A stretch of 62,660 nucleotides of DNA, counting the filler, from Thelocarpon superellum (Eukaryota): assembly GCA_026025795.1 (NCBI GenBank). It is 5 parts of 5 records of this genome, joined end to end, with 100 filler letters (N's around TTAATTAATTAA, not from the genome) between each part and the next. Parts side by side here need not be neighbours in the genome. Positions count along the whole stretch, not along the records: positions 37,728 to 50,148 come from JAPEUG010000485.1; 4 more parts are not named here. One strand, 5' to 3'. Below are positions 1 through 62,660 of the stretch, in pieces. A program made the position numbers and the translations under genes. Each line of letters starts with the position of its first letter. Position 1 is the first letter of the stretch. The notes beneath the pieces were generated by a model, which made no database searches, had not been told where the DNA came from, and saw only the letters and a program-made list of their open reading frames with translations.

Positions 1-2258
1 CCCATCTGGTGGGCGGTTGCAAACGAGGCCTCGGGAACCGCGAGCCCCGTGGCGCGGACCTTGTCCAGCCAGGCCTGGAAGGCCGGGTCGTTGATGCCTG
101 CGTCTTCGGCATGAAGGTCATCCAACGATGCGGAAGCCGGCACGGGAGTCGTGTCGCGCACGAACATCGGCACACCCTCCACAAGCACCCCGATCTCCTG
201 CGCCCCCGTCACATAGCAGATCTTGGCCATGGCGAGCATGCCCTCGAGGCAGTGTTGGCGGTCCATGGGCGAGGGAGTGTAGGCGACGCGTGGAAGGCCC
301 GTCGCGGCGTCTGGGTACACGCGGCCCGACTCGCGGTCGCGCACGAGCGAGATGAAGGCGCTCATGTGCTTGAACTTCGGGACCATCTTCTTGTACTCGA
401 GCCCCATGCTTGCCACCATGGGCAGAAACCAGGCGGGCAGCATCGTCATAGCTTCGAGCTTGGCGCCGTGGAATCTGCCGTCTTGATTTTGGAATTCGTC
501 GCAAACTGCCGTCAGGATCCCGCCTTCCCACGGCCGAATCTCCTCGGGCCAGATGCCGAAGACTGTGGCAGTCAGCTTGGAAGCATGGGGCGCGCACCCC
601 CGACCGGGAGATACGTACTGAATGCCGCGGGATGCAGCTTCAGGTTTCGACCGAGCTGCGGATTCTGATGGCAATGTCAGCTTCATATCAGACACCGAGA
701 GTACTCTCCGTACCGTAAGACCGCTTCGCAGTAGGATGAGCGGGCTGAAGAGTGTCCCCGCGCTGAGTACGACCTTCTTGGCCTTGACAATGACCTCTCG
801 TTTGATGCTGCCATCTCGCGAAGTCCATCTACCCTGCACTCCCGTTGCCACTTTCGAGCCGCGCTGGGTCTCGAAGAGGACGTGATCTACCTCGAGCCCT
901 TCGATTGACTTCGCGCCGGCTTTGATGGCATCTGGTAGCCACGAGACGACCGGCCCTTGCTTCTGGCCAGCACCACATCCGAGGGTGCAGTAACCGCAGT
1001 AGTGCTTGTTGCCTCCCGTGTTTTGCGGAACGGCTTTGACGGAATAACCGAGCTTGCGTGCCCCCTCCAGGAGCACCCTGTTGGTGTGGTTGTGCTCGAT
1101 ATGCGCCGTCGAGACACCCATGCGACGGCAGACTCGGTCCAGGCTTGCTTGGTAATCGGCGCTGGTGAAGAACTTCATCCCACGATCGGCCCATTCCTTT
1201 CGGACCAACGCCTGTGTCTGAAGGGAGGCCGACCAGTTGATCGTGCCGCCGCCTCCCCACGTCGAACCGGCGATAACAGTAATGGTGTTGTCGTCGGATG
1301 GGAGAAGGCCACCACCGTGATAGAGGTGGTGCGCAGCCTCGAGCTCGGACATCGGTAGTCGTTCTGTTTCGTGATGGTACCCTTTCTCCACCACCACCAC
1401 CCGATGCCCATCCTCCGCGATGTTCTTTGCTGCGTAAGGGGTGAGCTAATAGCCTTCAAGTATTCGTGCTTCCGAGGACCGCCTCCGGAGGACTTACCAA
1501 CAACCCCAGCGCCACAACCCGAGCCGACTACCACCACGTCGGTCTCGATGATCTCGGCTTGCTCCCCAGCTTGAAAGCCCACGAATTCGAACGGGAAGGT
1601 GGTGCCCGGGCTCATGTGAATCGGGACGCGGGGGAAGCTCAGAAGTGGGGCGATCGATGGACTGGTGCGCAGCCAGGTCACCTTGACGAGTTGTGATAGC
1701 GATCGATGGACTTGACGCAGCGGCGGGAGATAGGACTGGGACCAGCTCTTCATGATGGCAGCCCGCTCCTCGTATGCATGATCGTAGAAGGGGGTGGAGC
1801 TGCCGTTGAAGATCAATGAGCCAACGCGGGAGCTACAGCAGCACTCATCAGCATTGTCCAAGACTTTATCGCGACTCGTCGTACTTGACCATGCTGATGA
1901 TCAGGCCTACACCACTCCGAACGTCGTCTCGAACGTGGGCGGCGAAGATCCGCTGAAGTTCGCGACGAAATCGCGCGTTAGAAGTAGCATTCTCAGCGAG
2001 ATATTGCTCGATGACCGCGTCGTCGGGCGGATTGGCTACACTGTTCTTAATATCTTGCACGGCCGCCGCATACTCGGACTGCGTCAGGAATAGCTGGGGC
2101 CCCAGGTGAGGGGTGTGGGAGGGCCGGATCTCTGGCACGATGGTGTCTGCCATGGCCAACACCATCTTCCACTGATCCGGTGTGAAGACTTCATGATCCG
2201 GAGGATCAGGCAGGGCAGTCTCCACGCGAGCAATCGCACTCAGTTGGGACGTAGTCAT
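1..2258 (-). CDS. Long-chain fatty alcohol oxidase/dehydrogenase (GMC oxidoreductase), 3' end runs off the window
   Basis: Spliced translation gives the FAD motif DVVVVGSGCGAGVVAKN, then GSTWGGGGTINWSASLQT and KHYCGYCTLGCG, typical of fungal long-chain alcohol oxidases. Two GT..AG introns (about 1833-1884 and about 1430-1497). Confidence 0.9.
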
Positions 2259-3562
2259 CGTGACCGGGAGTGATGAGAGCGATCGAGAGCGTTGCGTAGG
2301 ACAACGGAGATGGGGCCAGCGAAATAGCTGGGAGGTGCATTGGAGGCCGGCACCTCGTCAACAAAGCTATCGGCTGTTCCTCTGCAAGGATCTGAAAGTT
2401 TCTGAGCGAGAGATGTTTAAGCTGATATTCTCGAGGGCAAGCTGACAGACCCACGGAAGGCAAGAAGTACGAGACCAACAACGCCGGGGTCAGGTGAAAA
2501 AAGTAAGCGGTCGGGCTGGATGGTGGTGCCTGGTGGTGGTACAAGAACTCTCCAGCTCGAACCCGACCCGATCCTACATCATCACCCCCTCGCCGTTGCT
2601 GTCGAGAAACGCGGGGAAAGCTTGGCCGGGATCTCTGCGGCGAATCGAGCACCAATTCCGCGGTCCAATCGGGTGGCAAGGGCGCCTGCTCGAGAATACC
2701 CCGGCGAAGCGAAGATTTGGGGCCAAGGCCACGCCAGGCGAATCAAACGACAGCCATGGTTGCTTACGGAGAGCCCCTCGAGCAACAGGCGGCGCTTGTT
2801 GTCTGACGTGGTGGATCTCATCCGGTCACGTGCCGCGGCTATCTGCTCGAATCTCGGCAACTAGTATCTGACCAATCAGCCGGGAGCGCGAGATAAGGAC
2901 ATGCTAGATGGGGACGATATCCCGCGACTGGACGATCACAGTCCCTTCAGCCGCCAGCCGCCGCACAAAGGCTGAAGGAATCAGAGAGGGAAGGGGGTGG
3001 AAATAGTATGGCTTTGTAGAAGATGTTCAGAATAGGGTCTCAAGAAAATGGTCGTCACATGCAGCTGGGAGCATCTGCGCTCGTAGCATCGCCTGCACAC
3101 GCGGAGAGCGCCGCGATGAGAATGAACCCCCAAAGGATCCACTCCCTGCATCCTGATCCCGCCTTTCCCTCACCGCAAGACCGGGCGGAGGGAATAACAA
3201 AGGCAGGAGCAAATGACAGGATCTACACGTGGCCATGTATGCAGCCATCGCTGCACAGACGCGGCACTTCCGTCACCGCTCCCCCAGGGCCGACCGAGCC
3301 GTTGAGCCCTTAGCGAAACCTGCCTGGGCCTCACGTTTTCCGGCCTTGCCACCACCACCTTGCCATCGGGCCGCCATCTCCAACGGTTCCCCACCTCGCT
3401 CAGCCAGGCTCTCTCCCGTCATGTCGGTTCCTATTTAGATCGAGCTGACTGACAGCTTTCCCGTTCTTGAGCGGCCGTCCTTCTCGCCATCGATTCCTTC
3501 TTTGTGGGATCGCCAATCACGGATAGCACCTCGCGCGGTGCTCTGTCAGCTTACCTCAACCC

Positions 3563-4351
3563 ATGGCCACCGACACCCAGACGGCTCAGGTCCAGACGTC
3601 AGTACCCTCGGGTCAACCCTCGACGCATCCTGCTCAACGATGGCCTGCGGCGGAGACATCTAACGGGGTGCTTGGGTCGGTCCTGGGCAGCCCTGACGGC
3701 AAAGATGTGCTCCAGCTCCCGCTTCAGCCACGGCAACTGCGCTCGTTACGGTGTATGAACTACCGGCCGGTTGCTCTTCGACGCACGGAGCACCGGGCTC
3801 GAACGTCGTTCCCATCGGGATCCAATGGATCTGCCGACGCAACATCGGCTCCCCTGAGAGCCGAGAAAGGGAGCGAGGACGAGTTTGCCGTGGACGGCGA
3901 CGTGCACAGCGTGACCGGACCGCCGACCAAGGACCATTGGAAAGTAAGTATCCCGGCATGTGTTGTTGATCCGTCAATAACATCCATTCAGCCGGATTCC
4001 GAGGCCGCCGTGTGCGACGCTCCTGACTGTGTCACCGCCTTCTCTCTCTTTGAACGGCGGCATCACTGCCGACGGTGTGGGATGGTGTTTTGCCAGACCG
4101 ACACCCCCTTCACCGTCCCCCTCGACCAGCACGCTCGCTTCCATCCCAGTGGGATGCGGAGCCGGGCCTGCGATGCCTGCTGGACCAAGTATAAGACGTG
4201 GGAGATGGATCGATGTGCACGGTCCAACAGCGGAGACGGCACCGGCGGTCCCTTGACGCCGACCATGAGCATCAGCTCGAGAGATGAACGACAGCTGGCC
4301 GAGAACGTGGCGGGGAGCGTTCCCAGGAACTGGGAATGGAGCACGTTTTGA
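3563..4351 (+). CDS. FYVE zinc-finger protein
   Basis: WKPD (after removing intron 3944-3991), then CDAPDC, RRHHCRRCG..FC and RACDAC, which is the FYVE consensus. C-terminus PRNWEWSTF. Confidence 0.88.
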   Translation: MATDTQTAQVQTSVPSGQPSTHPAQRWPAAETSNGVLGSVLGSPDGKDVLQLPLQPRQLRSLRCMNYRPVALRRTEHRARTSFPSGSNGSADATSAPLRAEKGSEDEFAVDGDVHSVTGPPTKDHWKVSIPACVVDPSITSIQPDSEAAVCDAPDCVTAFSLFERRHHCRRCGMVFCQTDTPFTVPLDQHARFHPSGMRSRACDACWTKYKTWEMDRCARSNSGDGTGGPLTPTMSISSRDERQLAENVAGSVPRNWEWSTF

Positions 4352-4952
4352 CAGAGACGAAGATGGGAAACGGTGGTGTCGCTAGATTTCCTTGGGTCAG
4401 GGCTAGACAATTATCGGGGCGGCGTTGGCCGCAAGGACACTGGGGAGCTTCTCTGGGCGCATACCCAGGCCACGCGGTGCGAGCTCTGGTAGAACGAGCT
4501 CTGGTAGAAATTCATGGGAGAATCTCACATAGATATGACGATCAACGCCGTTATAAGCGGGGGAATCCGAGTGCAGAGACATGGGTCGGTGGTAAGGCTA
4601 GCCCTTGCTTACCCGTGGGTGGGACACAAGGGCCGGCAGCCTACCACCCATGCTGGCCCCATTTGACTGGACACGACGAGGTGAACAGGCACGATAGCGT
4701 TGCAACGAACGAACGTGAATGCACTTACGCATGCGTGGACACCTGTAACAACACGACCTCTCTTCGTCCGGACGGCAGCATTCCAGCACAGCGAGAGGCT
4801 TGCAGCTCATGATGTTGCCACAACTCATGACTGCATAGCGGTGCGGTGTCTTTCAAAACCATCGCCCAGTGCATCACCCGTCGTCGCAGCCACGGCTTTC
4901 CACGACCCCTCTCTACCGATATAGCTGGGAGGAGACCAGAGACGATGCAACA

Positions 4953-5871
4953 ATGTATCATCTCAGCAAGGCGCTGTACCTATATTTCACACGGAAGGAA
5001 GGTAAGGCAGACCCACATTCGAGATGGTTTCGTGAGGATCACAGAGCTTACCGTTGCTCACGGACGCACAGAATACTCCATCCTGCTGCTCGGACTCGAC
5101 AATGCAGGCAAGACAACGCTGCTGAACCAGATCAAGTCCCTGTATCTCCCGCCGTCCTCGTCCGCCACAACACTAATCGGTGGCCATTCCTCCTCCTCGT
5201 CGCCGGCTCAGACCGTGCCGACCGTGGGCCAGAACGTCACCGTGCTGTCCCTCCCAGACATGTACCTGAAGCTGTGGGACGTCGGAGGCCAGCAATCGCT
5301 GCGCAAGCTCTGGAACTCATACTACGATTCTTGCCACGCCATCATCTTCGTCGTCGACAGCACCGACGTCGGCGACGCCACCTTACCCGCGTCCTTTACG
5401 GGGTCCCTCTCCACCTCCGATCTCGTCGCCGCTGCCACAACACCTTCCGCCGAAGATGCCGCTTCAATCACGGGCCCAACCTCAAGCACCACCGCTGCTA
5501 CTCCGTCTGTTTCCACCGCCACCGCCACCGCCACCGCCACCGCCACCGTCGCCGCACCAGACACGGCGCACACGGGCCGACTGCACGAATGCGCCGCAGT
5601 GCTCAACAGCATCCTAACGCACACATCGACGCGCGGGATTCCAATACTGGTACTAGCGAACAAGCAAGACGCCGAGGACTGCGTGGAGGTGGTGCGGATC
5701 AAAGAGGGTCTGGTCCGGCGCGTGTTCGAGGGCGACAAGGGCGCCGCGGTCCGAGACAGTCGCGTCCTCCCCGTCAGCGCGCTGACGGGCACGGGTGTGC
5801 GCGAGGCTGTCGAGTGGGTGTGCTCGAGGGTGAAGTGGAACCGCGAGGCCAGGCCGCCCGTCATGCGATGA
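4953..5871 (+). CDS. ARL3: ARF-like GTPase Arl3/ARFRP1
   Basis: Exon 1 MYHLSKALYLYFTRKE, intron 5002-5071 (gtaagg..cacag), then EYSILLLGLDNAGKTT, WDVGGQ, ANKQD and VSAL. An MY start with no Gly2 is typical of ARFRP1/Arl3. Confidence 0.9.
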
Positions 5872-5921
5872 TTAGTACTATTGTACCGTATCATCCGAGG
5901 ACTCTGACCATATCTTTGACA

Positions 5922-5947
5922 GTCTGGTCTGGTCTGGTCTGGTCTGG
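5922..5947. repeat. (GTCTG)5 microsatellite between the convergent ARL3 and DUS1 genes
   Basis: Read directly from the sequence. Confidence 0.9.
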
Positions 5948-6049
5948 ACCATAGAGGCCCATTCATGTCTAGTAGAATACAGATGGAGAGGTCGAGTACA
6001 CCTGTCTGAGAAGACAATCAACCACAGACCAGTTCCTCCTGCAAATCTC

Positions 6050-7897
6050 CTATTGCTCCTGTTCTTCACCAAAGGGACCAACCACGGAGTCCTCCTTCTT
6101 TCCGTCTTTCCTTCTTTCCCTTCCTTCAGTCCCCTCATCTGCTGCATGCACCCCCTCTCGTCCCCGCTCAGCCTCAAGTCTTGCTTTCTCCTTCTTACTC
6201 AGCTGCATCGAGCCCTTCTCGATGGCTTCGTGCGGGAGAGGTCGAATGTACGGCTGGCAGATCCACCACGGGCGCTTGCAGCGTGCTCTTGCTTCCATTG
6301 AGCTTGGTGTTGCGCTAACGCTAACGCTGACGCTGACGTTGACAGTGGTGCTGGGCTCAGGGTTGGGGTTGGTGCTTGTGTACGCTGAAGTTGTCCTGTT
6401 GGAGGGACCTGGCGCGGAGGTGGTAGAGGTCGTGGTAGTGGTGGATGCTGAAGTCGTCTTATCAGCCTCGTCTCGAGATTGCTCCGTCTCGTATTCGACG
6501 AGACCTGAGCGCGTCGTCTGCTCCACCTGCGACAATATGCCCTCGTATGCAGGCATGTCGCCTGGACGACACTTGGCCAGAGCGTCGCGGATGTTGGTGT
6601 GTTTGGCGACGAGCGGTCTAAGGAGGTGGAAGAGGTGAGCCTGCATGGCGCCGAGGTTTGGCGAAACGGATTTGTCGCTTTTGTTGCGCTTTTGCTTCTT
6701 CGTTGGCGGTGGGCCTTCCGCCGTGTCTTCAGCGCTGTCTTGCTCGTTGACTGGGTCCGATGGGAGGAACAGTGGCGGCCGTGTTGGAGGAGTCGTCTCG
6801 AGAATGTACTTGTAGATCAGATCCAGGTATCGGCGGAGCACGGCGTCCATTCGGTATCCGCCCTTTCCATCTCTGCCCCGCCAGTATTCTCGTCCTTCAG
6901 ACCCATCGGGAGGCGGTTCCGCAAAGATGGTCGGGTCACAGAGGTTGCCCTCCGCACTCATCACCCCGTCTGCAGCCGTGGCTGCCAGACATGCTTCTAG
7001 ATCGTCGTGGGTCAAGATGTTACCGTTGGCAAAAATTACTGTGTCTGCTGGTAGATTCTCCCGCAGGTAACGGATCACGCTCCAGTCTGCCAACCCGGTG
7101 TTATGGCTCTTTTGCTCTCGGCGTCGTCCGTGAACCGTCAAGATACTGGCCCCCGCATCGAGCACCATTCTCGCGTATGCAAGGGTCTCTTCTCTGCTTT
7201 GGAGGATTCGGATCTTCGCGGTGACGGGAATGTCAAGTTCCGTGTATAGACGATGGATGAGATTGTGGATTAAATCCGGATCTTCCTGAAGGAAGGCACC
7301 GTAATTACCCTTCTTTGCGATGCCTTGTGGACATCCCAGATTCAGATCCACCGCATCGCAGAATGGTTGGACATAGCGAGCGGCCTGAAGGAGGTCTTCC
7401 GGGTCGTTGGAGCAAAATTGAACGAACAGGGGTCGATCAACAGCCGGATGGCCATCGAGATAGGCGTCCGATCGGTCGGGGGGCTTTTGGATCTCCGCAT
7501 CGGGCGGCGAAGGCAGCGCACTTCGAATGGGTTGGAAGAATCGTTCTCGATACCTTGCCATCTCGCAGAATAAACGGGAATGCATCATCGGTGTATACGC
7601 TAGAAGCTCTTTCGATCTCTCCGGAGGCAGGAACGAACGAGTGAGCAGCCGCCAGATCTGTCGCGCGGTTAATGACGACTCCGTCAGGGCTTCAGCGTTA
7701 AGGCCACGGACAAACTCGGATTGATCCACCATAGGGGCCAAGATCATCTTGGGACTACCCAAGCTCTCATAAAAGGCTCGGCCATGGAGCTTCGGGCGTA
7801 CCTTCACCGGCGGTGTGGTGTCCCTTGACACTCGATCTTGACTGGGCTGAGTATCGGCGCCGTGGCTGGTAGACCGGGTCAGCCCAGGCAGGGCCAT
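6050..7897 (-). CDS. DUS1: tRNA-dihydrouridine synthase Dus1
   Basis: KLHGRAFYESLGSPKMILAPMVDQSE, DRPLFVQFCSND, VDLNLGCPQGIAKKGNYGAFL, LTVHGR, ANGNI, GVMSAEGNL. In-frame intron 7658-7711. Start placed at the first ATG and is uncertain. Confidence 0.92.
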   Translation of the reverse strand: MALPGLTRSTSHGADTQPSQDRVSRDTTPPVKVRPKLHGRAFYESLGSPKMILAPMVDQSEFVRGLNAEALTESSLTARQIWRLLTRSFLPPERSKELLAYTPMMHSRLFCEMARYRERFFQPIRSALPSPPDAEIQKPPDRSDAYLDGHPAVDRPLFVQFCSNDPEDLLQAARYVQPFCDAVDLNLGCPQGIAKKGNYGAFLQEDPDLIHNLIHRLYTELDIPVTAKIRILQSREETLAYARMVLDAGASILTVHGRRREQKSHNTGLADWSVIRYLRENLPADTVIFANGNILTHDDLEACLAATAADGVMSAEGNLCDPTIFAEPPPDGSEGREYWRGRDGKGGYRMDAVLRRYLDLIYKYILETTPPTRPPLFLPSDPVNEQDSAEDTAEGPPPTKKQKRNKSDKSVSPNLGAMQAHLFHLLRPLVAKHTNIRDALAKCRPGDMPAYEGILSQVEQTTRSGLVEYETEQSRDEADKTTSASTTTTTSTTSAPGPSNRTTSAYTSTNPNPEPSTTVNVSVSVSVSATPSSMEARARCKRPWWICQPYIRPLPHEAIEKGSMQLSKKEKARLEAERGREGVHAADEGTEGRERRKDGKKEDSVVGPFGEEQEQ

Positions 7898-9057
7898 TGT
7901 ACACCCGGATGCCAGGCCCCGATGGCCTGACCACCACAACGCCCCAAATGGGCGACGAGAAATCCTGGACCCTATGGTCGTATCGCCCAGTCAGATCTGG
8001 AGCTTCAGACCCGGTATGAACCGTGGGACGCTGAGTGGGAGGTTGATCATGCTCTTGAGGTTAGTCGAAAAAAGATCACCTACCCCGCCTACCCAGCCGT
8101 TCTGATCCACCCGGGAACAGTATTATCTTGGGAAGTTTAGATCTCGAGACTTGCAAGATTCATGACGAGATACATTCGTGCTTCGAGAACCCAGTCATTG
8201 TAATCCAAGGCATGATCTCTTTATGTGGTCTTTCAGTGTATGCGGCGTTGCTGGCGTTTACACGAGGCCGAAACTTGATGTGGACATCAATATCTACGCC
8301 GATCATATCCATCCAGCACACTTTCATCACTTCTTCCCAACCCAGTCGATGGACTAAGTCTTCCCGGTCCTTATTGCGCCTGTACTTAACCGCTGCAGCT
8401 TATCATGACAGAGAAAAGAAGAGGGCAAGGAGACATGAAGAACATAAGAACCGCTCGCTGAGACGGGCAAGCCATGACCAACATAGCAAGACGTACATAA
8501 GGAACGACAAGATCAAGCCTCCTCTTCCACTTCCGACTGCCACTGGTGACCAAGGGCGCGGAGCGATCGAGAGGGCACGCCAATCCGTGGGCGGTCCATG
8601 ATCGTGCTACACGCGTGCATGGCGTCGGGGACGTACCCCATCCGCCACAGCTCTCCTCCACACCGCGGCGAAGACGATCGATGACATCATGGCCATTTTC
8701 TCTCCCAGCCCTCAAACTCCTGTTCTACGTCGACAGGATGATGAGCACCGGAATTGGACGCCAAACAAGACCACTCGATCATTGCTTCCCCCGCCACGCC
8801 TGCATCACTGCTCAAGCATCCGCGGAACCCGAGCCCCGCCACCACGGAGAGGCCCACCAAGGCTGCGCGCGAAGAGTCCTGCGGGGAGAGCGCCCGTCAT
8901 AAACGCCGGGAAAAGATGCGAGACGAGAAGGCACTTCTTCAGGACGGAAACCGTTCCTCCAGAAACAAAGCTTTAACTCCAGTGAGCGTGCCGTCTAGTC
9001 ACACCAAATAAGACAAGCGCGCCGAACAACGCCGAGATGGGTCGCTGGGTCGGGTCG

Positions 9058-11813
9058 TCAGAAGAAGTGAGTATACACCTTCGAATGCTCATGGACCTCC
9101 ATCTCCTGCTTCTGTCGTTAGCATGCATGTATCTTCTCCCCCGATCCGGAAGAAGGGAGCCCTACCATCTTGAAGGAATTGAGCTCTTCCTTGATCTGTT
9201 GCGCCAGCATGGGCGTCAGGCGGTTGCACGTGGCAATCTCGCCGCGCCGGTCATACTCCCCACTGGTCCATGTGTCGTGAAATTGGATACGCGGGCTGAA
9301 GCTGACGTTGTATTTGGCCATGCTCTGTGGCGTCCCTGGAGCACTCTTGGAGTCGTGGAAACCAAACTTGGGAGGCGACATGAAGTAGTCCTCGCCCTCG
9401 ATGGTCACCGAGTCCGTCCGCCGGTGCCCGAGCTGGCCCTGAGACGCACGATCATCCCGAGGCGTGCTTGGCGCGCTTGAATGAGGGCTGCTGTCGCTCA
9501 CAAGAGGAATGTTCGGCAGGGTGAAGTCCGCAGTACGGCTGTCCGCGGGCGTCACTACGGGCGAAGAGCTTCCAGAGTCGGCGCCAGTGCCTTGTTAGGT
9601 CAGTGAGACGCTCGATCATACTCTGACGCCATGGCACTCACGCTTGAGGATGCCCTTCTTCACGGCGGCGAGAATATCGGCGCGCTCGCGGTCACCACCC
9701 ACAATGCTGCGTCGTGATCGGCCGCCGTCGCTGCCCTCACCCTCGCGAGACGATCGTTGAGAGTCGACGCTGCTGCCGGCGGCGGCAACCGCGGCATCGA
9801 TGGAGTTTCTTTCAAGTCTCGGGTAGCCCGTGCCGCCGCCAATTTGATCATGAGGGTCCACATTGACGTTGACCTTTTCCCGCTCCGCCTCCACCGTGAC
9901 CATCGAGACCTGCGCAAGACTGTCACGCTGAGCGCCCTCTTCCGACGCAGGAGGGCCGACGGTCGACTTGGGGCGAAACAAGCCGACCAGAGATCGCGTT
10001 GACTTCTTCATGCCCTTGCCCATTTTCCGGATCATGACTGATGCCGAGGATGCCGTGGAAGAGATGGAGAGATTGTCCGTTGAGCCCGTGAAGTAGTTAC
10101 CTTGGCTCGAGTAGATACTCTCCCCAATTCCCCCCTCTTCCTGTTGCTGTGCGATGGCCGCCTGCTGCGCCTCTTGCTCGTCCTCATACCGATCTTTCCG
10201 TAGTTTCGCTCGCTCGTTGAAGGCGTTGTTCATGTTATTTTCCGCCGAGGCCTTGCGGAGCTCTGCAGCACTGCCGAAAGAAAAGGCCCGCCGCAAGCGA
10301 GACTTCCCACCTTTCTTCGCTTGCTTGTCGTTCAATGCGTGAAGTTGCTGGGTCGCGGCACTTTCAACCGCTTGACTTGGCCCGCTCGAGGTGGGGTGGG
10401 GCGTTCTTGGCGCCACGAATGACGGCTTGCTCGATGCGGACTCGGGGCTCGGCGGTAACGGTCGGGATAAAGGCGACGGAGCCGTGACGCGCTTGTTGCC
10501 ATCGCCAAGAGCGCGCGACGGAGTGCTGCTTGTCCTCGAATCTGGGCTGACGGATTGTGGGGCCACCGCGGCAGTGGGACTCGAGGATGTGGGTGTTAGT
10601 GGCTTGAACGGCGTCATTCCGCTCTCACGCTTGCCCTGCACGAGAGATGGTTAGCATGATGCATCGCGGGGGTGGTGGTGGGGACCACTCGTACTGTTGG
10701 TTTGGCCTGGGCACTTTGACCGGAACGGTTACTGTCGGAGCTTCCGCTACGGCGATGCGATGATGCGGGACGCGCGGGAGTGATGGGCCCTGTCCAGATC
10801 ATTTGATCTTGCCGCACCGGCGAGGACTGCGGCGATCGCTGCAGTCCCGCAAAGTCCCCCACGTCAAGACTGCTGATGCTGCGCCGCCGATACCGCTTAG
10901 CCTGCTCGCTCTGAGGCTGCCGGTACAGCTGCATGTCGTCCATGCTCGTGGGCCTCATGGCCCCGGCGGAGATGGGACTACCGTAGCCAGAAGCCCGACG
11001 AGGGCCACGTTGAGGGAACGTCCCGAATGACTGATAGGCAAAGGTAGGGGCCAAGCCACTCGTTTGAGCAGGGCCGCCGTACAAATGACCGACCGTGGCC
11101 ATGCCAGAGCCCGACGGGACGGCGGACGCTCCGGCCACGGGAGCCTGCTGTTGAGCCGCAGGCCCTACCGCCGCGCTCGTCTCAGCCCGACGCTGGACAC
11201 GTCGGTAGCGATCTGGAGATGGCTTCGTTGTTGGCTGCGAGGGCACGATCAACGCCATTTGAGGCACGGAAGCCATTGACGGGGTAGTGACGGCGCCGGC
11301 GGATTGGGATGGGGCTCCTGGGGTTGCCGTTGTCGGTGCGTCCTCATGGGCCGAAGCGTCTTCATTGCTAGTCGCGGGAGCAGATGACGATGCAGATGAG
11401 GTCGTCGAAACGGACCCATTGGTAGGCAATCGCTGGTGACCGTTCCCGGGGTAGACTTCACTGTAGGGCCGATTGTACGGTAGCACCGGGGCTGAGAAGG
11501 TTCGGTTTTCTTGGCGGAGATGGTGCGGGTTGAATTGAGAGGGATGCGCATAGTGCATCTGGTTGAGGCCAGGGTTGGCAGAAAAGGTGTATGGCACGAC
11601 AGCGGCAGGAGAGGTCTGGCCCCGGTAATTGCCAACGCCACCCGCGCCATGGGCGTACATGTTACGCGGCATCGCCTGGGCTCGCGGGTTGTGTAGTGGA
11701 TGGGTATGGCCCTGAGGGCCTGTCTGGAAGGTGCCTGAGGCAGAGCTGGGCCGAGGCTGGAGCATGGTGACAGTACTCGCGGGGGGAGGAAAGGATTGGA
11801 CCAAAGCGGCCAT
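9058..11813 (-). CDS. BNI4: Bud-neck/septation PP1-targeting protein Bni4 homolog, 4 exons
   Basis: Long low-complexity body with KKGILKR (SILK-like) and KYNVSF (RVxF). Conserved C-terminus VSFSPRIQFHDTWTSGEYDRRGEIATCNRLTPMLAQQIKEELNSFKM|EMEVHEHSKVYTHFF*. Introns 10636-10694, near 9590-9640 and near 9105-9165. Confidence 0.8.
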
Positions 11814-12486
11814 GGTGTTTGGTATCACCCGTGTTGTAAAGAAACTGTTGTCGGGTCGTTAGCGAGGTGATCGTTGGCGGGAACGCGACCAGCAATTATC
11901 GTGCTCACGTCGGCGGTGCCGCAACGGAGTGTGGGTCATAATCTTACCTCTCAACGCCAGTCTCGCCGACTGAACACTCGTGAGCGAGATGTTCCGGTCA
12001 GCGTGGCAGACGGACCGCCCCAGGGACCACGAACGCGAGGGAAGGATGAAAGTCAAGGCAACGAAGGGGATCTGGTGTCCGGAGTTGAAGGAGCGAAAAG
12101 AAGACGAAGTCAGACGCGGCGAGAGGGAGGGGAGTGGGGTGGCGGTCGAAGTCTCGCAAATGGCAGGCCAAAGTGGGCCGAAGAGCAACACGAGACGATC
12201 CGACCAGGCCACGCTCGCTCCAAAGAAAGTCACGGTCGGTAGATGAGGCCACGGCCGGTGCAAGGATTCCGGTCTCCAGTCACCGTCATAGACCTGGGAG
12301 AGATGCGTGGGGCATCGGAGTAGGACGGTTGCGGGGGGGAATGAAAGGTGGTTGCTGAATCAGGATACGTGGAGGAGGACCAAAGTCGTCAGGGCGGAAG
12401 CGAGCGTCGAGATGCGGAATGTCGTTGCTACGAGCGAAGGCGGCGGGCAAGAAAAGAAGAAGCGCGACAAGACAAGGGATAACAAT

Positions 12487-12586
12487 NNNNNNNNNNNNNN
12501 NNNNNNNNNNNNNNNNNNNNNNNNNNNNNNTTAATTAATTAANNNNNNNNNNNNNNNNNNNNNNNNNNNNNNNNNNNNNNNNNNNN
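12487..12586. other. Artificial contig spacer (N44-TTAATTAATTAA-N44)
   Basis: Six-frame stop linker flanked by Ns. Confidence 0.98.
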
Positions 12587-14355
12587 ACCCAATGCGTTAG
12601 CACGGACGCAGTCGAGCGCTGCCCATGGCCATCGGTCGCACTCACGGGTATATGACTGCAAATTCTGCACGTGGATGCTCTCGTGGATCAAGCCCAATCG
12701 ACTCGCGTTCCGCACCAGGTGGAGATTCTCCATGATCTCCTCGTCCGACGTTGACGTCATCGTTTGGAGCAGCACACTCATCGGCCAGGCATTCTGTAAG
12801 CCGATGCTATGACTGTGTTAGCCAGATGCCTTCCAGCGTCTGGGGACCGAGAGCGAGGCCGACGTACTGTGGCCCGCCAATCCCGCGGAAGTCCCGTCCC
12901 TCCAGGTAGTAGGGATTGCCGTCGCGGCTCAAGATCATCTTTCGCGTGTTCTGATACGTGGGATTCGAGGCGTCGACGAACCCCAGCAATGGGAGGGAGA
13001 GCAGCGACGGCACGTTGGCGTCGTCCATGAGGATGTGTGATCCGTAGCCGTCCACCTCGTACGCGAACACCTCGCCCCACTTCGTGGTCGAGACGACACC
13101 GTGCTCCCACACGGCCTTTTGCAGCTCCTCGCCTCGCGTGCGCAACGCCTTGCTCAGACTCGACTTCCCCCCGGCCTTGGCCAGCACGTCGGCCGTGCGC
13201 TTCAGCTCTACAGCCAGCATCGCGTTGGCCGGAATGAAGAAGCCGAGGATGGTGGAGTCGTCACTCGGCCGAAAGGCGCTCCGGATAAGCCCCGTGCCCT
13301 CCTTCAGCGGGTTGCCGTTCCCGCCCAGCACCAACGTCTCCGTCCCGGTCGAGGTGCCACGCTCAAAGGTGTATTCGTTCCGCTGGAAGAGGCCCGTCTT
13401 GGGGTCAAACGTCGGCCGCGACTGGTTCTCCAGCACCTGCAGCAGCGTCGTCAACGCCGCGTGCCATCGTGCGTTCAAGAAGGCCGTCGAGCCCGTGTGC
13501 TCGTGGAACTGGTTGCCCAGCGCCAGGAAGTGCGCGAGCGAATCCAGCTCGTATTTGCACTCAAACACAAACGACGGCTCGTACATGGGATGCACGTTGT
13601 CCGGCTGTCCGTTGGTGGTGTAGGGGAGGCCGCTACGCGGCGGCGGCTGAAAGGCGTTGCAGTACGGCGACTCGATCACGTACTCGGCCTGAGTGTTGAT
13701 GGCGCCGAGGATGAGCTTCTCAATCTTCTTGTCCTGCCTGGCCAAGCGATGGTATCCCGCCAATTGGTTGGTCGAGTCCCGCAGCCACTCGGCGTCGATA
13801 TCCCCCGTCACGATGAAGCTCTGGGGGCCGGCCCACTTGTCGCCGTCGTCCTGGCCATGATGGCTCTTGCGCTTCTTGCCCGCGCCCGTGCCATCGTCGT
13901 GCCATCGCACCGTCGTGTCCAAGGTGTTGGGGAAGGCATTCTCAAACAGCCGAGCCAGATCTTTATCCACCATGCGCGATGTCACGTCTTCAATCACCTT
14001 CTCCACCACGGGCGACGAGAAGGTTCGGCAGTGGGGGGAGGGTCGTTGAAAGGGGAGCTTCAGCGGTCCGTCACTGAAGGGGTAGCTATGTCACCAGGCG
14101 TCAGCCATCAGGGTCCAGACCTATCCCACCGGGGCCGTCAAATCCTTACTGTAAGCTGGCAGAGTAATGGACGTAGTTGGGACAAGCGGTATGATATCGG
14201 CTGAAGCCGCCCAAGGGCTCTTGCACCTCGGCGCCGATGGGGGACCCGCCCGCGTTGATGGGCCGGGCCGTGAAGAAGGTGCTCCAGGCGACGAGGGCCC
14301 AGGTGGCTCGGCGCCTCGACCGATCCGAGACCGTCATGGACCGGTGTCCCGACAT
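12587..14355 (-). CDS. Glycoside hydrolase family 125 (exo-alpha-1,6-mannosidase, DUF1237/Mug157-like), 3' truncated at spacer
   Basis: LPFQRPSPHCRTF, LFENAFPNTLDTT, TGDIDAEWLRDS, FECKYELDSL, SAFRPSDD, AYEVDGYG..MDDANVPSLL, GIGGPH..WPMS. Hydrophobic N-terminal segment. Start is 14355 or 14337. Confidence 0.9.
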
Positions 14356-15308
14356 ATCTGCCGCTCTCATGACGTGAAGCGCGCAGGGTGACGGGCACAC
14401 GTCGTGGTCGAGCTCGTGCCGAGGGCGACGACGGTCTACTCGCGATCGCGGGAAGGGATGTGAGACCAGGGCATGGAGATGCCGAGAGAGTATTATCCCG
14501 CCACTGCGCAGCGAGGCTCCATGTCTGCACAGTTGAAGATTGCAGGCAGATTGATGGGCGAACGGGTGGATTGGCCTGGCTTGATACGGACGATCAAACC
14601 AGGGGACAGCGACGGGGACAGGGTCAGGGACAGGCTCGCAGGGATCTGATTCCGTGAGCGAGTATTGGGTGCAGGATGCCGGTACTCGTGCGGGTGGGAG
14701 AATCGCACTCAGGCGACTTCTTGTACGAAGTACCAGCGCTAGCCTGGCCAAATGTACTCAGCGGTGCCTGTACGAGTGGTTGGGACGGGTACCTGTCAAC
14801 TAGACCACGGAGGAAGGACGGAACGTAGCGAGGCACGAGGTGAACCACTGGGGCGGGCCTCGGGACGAGATATGTGACTGCTCACGCGACACAAGCCACT
14901 CACGCCCGACAGGCCAGAGAATATGATGTGAGCCGCAGGAGCCACCCGCCCCACCTCAGACCAACTCCTACCCTTACATGCTGTTTTGCCGATGACGGTG
15001 CATTCCAGACGCGAATGGCTTTTCCCACACAGCCTTGATGGGAATGTACTCGAACAGCGCACCTGGCCACCACTCGTACCAGACGTGTCGATCGTGCCCT
15101 GCATGGTCAAATGTAAAAGAGCCTGTACAACCACTCGTGCGAGAGGGATGGAGTTGAGATGATCTCGGGTAGTATACACATCGCTCAACAAGACCAAGCC
15201 CGCTACGCCCCAATGATAACCCATCCGTCTGCGCCTGATGCCCCCCGCGCCCGGAACACCCCCTCCGACGGGGAGCACCTCGTCGCCTGGACGCGTCGCT
15301 CCCGTCGC

Positions 15309-18300
15309 TCACACGCCCTTCACCAGATCGCGAATTTTGTTCGTCACCGCCGGCGGGTAGCCGCGCGACATTAGCTCCTTGATCACCACCTGCGCCCGCC
15401 CGCGCTCGCCCGCGCCGAGGTAGGCGCGAACCATGGACTCGTACAGGCTCGGCTCGCGCTTGCGCCGATGCACCATCTGGTAGATGGCCGTAGCCTGCTC
15501 CGTCGCCTGCTGCTGGGCCCAGCCGTGGATCAGCGCATTGGCCATGTAGGACGTCATGTCGACCTGCCGCGCCCGCATGCTCGTCACCAGCTCCGCGCTG
15601 TCCACCACGCGATGGTTGGCCACCAGGCTCTCAAACATGGCTTGGTAGAGCAGTTCCGGCGCGCGCACGCTCGTGTCCGCCAGCGCCTCCTCGAACAGCC
15701 GCCGCGCGCCTTCGATGTCGTGCAGGTAGCAGCCGCGCGTGTGGATGAGCGAGGCGTAGTGCGTCGCCTCGGGCGCCGTCCCCTGCGCCCGCATCGTGTC
15801 GAGGACGCCTTCGGCCGCGGCGAGATCGATCGGCTCAAGCGTGCCGTAGGCCTCCATCAGCAGCTTGTAGGTGTGCGCCGTGGGCGTGATGTGCTTCGAC
15901 CGCATCCGCGCCAGGTAGGTCAGCACGCGGCTGCGCTCATGCTTGTTCTCCACCAGATGCTGGATCAGGCTGTTGTACGGCGCCGGTCGCGGCTTGAAAT
16001 TGCGCATCTGCTCCATCTCGTCCAGCAGCTGCTCGGCGTACGCCAGGTTGTGTACCCGGCAGAGCGCGCTGATCACCGTACCGTACGTCACGCTCGTCGC
16101 GTTCATCCCCAGCTCGCGCATCGTGCCAAAGTAGCTGATGACGTCGTCGATCCGACGCGCCTTGCCCAGCTTGCCGATGAGCGCGTTGAACAGGAACGGC
16201 GACGGCGCCACCCCTTCGCGCTGCGACCGCCGGTAGATGTTGACCGCCTCCGTCGCCTCGTCCGCCAGCTCGATTGTGTCCAGCGTGGTGATGTACAGAC
16301 CGTACGTGTTCGGCGTCGGCGCCGACCCGAGCTCGAGGAGCTCCTGGTGATATCGTGCCGCCGCGTCGCGCCGACCCACCAGCAAGCAGGCCCCAATCAT
16401 CGCATCCAGAATTGCCGTCCACCCGTATCGCACCGTCGGTAGATCTGCAAGCAACGGCACGTCCTGGCGCGCCAAGCGCAGAATCTCTTCCACCGCGTCG
16501 AAGCGCTTCGCTTCGCCTGCGGCCGTGATCATGCGCGCGTAGGTGATGTAGCGCGGGTGCCAGCCACGCTGGTGCATCTGCCGCAGTTTGACCAGCGCGT
16601 CATCGAGTCGCCGCGCCGTGCGGGTGCGTGCATCCCACACCAGGTCGTCCCCAATGCGCCGCGATCCCTGCATGTCGGTCCGCGACGCGTACGGGTCCAG
16701 CTCCTCGACTGAGCGAGACTCTGGCACGAGGCCAGTGTCGAATCCGACCGCACGCACTGGCGCCGGCTGGAGATGATGTCGCCACTGCAGCAACAGATCA
16801 GGACGCGCGTAGGGCAACGAGGCATGGGCCACCTTGAGCAAACTCCGCTCGATCACGCCATGCGTCGTCTCATCCATCGATAAGCCCTGAGCAATGATAC
16901 GCTGAAGCCCATCTGCGAAGCGGGACACATCCGCCACGTTCGGCATGAGCACGCTGTGGGCGATAGTCTCTGCTTGAGCCTCGACTACCAACCGCAAATC
17001 CTCCGACGACAACGTGCGGATGGCGTCTGGACCGAGACCCGCCAAGACCTGACGAGAGATAGCTGGCATCGCCACTCCATTCTCCATAGCCATTGCCAGC
17101 AAATCCGAGCTGGCCCGGGGAGAGAGGGTGAGCAGACCGTTGGAAGCGAGACGGTGCGCGACAAAGGCCAAGGCGTCGTGGATCGATCCTGCCGCGTCGA
17201 GAGGCAGCGCTGACGCGTCGGCCACAAGGGAGGACCGGATCCGCCGGAATTGACGCCGCATCTGGGCGAGACCGTCGTCCACCCAGCCGTGGTCGATGAG
17301 TGCTGCGGCGTACTGGGCGCTGGGCTCGATAAGGGAAGATGTCGCCGGGGTGCGGTCCGAGGCGAGGAGGTCCCAGTAGGGCGCCGCCGCCTCGACCTGT
17401 CCACTTCGTACGAAGAGGGCGAGCATCGACGCCGCCGACGACACCCGGCCCGGGCTCTTCATCGACTGACTCTCGAAAGCGGTCGTGGCCACTTCCATTT
17501 GGCCCGCATCCGCCGCGACGGCGCACAATTGCGCCAACGCATGATCTCGACCTGCTGGTGACAAGGTGGCCTGGTCGATGAGGCGCAATGCCTCGTCACA
17601 CGCACCTCGCTCGAGGCTTTCACGGACGAAGGCCATGGGTATCACAATGTCCTCCAGGGTGGTCAAGCCCACGATACCCTCCGCGGCTGCCTGCGCGTAG
17701 GACGCCTGCAGGCGGTGGAAGAAGCGCCAAGCGCGCTGAGAACGTTGGCATCGGAGGTAGGCATAAACCACCGACGCATAGACCACTTCATTCAGTGGCT
17801 CACCAATATCGATCTCACCGCGCGCCGCTGCGTCCGCCAGCGTCGTGTACCACTCGAAGCAGTGCACCACGCTGTCGAGCTGCCCCGCCGCACCTAAGGC
17901 GTCAATGGTGGGGGGGAAGACGGCCGCATTCGGGACCATGTGCTTAGACTGCATGTCACCGAAGATGCGGGTCAGCTCAACGACACGGCCTTCATCGGCG
18001 CAGGCTAACAGAAGCGACGAGTATGCCTGGTCCGTGAGCGTGGCACCTTTCAGGGCGGTGATGCAAGTCTCAAAGAGCTGGAGCGCCACGGTAAGCGCAT
18101 CTTGCTGGGCGACGGCGGAACCATCATCCGGTGTGGACGGAGCGAGGAAGTCCTGGGCATGGTTCAGCCCACCGACCCGAATTCGTCGAGCCTGATCTGC
18201 CCGTCTGGCGATGATCACGTTGCGGGCGTGCACGCTGAGCAGCTCGATGAGGTTTGAAAAGGTGGTCGTATCTGGCACCACATTGCGATGCATCATGTCC

Positions 18301-19280
18301 GCGTAGACATCCAACGCCTTGCTCACGGCTTGATGCCTGCCGGTCGGGACATGGATGGCTGCCGTGAGTAGGGCATTGTAGGAGGTGACTTCTGGGGTGA
18401 CCTTGGCGCGCAGCATGGCCTCAAAGACGGCCGGGATTTCACGGAAACGATGATTCTCGTGAAGCTGGCGGAGCTGCTCGTGGAACAACTGTGGTGAAGC
18501 CTGCACGTCGGACGACGACAATAGACTGCTGACATCACTCGTCGCCGAGACTGGGACCGCTGATGAGTCCGTCGATGGCAATGCCGAGGACTCTGATGGA
18601 GCCACCGATGGTGACCCCTCTGAGGCGATGGCCTCATTCGACGACGACGCTGGTCGCACCTCGGACAAACTCTCCGTTCGGACATGGGGACGAGCGGGTG
18701 CGTCGGTAAGCAGGGTGGCCTCCCGATTCTCGGCTTTGCGAATATCATCCGCCGCACCCACACTGTGCGAGCGTCTGGTGCGGACACCCGACGGTGCCAC
18801 ACTTGGAAATGGTTCGACATGGCGGTGCGATAGTTCCGGGTCGGGCTCCGGGGTCTCTCCCTCTTCTCGCTCTCTCCCTGTCTCTCGGATCGCTTTCCCA
18901 TCCTTTTCTTTGGCTGGGGCCGTATAGCCAATACGCTTGGCGAACTGGAATTGAGTCCATTCTCGATTTCCGCCGGCTTCGTGTTCTTGTTGCCAGGCGG
19001 CGTAGTAAGCGGCTAGGCCACCGTCCGTGTGGGAGACACTGGTCGACGGGGCCTTGCGCACCACGCTCGACGACTTGGCCGAAGTGGTGAAGGCATTGTG
19101 GAAGGGGGGCGCGCCAGACTTTCCGAGTCGATTGGACGAGTGATTTCCGAGGACGGAGAAGGAGGTGGTCTGCGAGGCGTACGACGATTGCGATGCCGCG
19201 ACGACGGACTGCGCGTATCCGTGGGTGAAGCCCTTGGCGAGGACGGGGCGGACGAGGTACGTGAAGGGCTTGAAGACCAT
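15309..19280 (-). CDS. Large pentatricopeptide-repeat protein (1323 aa), probably mitochondrial RNA binding
   Basis: Several PPR motifs (PEVTSYNALL, PDTTTFSNLI, PSPFLFNALIGKLGKARR, ATSVTYGTVISALCR, PTAHTYKLLMEAY). Basic, Ser-rich presequence-like N-terminus MVFKPFTYL..THGYAQSVVAASQSS. Single exon. Confidence 0.92.
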   Translation of the reverse strand: MVFKPFTYLVRPVLAKGFTHGYAQSVVAASQSSYASQTTSFSVLGNHSSNRLGKSGAPPFHNAFTTSAKSSSVVRKAPSTSVSHTDGGLAAYYAAWQQEHEAGGNREWTQFQFAKRIGYTAPAKEKDGKAIRETGREREEGETPEPDPELSHRHVEPFPSVAPSGVRTRRSHSVGAADDIRKAENREATLLTDAPARPHVRTESLSEVRPASSSNEAIASEGSPSVAPSESSALPSTDSSAVPVSATSDVSSLLSSSDVQASPQLFHEQLRQLHENHRFREIPAVFEAMLRAKVTPEVTSYNALLTAAIHVPTGRHQAVSKALDVYADMMHRNVVPDTTTFSNLIELLSVHARNVIIARRADQARRIRVGGLNHAQDFLAPSTPDDGSAVAQQDALTVALQLFETCITALKGATLTDQAYSSLLLACADEGRVVELTRIFGDMQSKHMVPNAAVFPPTIDALGAAGQLDSVVHCFEWYTTLADAAARGEIDIGEPLNEVVYASVVYAYLRCQRSQRAWRFFHRLQASYAQAAAEGIVGLTTLEDIVIPMAFVRESLERGACDEALRLIDQATLSPAGRDHALAQLCAVAADAGQMEVATTAFESQSMKSPGRVSSAASMLALFVRSGQVEAAAPYWDLLASDRTPATSSLIEPSAQYAAALIDHGWVDDGLAQMRRQFRRIRSSLVADASALPLDAAGSIHDALAFVAHRLASNGLLTLSPRASSDLLAMAMENGVAMPAISRQVLAGLGPDAIRTLSSEDLRLVVEAQAETIAHSVLMPNVADVSRFADGLQRIIAQGLSMDETTHGVIERSLLKVAHASLPYARPDLLLQWRHHLQPAPVRAVGFDTGLVPESRSVEELDPYASRTDMQGSRRIGDDLVWDARTRTARRLDDALVKLRQMHQRGWHPRYITYARMITAAGEAKRFDAVEEILRLARQDVPLLADLPTVRYGWTAILDAMIGACLLVGRRDAAARYHQELLELGSAPTPNTYGLYITTLDTIELADEATEAVNIYRRSQREGVAPSPFLFNALIGKLGKARRIDDVISYFGTMRELGMNATSVTYGTVISALCRVHNLAYAEQLLDEMEQMRNFKPRPAPYNSLIQHLVENKHERSRVLTYLARMRSKHITPTAHTYKLLMEAYGTLEPIDLAAAEGVLDTMRAQGTAPEATHYASLIHTRGCYLHDIEGARRLFEEALADTSVRAPELLYQAMFESLVANHRVVDSAELVTSMRARQVDMTSYMANALIHGWAQQQATEQATAIYQMVHRRKREPSLYESMVRAYLGAGERGRAQVVIKELMSRGYPPAVTNKIRDLVKGV

Positions 19281-19707
19281 TTACAGATGCACGGCCCTCT
19301 GAAGCTCCACAGGGCGAGACTATCCATCGCACGAGAGGTCAGTCATGCCGAAAGTGATGAGGTCCACCATGGGCGCGATATGCGCAGCAATACCTACTGG
19401 TCTTGGGACGGAAGCAGGCGAATGCAGGTTCATAAACAGCCGGGAAGCTGTCGATGAACGCGCCGTCACGATCGATGACGATGACGATGACGATGATGAG
19501 GAGGAAGCTGTCCACCCTCAGTGGAGTAAGGGGAACTGGTGGCGGCGAACGGGCAGAATCTCTTGGGAGTATGCCTTGAGACCCAGGAAGCAGGCCGCAA
19601 ACGCTTTGTGGGAGGTCGAGTATCAGATGTTGGAAATGGCAAAACGGATCAGCGTCTCATTGAGAGGAGACCATGGTCACCTCAATGGGTGACATGGCCA
19701 TAATCAT
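19281..19707 (-). promoter_or_regulatory. Putative 5' leader of the PPR gene with a 78-nt intron (19320-19397) and two uORFs
   Basis: Donor GTAGGT, branch ACTGAC, acceptor GATAG. uORF1 is 19657-19707. uORF2 starts at 19433. The transcription start is unknown. Confidence 0.5.
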
Positions 19708-20266
19708 CTTGTTGGAGATCTGGTTGAATTGAATGGGAAAGACAAGGCTCTCCTCGGTGGGTATACGAGATGGAAGGTGGAAGATGCTATCATTTCCCAC
19801 CCGACGTCGTAGGCCTACGCCCCGTTACGCGTGGATGGGCCAGCTCTGACTAACGACGCTCCCAAGCCTCCGACTCTTTCTCTTCCGCCGTCCGCTACGG
19901 CCAGAGGAGGCCTAGCCGCAGCAGCCAAGGTGTAGTGATCGGAAGTCTGGGGCCCGGCAATTGGCTCGCTAGAGTCCACACGACCGCCGGCAGCAGGCGT
20001 GACGGGAGTAAGCCAGAGGCACCGGAGGCTTGCAGTTTCCGATCCGAGGCACGTGATCTACGCAACACGAACCCGGAGGCGCCTGGCGAACCAAAGCTCT
20101 GGGTAAGTGGCCGGGAGATGGGGAAGCTACAACGAATCTGGGCTGCCTGGCTGTCACTGTTATTAACATACGCTCGTGTGTACCCATCGCCATCTCACGG
20201 CCATCCATCCGACTATCATCATCATCACCCCACCGCAAACACACGACGAGACGGCACGAGAGAAAA

Positions 20267-20854
20267 ATGGTAGGTCTCCTCTCTTGCGGCGCTCCCCTCG
20301 CCGCCATCTGACCATTTCCTTCTCCCTTCACAGTCGCTCCGTGTCGTCCCCAGCAAGGCCCACGGCACGAGCCGGAGCAACACCAGCGCCGGGCTCAGCT
20401 CGGGGGCTCCCTCGGCGCCCGGGCTTCCCGACACGCTGCGTGAGGCCGCCGGCGCCACATCCCCCGACCACGCCCACCTGACCCGATCCTCGCATCCGCT
20501 GGAGCCGCGGTTGCAGAAATGGGCGGCGACTCAAGAGGCACTGAAGATGGAGTCGCTCCGTCGCACCTTTGGCATGGCGGAGCCGATCCGTCGCGGCATG
20601 GAGCTCCGTATCTGCGAGACGGGTGAGTGGCGGCCCAGCGCGCTGGGCGGGACCAGTGGGGTGCATGGAGATATTTTACGTGGACGAGAGGCGGACATGG
20701 CCTGGGAGGACGTGTGGAGAGGTCAGTTGATGGCGTGCCGTGGTGCCCTCTTGGTCGGAGGAACGTTGCTGACGTCGGCAATCTAGGTGATGAGACGCGC
20801 GTGGCGCCCGATTTCCACTCGGAGATGGAGGCGCGCTTGAAGATGAGTTGGTAG
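20267..20854 (+). CDS. UMP1: Proteasome maturation factor Ump1
   Basis: ATG-only coding exon 1, introns 20270-20333 and 20722-20786. Protein has HPLEPRLQKWAATQEALKMESLRRTFGMAEPIRRGMELRI..VHGDILRG..WEDVW..FHSEMEARL. Confidence 0.92.
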
Positions 20855-21274
20855 CTAGAACGTCCCCAATAGATCTCTCGCCGTCGCAGCGTTCCGAAGC
20901 CCCGTGAGCACCCACACCGTGGAAACCCCGCGCCTCGGTCCGCATGGAAGCTGGCGCTATTAGCCGCCATCGTACGATCAATTCGCGTTGAATGAGGGGA
21001 TGGGAAGTGTGGTCTACGGGGGGAATGGTGGTCACTGCCATGGTGGCCAGGGATCAGGACGCCGTAGGATATATTACAGGCTCCCCGTCGGACGAGGACG
21101 TTGCAGGGACGGTGCAGGCACGGATGCGTACGCAGAGACAGACGGAAAGCCAGCAGGTCAAATGACTAGCCGGCGCGGACTCGCTGATCGCTATTGAAAA
21201 GGAAAGAAATGGATGTGTGCGTGGACGCAGCGAGGACCGGCCCAGCGTGTTCAACCCGTGGCAGAACACCCAGG

Positions 21275-21308
21275 CCGCCCTAGCATCTCGTCCGCCCTAG
21301 CATCTCGT
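21275..21308. repeat. Perfect 17-bp tandem duplication (CCGCCCTAGCATCTCGT)x2 in the 3' region of the UBL3-like gene
   Basis: Read directly from the sequence. Confidence 0.9.
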
Positions 21309-21351
21309 TTACCCTCGTCGCCACATCATCGCACCACCATAAGCTCCTCCC

Positions 21352-22245
21352 TCAGAGAATGACACACCGACATCCAGGGGTCCGCTCGTTGCCGTCCCGA
21401 TCACGACCGAGCTCTTGCTTGGCCGTCTTGGCGTCTTCCTCATCCACCACCTCCTGCGGACGAACGGTCATATGAATCACATTGGGTGTATCTGCGTTCA
21501 ACCGGCATTCTGTCGTGAATTGCATCAGCATCTGGGCCGCCATGGAGGACGATTGTAGGAAGACCCTCTACCTTTTAGGGGGGCCTTGTCATCCAGCAAC
21601 CGGCCAAAGTGGATCAGGCGGATGGAGCTGGGGCTCGAGGGCCGGGGTTCCCATTCTGTCATGGAACAGCTCGATTAGCGGGTCGTGGGTTGTGCATCTC
21701 TCCACTCATTCCCCGGGACGGGGGGACGTACCATCACGCCACTCGCGCCAGATGAGTTCCTTCAAGGTGTAGACGGAGAGGTTGAACGGATCGTTCTCCA
21801 CGGCATTGACGTTGCGTTTCCGTAGATACTTCCGATCGATCTTGTAGGGATGTCTCGCACCGCTCGTCAACAGCAGCGTAATCATCATGGTTGCACCCGG
21901 ATGGTCCGGCTCCACCACAGCCACTTCACCCGTCGAGGGTCCAATCGCCGTCGTCTCGTCCTCTACTATGAGCGGGGGCGGTGCGCTCGACGGCGCCACC
22001 GGTTCCGAGGCGGTCGATGGGGCCACGGCGGTGGTGGAGGGGAGGTCGACCGATCCCAGTCCCGCCTCCGGTATTCGGACGGCGCCAAGGCTAGCGGCAC
22101 TCGGTCCCGGCGTCTGTTCTAGGCGACTCATCTCCAATGATGACGACGATGTCGCGACCTCTGGTACGCGGGTGGTGCTGGTCGAGATGAGATCCTCCGC
22201 GGGTTTCTCGGGCAGCGCCGGCCCGGCGAGAGGGGTTGAAGTCAT
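21352..22245 (-). CDS. Membrane-anchored ubiquitin-fold protein (UBL3/MUB family) with C-terminal CAAX, 3 exons
   Basis: ITLLLTSGARHPYKID..SVYTLKELIWREWRD|EWEPRPSSPSSIRLIHFGRLLDDKAPLK|ECRLNADTPNVIHMTVRP, ending GCRCVIL*. Confidence 0.85.
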
Positions 22246-23253
22246 GGACGAGCCAGGTGGAGCCAGCGGGCGCGGGGCGGATCAGGTCCAGGATTGTGCC
22301 AGGTCGCGGAGGCGTCGGACGGAGGACCGAGCGATGATGATGTCGATCCCCGGGATCATTCACCGCGACGATGCGAGATGAAGGACGGGGTTGGGAGCGA
22401 GTCGATGACCCGCGGACATGGGGGGTCACGAGGCGCCGTCTGACGAAAGATGGACGAGGGCCGCTGTGCTTGCCGTAGATGCGGAGGCGAGATGGCGGCA
22501 CGCCAGCTCGAAGGACGTCGCCGAGCCCGAGCGTCGCCAAGGGAGAGGATGAGGCGTCAGGACGGCGGTGGTGTTGGTGCGAGGCCGGCGACGTGGTAAT
22601 GACGAGAGTGAGCCAGGACTAACTACGGGCAAGTACCATTCAAGTACGAGGATGATCGCCCCGGTATTATGTTACTCACACGCCCACTCCCACTGCCGCC
22701 ACTCCCACTGCTACTAACATACTGGCAGGAGAAGTAGTCAGTCGCTAGGCGGTACCCTCATGGGACATGGCGAGTCTGGGCTTCCAGGTTCCAGCGGCCC
22801 GCCCGGCTCACGAATTCGCTTACTACTCGTCCAGCAACGTGCGGTCACCAGCTCTTCCACGCCCCACCTCCCCACGCGATTGGCCCTCAGCCTGTATGGC
22901 TGCTGCTGCGGTTCACATATCGGAAGGCCAGCAAACGCGGCGACATGCAACATGGCGAGATGGCATTCAGGGGCATCACGTCATTGTCACCTGTCAGTGT
23001 TACGAGCATCCTCGATTGTGCAAGACACTCTTACACCAGCACTTGTGAGCAAATTTCCGTAACTGGAACGATGCCGTTGTGGCGAAGAAGTGGCCATGCC
23101 GCTTGCCGTGATGGGTCTTAGTCAAGTCGGTCGTGGCACGTTTCTCCATCCTAGACATCATCTCACATCTTCGCAACGTGAGCACCCTTCCCGAGACAAG
23201 CGCTCATCGCGTTATGCTGTGACACACTTTACAAGAGGGATGATGAGTCCGCC

Positions 23254-24812
23254 TCAGGTAAGGATATATTGGTGATTCTGCTCCTCCCGCACTCCATCCG
23301 TGGACTGTTTCACCTCGAGCCGGTGGACCTTGGTTTCCTGCGTGTCATTCCACTTGTTCAGCACCTCGTGAAGATTGGTGTCCACTTCTGCTCGGTCGAT
23401 GGCGATCAGGACGATGGCGTCAAAGCCGCCGGCGCCCGGTACCACCCCACCGAGCACGCCAGGAATCTTGCTGCAGATGTCCAGCAGTCTCGTCTGCATT
23501 GGCGGCTCGATGGGCACCCCAGTGCTAATCGACATGGAGCGAAGCCAATGGCGGATGGCCAGGATATTGAGTTGGAGCTGTACGTACTGTCCGAGCCATA
23601 GCCTGTCTTCCTCTGGACGCGCGCCTATCCCTCGTGGGGTCGGGGCTCGGGCGATGTCGTCGAGATCGCGGTCCCAAGCCTGGGACAGATCTCCCTGATC
23701 GTTCGCTTGGGCGTTGACGATGTTGAGATGGGTGTGCAGGAGGCCGTTCTCATTATTCAGCTGGTACCACAACTCCTCTGCCTGCTCCGGGCACTCGGCC
23801 CGCCAGGCAAGGACCTTCTTGGCCATCCCCACGGTCTGCGAACCACAGTCTACATCGCACAGGATGAGTCGCACTCCTGGCGGTAGCTTCAATGCGTCCT
23901 TCCTGATCGTCATGTCCCAGCGAGTCAAGGGCGCCGGGTCCTCGACCAGATCCCGCAATTGGGCCACGAAGCCGCTCGATCCAATCTCTCCGAGGCTCTC
24001 GAGCACCGCGGGCGAAAAGCGCTGATAGACGCACGTGCCGTACACGGCCGCGGCGACGTCAAAGCCCGAGCCGACCTTTCCTTGCGCTGCGCAGTGGGCA
24101 ATCTGGGCCAGATTATGAAGTCGACGTTTGCCGTCGTCCGTGGCGAGGGAGAACTGATCCGCCGTCAGGTAATGAGAGAGCACCGCGCCGACGAAGGCGG
24201 TGACTAGCGCTGCCGAAGAACCAAGCCCCGTCTTGTGCGCGTCCGAGAGAGTGGTGTCGAAGCGCGTAAAGTGGTGGGGTGGGGAGGGAGAGGCCGATGG
24301 TGGGACAGACGAGGAGGACGAGGGGGGGGAGGAGGATGAATAGTAGGCATCGTCCGCCAAGATGGTAACGGATGACGGCGCGATAGAGGCAGACGTCAAC
24401 GTCGAGACATAGGTCAACGCATAGCCCAGGGCCGTCTCGACGAAGGGATTAGTCGACCGCGCCGGCGAGGGCGAGCTGGAATCCACCAGGCACGATTAGA
24501 CAGGCACGATGGACCGCCACGACAACAAGAACGAGACCCATGAAAAACGCACCTCTGCAACTGCTTGACAGCGATCCCGCCGCCCTCTTCCATCGTGCGG
24601 TAGCCATAGCGCCACTCGGCCTGCCGGAATTGCAGGGAGCGAACCACGACCTCCGAGAGCGCCACCCCGTAGCCGGTAGGGACCGGCTCGATCCGGACGA
24701 AGATGCGCGCGTCCAGCCCAAAGACCAACCCGCTGTATTTCCGATCCAGCACCAGGTAGCCACCCGCCAACAGGACTTTCCCTGGCGCCGAGACCGTCAC
24801 GGAAGGGGTCAT
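23254..24812 (-). CDS. ERG8: Phosphomevalonate kinase
   Basis: SAPGKVLLAGGYLVLD, KTGLGSSAALVT, AHCAAQGKVGSGFDVAAAVYG, GVVPGAGGFDAI. Intron 24476-24552. Confidence 0.95.
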
Positions 24813-24881
24813 GGTGGTCGAGGCAGGCTGATTGAGCCAGGTTAGGGATGCAAGAAGTAAATGTGAGCGGGGCAGAGCATC

Positions 24882-24919
24882 ACGAGCTTGACGAGCTTGA
24901 CGAGCTTGACGAGCTTGAC
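24882..24919. repeat. (ACGAGCTTG)4 tandem 9-mer just upstream of ERG8
   Basis: Read directly from the sequence. Confidence 0.9.
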
Positions 24920-25060
24920 CAGGTGCAGCGGCGTTGTTTCACACGGACAGACATGGAAGAAGGGAGGGGACTATCGCATGTACGATAGTCAACATCTCAC
25001 GCAGTAGCTTCCGCATGCCCATTGCTGTTCATATAGCTGTGGTCTCTACTTACGCCCGCC

Positions 25061-25160
25061 NNNNNNNNNNNNNNNNNNNNNNNNNNNNNNNNNNNNNNNN
25101 NNNNTTAATTAATTAANNNNNNNNNNNNNNNNNNNNNNNNNNNNNNNNNNNNNNNNNNNN
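25061..25160. other. Artificial contig spacer
   Basis: N44-TTAATTAATTAA-N44. Confidence 0.98.
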
Positions 25161-25599
25161 CCGCGCCCGCGATTGACTCGGCCATGCCATTGTAGAAGAA
25201 GCGCGAGGTGGCGAGCGCCGGTGAGAGCAGCACAACCGGCGCTCCTGTCGCGAGGGGAGAATCGGTGGACATGTTACACACGGGCATGAAGAGTTGCTCG
25301 AACGTACCCGGTCCCCAACCGTAGTCCGCATAGTCTGCATCCTCGGCCGCCGCCACGGCCGGAGTCATGTACGGCGTCGTGCAGTTCGCGCCCCCCGTCG
25401 TGTTCGAGGCAATCGGATAGAAGACGGAGACCATGATGGCGCGTGACGCATTGCTCCACGGATCCGGGCGAGACGGATCGACCAATTCCTTGATTTCGAC
25501 GGCGACGTTGAATGTGCCGTTGAATGGAGGGAGCACTGTGGCCGTGCTCAACGCAGCGAAGGCCGCAAGAGCCAGGCTGGCGCTCCTGAAAGACTTCAT
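25161..25599 (-). CDS. Secreted PAF-acetylhydrolase-like alpha/beta hydrolase, 5' part only
   Basis: Signal peptide MKSFRSASLALAAFAALSTA, then LPPFNGTFNV..LVDPSRPDPW..RAIMVSVFYP..PVVLLSPALATSRFFY..MAESIA, typical of the family N-half. The catalytic region is cut off by the spacer. Confidence 0.7.
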
Positions 25600-25754
25600 C
25601 GCGGCAATAATGCACGAGCAAGGGAAAGAGGAAAGGGAGATACCAAGTAGATGAAGGAAGAGCACCGACCTAGGAAAGGAGCAGACACGGGCGATGCTCG
25701 ACCGATGATGAGCATGTCCGACAGAGTCCCGATCCTGGAGAGGACATGTCCAGG

Positions 25755-25763
25755 TTTATAAAT
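25755..25763 (-). promoter_or_regulatory. TATA box of the hydrolase gene
   Basis: ATTTATAAA on the minus strand about 160 nt upstream of the ATG, in a GC-rich context. Confidence 0.5.
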
Positions 25764-26377
25764 CCCGTCCACAACCCCAGGGCGTACCCATAGCGAGCGG
25801 CCCTCCAGCATGACAACCTTTGAGAGAGCGCCAGTTGAACGAGAGGAAGGTCAGGAAGGCCAGAAAGGCCAAGAGGTATAATCATGGGGATAAGAATGAC
25901 GCTGGGCGCTCAAACGCGGGCAGCTGTGCTGTTGAAACTGCACGGGGCCATTAGCCAGAAGCAGAGGTCTGCATCGGATGTCGTTACGTAATTGCCAGCT
26001 CCTGTGAATCCCTGACGGAGCGACTCTTGGGCCGGGCAGCGAGACCGCGACCCGAAATAGTTGACGTGGTGAGGTGGACGCAGTGTCGCGGGTTTGACAG
26101 CGTCTGGAAACATGTCATGCGCCTTCCCAGCCTGTCCGGCTGGATCATTGTCGGTTTCAGATCTTGCTGTGCCACCTATGCCTGCGCCATGCACAAGAAG
26201 GAGGCGAAATATGACAAATCACGAGTGTAGAAGCAAGCAGTCACGAAACTATTCCCTCGTAGGGCGAGAGGCAGAGGTGGGGAGAGAGGCCAACGCAGAC
26301 AGGCGAAAGAACGAGGCAACCTCGCCTCTCTCGCCATCGCTAAGCCCGTACTCCTCTTGACGAGCCGAGTCCGTCAG

Positions 26378-26420
26378 ATATTAATTATGAGTTAGGGCAT
26401 ATTAATTAATGAGTTAGGGC
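26378..26420. repeat. AT-rich 21/22-bp tandem duplication ATATTAATT(A)ATGAGTTAGGGC
   Basis: Two near-identical copies, each with TTAGGG. Confidence 0.85.
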
Positions 26421-26917
26421 ATTGCCTACGCAGCCATCCTTGTCAACTGACCATGATGATCTTTGGGAATGGCATATACTGCACTCTAGTGTACCATATC
26501 GCTCGGTGCAGAGATGCGCTCGAGCGTGTTGGCATTGTCGCTCTGCGGGCCAGCCATGACCCAGTCTGATTTGCCCGCTCCACACGCTGAGGTAGACTGA
26601 CAGGCCATCGCTGGGGATGCGTAGGCGCCAGAGCCCACGTCGCGAGAAAATGCATACCGATATGCCGACCGATGCACAGCATCCTGCATCCAACCTTGTG
26701 AGGCGGTCTATTACGCAGCCCGAGGACCATTTGTCGAAAACAGGTGCAGGCATGGTGTGAATCACTGCAACAGTTACCACCGTCTTGGCAACTTGGCATA
26801 GTTGTTTGGGGTCAGAGACGACGGCTCCCTGTGTGAAACATGGCATGACAGGTGCCGCCAGCATCCGACGTGGCCCCCAATAATAGCACGTTATGTTCTA
26901 CCTTAACTGATCGCTAG

Positions 26918-29900
26918 TCAATTCCTGACCCGGCCCGTCTCGTGCTTCTCCGCCTCGGTCGCACTCCCAAACCCATAGCTCGCCCGCTTCTTTCGTCGGC
27001 CACGACGATCGCCGTACTTCTCGTCAAACTTCCGCACAGCGGCCAAGGAGCTCATGTCCTCGCTGATGCTGGCGCTGATCTCCTCCATGGCCCTATCAAA
27101 GTGTCGTGGTGACAGGGTCCGCTTCTCCGGAAAGCGGTAGGGCTCGAAGTCCTGCGCGTGCGCCGTGGCCAGGTCATGCTCCTCCCGCACGCACGCGAGC
27201 GCCGCCGCCACGCACAGATTCTTGAGATCCGATCCCGAGTAAAAGGGCGTGCGTTGAGCCAGGTCGGAGAGGATGACCGACGGGTCGAGCACTTCGTGCC
27301 TCAGGTGGATGCGCAGGATCGCCTCGCGATCCGCCTCAAGCGGCAGGTCCACCAAGAGCCGTCGTGGAAGCCGTCGGAGCACGGCGTCGTCCAAGTCGAA
27401 GGGTCGATTGGTCGCCACCATGATAAAAGCCGAGAGGTCGTTCATTCCGTCCCATTCCCGCAGAAACTGATTGATCAGTTCTCGGTGGCTCGTGCGGTTC
27501 GACGACCCACTGCGGGAGCCAAAGATGGCGTCGGCCTCGTCGATGAAGACGACACAGGGGCTGAGCTTCTTGGCCAAGGTGAAGATGGCCTTGACGTTCT
27601 TCTCGCCCTCGCCCACATACATGTCATACACCTCGGAGCCGCTGACCTCGAGCACCGTCGCACCGCTCTCTTTGGCCACCGCTTTGGCCAACATCGTCTT
27701 GCCTGTGCCCGGTGGGCCGTAGAGGAGCAAGCCCGGAATCTTGTCCGTCGCGAGCACGCCGTAGGAAAAGGCCTCGGGCCGGAGAAGCGAGAGCGAGGTG
27801 AGCGTCTTGAGCGCGTCGATCGTCTCGGCAGGGGCGCGCACGTCGTGGAACGTGGTGTGGATGTTTTCTGCGCCTTGTCAGCAACGTCTGCTCTCGCCCA
27901 CCCCTTTCCGTCCTCCCTTACCCGGGTTGACGACCCCGCTCAGCAGCTTCTTCTCATGCGTGTTGCATTTCTTGCGTATGCGCTTCATCTTGTCGTCCGT
28001 CTCCTTGCTCGCCGCATCTGCAAGGGGCGCCGGGGCCATGGCCTCGTCGCTGGCCCGCTGTTCGACGCGCTCTTCGGCCGCCCAGCCAAACTTTACCTCG
28101 TCGCTGGCATCAAGCATCTGTAGCGCGGCCCCGATCATCGCCGGCGAGAGCTCTTCCTCCTGCCCCATGAGACCGAGCGCGGTCACCGCAACGCGATGGA
28201 CCCGGTCAAAGGACCAGACCGACTCTTCGAGTCCGGACGCAAACTCTTGCGATGAGTCCAGGCGAAGGATGGGTGCCGACACGATGTCTGCCGTTCGTGA
28301 GGCGTCTGGGGTTCGGCGACGGATCATATCCTGCAGGTGCCGCAGATTGATCTCTCGCATCCGCCGGCTCTCATCCTCGCTAAAGACGTGGTTGGGGGTA
28401 AGGGACCGCGAGGGGGTGACGACAATGGTCCTTGTCGGACCCGCCTCGAGCTCGGCTTGAACGGTGCGCACGCCCGACTTAGACAGAGTGGGCATCAAGT
28501 CGGCCGACGACACCGTTCCTACCACAACAATTCTGCTCCTGGCTCTCCGCAGATCTCGTGCATGATCGTGCAGCGCCTGCAGGATCAGGCCTCCATGTGT
28601 CGTCGCTTGAATCTCCTTGTAGTCGCGAATCATGACGATCAACGGTCGGGGCGCTTCTCCCTCCGCCAGCGCTTCGACCGCGTCCGTGAGCCCGCTCGCC
28701 GCTTCTCTACCCTGCCGCTTCATTTGCCGTGCTTCAACCAACGCAGCCGCCACGCCAGCCAGCTTCGCACCCTCGCCATGATCCGCCATTGACGCACCAA
28801 GTCGGGCTGGAGGTGGTGGGAAGCCTGATCGAGATCCAGCCGGGCCATCATTCCCGACAGCCCATTTACCCGATTTGATCAGATCATCCATGTTCCCGGT
28901 GAAGGTGCCAATGGGAATGGCGCTAATCTTGGATAGCACGGGTTTCCAGAAGGACGCACGATTCGACCGGTTGATCGGCGGTGGATCCTCTTCGTCATCC
29001 TCTTCCAGATCCTCCTCGTCCTCAAGCGCTTCCTCCGTCTCTCGAGAGTCCTGTCGCGCGACGACCTGTTGTGCATCGTAGCCCAGCGCGCGAATGGTGT
29101 AAGGGGTCAGCTCGGGCTTCTCCGCCATGTAGTTGCCTGCAATCTCCGCAATATCCTGCGCGTCCAACCGAAGATAGTCCGCCCCGGTCGCCGATGCCAC
29201 CTTCTCCACAATGGCATCTAGAAAATAGATGCTCCCGTCCTTGGGGCATTGTAGCAAGACGTGTGACTTCTCGGCAGGGAAGCTCTCGGCATACGGTTGG
29301 TTGGGGAGAGACAAGGCGGCTCGGATGGTGGCCAGGATCTCCTCCCAGATGGTATGATGAATGTGATATCGTGAGGAGCGGGTAGGAAGCGGCGGTGGGA
29401 CTTCCAGAGTATGGCTAAGCCCCTCGATCTCCGCTCTCTGGCTATCAGACGCGGCGGCTTTCGTCGGCTCTGACACCGCTGGCCCGTCGATGGCCAGTAT
29501 CTCGTCCGCAGCCAGCAACTCTTCATACATGCGCACATTTCTCTCCACGAACTCATCGGGTATGGCAATGGGCGGGAGCTCTTTCGGTCTCTTATTGCGC
29601 ACCGATCGACGGGCGGCCGAGCCGTAGCTGCTGCGTTCTTTGCTTCGTTGTAGTCGTTCGGGAACGTCAAGTGGAGCTCCCTCTGTTTCCGTTGCCGCTG
29701 CTTCCGCGATGGGGTCACTGGAGATGGCTGGGTCTTCATCCTGCATGGGATGCCATGGGCGGTTTGGAGAGTCGGTTGGATCTTCTGGCTCTCGATTGAG
29801 GGTGGCGGAGGAGTGAAAGGAATGAGCGGGCGACTGTGAAGGAAATCGATTCTGAGCGATGAATCGTTGGATATTTCGGGACGACCGGGGCAATGTCCAC

Positions 29901-29926
29901 CATGCTCGTCGGGCGACGGCATGCAT
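26918..29926 (-). CDS. Mitochondrial AAA+ ATPase (Msp1/ATAD1/spastin-related long fungal form)
   Basis: Walker A GLLLYGPPGTGKT, Walker B VFIDEAD, SRH ATNRPFDLDDAVLRRL. Arg-rich presequence-like N-terminus. Intron 27868-27921. Confidence 0.9.
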
Positions 29927-30391
29927 TCGGCGTCGAGGTGCTCACGCGAGCTGGCGGAAGATCAAATGAACGTGGTGGAACGCTGCGTGACAGCTGGTCC
30001 GCATCCGGTCGATCGTCCAAAGCTCGCTGGATGGTCAGCGGTTCCCTTTCTTCCCATCAGCGGAAAAGCTTTGGGAATCACAAATGCACAGAATACGGCG
30101 GGCCGGATCTCGCCCCGGGGAGCTGCGGCAAGGGTGTCTGTCACCTGTAGGGGAACGGGCGTGGTAGCTACCGATACCCGTATCAGCAACTACGGCCTAC
30201 AAGAGTCGACCTCATTGCCTTTTCGGGGAATTTGCTAGTTAAGTTACCGAGCGCGAAGGGACCTCGCAACAGAGGCCGACCCGGAAGCAGAGATGTCATC
30301 AATCCCTGATGAATCGAGTGCACACCTGACGCTGTGAGGACGGACCGGCGCCTGCCAGCTTACCGCTCCTCGCCCTTGTCCATTACCAGCC

Positions 30392-32308
30392 ATGGCGAGC
30401 AGCGTGGATTCCAAGCTGCTCAAGCAAACCAAATTCCCTCCTGAATTCAACCAAAAGGTGGACATGAAGAAGGTCAATCTCGAGGTGATGAAGAAGTAAG
30501 CTTCACAAGTCTGCACTCCCTCAGGGCTCTGCTCAGGTGTCCACTCCGCAGATGGATCGCCGGCAAGATCTCGGACATTCTGCAAAACGAGGACGACGTG
30601 GTGATCGAGCTGTGTTTCAATCTGTTAGAGGGCGCCCGTTTTGTATGTCCCGCCCTTGGCTCCTCTTCCTACTGGGCGCCCCGCTGATTTGGATGAACGT
30701 CCGCAGCCAGACATCAAGCGCCTACAGATTTCCTTGACCGGTTTCCTCGACAAAGACACGCCAAAGTTCTGCAAAGATCTGTGGTCGTTATGCTTGAGCG
30801 CACAGGCCAATCCCCAAGGCGTGCCCAAAGAATTACTGGAGGCCAAGAAACTCGAGTTGATCCAGGAGAAGGTGGCGACCCCCCCACATCTGCCTACGAG
30901 GAGCACTCACCACTTTGTCTAGATCGATGCCGAGAGACTTGCGGCCGAGGCCCGTCGGCGGGCCGAGCAAGAACGGAGCCGCGAGCAGGATATCAACAGC
31001 GTCCGCCAACGGGAGCGTGGTGATCGGGGCGACCGTGGTGACCGTAGTGATCGGCGAGATTGGGGTGACCATCGGCGTGGTGGACGCGGAGGCCGGGACT
31101 TTGATCGTCGCTCACGTCCTCAGTCAAGATCTCCACCTCCGCCACGCGAGCGATATTCTCCCGGTCGAATGGATCGCCGAGGAGCTCCGCCTCCTGCTCC
31201 GCCCCCGCGACGGGATATTGACACCTACCTTCCTCCAAATCATCGACATGATCGTCACCGCGATGATCGCCGACGACCCATACGCTCTCGCTCGCCTCCT
31301 CGTCCTGGGCCCTCCCGCTCGTCCTCGCCGAGTCCTCCACCCCGGTGGCGGCGAGGAGTCGACGAGGCCCCGCCACAGCGGCACCGGTCGCCCCGGAGTC
31401 GATCCCACTCCCGCAATGCACGATATGACGTTCGATCTTCGGACCGTTCACGCGGCTTCCGTCGACGTGACCGGGCCGCCGATGATGACGTCCGGATGCG
31501 GTCCGTGACCGCGTCAGACTCATCTCGCTCCCGTTTGTCTCGGCGAGCTCGGCGGCGACGCTCTCCATCTCGGTCATCGTCGGGAAGCTCCACACCGCCG
31601 CCATCTCGCCGAGAGCGACACCGGCGCCGACGTCACACCTCGCGATCACGCTCGCGATCGAGATCGATGGAGAGGCGGCACCGGAGACGGGGCGACGGGG
31701 ATCGATTGCGAGCGTCACCTTCCTACGCCGCTCCTGATGATGCTTCTGATGCGCGCGCTGATGTTCGCAAGGACCGCCGACGCGACGAGCGGCCACGCAG
31801 CCGCAGTCGGGTCCGGCACCGTCACCAGAGTCGAGAAGGGACGCGGGCCGGCCGCCACCGTGGCAGCCCCAGCCGTAGCGCCAGCGGCAGCCGGGGCGCT
31901 CGCCGAGCCTCAAGGAAACATCGCTCCATTGAGCGATACGAACCCGTGGGCAAGCGAAGACGCAACACCTCTTCTGTCTCGTCCGCGACGGAGAAGAGGC
32001 GCAAGACGGCTGACTCTCCTGAGCCTGATGGGCGCAGATCCACTCCCCCTCGAGGACCGCCGACCAGTGCGCCCAGCCTGACCAAGGGCCTCGGCCATGA
32101 TGCAGCAAATGGGGAGGTGGGTGACCACCACTGATGGAGAGCCGCCGGCTTTCCACGTCTCGGTCGTGTCCTGACTAGTTTGCGGCAGACTAACTCGCCC
32201 TCGAAGACGGAGACGGAGATCCGTGAGGCCCTCCTTCGCGAGAAGGTCAAGAGCATGAGGCTGCCTAGCAGTGGCAACGTAAAAGGACCAACGACGCGCT
32301 CGGATTGA
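30392..32308 (+). CDS. PWI-domain SR-related splicing factor (SRRM1/SRm160-like), 5 exons
   Basis: MASSVDSKLLKQTKFPPEFNQKVDMKKVNLEVMK|KWIAGKISDILQNEDDVVIELCF..PDIKRLQISLTGFL..FCKDLWSLCLSAQ (PWI), then a long RS/RD domain. Last exon ..EIREALLREKVKSMR. Confidence 0.9.
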
Positions 32309-32802
32309 ATGCGAGCTACTCCAATTCCACTTCATTCTGCAGCAACTGCAGGGTAGATAGATGCTCAAATGCAGATCTCACGTGATCCTAGATACACGTG
32401 CAGCAGGGCTAGCGGGTGAGGATGAGTAGGCTGAAGCCCGCGTGTGTTTCAAAAGCTGACCGGTTCAGTTTGTCGACCACAAATGAGGACTGTTTGAACA
32501 TGGCCTCGACAATGCCGTACGAGGGGCTGTAGGAGGCCGGGTGAGAGTCTACCACGAATCAACAACGTCCTGGTCAAGGTAGCACGTTGCGTGAGACTCT
32601 CGAGTCGGCTTGGCTTTCTGCCGAGAGCGGTGAATCGTAGTAAATATCGGCTGCACCTCTTCAATCCCGGCCTTGCACGTCCCACCAATCCACCACCACC
32701 GACCTGGAAACTCTCTCTCTCTCTCACTGCAGAGCGTGATTTCTGTGGTACACACTCCACATCCCCATCCCGAGCGTCATACGGCTGTTCGAGAGACCCA
32801 AG

Positions 32803-33542
32803 ATGGCGGAGAACGCACAGGGCTCGGGCGGTGGGAACGCCGGCGCGGGCCACCACACCGATGCAATCCGAGGGTTACCATATTATGAGAAACTACGACG
32901 AGACTTGCGTGAGACGCTGCAGAAGAAGCGTTTGCTTGACAAGAATCTGGTACGTACACTGTGATGGTTGCACAGGCATTGGCGTGAGCTACATCCCGAC
33001 GCGACCCCACGGCTAACGCGTTGGACGGGATGACAGGCGTCGCTTGAAGACCAGATTTCCAAGTTCGAGAACTCATACCTCGAAGAGACCGGGGCTGGCA
33101 ACATCATCAAGGGTTTCGACAACTACATCAAAGGGTCCTCTGCAGGGGGTGGTGCCGGCGGCGCCGGGCGGAAAAAAGCGGTGGTGACGGATGCAGATCG
33201 TGTCTTTTCCAAGAGCTCTGCCTCCTTCTCGCGGGTCAGTCTCCACATGTTTGCATGGAATCTCTGTTCAAGCCCGGGTCTTGACCCCGTGGCACGCTTT
33301 AGGACTCTCCTGCGCCGACCCCTTCCTCCTCACAGACGACGCCCTCCCATGCTCCTACGCCTTCCTCGGCCTTTGCCGCACGCGATTCCGCCCAACCCAC
33401 GCCAACTTCTGCTACCTCGGGAGCGACGACGAAGAACAATAAGAAGAACAAGAAGGGTACCGTGGCGAGCGGGGATGACGGCGGCGACGACGAGGGCAGT
33501 CGGAAGCGGGCACGGGTGAGCTTCGGCGGCCGAGGCGACTAG
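32803..33542 (+). CDS. EAF6: NuA4/NuA3 histone acetyltransferase subunit Eaf6, 3 exons
   Basis: GLPYYEKLRRDLRETLQKKRLLDKNL|ASLEDQISKFENSYLEETGAGNIIKGFDNYIK..DADRVFSKSS. Confidence 0.92.
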
Positions 33543-33658
33543 ATGTGGTTGTTGGTTCTGGGCGACGATGTCCTTCCCTAGCATAGCGCGGTGTCGCGGG
33601 TTCAAGAGAGAAACTACAGCGCGGGACGAGGGCATCAGGATGATTGTGAGATGGCCAC

Positions 33659-34830
33659 CTAGATCTTCGAATCTTTGCTCGCGTCCCTGTACACAGGCCG
33701 ATGTGGCCGGGTGATCTCGGGCAGCTTGCCCTCGTGGTGGAGGCGACAGATGAGGATCTCGTCGCCAATTTCTAACGGATGTTCGAACTCTGGACGCTCA
33801 TCGTATGCCACCCGTGCCGCGTCCACCATGATCCGTGCGGTCATCCCCCACACGCGAAATCGGGTCATGGAACCTTCCTCCTCAGCCTCCCTGAGCCGAC
33901 GGGCGGCGGCCGATCGCCCTGGGCCATGATGAGCGGATCGTGGTGTGGCGACTGGATGACCAGCAAGCGGAACGAAGAAGCTGTGCATCGGAAGACGCTT
34001 CTCGTGCCAGGTCGTCCATGACCCGTCGTACCACTGCAGTCCATCACTGGGCACGCTCGGCCCTGCGCCCGCACACAACTCATCGCTCTTCTTCAAGAAA
34101 GTGTGAAAGGGGGCGGAGAAGACGGCGGCGACCTCTCGGGCATCCAGCCGCGGGATCAGACTCCGCTCCACGTCGGCCACTTCCGTGCCGGTCTGGTCGC
34201 CGGCGTTCAAGTAGGCGACACATGGGCGAACGGCCAGCTCGGTGCGTGCCAGATGGACGGGGAGCTCGCACAAATGCTCCACGCGAAAGGGTGGGACGAG
34301 CTTGCCGTCATCACTCGGTAGACCAATCTCTTCGTCGGCCTCGCGGCGGGCAGTCTGGAAGGGAGTTTCGAGCAACGAGTCGGCTTTCCCTGGCTGGGGT
34401 CAGGTGCGCTGTGTGGTGGGGCTGGCAACGGCATCAAGGGTCATCAAGGGACCCACCTCCAGGGAAGGCCGCTTGGCCGGGGACTACTCGTACGTTGATC
34501 AGTCGGTCATGTCTGCCGCTACCGGCTCGGCATCGAGATGCGCGTCCACATGGAAGGATAGGGTCTACATGATTTCAGGGTGCTCGCCCGCACCGTCAAC
34601 ACCACCCGCAGATCTCCGTTGGGGTCTGCGAATAACAAGATCAAGACGGCCGCTCGTCTCGTGAGCGGCAGCGAGCTGTAGATCGTGGGAGGCGATTGGT
34701 AGGCGCGTAATCGTGTCAGCGCGCGCTGTGCGAGGCATCAGCCGGCACCTTCGCCCCCCCCCCCTCACCCCACCAAGATGGACGATGAAATACGGATACC
34801 AACCAGCGACGCTCTTGAGAGTGGAGTCAT
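33659..34830 (-). CDS. PCD1: Peroxisomal CoA diphosphatase (Nudix, Pcd1/NUDT7), 4 exons
   Basis: MTPLSRASL|RALTRLRAY..RRAAVLILLFADPNGDLRVVLTVRASTLKS|FPGQAAFPG|GKADSLLETPFQTARREADEEIGL (NuCoA motif plus Nudix box), VWGMTARI. C-terminal SKI. Confidence 0.9.
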
Positions 34831-35423
34831 GGCATCTGGATCCCGCCACCGTCACATGGCCTTCGTCGATGCAGTCAACATCCGAGTAACGTCGAGTGAA
34901 GTACTTTGTACCGACGGTTGCTGCTCTCGCCCACGACGTGATGGCGGGAACGGCGAATTGGGGGAGGAATAAGCTGCCGAGGTTAGTCTCTCTTTCATGT
35001 TCTTTGTCTCGATTCCCTCCCGTAGCCTTGGCTTGGCCTTCTAGCTCACGACAGCTGGAGACGGTCGCTCTCCCCCAACTATTACGTTGCCATCGTCGTA
35101 GAGCGTGTTGACGCCACGGCCATTCATCCACCGGCTTGATGCTAACGTGGCTGTGTCATGTGGTTGGTGATGGCGTGCCAGACCGGTCGCGTTCTTTATC
35201 ACGACTTATTTCCGTGTGCCAGGAGAGCACAGCCCAAAGTGCTCTGAGTCTTTCTCCGTCGACCAGCTGTGGTCCACAAGTATGTCGCCGTCGATGGCAT
35301 CCTTTGTCCGTCACAGAGATGAATTCCCTACTTCGAAACCTATGTGCTATAACAGTAGACTTCTCTCCCCTCCGCTGTCGAGGAATCCCGACGCAGTGAA
35401 GCATCGTTGGACCTTTTCGTGCC

Positions 35424-36596
35424 ATGGCACGCGAGCATCATCATTCCTCATCGTCTCGAGCCAGTCCCTTGTCCAATACATCGCTCACGGACATGGAGAA
35501 GGAGATGGGGATACCGTCTTTCCGGAGTTTCGTGGCGTCGATGCCACCTGTCACCCCGCTGCAGAAGGCCCTTCCCGCGCTCCCTCCACCGAGGTCGCGC
35601 TCGTCGAGCGTCTACAGCCAAGATGGATGTGCCGACCCGCGGGGATCCAGCAGTAGTGACGAGGCCTCTTCTCCTCTGTCCACCAGTCGGCGTACGATCT
35701 CGTCCAGTGGCCCGGATCATTCGTCGGCGGCCACTCTGACGCTGCCTGATCGACGTGGATCGCCCCAGTCATCGGGTAGTGGTTCAAAGCGCAGGGCAGC
35801 AGACGAGGTCATGGAGATTGTGATGAAGAAGTCCTTGCGAGCGACGACGAAGAGGACGACCCTTGATCAAGACGATGCTTCCTACAGGCAGCGGCAGGAC
35901 CATTCAGGTCCACCGAGCCTGAATCTTTCGACGTCCATGGCGGAGCTGAAAATCGCTTCGCGACCGCCACAGCCGGCTCATACGAGGGATGAAGGTGAAT
36001 CGCTGTGTCCGCGCCACTTGAACATCAGTAAAACCTCCTTGCCCGAGCGCCCTGTCAGTCACTTCTCATCGCATTCGGATGACGAGGAGATTCCCGATCA
36101 TGTGGAGATCAAGCCATCGCTTCTCTCTTTCTTCCGGAAGCCTTCCGTGACCACTGGCAAGATGCCAAACTACCAGAGCCCAGCAACATCATTGAAGCGA
36201 CGGGCCCTCTTCAGTCCTATCTTCGTCCCAAAGAGGCCCCGAACCATGGTGGATCCGGGAGAGACGGGAGAGCCAACGGGGATCCGCTTTCAACTACCCA
36301 AGGCATCCTACCATCGGTCCACCCAAGGAGGTGCGAGTAGTCCACTCCCTCCGGAGACGACGGTCATCCTCCCCAGTAGCGCACGTCGGTATTCCGGACC
36401 CGCCACTCCCCATCCCTCCAGATCCAGTGCAGTGCAGCCGTCGCCCAGCGAACGGGCCATGTTTGCCTTCCAACGTGGGACGGCGGGGGTCAAGTCGGCG
36501 CTTCGCAGCGCCAAGACGAATTGCACCACGACTCCGGCCACGAAGCGGCGACAGGCGTTGAGACGGAGTATCAGGGTGGTCGGCGTGATCAAATAG
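35424..36596 (+). CDS. Hypothetical Ser/Pro-rich protein (390 aa)
   Basis: Long ATG-initiated ORF filling the space between PCD1 and AMS1. Short motifs KALPALP and C-terminal KRRQALRRSIRVVG. No domain recognised. Confidence 0.6.
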   Translation: MAREHHHSSSSRASPLSNTSLTDMEKEMGIPSFRSFVASMPPVTPLQKALPALPPPRSRSSSVYSQDGCADPRGSSSSDEASSPLSTSRRTISSSGPDHSSAATLTLPDRRGSPQSSGSGSKRRAADEVMEIVMKKSLRATTKRTTLDQDDASYRQRQDHSGPPSLNLSTSMAELKIASRPPQPAHTRDEGESLCPRHLNISKTSLPERPVSHFSSHSDDEEIPDHVEIKPSLLSFFRKPSVTTGKMPNYQSPATSLKRRALFSPIFVPKRPRTMVDPGETGEPTGIRFQLPKASYHRSTQGGASSPLPPETTVILPSSARRYSGPATPHPSRSSAVQPSPSERAMFAFQRGTAGVKSALRSAKTNCTTTPATKRRQALRRSIRVVGVIK

Positions 36597-37228
36597 TCGG
36601 TCCGGCTGGGCTGAAATGGGGCATCTGCGTGGGATTAGTCCGGGACACTGGGCGCAGGGTAGAAGCGTTGTAAGAAGAGCTAAGCCTTCTTCGAAATCGA
36701 CAAAGATCCCACAGGGCGTACTAATGTGACTAAACCATCTGGAAGAAAGCTTGAGATCGGTCGAGGGGAAGCGGAGTATGTCATGGTGCATGCAATCTAG
36801 TACTCGCACCGGTGTTTGACCTATCAATCGTCGGCAGAGGGACAGGTGGAGCTGCGCCTGTTCCGCCGACATGTCCCGGAGCCCCGCCACCATGACCCCT
36901 CGTCTCGTTCCCACCGGCGTCGGGGTTTCTCCCAGCGTCAACATATTTTGGGCAAAGGCATCCCATCATCCTCCGGTCTTTACGGTCGCTTCCGCCGTTG
37001 TATCCGTACTTTTGGGCTCCCGATGGCCTCGTAAGTTGAGCTCTCCATTCTCTGTCCCTGTCTTGTGGCCGGGGTCGACCTTTCGTCGCCCGCCCTTCGC
37101 GTAGTGGGAGGGGCAACTACTCGCAACTAGCGAGCGGTGACCGGCCAACCGCCCGCGCCCGTGTGATCGAGCTACTGGTGGTGGTGCGGAGGGCCATCCG
37201 AGCTGTTTCAAGAGGCCATGAAGCTCTC

Positions 37229-37285
37229 TCCTCCTCCTCCTCCTCCTCCTCCTCCTCCTCCTCCTCCTCCTCCTCCTCCTCCTCC
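37229..37285. repeat. (TCC)19 microsatellite upstream of AMS1
   Basis: Read directly from the sequence. Confidence 0.92.
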
Positions 37286-37446
37286 CCCTCTACCCGTACT
37301 TCATCTTCTTCATTGAGTGACGGACATACCTCGGTCGAGAGAATCTGCAACCAAGCTTTGGAGGATTGTGTTGATACCGGAACAGCAACAGCATCCTCCC
37401 GCAACAACCACTTATCGCGGCCAAGTCAGCCGTGCAAGCCGTCGTC

Positions 37447-37627
37447 ATGGGCGGCGACACCAAGACCAACCCGCCCAGCACCTACCCCAAGATGTCGGCC
37501 GGTCCGGTAGGCCAGCACATCAAGAGCATCTACCGTGACCGCTTGGGCCAGTTCACCGGCGGGGGTCAATATGAGAAAAAGAACCTATTGGCGTATGATG
37601 CACGCTGCGGTACATGCTCCGAACAGG
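37447..37627 (+). CDS. AMS1: Vacuolar alpha-mannosidase (GH38) first exon, truncated at spacer
   Basis: MGGD..YPKMSAGPVGQHIKSIYRDRLGQFTGGGQYEKKNL resembles the N-terminus of fungal Ams1. Donor gtatga at about 37592. Confidence 0.7.
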
Positions 37628-37727
37628 NNNNNNNNNNNNNNNNNNNNNNNNNNNNNNNNNNNNNNNNNNNNTTAATTAATTAANNNNNNNNNNNNNNNNN
37701 NNNNNNNNNNNNNNNNNNNNNNNNNNN
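37628..37727. other. Artificial contig spacer
   Basis: N44-TTAATTAATTAA-N44. Confidence 0.98.
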
Positions 37728-38317
37728 CAGCGAGGCCCATCGCCAAGGTCCGGGCACGGTAGAATCGAAAGATGCACGCAGTGGGTCAAGGCACCAGCGT
37801 CTCGGCTTGGCTAGCGAGTCTCGCCGATCATACCGTCCCGGCCTAGAAGTGGGGTACCGTTCATGGCGGGGTTGTCGTTGGCGGGTTGTCGTTGGCGATC
37901 AAAGGTGTAGGTGCGAGGGGCACACTTTTTGCCCGACCGCCGGCGATTGTGGAAAATGCGAGTCCGCCGTGTCGCTTCACGGGAAATCGATCCATGGTGC
38001 GCCGGTCGCTAGGACACGGATCCTCGCGTAGCGCTCGTCTTTCGGTCCGCGTCTAAAACACCGCCGGCAGAAGCGCTTAAAGGTACGAGTATTCGTTAGG
38101 CTTCCCGCACCTGTAGCCCGACAACTGAGCGGAGTTGAAGGGCAACGTCACCATAGGAAAGTACGAGCCGCACAAGCCTGACGGCGGACCAAGTGGGTTC
38201 AACAACCGGACAGTCGGGCACACGGCACGGCACAGCTCTGCACGCGTGTGATCCTTCCACTATGATGTCCTCACACGGGATGGTCGGCCGACGTCGCAGT
38301 GATGCCTAAGTGGGAAG

Positions 38318-41300
38318 ATGTTCATCAACGTCTTGTTGAGGGAGCACCCGCACCGGGCCATCGCTCTGGTGACCGAGACCCACGCCCTGATCTTTCGGCA
38401 CAGTCCATCCACGGTCGAGTCGGCGGCCAATGGCTCCATCGCGGCCGTCTCGCTGGCGCTGGCGCCGGCCCCGGCTCAGGGAGCGGCCGTGGTGGAGCCA
38501 CGATGCATCGCCGAGTTCAGCGGTCTTGATGCGGTGGACTTGAGCGACTACCGCCCGCTATCCCTGATTCCGGTGCAAGGCACTTTGGGCTTGATCACGG
38601 TCAACGGCGACGTCTTTCTGTGTGTCGTCAGCGGAGCTTCGAGAGTGGCCACCGTGCGCCCAGGAGAGACGGTGCAGCGGATCAATGCGGTCGAGTTTTG
38701 TGAGCGAGGCATGTCCGTCGGCCGATCAAGCATGGCTGACGAGGGCAAATAGACTGCCTGAACAGCGCAGAGTATGACCAAGTCGCGGTGGATGAGTTCA
38801 ACTACTACCCGGCCGAGGAGGCGTCACGAGAAGGGGTGGAGCATCCGTGTCTTCCACTGCGGAAGTTGCTCGCAGGCGGCACCTTCTACTACAGCACCGA
38901 CTTTGACTTGACCAACCGCTTGCAGGACCGGTCCGCCGAGAACGCCATCTTCGATATTGACAACCTCGACGAGAGCTTCCTGTGGAACTCGTACATGATC
39001 GGCCCCCTGGTCAAGTTCCGCGCACACCTCTCGGGGCCAGAGCGGGATGCCCTCGATGCCTCCCAGATCCTGACGTCGGCCATCCGGGGCTTTGCCATGA
39101 CAATCACGGTGCCTTCGTCGACCGCCCCAATCCCGGCGTCGCGGGCCGGTCTGCCGAGCATGTTGACCGTCATCTCCCGATTGTCATGCCGACGGGCGGG
39201 CACACGATTCAACGCGCGTGGGATCGACGACGATGGAAACGTGGCCAACTTCGTCGAGACCGAGACGGTGTACTGGTCGCCGGCCGGCGTCTGCTTCTCC
39301 TACGCACAGATCCGGGGGTCGGTCCCGGTGTTCTGGGAGCAGGCGACGGGACTCCTGCCGGGTCAGCAGAAGATCTCCATCACCAGATCTCCCGAGGCCA
39401 CCCAGCCGGCGTTTGACAAGCACTTTGCGGGACTAGAGGTTGAATACGGCGCTGTCCACGTCTTGAATCTCCTGAGCGAGTCGAAACCGGGCGAGGCAGA
39501 GCTCACTGAACGCTATCGCCGGCACGTTCGCGCTAGCCCGTTGAACCGTGCGGCAGAGCAGCGGACGTCGCCCGATCACCAGCTCCTGAAGCAGACCGAC
39601 TACGACTTTCATGCGGAGACGCGTGGACCGGGCGGCTATGAAGCCGCCGGACTGGTGCGGAACTTGATCGAGCCCGCCGCCCGCGGCTTTGCCTACTACA
39701 TGGAGCAAGGCGACGGTCCGCCGTCGGCACCGACCCGAGGACCCAGTGCTCCCCATCAACGTCCGGTGGCCGTTTTGCAGCAGGAGGGTGTCTTTCGGAC
39801 CAACTGCCTGGACTGCCTCGATCGGACAAACCTGATCCAGACCATCATCTCGCAGATGGCCCTCGAGCTCTTCCTCGGACACGTGGGAAAGCGGGCGTCG
39901 GCCGACTTCTTAATGAGGCATAACACCTTGTGGGCCGACAATGGCGACGCCTTGTCGAAGATCTACGCCGGCACGGGCGCGCTCAAATCCTCCTTCACCC
40001 GCCACGGGAAGCTTTCCTTGGCGGGGGCGCTCGCCGATGCGCGAAAGAGCGCCACTCGCATGTACATCAACAACTTTGCCGACAAGGGCCGGCAGAACAC
40101 CATGGACATGTTACTCGGGCGCCTGATGGGCCAAGCGTCCGTGCACCTGTACGACCCGATCAATGATTTCGTCACGGCTGAGTTGAGCAAGAGATCTGCC
40201 GAGTACTCTGCCTCGCGAACCATCCGGATCTGGGCCGGCACGTTTAATCTCAACGGGCGCGCGACGGGGTTGGGTGAAGATCTGTCACCATGGCTCTGTC
40301 CCGAGATTGAAAAGGCCCAGCGAGATCCCGAGATCGTGGCCGCAGGATTCCAGGAGATTGTTGAGCTCAGCCCGCAGCAGATCATGTCGACGGATCCGGG
40401 AATCCGACAGGCATGGGACACGGCGGTGAAGCGGACGTTGAATGAAGACGCCCAGCGACGTGGGGCCGAACGCTATGTTCTGCTGCGGAGCGGACAGCTC
40501 GTCGGGGCGGCGCTCTCCATCTTCGTCAAAGAGACGGTGCTCGCGGACATCAAGAACGTGGAGGGGAGCGTGAAGAAGACGGGCCTGTCTGGGATGGCGG
40601 GCAATAAAGGGGCGGTGGCGATTCGGATGGACTACGCCAACACGCGGATCTGCTTCATCACGGCCCACCTGGCGGCGGGCTTCGCCAACTACGAGGAACG
40701 CAACCGCGACTACCAAACGATCAGCCATGGGCTGCGGTTTCAGCGGAACCGGTCGATCGAGGACCACGACACCGTCATCTGGCTGGGGGACTTCAACTAC
40801 CGCATCGGCTTGGGCGATGAGAAAGTGCGGCGTCTGATCCAGACGAGGGACCTCGACACCCTCTACGAGAATGACCAGCTGAATCTACAGATGGTGGCGG
40901 GTTTGACCTTTCCCTACTACTCCGAGGCACGAATCACATTCGCGCCAACGTACAAGTACGATAATGGAAGCGACTCATATGATACCTCGGAGAAGTCACG
41001 CATCCCCGCATGGTGTGACCGGATCCTCCGCAAAGGGACGAACCTCCGACAATTGAGCTACAACACGGCGCCGCTGCGCTTCTCCGATCATCGACCCGTC
41101 TACGCGACGTTTCAATGCGCGGTCAGTGTCATCAACGAGGGCGTCAAGGCAAAGCTGAGTCGCCAGATCTACGACCGTCGCCGAGATGAGATCAAAGGTG
41201 CCACGGCGAACGACCCGACGGATGAGACGGACGACGAGGACCTCATCGGCTATGACGCCATCAGTCCCGCTCTCCCACCCGCGAGCTCTGATCGACGTAA

Positions 41301-42264
41301 ATGGTGGCTGGACAACGGTCTTCCCGTCCGCTCGGAGGTCAAGCCACCGACCGGGCAACTGACGGCGAATCCGCATCGACCTTCCAACCCCTTTGGCCCC
41401 ACGCACGAGGCCGACTGGGTACACGCTTCCAACGGACTCCCATACCAGGGCCGACCCAAACAGACAGGGCCGCCCCAAGGTGCACCACCAACCAACGGAA
41501 CTCGGCGGAGGATTGCGCCACCACCACCGCCGCCACCACTCACCGCATCATCGACGGGCCCCCGCCTCTCATCCAACCCACATCCCCTCGAGGAGCGCCC
41601 GGCACCACCCCCGCGGCCCCTCGCCCACAGCAGCACGGGGCCCCTCTCACCCACCAGAGACTCGTCACGAAAGTCTCGGCCCCCAGTTCCCCGAAAACCC
41701 GTCCGCTTGAGCTCAGACGGGGACACGGAGGACAAACAGCGCCGAAGCGGCAACAGTCCCGACTCATCCCGTGTCGTCTCGTCCGCTGCATCTCCCGTAT
41801 CCGCTTCCGCTTCCGCTTCCGCTTCCGCTTCCGCTTCCGCTTCCGCATCCTCACATGCACACGCAGCTGCGCCTACCTTGCCCCCTGCTCCGCGCCGATC
41901 CATCAGCTCATCCCACCGCACCGTTCCACCTGCTTCAACGACGACAACTATCCAGACGACGGCTCAGGCGCACACGCTGCGTAAACCGCGACGACCGGAC
42001 CCGCCGGGACCCGTCTTACCGCCTCGCACGACGTCTATTTCGACGCCTTATGATACGTCCCCACTGGCCACGACGAGATTGGGAGAACCGACGATACCGG
42101 TCAAAGCAGAAGCAGCAGGAGGCGGTGATGGTGGTGGTGGTGCGGGAAGAGTAGGGGGAGGATGGGGAGGAGGGGGAGGAGGTAAAGAACCCATCGACCT
42201 GATGGACGATGTTGATTCCGCTTCTGGATCTCTTGGTTCTTGGATGCCCCTAAGACCTGCTTGA
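38318..42264 (+). CDS. Synaptojanin-like phosphoinositide phosphatase (Sac1 domain + 5-phosphatase + Pro-rich tail; Inp52/Inp53 type)
   Basis: RAGTRFNARGIDDDGNVANFVETE, RTNCLDCLDRTN (Sac1 CX5R), GNKGAV, WLGDFNYRI, PAWCDRIL, SDHRPV. One intron at about 38700-38751. Confidence 0.95.
41803..41850 (+). repeat. (GCTTCC)7 coding repeat giving poly-(Ala-Ser) in the synaptojanin tail
   Basis: Read directly from the sequence. Confidence 0.9.
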
Positions 42265-42551
42265 TCTCTACTTTACGATGTAGGATGTGGATACGAATGA
42301 CGCTAACTAGAGTCCTGTACCTAGTGATACTTTGAGCGATGCCTGGATGATAATTCATACAAAACGTCCTCCTCCCCAACCACTGGACCGCCGTGATCAT
42401 TATCATCATTCCGGCGCTGTCCTTTCCCCCTTTGCCGTGACGTACCATATTATATCCGCAGCGCGTGCTATACAACATCCATCCTACGCTCGAAAGCCCA
42501 ATTATACTCCCTCGCTCGACATCATCCACGTATATCGCTACGCGCATCCCA

Positions 42552-43328
42552 TCAGCGATAGTATTCACGCCGTCGTCCGTGCTCATCGAATACCACCACG
42601 CGTTCTCTCGTCTTCTCTCGCTTCAAGTCCCCTTTGTTCCGCGCGTCCTCGGGTGCATCTCCTCGCTCCCCTCCCGCTGCCATTGCTTCGGCGCCGTTCT
42701 CGCCCATTCCAGGGACGTCGTCTCGTAAGGACATTGTGATGGTGACGTTGCTGGATCGGCTCCCGGCCACGCTGGTGCTGGACCCGTATCGCTGATGTCT
42801 CGCACGGCGGGGCGCGGACGTCGCGGTGATGGTGGAGTAGATGATGCTGCCGCCGTCGCCGTCTGCGTCCGACGCATGCGGGTGGTGGTGCACAGAAGCA
42901 CGGCAGACGCTCGGGATGGAGGTGTTGCTGGCGCTGACTCCTCGGGGTCTCTTTCGGCTCCCTTCTCTCTGTATCGTATGTGGTGATGAGGTCGGGCGTG
43001 GTGGGGAAGCAGGTGGAGTCAGGACCTGTATTGTCGGCATCGGCGTGGATTGAGGGGGTGCCGCAGCGCTCGGTATGTCTCCAGCCACAACCCGCTCGTT
43101 CGCTTCGGGGACGACACTTCGAGTCGGTAGCGGGGCGACGGGGAGAGGGATGGAGGCCCCAATTGGCGTGCCGCTGGGAGACAGGACCCGTTCGGTAGCA
43201 TTCGGCTGAGAGGCAGAGGCGGAGGCCGATGCTCGCGACGAATTGCGTTGAGCCGGCTCGAGGGGGACGATGCGGTTCGCGACCACCGGCTCTTCTTCAC
43301 GAGCCGGGCGGACGCGGATGAAGCACAT
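42552..43328 (-). CDS. Hypothetical protein (258 aa), disordered
   Basis: ATG in good context (TAAATG). Distinctive termini MCFIRV..EEEPVV and RERVVVFDEHGRRREYYR*. Confidence 0.6.
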   Translation of the reverse strand: MCFIRVRPAREEEPVVANRIVPLEPAQRNSSRASASASASQPNATERVLSPSGTPIGASIPLPVAPLPTRSVVPEANERVVAGDIPSAAAPPQSTPMPTIQVLTPPASPPRPTSSPHTIQREGSRKRPRGVSASNTSIPSVCRASVHHHPHASDADGDGGSIIYSTITATSAPRRARHQRYGSSTSVAGSRSSNVTITMSLRDDVPGMGENGAEAMAAGGERGDAPEDARNKGDLKREKTRERVVVFDEHGRRREYYR

Positions 43329-43913
43329 TTATCATCCCTTCGTCCGTCCTCCGCCTGAGGCCTGTGGATCCGGAGAGGTGATTGAGCGGTGGGAGCGGGG
43401 GCAGGGTCAGCTACCGAAGCTTCATCGGCAGTGCCGTGTTGAGGAATCCTAACAGAACGTCAAAGCAGACGAGATGCCATCAATCGCTCAAGTCCCTATC
43501 TCGATCATGATGGAGAGAGCAACGGAGCGAAGGCCGCTGCGAGATTGTCTCCCGTCGTGGTGGGGGCGGTGATTGACTCTGTTGCGTGCTTTTGCTACCA
43601 TCCCGAATGAGAAGAGCTCGGGGAGCTTGGCGATTAGAAAAGTCATGTGATGCTGCCACGATAAATGGCTGGTGCACACAATCCCGCTTGCCGAAGCATC
43701 CTCGCCGTGTTTTGCGAGTCATGGCTGTCATTGGTCCGCTGCTCGAATGCCTTCGATAGAGTATGTCAGTCCATAGTTGAATGACTGACGGCCAAGCGCC
43801 AACGCAGCGAGCATAGCCTCGCCGTGGGGTAGCATTCAAGCCATGGCCACACCCCGAACCCCAAGGGCCCAGCACCCTAAACATCAGCGACGGTCGTTGG
43901 CAAGGAGCTGGTG

Positions 43914-46856
43914 ATGACGATGGCTCATGGCATGAGCAACACTGGGTACTCGGGCAGAACGGATCTCGGCAATGGGCTCATCGTCCAAGGTTCCCAGAAC
44001 GCGGGCGGAAACATCACCTTCAGTAACTCTTACCTTTTGCTCAAGAGATTTGGGGCGTTCGTGTCTGATATTGAAGGGTAGACTACAACACCAACCGGGA
44101 TCGAGAAGACGAGGTTCTCGATGGTGTCTCTCTTTGAACTTCACGCAACGCCAAGTCGATATCTTCAATGATCACGAGCCCGCAACGGGGGACTGGTTCT
44201 TGCAAGATGAGAAGTTCCGTCGATGGCGAGATGGACAAGGAGAGCGGATGTTGTGGTGTCCGGGCATGCCAGGCGCAGGCAGACGATCATGACCTCACTC
44301 GCCGGCGACCATTTGAGAAAGCATTTCCCGCTGGACAAGGTTGCCATTGCCTTTATCTACTGCGACTACAACGCGGCAGATCGGACCGCGACGAACCTGA
44401 TCGCCAGCCTCTTGAAGCAACTAGCTCAGCAAGCTTCCCTTCAAGAGAGGCGCCTGCCGGATCAGATCGCAACGATGTACGAGACCCACTTGAAGATGAA
44501 AACTTGGCCAAATATGCAAGAATCTCTCCGCGGGTTGCGTCATGTCGTTGATTTCTTCGAACAGGCATTCTTCATCGTGGATGCTTTGGATGAGTGTCGA
44601 ACCCAGGAAGGCGTCCGAGCGTCCCTGATTCGGGCCATCATCGAGCTCTCTGCCGACATCAACGTGATGGTCACATCGCGGATGGGAAGCGCGGACATCG
44701 AGCAGGAGCTTGCGTCCCATCCGACCCTCGAGATCTATGCGCAGAGCGATGATATCCGACGTTATCTTGACGCCCACATTGAAGAGGGCGGCTCTGCCCT
44801 GGCCGAGATTGCCTATGAAGATGCGGGATTTCGGAAAGAAATGTTGGACACGTTGATACGAAACTCTCAAGGAATGTGAGTTTCAATGCGAATGTGACTG
44901 GAATGCTCCATGTTAACCCCGGCCCTAGGTGCCTTCTGCCTCGACTCCACCTCGATGCCCTCGCCCAAGAGTACAGCAAAGCCGAGATCCGCAAGGCGTT
45001 GAAATCGCTACCAAGGGACATCATCACACGTTACGAGATGACTTTCCAACGGATTCAAGACCAACGGCAAGGCTTCCGATTGGCCCGTGACGTGTTAACC
45101 TGGGTCTGCTTCGCGGCACGGCAGCTGACTATGGAAGAGTTGCGCCATGCACTCGCGACCCGTGCTGGATCGGTGACTCTGGATACGGAAGCGTTGCCTC
45201 GGCCCCGCTCTATCCGCTCTCTCTGCATTGGACTGGTCACTGCGAAGAGAAAAGCCAGCTGGTCCGATTTGTTCACGAGACAACTCCGTCATTCTTCCGC
45301 GAGAGCCACCCTTATCTCCTTCCCGCCTTGCATTGACATGTCTCATGTACCTTTCGCAAGATGCCTTCGCCTCTGAGCCATGTTCAGACCCCAAAACACC
45401 GAGAGCTCAGGTAAAGCGATACCCATTCTTCAATCATGCCTCGAACCACTGGGATATCCTTGTTCGCGAGAGCGCAGCGCACGACGCTGAAGGTCCAAAT
45501 CCGCAATTTCTGAGAACCGGGCCAAAAGTATCATTTTCCATCAAAGTAAAGAATCGCTCAAGCCTGTTTGGATCGATGATCCCCACATTCCCTCAGTCTG
45601 CGTTGCAGCTTGCTGCACGCTTTGGCTTCCCAAAAACAATCAAGGTGCTTCTGCGCGGCGAGCGAGATGCCACAGAAGATGTCAATGCGACTGACAGGAT
45701 TGGCGAGACAGCGCTGCTGAAGGCATCAAGAAATGGTTACTTGGAGGTCGGTGGTGTGCTGCTGAGCGCTGGCGCAGCGGTTGATAGGAGCTCATATCAT
45801 TTGACCGCACTAAATGCCGCTGCCGAAGGAGGCCACGTTGACGTGGTTGAGGCACTGCTAGCTGCTGGTGCAGCTTTAGAGAAAGCTGATATACGGGAGC
45901 GGACCCCACTGCATTGGGCAGCGATTCGTGGCCACGTGAAGGTCGTGGAAAAGCTGCTGGCTGCTGGGGCGGCGGTTGATGCGACCAACCAAGATGGGGA
46001 TAACGCGCTGCATGGAGTAGCCTTCGCCGCGAACGTGGAGATTATGGGTAGGCTAATAGACGCTGGGGCAGCTGTGGATGTGTTCGATGGAAGAGGGAGG
46101 ACTCCGCTCCATATCGCAGTGCACACAAAGGTCGCCGAGGCGGTAACACGCCTGTTGGAGACGGGAGCAACGATTAATCTGGCTGATGCAGATAGACGGA
46201 CGCCGCTGCACGGCGCAGTCAGCGGTGGAGTTGAGGAATCGGTGAAGGCGCTTCTCAAGGGAGGGGCAGCCATTGATGCAGTCGATCCGGACAAAGAGAC
46301 CGCTCTTTACAAGGCAGTGGCTTACGAACGATTTAACATGCCTCTGATCCTGCTAGAGGCTGGGGCAGCTCCAGATGTGGCTGAAGGACACGGGTACACT
46401 GCGCTGATGTCGGCCACTCACTCCAGGAAGAGCCCAACGTGGGTGATGGCGAGGCTGCTAGATGCCGGGGCAGACGTGAACATGGCTAGTGATGAGGGAC
46501 TGACGTCGCTACACTCGGCAGCGAAGGGGGGCAATCCCGAGAAAGTGAAGGTGCTGCTCGCTCGAGGGGCCAACGGTCCAGCGCCTCGCTCGGACGGTTA
46601 CACGGCACTCCATCTGGCTACAGTGAGCGGGAGCGAGCAGGTTGGGAGGCAGCTAATGGTCGCTGGGGCGGATGTCGACAGAAGAGATGGATCTGGCGAG
46701 ACGGCTGACCAGATTGGTGCGAGACCGGGCCGCCACGATCTGGCGAGGGTTCTGCAGCAGGCCTCGAAAACATCCAAGCGACGCGCGGGGGGATCGAAGC
46801 CGGAAGCCAGGCAGAAGGCGCGGGTGAAACGAGACGACCTGCCGACGGAACACTGA
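43914..46856 (+). pseudogene. Fungal NLR (short N-terminal motif - NACHT - winged helix - about 11 ankyrin repeats) with about 4 frameshifts
   Basis: LNFTQRQVDIF..TGDWFL..WCPGMPGAG/(K)TIMTS (Walker A broken at about 44281), FFIVDALDEC (Walker B), LTWVCFAARQLTMEELRHAL, LVRFVHET, CLMYLS, YPFFNHASNHW, then repeated TPLHxA..G..LLxAGAxVD. Introns 44023-44081 and 44876-44928. Shifts near 44122, 44281, 45245 and 45320. Confidence 0.88.
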
Positions 46857-47774
46857 ATGGTGGAGGATCGCATCTCAAGCGGACATGTTCGTAGTGGACG
46901 ACGGCGGGAGGGATCCTGCGAGATACGTATGAGTTTTCGCGCTCGGGATCCACCCCGTGAAATATGAAAGGTCCTCGGTAATAACACCCTGTTAGCTTGG
47001 ATACACGGGGTGCTCTCGAACACGTGGGAGTCTGCATGTCGTTATACGGTGGAGAGATGAGCGGGGTGCTCCTAGATGCACCGGCGGACCAACTGATCAA
47101 CACACCGGGGGCACCGGGGCCCGACGGCCAACACGGGCAAATATCATAATTCATTCATAGATGCGTCGTGACATAACTCTTGCGCGAACTCATATGACCA
47201 CTGATCAAGGGTAAAAATCTTTCAAAGCTCGCTGGGGTGACGGAATCCAAAGATCCTAGGATAAATCAGACGGTCGCCCAGAGACGACCAAACTCCACGA
47301 GACAGCGTGGGGGCGGCCCAGGCTCCCAGCTTCGCGTCCATTAGAATCGATATGGCGACGGCAGATGAAATGACGCTGCGCTAGGGTGACGAGAAGGACA
47401 AAGGAAAGACCACCTCCACCTCCATCACCACCAACACCACCAATCACCACGTCCCCTGGCGAGGCATGAAAAAACAACCCGGCTGTGCCGAGAGAAAAAC
47501 CATGCCCCCCTGAAGCAGCTCCAGTGGAAGAAAATGCGAATCAAGACGCAAGGGCGGAAAGATGGGAGGGAAGAGAAAACGGAAGCGTGGTAGTTGTCGA
47601 GCGACGCAGGGAAAATAACATGGCCGCCCAGGAAGATTGCAAAGATCGACGTGTAGAGCTGAAAGACCGGATGCTGTTCAGATCGAAGCCATCACTCGAT
47701 CTCGTCTCGCCATTCCACGACCGCATTCCACCTCCTTCTCACCTCTCCTCCCCGGCCTCGACCCGCTTCTCCTC

Positions 47775-49594
47775 TCACATGACACGACAGACAATGTCGT
47801 GCGGAGCGGACGCTTCAGGTTTTTGGCTTACTTTTTTTGCCGGCCGTCCCCGAGTCCCGGCGGTCCACGCTAACATCGACGGTAACTTGGGTGGTGGCGC
47901 CTTTTTCCCCGGATGGAGTACCACGACTCCGGCCGCCCCAGCGGGAGCACCAGGGGCCGGCGGTGGCGGTGGTGGCACCGCGCCGTGGCCTTTGGCTGCG
48001 GCCTTACCCGCCTGAGGCTTCGACGGGGCCGCGACGATGTTGGGGGGCCCCTTGGGAGTGACCAGAACCACTTGCTCGGGACCGTCGGGTTCGGGTGCCT
48101 TCCCCGCCTCCGGTTCCCCATCCTTCGCCGCCGGTGGGTCGGGAATAGGCCACATGTGCATGGTGATGGCCCAATCGGGTTCGATAATCGTCTCCCACAC
48201 CTGGGGCAAGATGATCTCGCCGTCAGGGCCAATCAGATCGTAGTGACCTTCGGCCACGTGCGGACCAATCACGTCGATATGGGCGAAGGCTTGCCGGATG
48301 AGATCTTCCATGCCCTATTGTCATCGTTAGCGCAGGCGAACCCCGACCGGGAGTGGAGCGAGGACATACCGCCCAAGTCTGGCAGAGGTGAAAAGGGAAA
48401 CTGAATTTCCTCCCGACCGCGTCCTTGAATTTGATCGGCTTCTTCTTCTCCTCCTTGGGTTTCGGGGCGGCGGCGGCTGCTTCCTTTGCCGCCGCGGCCT
48501 CTTTGGCGGCTGCCTCGTCATCCGCCTTCTTCTTGGCCGCGGCCTCCTCGGCAGCCTTCAGGTCGGCGGCCCTCTTCTCCTCCGCCTCCTTTCGCGCCCT
48601 GGCTTCCTTTTCTTCTGCCTCCCGCTTTTGATCCAGAAGGATCTTCTCGAGGCGTAGAAACTTTTCGTCGTCTTTGGACACGTCTGAGCGTGAAGGTGGG
48701 CGCGGTACGCCGGCCGGAGAAGGCATGACCTGGTAGTAAAGGGGTGGTGTCATTGGGCCGCCCACGCCATAGCCCGGGGGATGGTTGTAGTAGTAACCAC
48801 CACCCTGCCCGTAGGGCATCACGTCTTGCCCGCCGTAGTGCCCACGCCCGGCCATGGGATTGGCCATGGGCGCACCGTGCTGGCTTGGCGGAAAGTATCC
48901 CCCACCACCGGCGGCCGAGGAAGCATAGCCCTGCGGAGGGTATCCATAACCATTGTGGCCGGAGAAGGGAATCAATTGACTGGCGCCGCCGCCGACAACA
49001 CTCTCACCGGAGTAGGGGCTGTAGGCGGGAGCGGAGGTATAGCTAGGAGCGTAGCCAGCTGGGGGCCCCTCGCCAGCCCGCCACTGACTGTGCGATCGTG
49101 GGCGAGGCGGCGGCGGCGGGCCCCGGCCGTAGCCCGGATAGTCGTCGGCCGGGTCCACACTTTCGGGGGAGACCGGCACGGGCGGCCGATGCGCACGGGA
49201 CGGGGGTCGTTGGTGTAGGACACGCTCGCGGAGATCGTGGCGGCGTGAAGGCTGACGAATGGGCAGGCCACGCGGATCTCCTACCGGACGATGCTGGTTC
49301 GCGGTTCGTGGTCGAGAGGCCGAATCCGACGGTCCAATGTCATCCGGATACGCGTCGAGGACCCAGCCGTCGCTCTCGTCCAACGACTCGGCGTACTCGT
49401 GGCTGCCGACGCCGGAGGACGGAGAGACGTGGACACCGGTGTCTGAGGAGTCCTCTTCGTCCGAGTAGGAGTTGGAGGTGGAGCGCTCGGAATCGTTCCC
49501 GTGATGATCAATGGTAATGTTAATCCTGTCGGCAACCTCGTCAGCGATGCGTCACGACGTGCGCGGGTTTCGGGCGGTAAGTCACTCACGGCAT
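47775..49594 (-). CDS. Fungal protein with Pro/Gly/Tyr-rich region, coiled coil and ubiquitin-like domain (often annotated 'KAP-like')
   Basis: 5-nt first exon ATGCC, intron 49526-49589. KKPIKFKDAVGRKFSFPFHLCQTWA|GMEDLIRQAF..GHYDLIGPDGEIILPQVWETIIEPDWAITMHMWP. The 3' end is uncertain (possible extra intron at gtaagc near 47830). Confidence 0.8.
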
Positions 49595-49659
49595 TGGCAC
49601 CTCGGGGGTTGCACGCCGCCTTCCTCGCCACGGTCTTCCGGCGCGAGAATCGGCGACTG

Positions 49660-49686
49660 AGGGGCCAGGGGCCAGGGGCCAGGGGC
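49660..49686. repeat. (AGGGGCC)4 tandem heptamer upstream of the ubiquitin-like-domain gene
   Basis: Read directly from the sequence. Four AGGGG/CCCCT cores. Confidence 0.85.
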
Positions 49687-50148
49687 GTGGGGAGGTCGGC
49701 AGGGATCGCGGGGGAGGCTCACGCCTCGCCGCAGGTGGACCGCGCAATTGAATTCACCCGTGCAACGGCGGAGTGCGGGACGGTCACGACGGCGGCGGCC
49801 GCACAGAGGATGAGAGACGAGCAAGTGCGACGGGAGGTTGATGGGAGGCCCGTGGGTGGAGAGAGGAAAGTCACGCAGTCCGGAGCGGACGAAAGGGCGA
49901 GGTGTCTCCCCGGCTGTCGGTTACCAGATTCACGAAGCGGACCGTCCTCGTGTGGTGGGCGGGCGCCAAGTGGGATCAGGCGGAAGGAGGGGGGGGGAGC
50001 TCGGTAGTCGCTCTCGAGGGGAGCCGACCCCCCTTACTTGGGCGGGCGAATGGAGCCGGCCGTTTGCGTTAGAGGGCTGACTCTATGCGAGGGTACCAGT
50101 GCGTCCAAATTATCGAGAGATTTGATGCAGTGCAGCAGCAAGACCAAG

Positions 50149-50248
50149 NNNNNNNNNNNNNNNNNNNNNNNNNNNNNNNNNNNNNNNNNNNNTTAATTAA
50201 TTAANNNNNNNNNNNNNNNNNNNNNNNNNNNNNNNNNNNNNNNNNNNN
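50149..50248. other. Artificial contig spacer
   Basis: N44-TTAATTAATTAA-N44. Confidence 0.98.
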
Positions 50249-50773
50249 GGGCTTAATCTTTTCCTGGGGCTGGCCCGAGTCTTTCCTTCATGATTGAGCC
50301 ACAAGTACGCATGGGAGAGACCGTTGCAGCTTCGGCAAGCGGCGGCTTACACGGGACGAGACAGCCAGGCTGCTTGCAAAGCCCCCGGTTGGCTAGTGCC
50401 TTGCGTCATTATGCCGAGCTTCTCGTGCCAGAGGTGCCAAACCTGCCTTGAGTTGTACCAATGCCATGCCTCGTGGATCTCGAACCCTGCCACGTCTTGA
50501 CGCGCTACCATACTCTCTGCTCAACTACGCCACCGTTCTGGCGTAGTGTGGTCGGCGCATGACTTCCTTGACATCGGTTCAGGGTCCACGGGTTATGACG
50601 AATGTCTTCTCCAGACGCAATGCGAGCAGTGGATCCTTGGCACGTCGTCCGTGCGTACGAGTAGCCGCGAAAGTGCCCACGAGCGCAGAACGAGTAAACG
50701 AAGGCAGCTACGTCATTGCCGTGCTTCCCTGGATCAGTGACGACAGATGCCAGCAAGAGCGGGGTGAGCTGTC

Positions 50774-50780
50774 TATAAGA
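50774..50780 (+). promoter_or_regulatory. TATA-like box of HSP12
   Basis: TATAAGA about 130 nt upstream of the ATG, followed by a CT/CA-rich leader. Confidence 0.5.
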
Positions 50781-50905
50781 ACGCCATCTGCCACAGACTC
50801 TCCACACGTTTTTCTTCTAATCGCAGTTCATCTGTCACACACACAAATAAAACTACCCCAATCAAGAATCTTTCTCAAGTCTCTCATCTCTTCACCACTG
50901 CCATC

Positions 50906-51333
50906 ATGTCTGACCCCGGCCGCAAGGATTTCTCGACCAGTACGTTCACGGATCTCTGAGCCTCGACCGGGACTAATACGTACACAGAGGCGAAGGAAGA
51001 GATTACGCCTGACTCGTCCAAGTCCACCCAGGAGAAGGTCAAGGAGACCTTCACGGACACCACCGACCGCTTCGCTCGGTAGGACGACCTACCCTTACCA
51101 ATGCCAAGGTCCGTGCTAACGTCTTGCAGTGGTGCGCAGACGGACGAGTCAAAGTCCACCGGACAGTCTGCATTCGATAAGGTCCAGCGCACTTCGGACC
51201 GTGAGGGCCATGGCGGCACCGACCAGAGCCTGTACGTTTTACATTCGGCAAAGATAATCGTTGACGCTCGCTGACTGTCCTGCTCAACAGTCTCGACAAG
51301 GCTAAGAATGCAGTTGGAATCAACAAACACTAG
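50906..51333 (+). CDS. HSP12: Small heat-shock/hydrophilin Hsp12/Hsp9, 4 exons (absent from the ORF track)
   Basis: Spliced product MSDPGRKDFSTKAKEEITPDSSKSTQEKVKETFTDTTDRFARGAQTDESKSTGQSAFDKVQRTSDREGHGGTDQSLLDKAKNAVGINKH*. Three canonical introns with CTAAT/CTAAC/CTGAC branch sites. Confidence 0.93.
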
Positions 51334-52611
51334 ATTTTCCGGATGATCTAGCCACGGATCGTCGACACGAAGCTATGATACCATGGATGCAGGGTGGGTG
51401 GCGAAGCAAGCTGGACATAGGATGTTGCTAGGCTACGATAACTAGTGCAATGAGAAGAAACCCTCCAACTCAATCACTAAACATGCACAATGAATTCTTA
51501 CTATCCCACGCACGTGTCACGAAAAAGAATTTGTTACTGTGTTTGGACTTTTTCTCGGATGTTCAATCGCGTAGTGTCCACTTCACTTTACGCGGCGCGT
51601 CAAGTTTTGCAGTTAATCCTGTAGGCATGTATATCCTGATGAACATAAGCTTTTCAAAGTAGACTTCAACAATGAGGTTGCATTGATGGTACTTCAGCTT
51701 GTTTGGCTTGATTCGTGGGTACCGGAGCTTACAGGAAAGTGCTGAGCTTGAAGATGGAACACCTGAGTTTTATCTAAACTGCTGCGGGCTAGTATGTGGC
51801 CGTGAGCTGCACCTGGAAATTCTAGATGCTCGCACAGATTACAATACCCCGGCTACCTCCTGGCCCTTGCAAGAGTAGGAGAGTAGTTTGAAGCCCCAGT
51901 GGCGTCGTGACACGCATTGGGCCAAGGCGGTTGTTATGGATCAGGTCGTAGATCAGTACAGCTCACGCATGGAGCATCGAAGCTAAAGTTGTCTACCACT
52001 CCTCCTACTCCGGACGCGGCACTAGAATCCGGGATGTATGGTGGGGCCTATAACGGTACGGTTGAAGCACTTCTGCAGGTGAACTCGCCATCTGCTATCC
52101 AATCGGTTCGGCCCCGGTTGGCGACGCCTCACTCCACCTCCGCAGAGCTCCTGCGGCGCCTGTATTCCCGTACCCACGGAAGAGGCACAGAGAAGTTGAA
52201 ACTCCAGGGATCGCTCCGTACGCTGTTCACTTGTAGCCCTGTGCCACCGCCACTTCTCCCCCACGCCCTCCAGCTCCTCGGCGCTTGCGCCAAGATGTCG
52301 CTTCTCGACGACAGCGAGACATGACTCTTAGGCCGCCAACAGGACCATCGTCGTCGCCATCGTGCCTCCCCGCCTCTTGGGCCCCCCATCAATTCCTCCA
52401 TCCATCTCGCTCCTACTATGGTGCCGCGAGAAGCGTCATAGCCCACCGTGCATCAGTACCCTTCCCTCGTACCCTTGGCACTCTCCGGACCGCCGCGGTC
52501 CTTGGCACCCAACCATCTCGTGGTTTCTGACCCCACCCTGATCAATTGCCCGTTCCCATTCCCCCTTCGCCTCTGGTTCGTCACTCCGTCACCGTCTCGA
52601 CCATCGGCGCG

Positions 52612-54592
52612 ATGGCGGAGTCCAAGCTCATGAGTCTGTCCTATGACCTGCGCTCATTGCTCCTCAGCTACGTACGTGACGCACCGCAGGCACTCCGTGT
52701 TCCGCGGTTTTCGACGGCGATCTGACCACGAGCCTTGCAGATAATACGACCTGGGGATCTCAAATCATTATGCTTGACCTGCAAGGACCTGCGAGACATT
52801 GCCATCCGACAATTGTATCGCAAGGTGGAGATTGACATTGGCTCGCAGTCCGATCTCAAGCTTTCGGCCTTCCTCGGACGCAACAATCCCGGCCTCCCCT
52901 TTGTCCGGACGCTGATCTTGAATCCTGATGTCGACACGTACATTCCCTCGCCACGATCCTCCCCGTCACCGCCGCCGCCGCCGCCTCCCCCACCGCTCAT
53001 CGTCATGGGCGGTCCCCCGCCCCCGCCTCCACCGATGCAGGCTCCGCCGGGTCGACGGGAACCGTCAGTGGTTATTGAGAGCCGTCGGTGGAACCCGGCC
53101 CATTTCACCGTCAGCATCCTCCTCGAGCTCCTCCCCGAGAACATCCTCGAGAAGTTCCAGTACGTGCTGCGACCCCTTGTGCCCTGCACATGCGCCTCGC
53201 CCCACTCACGCTGATCGCGGTGAGCAGGTGGACGAGCTATGACGAGTTCTCGGCCGACAACTTTGTGCTGTTGTGCAAGAAGCAACGGAAGCTGTCGTGC
53301 ATCGAAGTGGGTCCGATGGACATGTGCTTGCTCCAGGCGTTGGACAAGGAGCCCGAGGTGCTCAAGAATCTCCATGACCTGCACGCGCTCGACCTCTACC
53401 CGGATAATGCGGATTGCCTCCAAACGTGTGCGAAGATGCTCGAGTGCGCGCCGAAGCTGGACGAGCTCTGGATCGAGTCGTGCTTTCCGCCGCACCGTGG
53501 CGCCCCGCCAGAAGATGAGCCCAACCACGAGGACGAAAGCAACAAGCCGGGACTCATCACCAGCACACTCTTTCGCGGCCGGCTTCCTTTCCAGACGTGT
53601 ACGCCCATGACGCTCAAATATCTCTCGCTGGGCAAGATCGATCTACGCTGGGCGGCGCAGACGTACATGAAGGTGGTCAAGTTTCCCAGCCTCGAGCACC
53701 TCGAGGTCCGCAGCTGCCCGGGCTCCGACGCCCTCTTCGCCGAGATGACGAAGCCGGCCAAGCAGCCGGTCAATCTCAAGTCGCTCAAGTTCTCGCACCT
53801 CGAGGACGGCCGGCACTACGCCCTCTCGGCTTTGGAGAACTTCCTGCGCGCCATCTCGAGCTTGACGGAGCTGTACCTCAGTTTCACCGGACTGCACCCC
53901 TTGCCCAAGATCGACGCGGTCTGCAAGCAAGGCGAGAAGCTGCGGACGCTGATCGTGCAATCGACGTCGCCGGGGGTCGGGGCGACGTGGCCGGCGTACT
54001 CCAAGGACGAGGTCAAGCGACTGTGCAAGGACTGCGCGAATCTCGAGCAGCTGGCCATCGCCTTCCCCCCCACGGCGGTGCTGGAGGAACGAGTCAGTCC
54101 GCGGTTCGGCGAGTTTGCGGTGGGTGCATCGCTCCTGGCGCGCGAGTGTTGCTAACGGGTGGACAGACGACGCTGTTCGCGCTCCGACGGCTCACGACGC
54201 TCAGCATCACGTCGTGGCCGGAGCGGTCCCTGGGCTCGGGCTTCGATGCGCCGACGTGGCAAGGCACGCTGTCGATGGACGTGTACATCTACGAGATCCG
54301 GCGGATCGCGCAATGGGTGTTTGATCGCAAGACGGAGTACGCGGAGAAGCACGAGGTGGCGTCGCGACTGCGAGTGGTGGCGTTTGGGGGCACGCCCAAG
54401 CTGGCGACGGTGTCGGGGGTGTCGGGCACGCTGCCACAGCTGGCGTACATGCAGGGCCAGTTGATCGATCCGTTCGGCCTCCGGTCCACCGTCGCCCTCC
54501 CCGTCAAGCCGGCGCTCGTCAAATACGCCGAACCGGACTCTGAGATCCTGACGTGTGCGTTCGGCCACATACCGATCATCTTCTACGAATGA
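52612..54592 (+). CDS. F-box protein with LRR-like C-terminal region, 4 exons
   Basis: MAESKLMSLSYDLRSLLLSY|IIRPGDLKSLCLTCKDLRDIAIRQLYRKV is an F-box. LxxLxL repeats follow (LKYLSL, LEHLEV, LKSLKF, LTELYL, LRTLIV, LEQLAI). Poly-Pro insert. Confidence 0.8.
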
Positions 54593-55067
54593 CCCTCACT
54601 GACCGCTTGATGCTGGCAGACGTCTTCAGCGCACGTATACCTCCCGATTGAGAGCTGTGGGCTGCGTCGCGGGACGGGGGGTGCGGGGACAGACACACCG
54701 GCAGCGGTCTTGTCCTACTGGCGCGACCACGCAACCATGAGGAGCATCATGAGCCTCTCGGCCACGGCCATTTTACGTGATTTGTCGACCGCTCTATCGT
54801 GTCGCTCTTGTGGATCTTGCACCGGACCTGAACATGATTGGAAAGGGAATCCCGTGCAGGAAATACTGGCACGGGCAGCAAGAAAATATGGGACTGGCAG
54901 GGGATGGAGAAAAAGGATCGAAACTGGCTTGACCGGACATGGCTGGACCTGCAATGAAGCGACGTAGCTAAGGCGACGAAATGAATGATGATGATGATGA
55001 TGACGATGAGCAAGGCCAGCAATCAGGATAATCCAAGGGACGAAAGCCGAGTAGTGGCGGGGCACCA

Positions 55068-56056
55068 TCAATCATATTCATCCGGCACAAACGCCCCCAC
55101 GGCCTGACCGGGGACGCCATCGGCATTCAACGCCGGCTGCGAAGCCAGCAATGCCTGAATGGTAAAGAAGACGCAAATGCGACCAGCAGGTGGCGGAGGA
55201 ATGGGCGGAAATGCGGCAGTCGAACTGGTCGAGGCGTCCGGCGGTGGAGAATCGAGAGGAGAATTCGGAGAAGAGTCGGGATCAGGAACACGAACAAGGT
55301 TCGGGTCAGCATCTGCGTCGTAGCCTGACTTGTAGTTGATGGCAAGTACAAACACCCGGTAGCTGTCCAAGAGGCGATACGATGGGTTTTGGTCGGGCAC
55401 ATTGTGGATGTGGATGTTGGCTTGTGGGGTGGATAGGTCTCTGCTGGCGTGGGTCTGGTCCGGCTCGCTCGGCTCCTGGGTTTGCTCGTTGTCGAGGGCG
55501 GCGGTGCCCAGGTCGCACACGTACAAGATGCCGAGATTCCCCACGTCTACGAATCTCGTTTGCCCCGTCTGGTTGACGCCGTTGCTCTGCAGCGTCGATG
55601 GCGTCGTATTGGCCGCGGTGAAGGCTAGCGCGCCGCTTTCTTCTTCCATGTACGTGTATTGTCCGAATGGATTGGCGACGTCCTTTGTCGACGTGGACGA
55701 GAGGCGTGAGCATGGTTCCGGGAGAGTTGGAGCGGTGCTTGGTATAGGGGCAACAGGATATGCTAAGAGAGGTCACCTACCAGGGCCCATCCATGCGTAG
55801 GGTCTGGTCGCCACGTGGTACCCAGAGGTCCTTCATCCTCGCATCCCGTGGGGCTCGAGGGACACGAGAAGCGCGCCGTCGTGTTCAGCCATATCCCGCC
55901 ATCCCTGGCCTGCAGCTCCAGGCCATCCAGACCCGCCTGGTACACGGCGGTGGAGTTCTCGATCGTCCAGATGTACCGTGGATGATTGCCGACGAGCGCC
56001 GCTGAGGCACGTGTCCAGACGGGGAGAAGAGCAAGGTTCCGACATCGGGCGGTCAT
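55068..56056 (-). CDS. Putative secreted protein, distantly PhiA/IgE-binding-protein-like
   Basis: Hydrophobic N-terminus; LQARDGGIWL..FSCPS..C..WAL|DVANPFGQYTY..GALAFTAA. Intron 55683-55780 keeps the frame (92 + 205 codons). Confidence 0.6.
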
Positions 56057-56863
56057 GTTAGAGGCCCGTTAGGGAGTCGGTGGTAGGTGCAACGGAAGCG
56101 GTCGTGCAAGACGCAGGAGATGCAGCACAGCACGCGTGTTCCTAGTCACGGATCATGGTAATAGAAATCTATGATGAAGAGCAGTACGAGTACTCTTCTC
56201 ATCTAATGCCACACGGCCATCGGATATCTCATCTGGTGCGCAGGATGCGTCGCTCGAGTCCCTGGGGGAATCCACGCTCGGGCTAGGCCACGCGCACGCG
56301 GCCAGTGTGCATCCAGAAACATCGGAATGGAACTGGACTGTCCAGAGTGCCAGGGTACCGGGGTGCCGGGGTGCGTGTGAGCTAATTATGACAGCATAGC
56401 GGACACCCTCCGAGCCTAGAACAGTGAGGCTATTACGAGTGGCATCTGCTCTGTAGTAAGGTCGACATTCACCGTGAATCTATACTACGTCGATCCGTCA
56501 GCACCATGATTACCCGTTCCAAGTAGCGATGTTTCGTACTGCTACGGGATCCCTTGGTACGAGGTCGCTGCTCTACGATGGTTTTGATGACCGAGATGGC
56601 CAGATGACTCTTTCGACTTCAGACTTGGATGTGAGTGGAGACTTTCATGCTGAACAAGTCCACTGTCAGCTTACATCCCATATCAATGTGGCCGCTGGGT
56701 CTCTTTCGTCACGCACGCCCAACTATCTCGCATCATCCAAGCCTCTTGGCCGCCCTTCTCTTCTCCGCCCGCCATATGCTTCTTCTCTCCCTGAAGCATC
56801 TCGTCCGAATTCTCCTGTGAGAGCAGCGGAAGAGCTGATCGCATCACTCTTCTGACGCCTCGA

Positions 56864-59800
56864 TCATGAAGACATCTGTTGTGCCTGGCACAAGTCCCAC
56901 TACCGTCCCCGTCGTTCCAATAAGCTCGAGTGGCTCCCCTGCTCCACGACCCGACCGGCTTCCAGAACAAAGATCCGATCCGCCTCTCGGACGGTGGACA
57001 ATCAATGAGCAATGACGACGGTCGTTCGACCTTTCGACGCATGATCCAGCGCCTGCTGCACCACTCGTTCGCTCTCTGTATCGAGCGCGCTTGTCGCCTC
57101 GGCGAGCAGCAAGACCATCGGGTCGCGGAGAAGGGCACGCGCGATGGCGAGCCGTCGACTTTACCCGCCGCTCAGCGCGAGGCCGCGACTACCACATGGC
57201 GTGTCGTATCCGGCAGGCAGAGAAGTGACGAAGTCGTGGATGTTGCCGTCGCGACATGCTTGAATCATCCGAGACTCTAACGTGTCGTCGGGCACGCTGA
57301 ACATCACATTCTCACGAACGCTTCCGTGGAACAGCGTCCTGCGACACGAGACTGACCTACGCGTCGAGGTCAGAGGCGATGAACAGAGAACACACCAAGC
57401 AGGTCTAGACTCTCCGCCAGTCCGTAAAAGATCATCGTCAACGCCGTATGTCGATACAACTTCCGCACCGGCGGCCGGAGACGGTCCGCATACCGGGCCA
57501 GCACTTCCGACTGTATCCCAAGAGCAGAGACGGTCCGGATGGCGCCCACGGCTTCGGACGCGAAACGGGCGCTCTCCAAGTACTGTTTGGCCGTCACGTC
57601 CTCGCCATGCATCTCCAGCCGCATGCGGATGAAGCCGGCGAGGAAGACGGCGGGCAGACAGCCACACAGCGACACCAGAGTCAGTTTCCACGCGAAGATC
57701 AACGAGAGAACCGCACAGCCGATGAGATTCACGACGACGATGCCGATCATGCCCAAATTGACCGAGAGAAGATCTTGCAGGCTCTGGTTGTTCGTCGAGA
57801 GCTGGGCCGTCGACGCCCCAGTGGAGTGGCCCTCGGCGCCGAAGAAGAGAGATGTCTTGAGCCCAGATGGAGGAAAAGTACTCCTTGCGGTTGGAGTGGG
57901 AGGCCATGGAGCCGCAATAGTCAAGAAGTAGCCTATGCTTGCATAGGCCACCAACGTCGCCAAAGCGAGCATCAAGAACATGAGCGCCCAGAAAGCGATC
58001 CCTCGCTGCAGCGATGCACCGGTCGACTGAAAGAGGACCATGACGTCGGAAAAGAGGATGGCTTCGGCGGGAAAGACGCCGCCGGCACACTACCCCCAGG
58101 TCGCTCGCTGCTGCCGGAGCATATTCTAGGGGCATCGGAGCAAGAAGAGCTTTCGAGCAATGTCATGGGGCCCGACCTCTGGCAACGACGCTGTCGTCCA
58201 ACCAATCTCTTTCGTCTCACGGCCTAGGCCTTCTGAAGCGTCCTTGACGTCTTTCCCGCGTTCGAACTGGGGGCCCTCTCGATTCTGCGCCTGCACGAGT
58301 CAGGCGTAGGCCCCGGTAGCGGCAAGGAGGGTCTCGTGCGTTCCCTGCTCGACCACTCGCCCTTCCCCGATGACGACGACCTTGTCCGCGCGCCGAACTG
58401 TTGAGAGCCGATGCGCAATGATGATGGTCGTGCGCGACCGCATGATCTTCTTCAGCGCCAAGGTCGCTTCATCCAAGAGCAGGATCTTGGGATTCGCGAT
58501 GACGCTACGCGCAATGGCGATCCGCTGTCGCCCGCCGCCACTGAGCCTTCCGGCCCGCTCGCCGATCATGGTGTGATATCCCTCCGGCAATCGTTGGATG
58601 AAGTCGTCGGCGTCGGCTTCGATGCATGCCTGTCGGACCATTGTCATGTTCTCTTCCCATGCTTCCCCTGGACGAGCCGGAATCGTGCAGGCTGTAGACG
58701 ACATTCTGAAAGATCGTATCGTCGAAGAGCATCGGCTCCTGCTGGACAAAGCCCATCTGCCTCCGGAGCCATTCGACATTCGGATGTTTCACGTCGACGC
58801 CATCAAGGAAGACGTGGCCGTGGCTGGGATCGTACCACCGCTCCAGCAAGGACATGACGGTGCTCTTTCCACTTCGGCTGCCGCCCACCAGCGCGGTGAC
58901 CTGATTGGGTTCGAAGGTCAAGTGGGCATCGTGCAACACCTGGGAATCCGGACGAGCAGGAAAGCAAACGAGACATTCCGAAGCTCCAGCTTGCCCACAA
59001 GATGGGAGATCTGTCGCCCTCCTTGGTTGCTCACGGTATCAATTCGGGGCTCCTGAGTCATCATGGCGGGGACCTCGCGCGTTGCTACGGCTGCTCGGGA
59101 GTACTGGACGATGTAGGGAGCGATCATGGTGAGAGCAAAGGTGGCAATGACGACGGCAAACATGACGCTACCCCATCAGCTAGGCGGTCAATGGCAGATT
59201 GATACCTTTGGACGTGCGTGATAATAGCTCCACCGTCCGCAACTGCGCCGTCCCGGAGCAGATGCACCCCGAACCAGACCGTCAGCGCATAGGTGGCGAG
59301 CATGATGAAGAACTCGGCGCTGAATTGCAGCCCGGCCAAGGGACCCCTTCGGAAGGAAAGCTCTGAGGCTGGGCGAGGACGGCCTCGTATTTTCGGACGA
59401 GCTTGTCGTGTGCTTGGCAGGTCATGACCTTGCTGATGCTCGCGAGCGCCTCCTCCATGAAGCCACTGGCTTGGATGTAGAGCTCTTGAATCCGGCTATC
59501 GAGCCGAGCGTCCAGGGTGACGGTGATGCCGATGGCGAGCACAGCGAGCGGGATGGACGTCATGGCCACCAAGGCCAGCTTCCAGCTGCGGGAGAAGGAC
59601 GCAACGAGCATGGCCACGTCTTGCACGGTAATGCCGACCTTGTCCGCCATGCCGACCTGGATGAAACTCGCCTTGTTGGGAGACCCTGGCCGCAATGGCC
59701 CCCGACAAACACTGATCACAGTAAGACATGTCCTGCCGCAACGTCGCACGGATGTATTCCAGGCGCGGCGTCCGGGTTGTCCAGATGGCAGTGATGGGAA

Positions 59801-59920
59801 AGGCCGCGGTATGAAAGTAGACCAGCTATGAAGGGGTATCGGCGAGGCTGATTCGTGCATGGGCTTTCTCACTGCTTGGCTAGACGGGCCGTCCACCGCG
59901 TAGGTCTCGGTCATGTTCAT
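56864..59920 (-). pseudogene. Degenerate ABCB/MDR1-type multidrug transporter
   Basis: Fragments in shifting frames: [67 protein letters not shown] (SALD segment missing), TMD2 fragments, [14 protein letters not shown], a stop in GR*WDLCQAQ. NBD2 Walker A region is deleted. The 5' boundary is uncertain and may extend to about 60200. Confidence 0.88.
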
Positions 59921-60994
59921 TCAAGGGTCTGTGGAACTTCGGGCGGGTAAGAAAGTAGGGGGAATGGGAAACAGAGGTGCCTGGATTGCGCGATGCCCTG
60001 GCACATGCAGGGGAGTATCATGCATGACCCCGCAAGGCTTCTGCAGTCTGACAAGCTTCATATGAACACTCCTGGAGACGCGGTGGAGGATAGCAAAAGA
60101 GGAGAGTATGATATCACAATCGTCACGGCTATTTCGGAACAGGGGATGGAGCTGATTCTTGCTGTGATATCCTCCACGACGGCCGAGTCCTCGCCCTTGC
60201 TCCGGCACGCATACCCGGAGGTATCAGAGAAGTAGAGGTCATGTACAGGCAGGAGACAGAAGATATGTTCATCGCGAAGCCGCATCGATGTGTCTCATCA
60301 CGATACTGCTCGTAGGGCGTATCGCGTAGTCATCTCGTATCTCGGATCCGAAAGTAGAATTTCGCCTGTGACGGGAAGTTCCGCGCGTGGCTGCCGTTGG
60401 TGGTGCTCGTATCTCGTATGCCATGCATCTGGCTAGGTCGGTTAGAGCGTTCCCTGAGACCTGATAGGCCAATGATGACAAACGGGCAGCAGCCCACAAT
60501 GACGCGGCCGTTGGAGCTTCATGGTGGAATTCCAGTCAGCATCGGCCGGTCCTGACAAATCTTAGGGGACTTCGAAAGTAGATGCCGGGAGGTCAGCATC
60601 TCTGCCGCAGCTGCACGAGAGCTGGCGGATGGTTCATGAGGACGGATCGAAGAACTATTCATGGAAGCGCAGGGGCTTCCGGCGGGGGCCGGGGCAGACG
60701 GATCAGGCTACCCTCCAAGGTTCTCAGCTGGGGCTTAGGGCTTGAGGCTTGGGGCTGAGGCGTGTCGTCTGTCGTGTGCATCCCAGCAGGGTTCAACGGT
60801 AATCACCAAGCTTGTGGCAGGACCCGTAGACTCGACAACGGTTAAATATCAGGCCGTGCATTCGCTCGTATTCGTATGTATGCTGTCCATTGTCCGCCCG
60901 GGACGACCATCATTCATGAATCATGATGGGCCATCACCTCCCTCATCGCTCCTAGCTCAGAGCGTGCCATCCATCTCGCGGCGTGTGAAAGATC

Positions 60995-62296
60995 ATGGCG
61001 ATGAGGAGGACGCATCAAAAGTCCAAGCTCGGATGCACCCAGTGTAAGCTGCGGCGGGTCAAGGTGGGTGGAGAGCACAAGGCATCCGGCGTCGGACGTC
61101 AGGCGTCAGGCATCCGGCAGGCTTGGTCTCGTAGCAGCGAGTAAGACTGACGCGTGCCGCAGTGTGACGAAGGGCGGCCCCTGTGCTCCGGGTGCGCGAG
61201 ACGAGAGATCGAGTGCGTGTACCAGGTCGAGCGGTCGGCGAAACGAACGCCGCCTATCGGCCCATCGGCCTCGCAGGCGCGCGGTGGAGGCCACGATGGT
61301 CTGGCGCACGTGGAGACGGGGGCCGGGGTGGGGGTGAGCCCGACGTCGGGACCCCGACGGGCCAAGGCCGGGGCCAAGCCAGCGCTCAACGTGAAGGATC
61401 TCGAGCTGCTGCACCACTACACCACCGTCACCTACCTGAGCCTCTCCACCGCGGCCATGGACCACAAGGAGCTGTGGCAGGTGCACATGGTGCACATGGC
61501 GCTGGAGAACGAGTATCTCCTCCGCGGCATCCTGGCCATCTCCGCCATGCACCTGGCCTTTCTCCGGCCCGAGCGGCGAGACTATTACGCCGAGCAGGCG
61601 TCGGAGCATCAGAGTCTCGCCATCCGCTCCTTTCATTCCGCCCTGGCCCACGTGGACGGCGGCAACTGCCACGCCGTCTTTGCCTTTTCCTGCCTCGTCG
61701 TGCTCATCGCCTTTGCCGTGTCGGCGCCCAGTCCGGGCAACGACGTGCCCGACGCGCGGCGCACCATGCTGAACTGGATCTATCTGGTGCGGGGCACGGA
61801 GTCGGTCTTGGCCTCGCACGTGGGCGAGCTCGCCGGCGGCACGTTGGCCCCCTTGTTGCGCGACATCTTGCCGCTCGACATCTCCGCCGCCGAGGCGTCG
61901 CCCGACGACGGGCGTATCGCCAGCCTCGTCGAGCTCTGCGACAGCCCCGCGCTGCAGGAGGAGGCCGGCACGCGCGAGGCCTACGACGTGACCATTTCGA
62001 ACCTCCGGGAATCCTACCGCGAGGCCTCCTACCTGGCCAAGAAGGGATCCGACAACATCACGCCCATCTTCAGCTGGCCCATCCATGTGCCCCAAGCATA
62101 CCTCAACTTCTTGGTCGAGGGACGACCGGAGGCGATGATCATCTTTGCCTACTATGCCACGCTGGTGCATCGGCTTGACAACCAGTGGTACCTGCAGAGT
62201 TGGTCTCATTCCCACGTTCAAGCCATCGCCCGCTCGATAGGGGAGGAGTGGCAGGGCTGGTTGAGCTGGCCCAAGCACGAGCTCGGGATCCCATAG
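60995..62296 (+). CDS. Zn(II)2Cys6 transcription factor (Upc2/Ecm22-like, fungal-specific C-terminal domain)
   Basis: MAMRRTHQKSKLGCTQCKLRRVK|CDEGRPLCSGCARREIECVY with intron 61064-61162; DLELLHHYTTVT..YLLRGILAISAMHLA..WPIHVP..PEAMIIFAYY..LSWP. Confidence 0.92.
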
Positions 62297-62660
62297 GGAA
62301 ATCAGCTGTATGTCATCCCTAGAGAGGGGCTTCATCGGATGATCAGCCGTAGGCGTTTACCAAAGGTCAGAAGTCTTTTTCAACCGCACCATCTTCAGCG
62401 CTATCACGGTTTGACTTTTGTTCATCTTTCCAAATACCTTGGTTTCTTCACATGGCACGATGATCCAGCGAGCGAGGTCTCGTCTCGTTGTTCATCGAGG
62501 GAGCTCAACGTTCAAGCACACCGATACTAACCGGTTTCAAGACGAAGATTGTATTGCCAGGACGGGCACTCTTGCCTCCTTTCTCGCCAACAACGAAGCC
62601 GGCTTTCCACTGATTGAGTGGCAGCACGTCTTGGACGAGGGAGGTTTGCACCCGACATTC

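Follow-up and report, generated by a model that had tools for sequence, protein, structure and literature searches.

A short G/N/Q-rich first exon on a decayed NACHT-ankyrin receptor gene of Thelocarpon superellum as a candidate amyloid-signalling motif

Short N-termini of fungal NLRs can carry amyloid-like motifs, which are present in only 17% of them and absent in the other 83% (PMC9815663). One of these, the PNP_UDP-associated amyloid signalling motif, is known as PUASM or NLR32 (Wojciechowski et al. 2022, PMC9815663). Most NLR32/PUASM motifs lie at positions 20-49 (PMC9815663, section 19), and their pattern is FxGxGxQxxGxGxF (section 25 of the same paper). The HRAM signature, for its part, combines a Gly at position 19, hydrophobic residues at positions 5, 8, 10, 16, and 18, an Arg or Lys at position 15, and an Asn, Gln, or His at position 3 (PMC4518210). 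As regards general composition, section 9 of the BASS preprint reports that amyloid signalling motifs contain an excess of Q, N, G, V, and I and a deficit of K, P, and L.

The locus considered here was analysed within a window of 62.66 kb, i.e., the whole stretch of DNA under study. It is flanked by a synaptojanin-like gene and a ULD_2 gene, and is laid out as follows.

Exon 1, 43914..44022, plus strand: 36 codons and base 1 of an Asn codon split by intron 1; candidate amyloid-signalling motif
PUASM-like core, 43977..44021, plus strand: residues L22-F36, resembling FxGxGxQxxGxGxF after a one-residue deletion
Intron 1, 44023..44081, plus strand: 59 nt, GTAACT ... CTGAT ... TAG, phase 1
Exon 2, 44082..44875, plus strand: NYNTN, pre-NACHT helix, and NACHT/NPHP3_N, with two -1 frame shifts inside
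Frame shift 1 (-1), 44119..44126 (near 44122), plus strand: after the 'EVLD' codons and before the conserved Trp, pre-NACHT helix
NACHT/NPHP3_N domain, about 44185-44681, plus strand: within exon 2
Frame shift 2 (-1), 44278..44285, plus strand: base missing at 44281-82, in the Walker A Lys codon
Intron 2, 44876..44928, plus strand: 53 nt, GTGAGT ... TTAAC ... TAG
Exon 3, 44929..46856, plus strand: winged helix, linker, and ankyrin repeats; stop at 46854-46856
Winged helix, about 45062-45247, plus strand: in exon 3, PF22939 (GPIID_WHD)
Frame shift 3 (-1), 45236..45245 (approximate, near 45240), plus strand: before the conserved 'LVRFVHETT' segment
Frame shift 4 (-1), 45305..45325 (approximate, near 45315), plus strand: before 'LALTCLMYLSQDAF'
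Ankyrin repeats, at least 45690-46619, plus strand: in exon 3, PF12796 and others

The NACHT domain is recognized by PF24883 in two frame segments, split at 44280/81 (E 8.5e-18 and 4.8e-9), and the C-terminal repeats by Ank_2 (E 3.1e-65), plus Ank, Ank_4, and Ank_5. Intron 2 interrupts the conserved G-M / LL.RLHLD junction within its Met codon, and downstream of it the tblastn segments restart at 44933, in the expected frame. The reading frames and Pfam domains therefore reproduce the anatomy given in the initial annotation, namely a short exon, an intron, a pre-NACHT helix, NACHT, and ankyrin repeats. The domains of the NACHT-ankyrin NLR that it announced are all present, but the gene is not intact, being broken by four frameshifts. 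Likewise, the helix that it quoted as 'EVLD..LNF' does follow the intron, but not in one continuous frame, as the shift near 44122 falls inside it.

The N-terminus is indeed short, consisting of a 36-codon exon with about 63 codons before the P-loop and no upstream domain. Pfam matched no family on the eight plus-strand ORFs of 42841-44026, and the ten ORFs of both strands in this interval gave a single minus-strand match, with a chance-level E of 0.21. With six homologues as tblastn queries, nothing matched upstream of 44065, and no remnant of any N-terminal domain was found in the upstream 1.6 kb. The absence of room for an N-terminal effector domain, as previously claimed, is thus confirmed.

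Composition, relatives, and partners of the leader

The leader contains 13 Gly, Asn, or Gln among 30 residues (Asn 4, Pro 0, Lys 0), arranged as Gly-flanked hydrophobic triplets with a G-x-Q-x-x-G element, and it is devoid of Pro, Lys, and Glu. No other 30-residue stretch in the six frames of the 62.66 kb combines at least 13 G+N+Q with at least four Asn. Such a composition, rich in G/N/Q/V/I and poor in P/K, is that of amyloid motifs in general according to the BASS preprint (section 9), and, together with the position of the leader, it fits the amyloid-signalling class as described in PMC9815663 and in that section of the preprint.

Named motifs were compared pattern by pattern. Without gaps, the leader matches four of the seven fixed positions of PUASM, a chance result (P(shuffle) 0.63); allowing a one-residue deletion, six of the seven are matched, with P(background ORFs) 0.004 and P(shuffle) 0.044, the latter uncorrected for 10 tests. 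The HRAM signature is matched at 5/8 positions (P shuffle 0.58, chance), the PP pattern NxGxQxGxN at 2/5 ungapped and 4/5 with an insertion (P shuffle 0.19), and the RHIM-type core at chance level. None of the five motif patterns tested ungapped on the leader exceeds chance. A Pfam search of the leader at E <= 10 returned nothing, including for HET-s (PF11558), PP (PF17046), and NACHT_sigma (PF17106). Sigma is a motif of about 40 residues, and its null result may reflect HMMER filters dropping weak matches. The leader thus matches none of HRAM, PP, the RHIM core, and PUASM as written, PUASM coming nearest, in agreement with the earlier statement that no named family accommodates it. Self-assembly prediction with four copies of the peptide returned 'no answer', with a score of 0.02, and speaks neither for nor against the motif.

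Relatives of the leader were searched for in several types of collections. A word index of 5.8 billion protein clusters, queried with a 40-residue reference, gave 26 candidates, none of which scored, and phmmer of the 36-mer against 1.84 billion representative proteins gave one match, which is spurious (P0054, a tandem-repeat protein of 766 residues in which no stretch aligns). Scanning JGI metagenomes with the 66-residue stop-to-stop frame produced at least 597 pattern matches, and one of those listed passed tblastn. The JGI candidate L001, on a contig of 43% GC, has one 9-residue word in common with the leader and a same-frame stop four codons later, and was attributed to chance. The best ESM Atlas score (0.82) is at chance level, no PDB sequence matched at E <= 10, and none of the searched words is present in the 23 clusters listed among the PMC9815663 cluster alignments. 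The leader is absent from all 53 nearest NACHT homologues, whose identity does not exceed 40%: N-terminal domains are long in 45 of them, and none of the five short N-termini resembles it. The only counterparts seen are near-identical alleles. As no relative was retrieved from any database searched, conservation among homologous NLRs is not shown, and protein, metagenome, and ESM Atlas searches alike give no backing to the expectation of a conserved motif.

The same holds for a partner. Six-frame comparison of the 62.66-kb window revealed no second copy of the motif (best non-self E 6.5). A loose G-N-G...L-I...G-S run on the minus strand at 52640-52490 falls in a frame rich in Arg that shows neither coding signal nor domain, was missed by BLAST, and was put down to chance. 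Pfam detected no HeLo, HeLo-like, SesA/B, PNP_UDP, patatin, or HET domain in 23-62.66 kb, and PF01048, the family of the PNP_UDP partner expected for PUASM, has no match in the ORFs of the window. Neither a matching motif on an effector nor an effector-type domain occurs within -21/+18.7 kb, an interval over which the earlier remark that no partner effector is visible holds good. Membership of the amyloid-motif class, as initially proposed, therefore agrees with composition and position, but not with named patterns, relatives, or a partner.

These null results (no ungapped pattern, no Pfam match, no window partner, no relatives) would also be expected if exon 1 were real and yet encoded only a short, low-complexity, disordered leader that takes part in neither amyloid formation nor templating. 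For the majority of short NLR N-termini, no function has been assigned, and those without an amyloid-like motif make up 83% (PMC9815663). Nevertheless, the composition and layout observed here are specific to amyloid signalling motifs, as far as section 9 of the BASS preprint describes them, and not to generic disorder, so that this explanation appears rather unlikely. Given a real exon, we put at roughly even the chance that it was an amyloid-signalling motif, a candidate whose capacity to form amyloid is inferred.

Proposed structure of exon 1 and intron 1

From its ATG at 43914, the exon 1 frame reads MTMAHGMSNTGYSGRTDLGNGLIVQGSQNAGGNITF as far as 44021/22, with an in-frame stop upstream, at 43878-43880. 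An upstream exon is needed, because the exon-2 frame meets a stop at about 44073-44078 and has no ATG, and the exon 1 frame is the only ATG-initiated one that meets the pre-NACHT helix in phase. Removal of intron 1 joins it, in phase, to N-Y-N-T-N-R-D-R-E-D-E-V-L-D, the Asn-rich composition running on past the exon 1/exon 2 junction (NYNTN). The 59-nt GT..AG intron initially placed at 44023-44081 is supported by its donor and acceptor, its phase, a CTGAT branch-like site 14 nt ahead of its TAG, and a GC content lower than that of its flanks (44% vs 57%). Its donor, GTAACT, lacks the usual G at +5. An alternative acceptor at 44113, also in phase, would do away with frame shift 1, but it is preceded by another AG downstream of the branch site, would drop the VLD codons that match the homologues, and would leave the Walker A shift unrescued; it was, therefore, rejected. 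The GC3 of exon 1 (0.75) is reached by 17% of 274 small ATG ORFs. Neither this value nor the length of the open frame is unusual, and GC3 is uninformative as a coding test.

Could exon 1 be non-coding, with a fortuitous ATG...GT/AG arrangement, the real 5' exon having encoded an effector domain and been lost by rearrangement? The gene is decaying anyway, as witnessed by its four frameshifts, the 45 long N-terminal domains among the 53 nearest homologues provide a precedent, GC3 does not discriminate, and the donor of intron 1 is sub-optimal. On the other hand, a composition unique in 62.66 kb would rarely be expected of a chance ORF at this exact spot, the phase, branch site, and lower GC suit a real intron, the exon-2 frame requires an upstream exon, and the 1.6 kb upstream hold no remnant of an N-terminal domain. 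The loss of an effector exon is thus improbable, and the predicted exon 1 is likely to have been spliced as proposed.

Frameshifts and status of the receptor

The receptor frame is interrupted by four single-base shifts, all of them -1. At the first one, where homologues read (R/K)VL(D/N)W, VLD and W fall in successive frames. At the second, G-M-P-G-A-G is followed by T-I-M-T in the next frame, the old frame meeting a stop at 44290-92. Consequently, there is neither an intact Walker A (GxxxxGK[ST]) nor a continuous frame. The two remaining shifts fall in the first 400 nt of exon 3, the last 1.5 kb of which is open.

Short-read contigs were available from two studies: X1, at about 150x depth, and X2 and X3, both of low depth, from the second study. 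The X1 contig 43968-44522 shows no gap at frame shift 1, and it spans frame shift 2 gap-free, as does the X3 contig 44209-44359. Frame shift 3 is bridged without gaps by the X1 contig 45083-45287 and the X2 contig 45166-45515, the latter also bridging frame shift 4. Since contigs from both studies agree at the sites they bridge, the frameshifts are not assembly errors. Moreover, intact ORFs of 1323 and 1174 codons elsewhere in the window indicate that the assembly is not indel-ridden. Allelic coding differences (26 listed) comprise 10 synonymous and 16 non-synonymous changes, against a neutral expectation of 29% synonymous; the substitutions look near-neutral, indicating relaxed constraint. 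The X2 and X3 contigs show zero differences in exon 1, which is unremarkable, because other 150-nt stretches of the pseudogene show 0-1.

That the NLR is functional, with its shifts being assembly artefacts or bypassed during expression, is hardly credible: all four shifts are -1, the reconstructed segments contain no in-frame stop, and the last 1.5 kb, with the ankyrin repeats, is fully open, but the X1, X2, and X3 contigs are gap-free at the sites they bridge, long ORFs elsewhere in the window are intact, the Walker A site cannot be spliced out through any GT-AG interval, allelic substitutions are near-neutral, and four programmed +1 shifts are not known from any single fungal gene. The receptor is very probably a pseudogene. 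As the inactivating frameshifts are common to several alleles, it no longer works as a signalling module, and the longest product possible from the first ATG is a peptide of 54 residues (the motif plus 18 residues).

Reading of the locus and comparison with known systems

Given four frameshifts and a leader with no detectable relatives or partner, the relic of an amyloid-signalling receptor constitutes the best reading. We tentatively regard the locus, with a confidence falling slightly short of even, as a decayed amyloid-motif NLR of the 'short N-terminus' type from a Thelocarpon-type fungus. The ancestral protein would have begun with about 40 G/N/Q-rich, beta-arch-like residues, encoded by exon 1 together with five codons at the start of exon 2, and continued directly with the pre-NACHT helix, the NACHT NTPase, the winged helix, and the ankyrin repeats. 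By analogy with NWD2/HET-S, PUASM, PP, and sigma, a ligand bound to the ankyrin repeats might have triggered oligomerisation of NACHT, gathering the N-terminal motifs into an amyloid template, which could then have converted the corresponding motif of an effector encoded by a separate gene. Decay would have come later, through four single-base losses, one of which destroyed the Walker A lysine codon. A bolder version is a long shot: the leader would belong to an unnamed, distantly PUASM-like motif family of lichen-associated, Thelocarpales-type ascomycetes, acting on an unlinked effector that a persisting 54-codon peptide might still seed or dampen.

If the motif is a true one, it would extend amyloid signalling to a lineage of lichen-associated fungi that has received little study, the leader sequence being outside the current pattern definitions, and would offer a record of how amyloid-motif receptors decay. 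As a single orphan on a pseudogene without a partner, it opens no long-standing question to direct test. For annotation, the locus is a reminder that the short first exons of NLRs are easy to overlook and that domain-by-domain reading can make frame-shifted NLRs seem intact.

In overall architecture, the locus resembles fungal NACHT-ankyrin NLRs that have integrated effector domains, such as those of Monosporascus, Apiospora, and Thermothielavioides (P0002, P0006, and P0009), with which it has NPHP3_N/NACHT, GPIID_WHD, and ankyrin repeats in common, at 34-40% identity over NACHT. These proteins have N-terminal regions of 160-430 residues, whereas the locus has a 36-codon leader and is frameshifted. 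The PP motif (PNT1/HELLP; RHIM-like) resembles the leader in its G-x-Q core, its G/N-rich context, and its location near the N-terminus of a NACHT NLR, but only two of its five positions are matched ungapped, the RHIM-type core is at chance, and PF17046 does not match. With NWD2/HET-S and its HRAM motif (Daskalov et al. 2015, PMC4518210), the likeness lies in a short motif placed directly before NACHT, with no effector domain, and in Gly-flanked hydrophobic strands; the leader differs by a chance-level 5/8, the lack of a PF11558 match, and the lack of an adjacent HeLo or HeLo-like gene.

PUASM differs from the leader in that a one-residue deletion is needed to reach 6/7, with one Gly replaced by Val, and in that the window contains no PNP_UDP gene or matching C-terminal motif. 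Nevertheless, it offers several points of likeness: the leader is N-terminal in a NACHT NLR, its core (residues 22-36) falling about 20-35 residues from the first one, and has a G-x-Q-x-x-G core with hydrophobic flanks. The 4-mer G-N-I-T is common to the leader and to the published NLR-side peptide (PMC9815663, Methods), and an integrated N-terminal PNP_UDP (PF01048) is found in 11 of the 53 closest NACHT homologues.

Composition of the leader and named motif families

The locus is best read, tentatively, as an amyloid-motif NLR that has decayed, a NACHT-ankyrin receptor gene headed by a short G/N/Q-rich exon, the leader (43914..44022, plus strand), whose frame translates from the ATG at 43914 as MTMAHGMSNTGYSGRTDLGNGLIVQGSQNAGGNITF. 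The length and GC3 of the leader are unremarkable; its GC3 of 0.75 is reached by 17% of the window's 274 small ATG ORFs. Its composition is unusual within the window: counted from the third Met, 30 residues include 13 G+N+Q (4 Asn) and two that are charged, with neither Pro nor Lys. Among the stop-free 30-residue stretches of all six frames of the 62.66-kb window, this one alone combines G+N+Q of at least 13 with at least 4 Asn; the 11,940 windows inside ORFs of at least 300 codons include no such case. The BASS preprint describes amyloid signalling motifs in which Q, N, G, V, and I are over-represented and K, P, and L under-represented; the leader carries this same bias, in agreement with the initial annotation, which had seen a fit to that class.

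A RHIM-type core was among the patterns scored. The PP (NxGxQxGxN), G-hydrophobic-Q-hydrophobic-G (G-h-Q-h-G), and PUASM (FxGxGxQxxGxGxF) patterns were taken from PMC9815663, and HRAM (G at 19; hydrophobics at 5, 8, 10, 16, 18; R/K at 15; N/Q/H at 3) from PMC4518210. The best placement of each was compared with 2000 peptide shuffles and with 36-mers drawn at random from 797 short six-frame segments.

Pattern matches on the leader (ten tests, P values uncorrected)
PUASM: ungapped 4/7; one indel 6/7 (deletion, L22 to I34); P(shuffle) 0.044 gapped; P against background ORFs 0.004 gapped
PP: ungapped 2/5; one indel 4/5; P(shuffle) 0.19 gapped
HRAM: ungapped 5/8; one indel not above chance; P(shuffle) 0.58 ungapped
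G-h-Q-h-G: one indel at chance; P(shuffle) 0.70
RHIM core: one indel at chance; P(shuffle) 0.45

All ungapped patterns are at chance, and Pfam, whose models include HET-s, PP, and NACHT_sigma (named in PMC12261475), returns no match to the leader at E <= 10. The proposed check against HRAM, PP, sigma, and PUASM (patterns for HRAM, PP, and PUASM; Pfam NACHT_sigma) thus gave no assignment, and the earlier view that the peptide cannot be placed in a named family stands. With the chance-level patterns on one side and the compositional bias on the other, a real but non-amyloid leader is rather unlikely; if exon 1 is real, the chances that its ancestor had an amyloid-signalling role are roughly even.

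Exon structure and receptor anatomy

Features behind the leader (all plus strand)
44023-44081: intron 1, 59 nt, 5' GTAACT, 3' TAG at 44079-81
two pieces: NPHP3_N/NACHT, Pfam PF24883, E 8.5e-18 and 4.8e-9
44876-44928: intron 2, 53 nt, GTGAGT...TAG, dividing the conserved G-M/LL.RLHLD junction
within the NLR: GPIID_WHD, Pfam PF22939
within the NLR: strong ankyrin array, Pfam Ank_2, E 3.1e-65
46854-56: stop codon of the reading frame

The leader frame has an in-frame stop just 5' of its ATG (43878-43880). Intron 1 carries a CTGAT branch-like site 14 nt 5' of the terminal TAG and has a GC content of 44%, versus 57% in exon 1 and the upstream DNA; its excision brings exon 1 in phase with N-Y-N-T-N-R-D-R-E-D-E-V-L-D. 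As the exon-2 frame lacks an ATG and has stops just 5' of 44082, an upstream exon is required, and the 43914 frame is the sole ATG-initiated frame able to supply it. The Asn-rich character, moreover, runs on past the proposed junction (NYNTN), which supports this splice. Exon 1 is probably genuine, and the exon, its GT..AG intron, and the NACHT-ankyrin anatomy are as initially annotated.

The absence of an effector domain ahead of the NACHT, also noted initially, is confirmed. No Pfam domain was found between the synaptojanin-like gene (38740-42264) and the ATG; among the ten ORFs scanned on both strands at 42841-44026, none of the eight plus-strand ones matches any Pfam family, and one minus-strand ORF gives a chance-level match (E 0.21). 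In tblastn, six of the nearest homologues have no match 5' of 44065. The annotated anatomy is therefore right.

Searches with the leader found no score in a word index of 5.8 billion protein clusters, a chance-level best of 0.82 in the ESM Atlas, and nothing among PDB sequences. The single phmmer match among 1.84 billion representatives is a tandem-repeat artefact, and the one match that passed tblastn, among those listed in a JGI metagenome scan, is due to chance. Since a 36-residue query reaches close relatives only in such databases, these negatives speak to close kin, not to distant motif kin. The 53 nearest NACHT homologues (identity at most 40%) have their P-loop at least 160 residues from the start in 45 cases, an unrecognisable P-loop in three, and a short or truncated N-terminus in five, none of the five leader-like. 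A fortuitous ORF before a 5'-truncated relic would match such long-headed homologues; it is improbable.

Frame shifts and decay of the receptor

The initial annotation was correct on the domains of the NLR but left unmentioned four frame changes in the coding sequence, each of -1.

Frame shifts (plus strand)
near 44122: shift 1, V-L-D codons on one side, the conserved pre-NACHT-helix Trp on the other (homologues: (R/K)VL(D/N)W)
44281-82: shift 2, Walker A loop Lys codon minus one base; frame change between G-M-P-G-A-G and T-I-M-T-S, old-frame stop at 44290
near 45240: shift 3
near 45315: shift 4

Between shifts 3 and 4, a clearly homologous 25-codon stretch (...LVRFVHETTPSFFRE...) lies in the third frame. 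The shifts were compared with contigs of short-read sequencing runs (X1 to X4), of which X2 and X3 belong to a second study, of moss metagenomes.

Bridging contigs
43968-44522: X1, ~148x, shifts 1 and 2
45083-45287: X1, shift 3
44209-44359: X3, shift 2
45166-45515: X2, shifts 3 and 4, 11 base differences from the window

The first X1 contig has three base differences from the window and is therefore another allele. Both studies thus carry shifts 2-4; the X1 allele alone bridges shift 1, because the X4 contig stops 5 nt past it. The shifts are real and not assembly errors, as the X1, X2, and X3 contigs have no gaps at the bridged sites and long ORFs elsewhere in the window are intact (1323 and 1174 codons). 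No GT-AG interval could skip the Walker A site. A working gene whose shifts are artefacts or are bypassed is highly improbable.

After splicing, only 54 codons are open from the first ATG, and the NLR is very probably a pseudogene. The allelic coding differences reflect relaxed constraint: 10 are synonymous and 16 non-synonymous among the 26 listed in coding segments (23 further differences lie outside this tally), versus a neutral expectation of 29% synonymous.

Decay is uneven. The ankyrin part (45321-46856, plus strand) is open for ~1.5 kb, whereas the four shifts lie in the gene's first 1.4 kb, and no reconstructed segment contains an in-frame stop; one possible cause is that an internal start yields a product of ankyrin repeats alone. 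At 43700-45460, X1 contains two forms of the locus, with alternative contigs at partial depth (e.g., 36/111, 104/163, 68/166), carrying clustered substitutions and one T insertion within intron 2 (behind 44925), which suggests that the sample contains two haplotypes or strains. In one alternative X1 allele, 44931 G>T replaces Cys by Phe where exon 3 has its first complete codon, giving the G-M-F-L-L consensus that is frequent among such NLRs. Alleles of the NLR locus in the moss-metagenome runs are ~98% identical.

Neighbouring genes and comparison with known systems

The search for a partner effector was based on 166 ORFs of at least 100 codons from 23 kb onward, of which 121 + 14 were scanned for Pfam. 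Those left over are four plus-strand frames of the NLR itself (three Pfam-scanned separately) and ORFs overlapping the synaptojanin-like gene, antisense to the NLR, or overlapping the 42552-43328 ORF. The remainder also includes a small number near 22.7, 43.0-43.98, and 49 kb, of which two were scanned with the upstream set. The families found are GHMP kinase, AAA ATPase, DUF7608, NuA4 subunit, synaptojanin-type phosphatase, ULD_2, ABC transporter, and fungal transcription factor. HeLo, HeLo-like, SesA/B, PNP_UDP, patatin, and HET domains are absent from the scanned ORFs, and no second motif copy occurs in the window (best non-self BLAST E 6.5), in line with the initial annotation, which saw no partner effector on this contig. 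An Arg-rich minus-strand frame at 52490-52640 contains G-N-G-Q-L-I-R-V-G-S, loosely like the leader's G-N-G-L-I-V-Q-G-S; lacking coding signal, domain, or BLAST match, it was judged a chance likeness.

Neighbouring genes
38740-42264, plus: synaptojanin-type inositol 5-phosphatase, Syja_N and Exo_endo_phos2, 1174 open codons
47778-49551, minus: downstream neighbour of the NLR, intron-split ULD_2 ubiquitin-like domain (PF22893 2-27 and 28-84 on two ORFs), with a long low-complexity region rich in Gly/Tyr/Pro/Gln and a stretch rich in Lys/Glu/Ala ahead of it
57373-59920, minus: ABC transporter, ORF pieces with ABC_membrane, ABC_tran twice, and ABC_membrane again, presumably parted by introns

Over 76% of its length, the phosphatase matches at 100% identity a protein labelled as belonging to a Thelocarpon superellum metagenome-assembled genome, the next-best match being T. 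impressellum (77%). The placement of the order Thelocarpales within the leotiomyceta clade (Pezizomycotina) is uncertain; among the titles returned by a full-text literature search, none is on amyloid signalling in lichen fungi.

The significance of a decayed amyloid-motif NLR is modest, since this kind of system is well known and this instance is dead; what sets it apart, a claimed new motif, is backed by composition and a single weak gapped match to a pattern. The leader is amyloid-motif-like and nearest to PUASM, and cannot be shown to belong to a named family. It shares with the published NLR-side PUASM peptide (PMC9815663) a G-N-I-T followed by a hydrophobic residue, but falls short of the full PUASM pattern, its 6/7 match needing a one-residue deletion.
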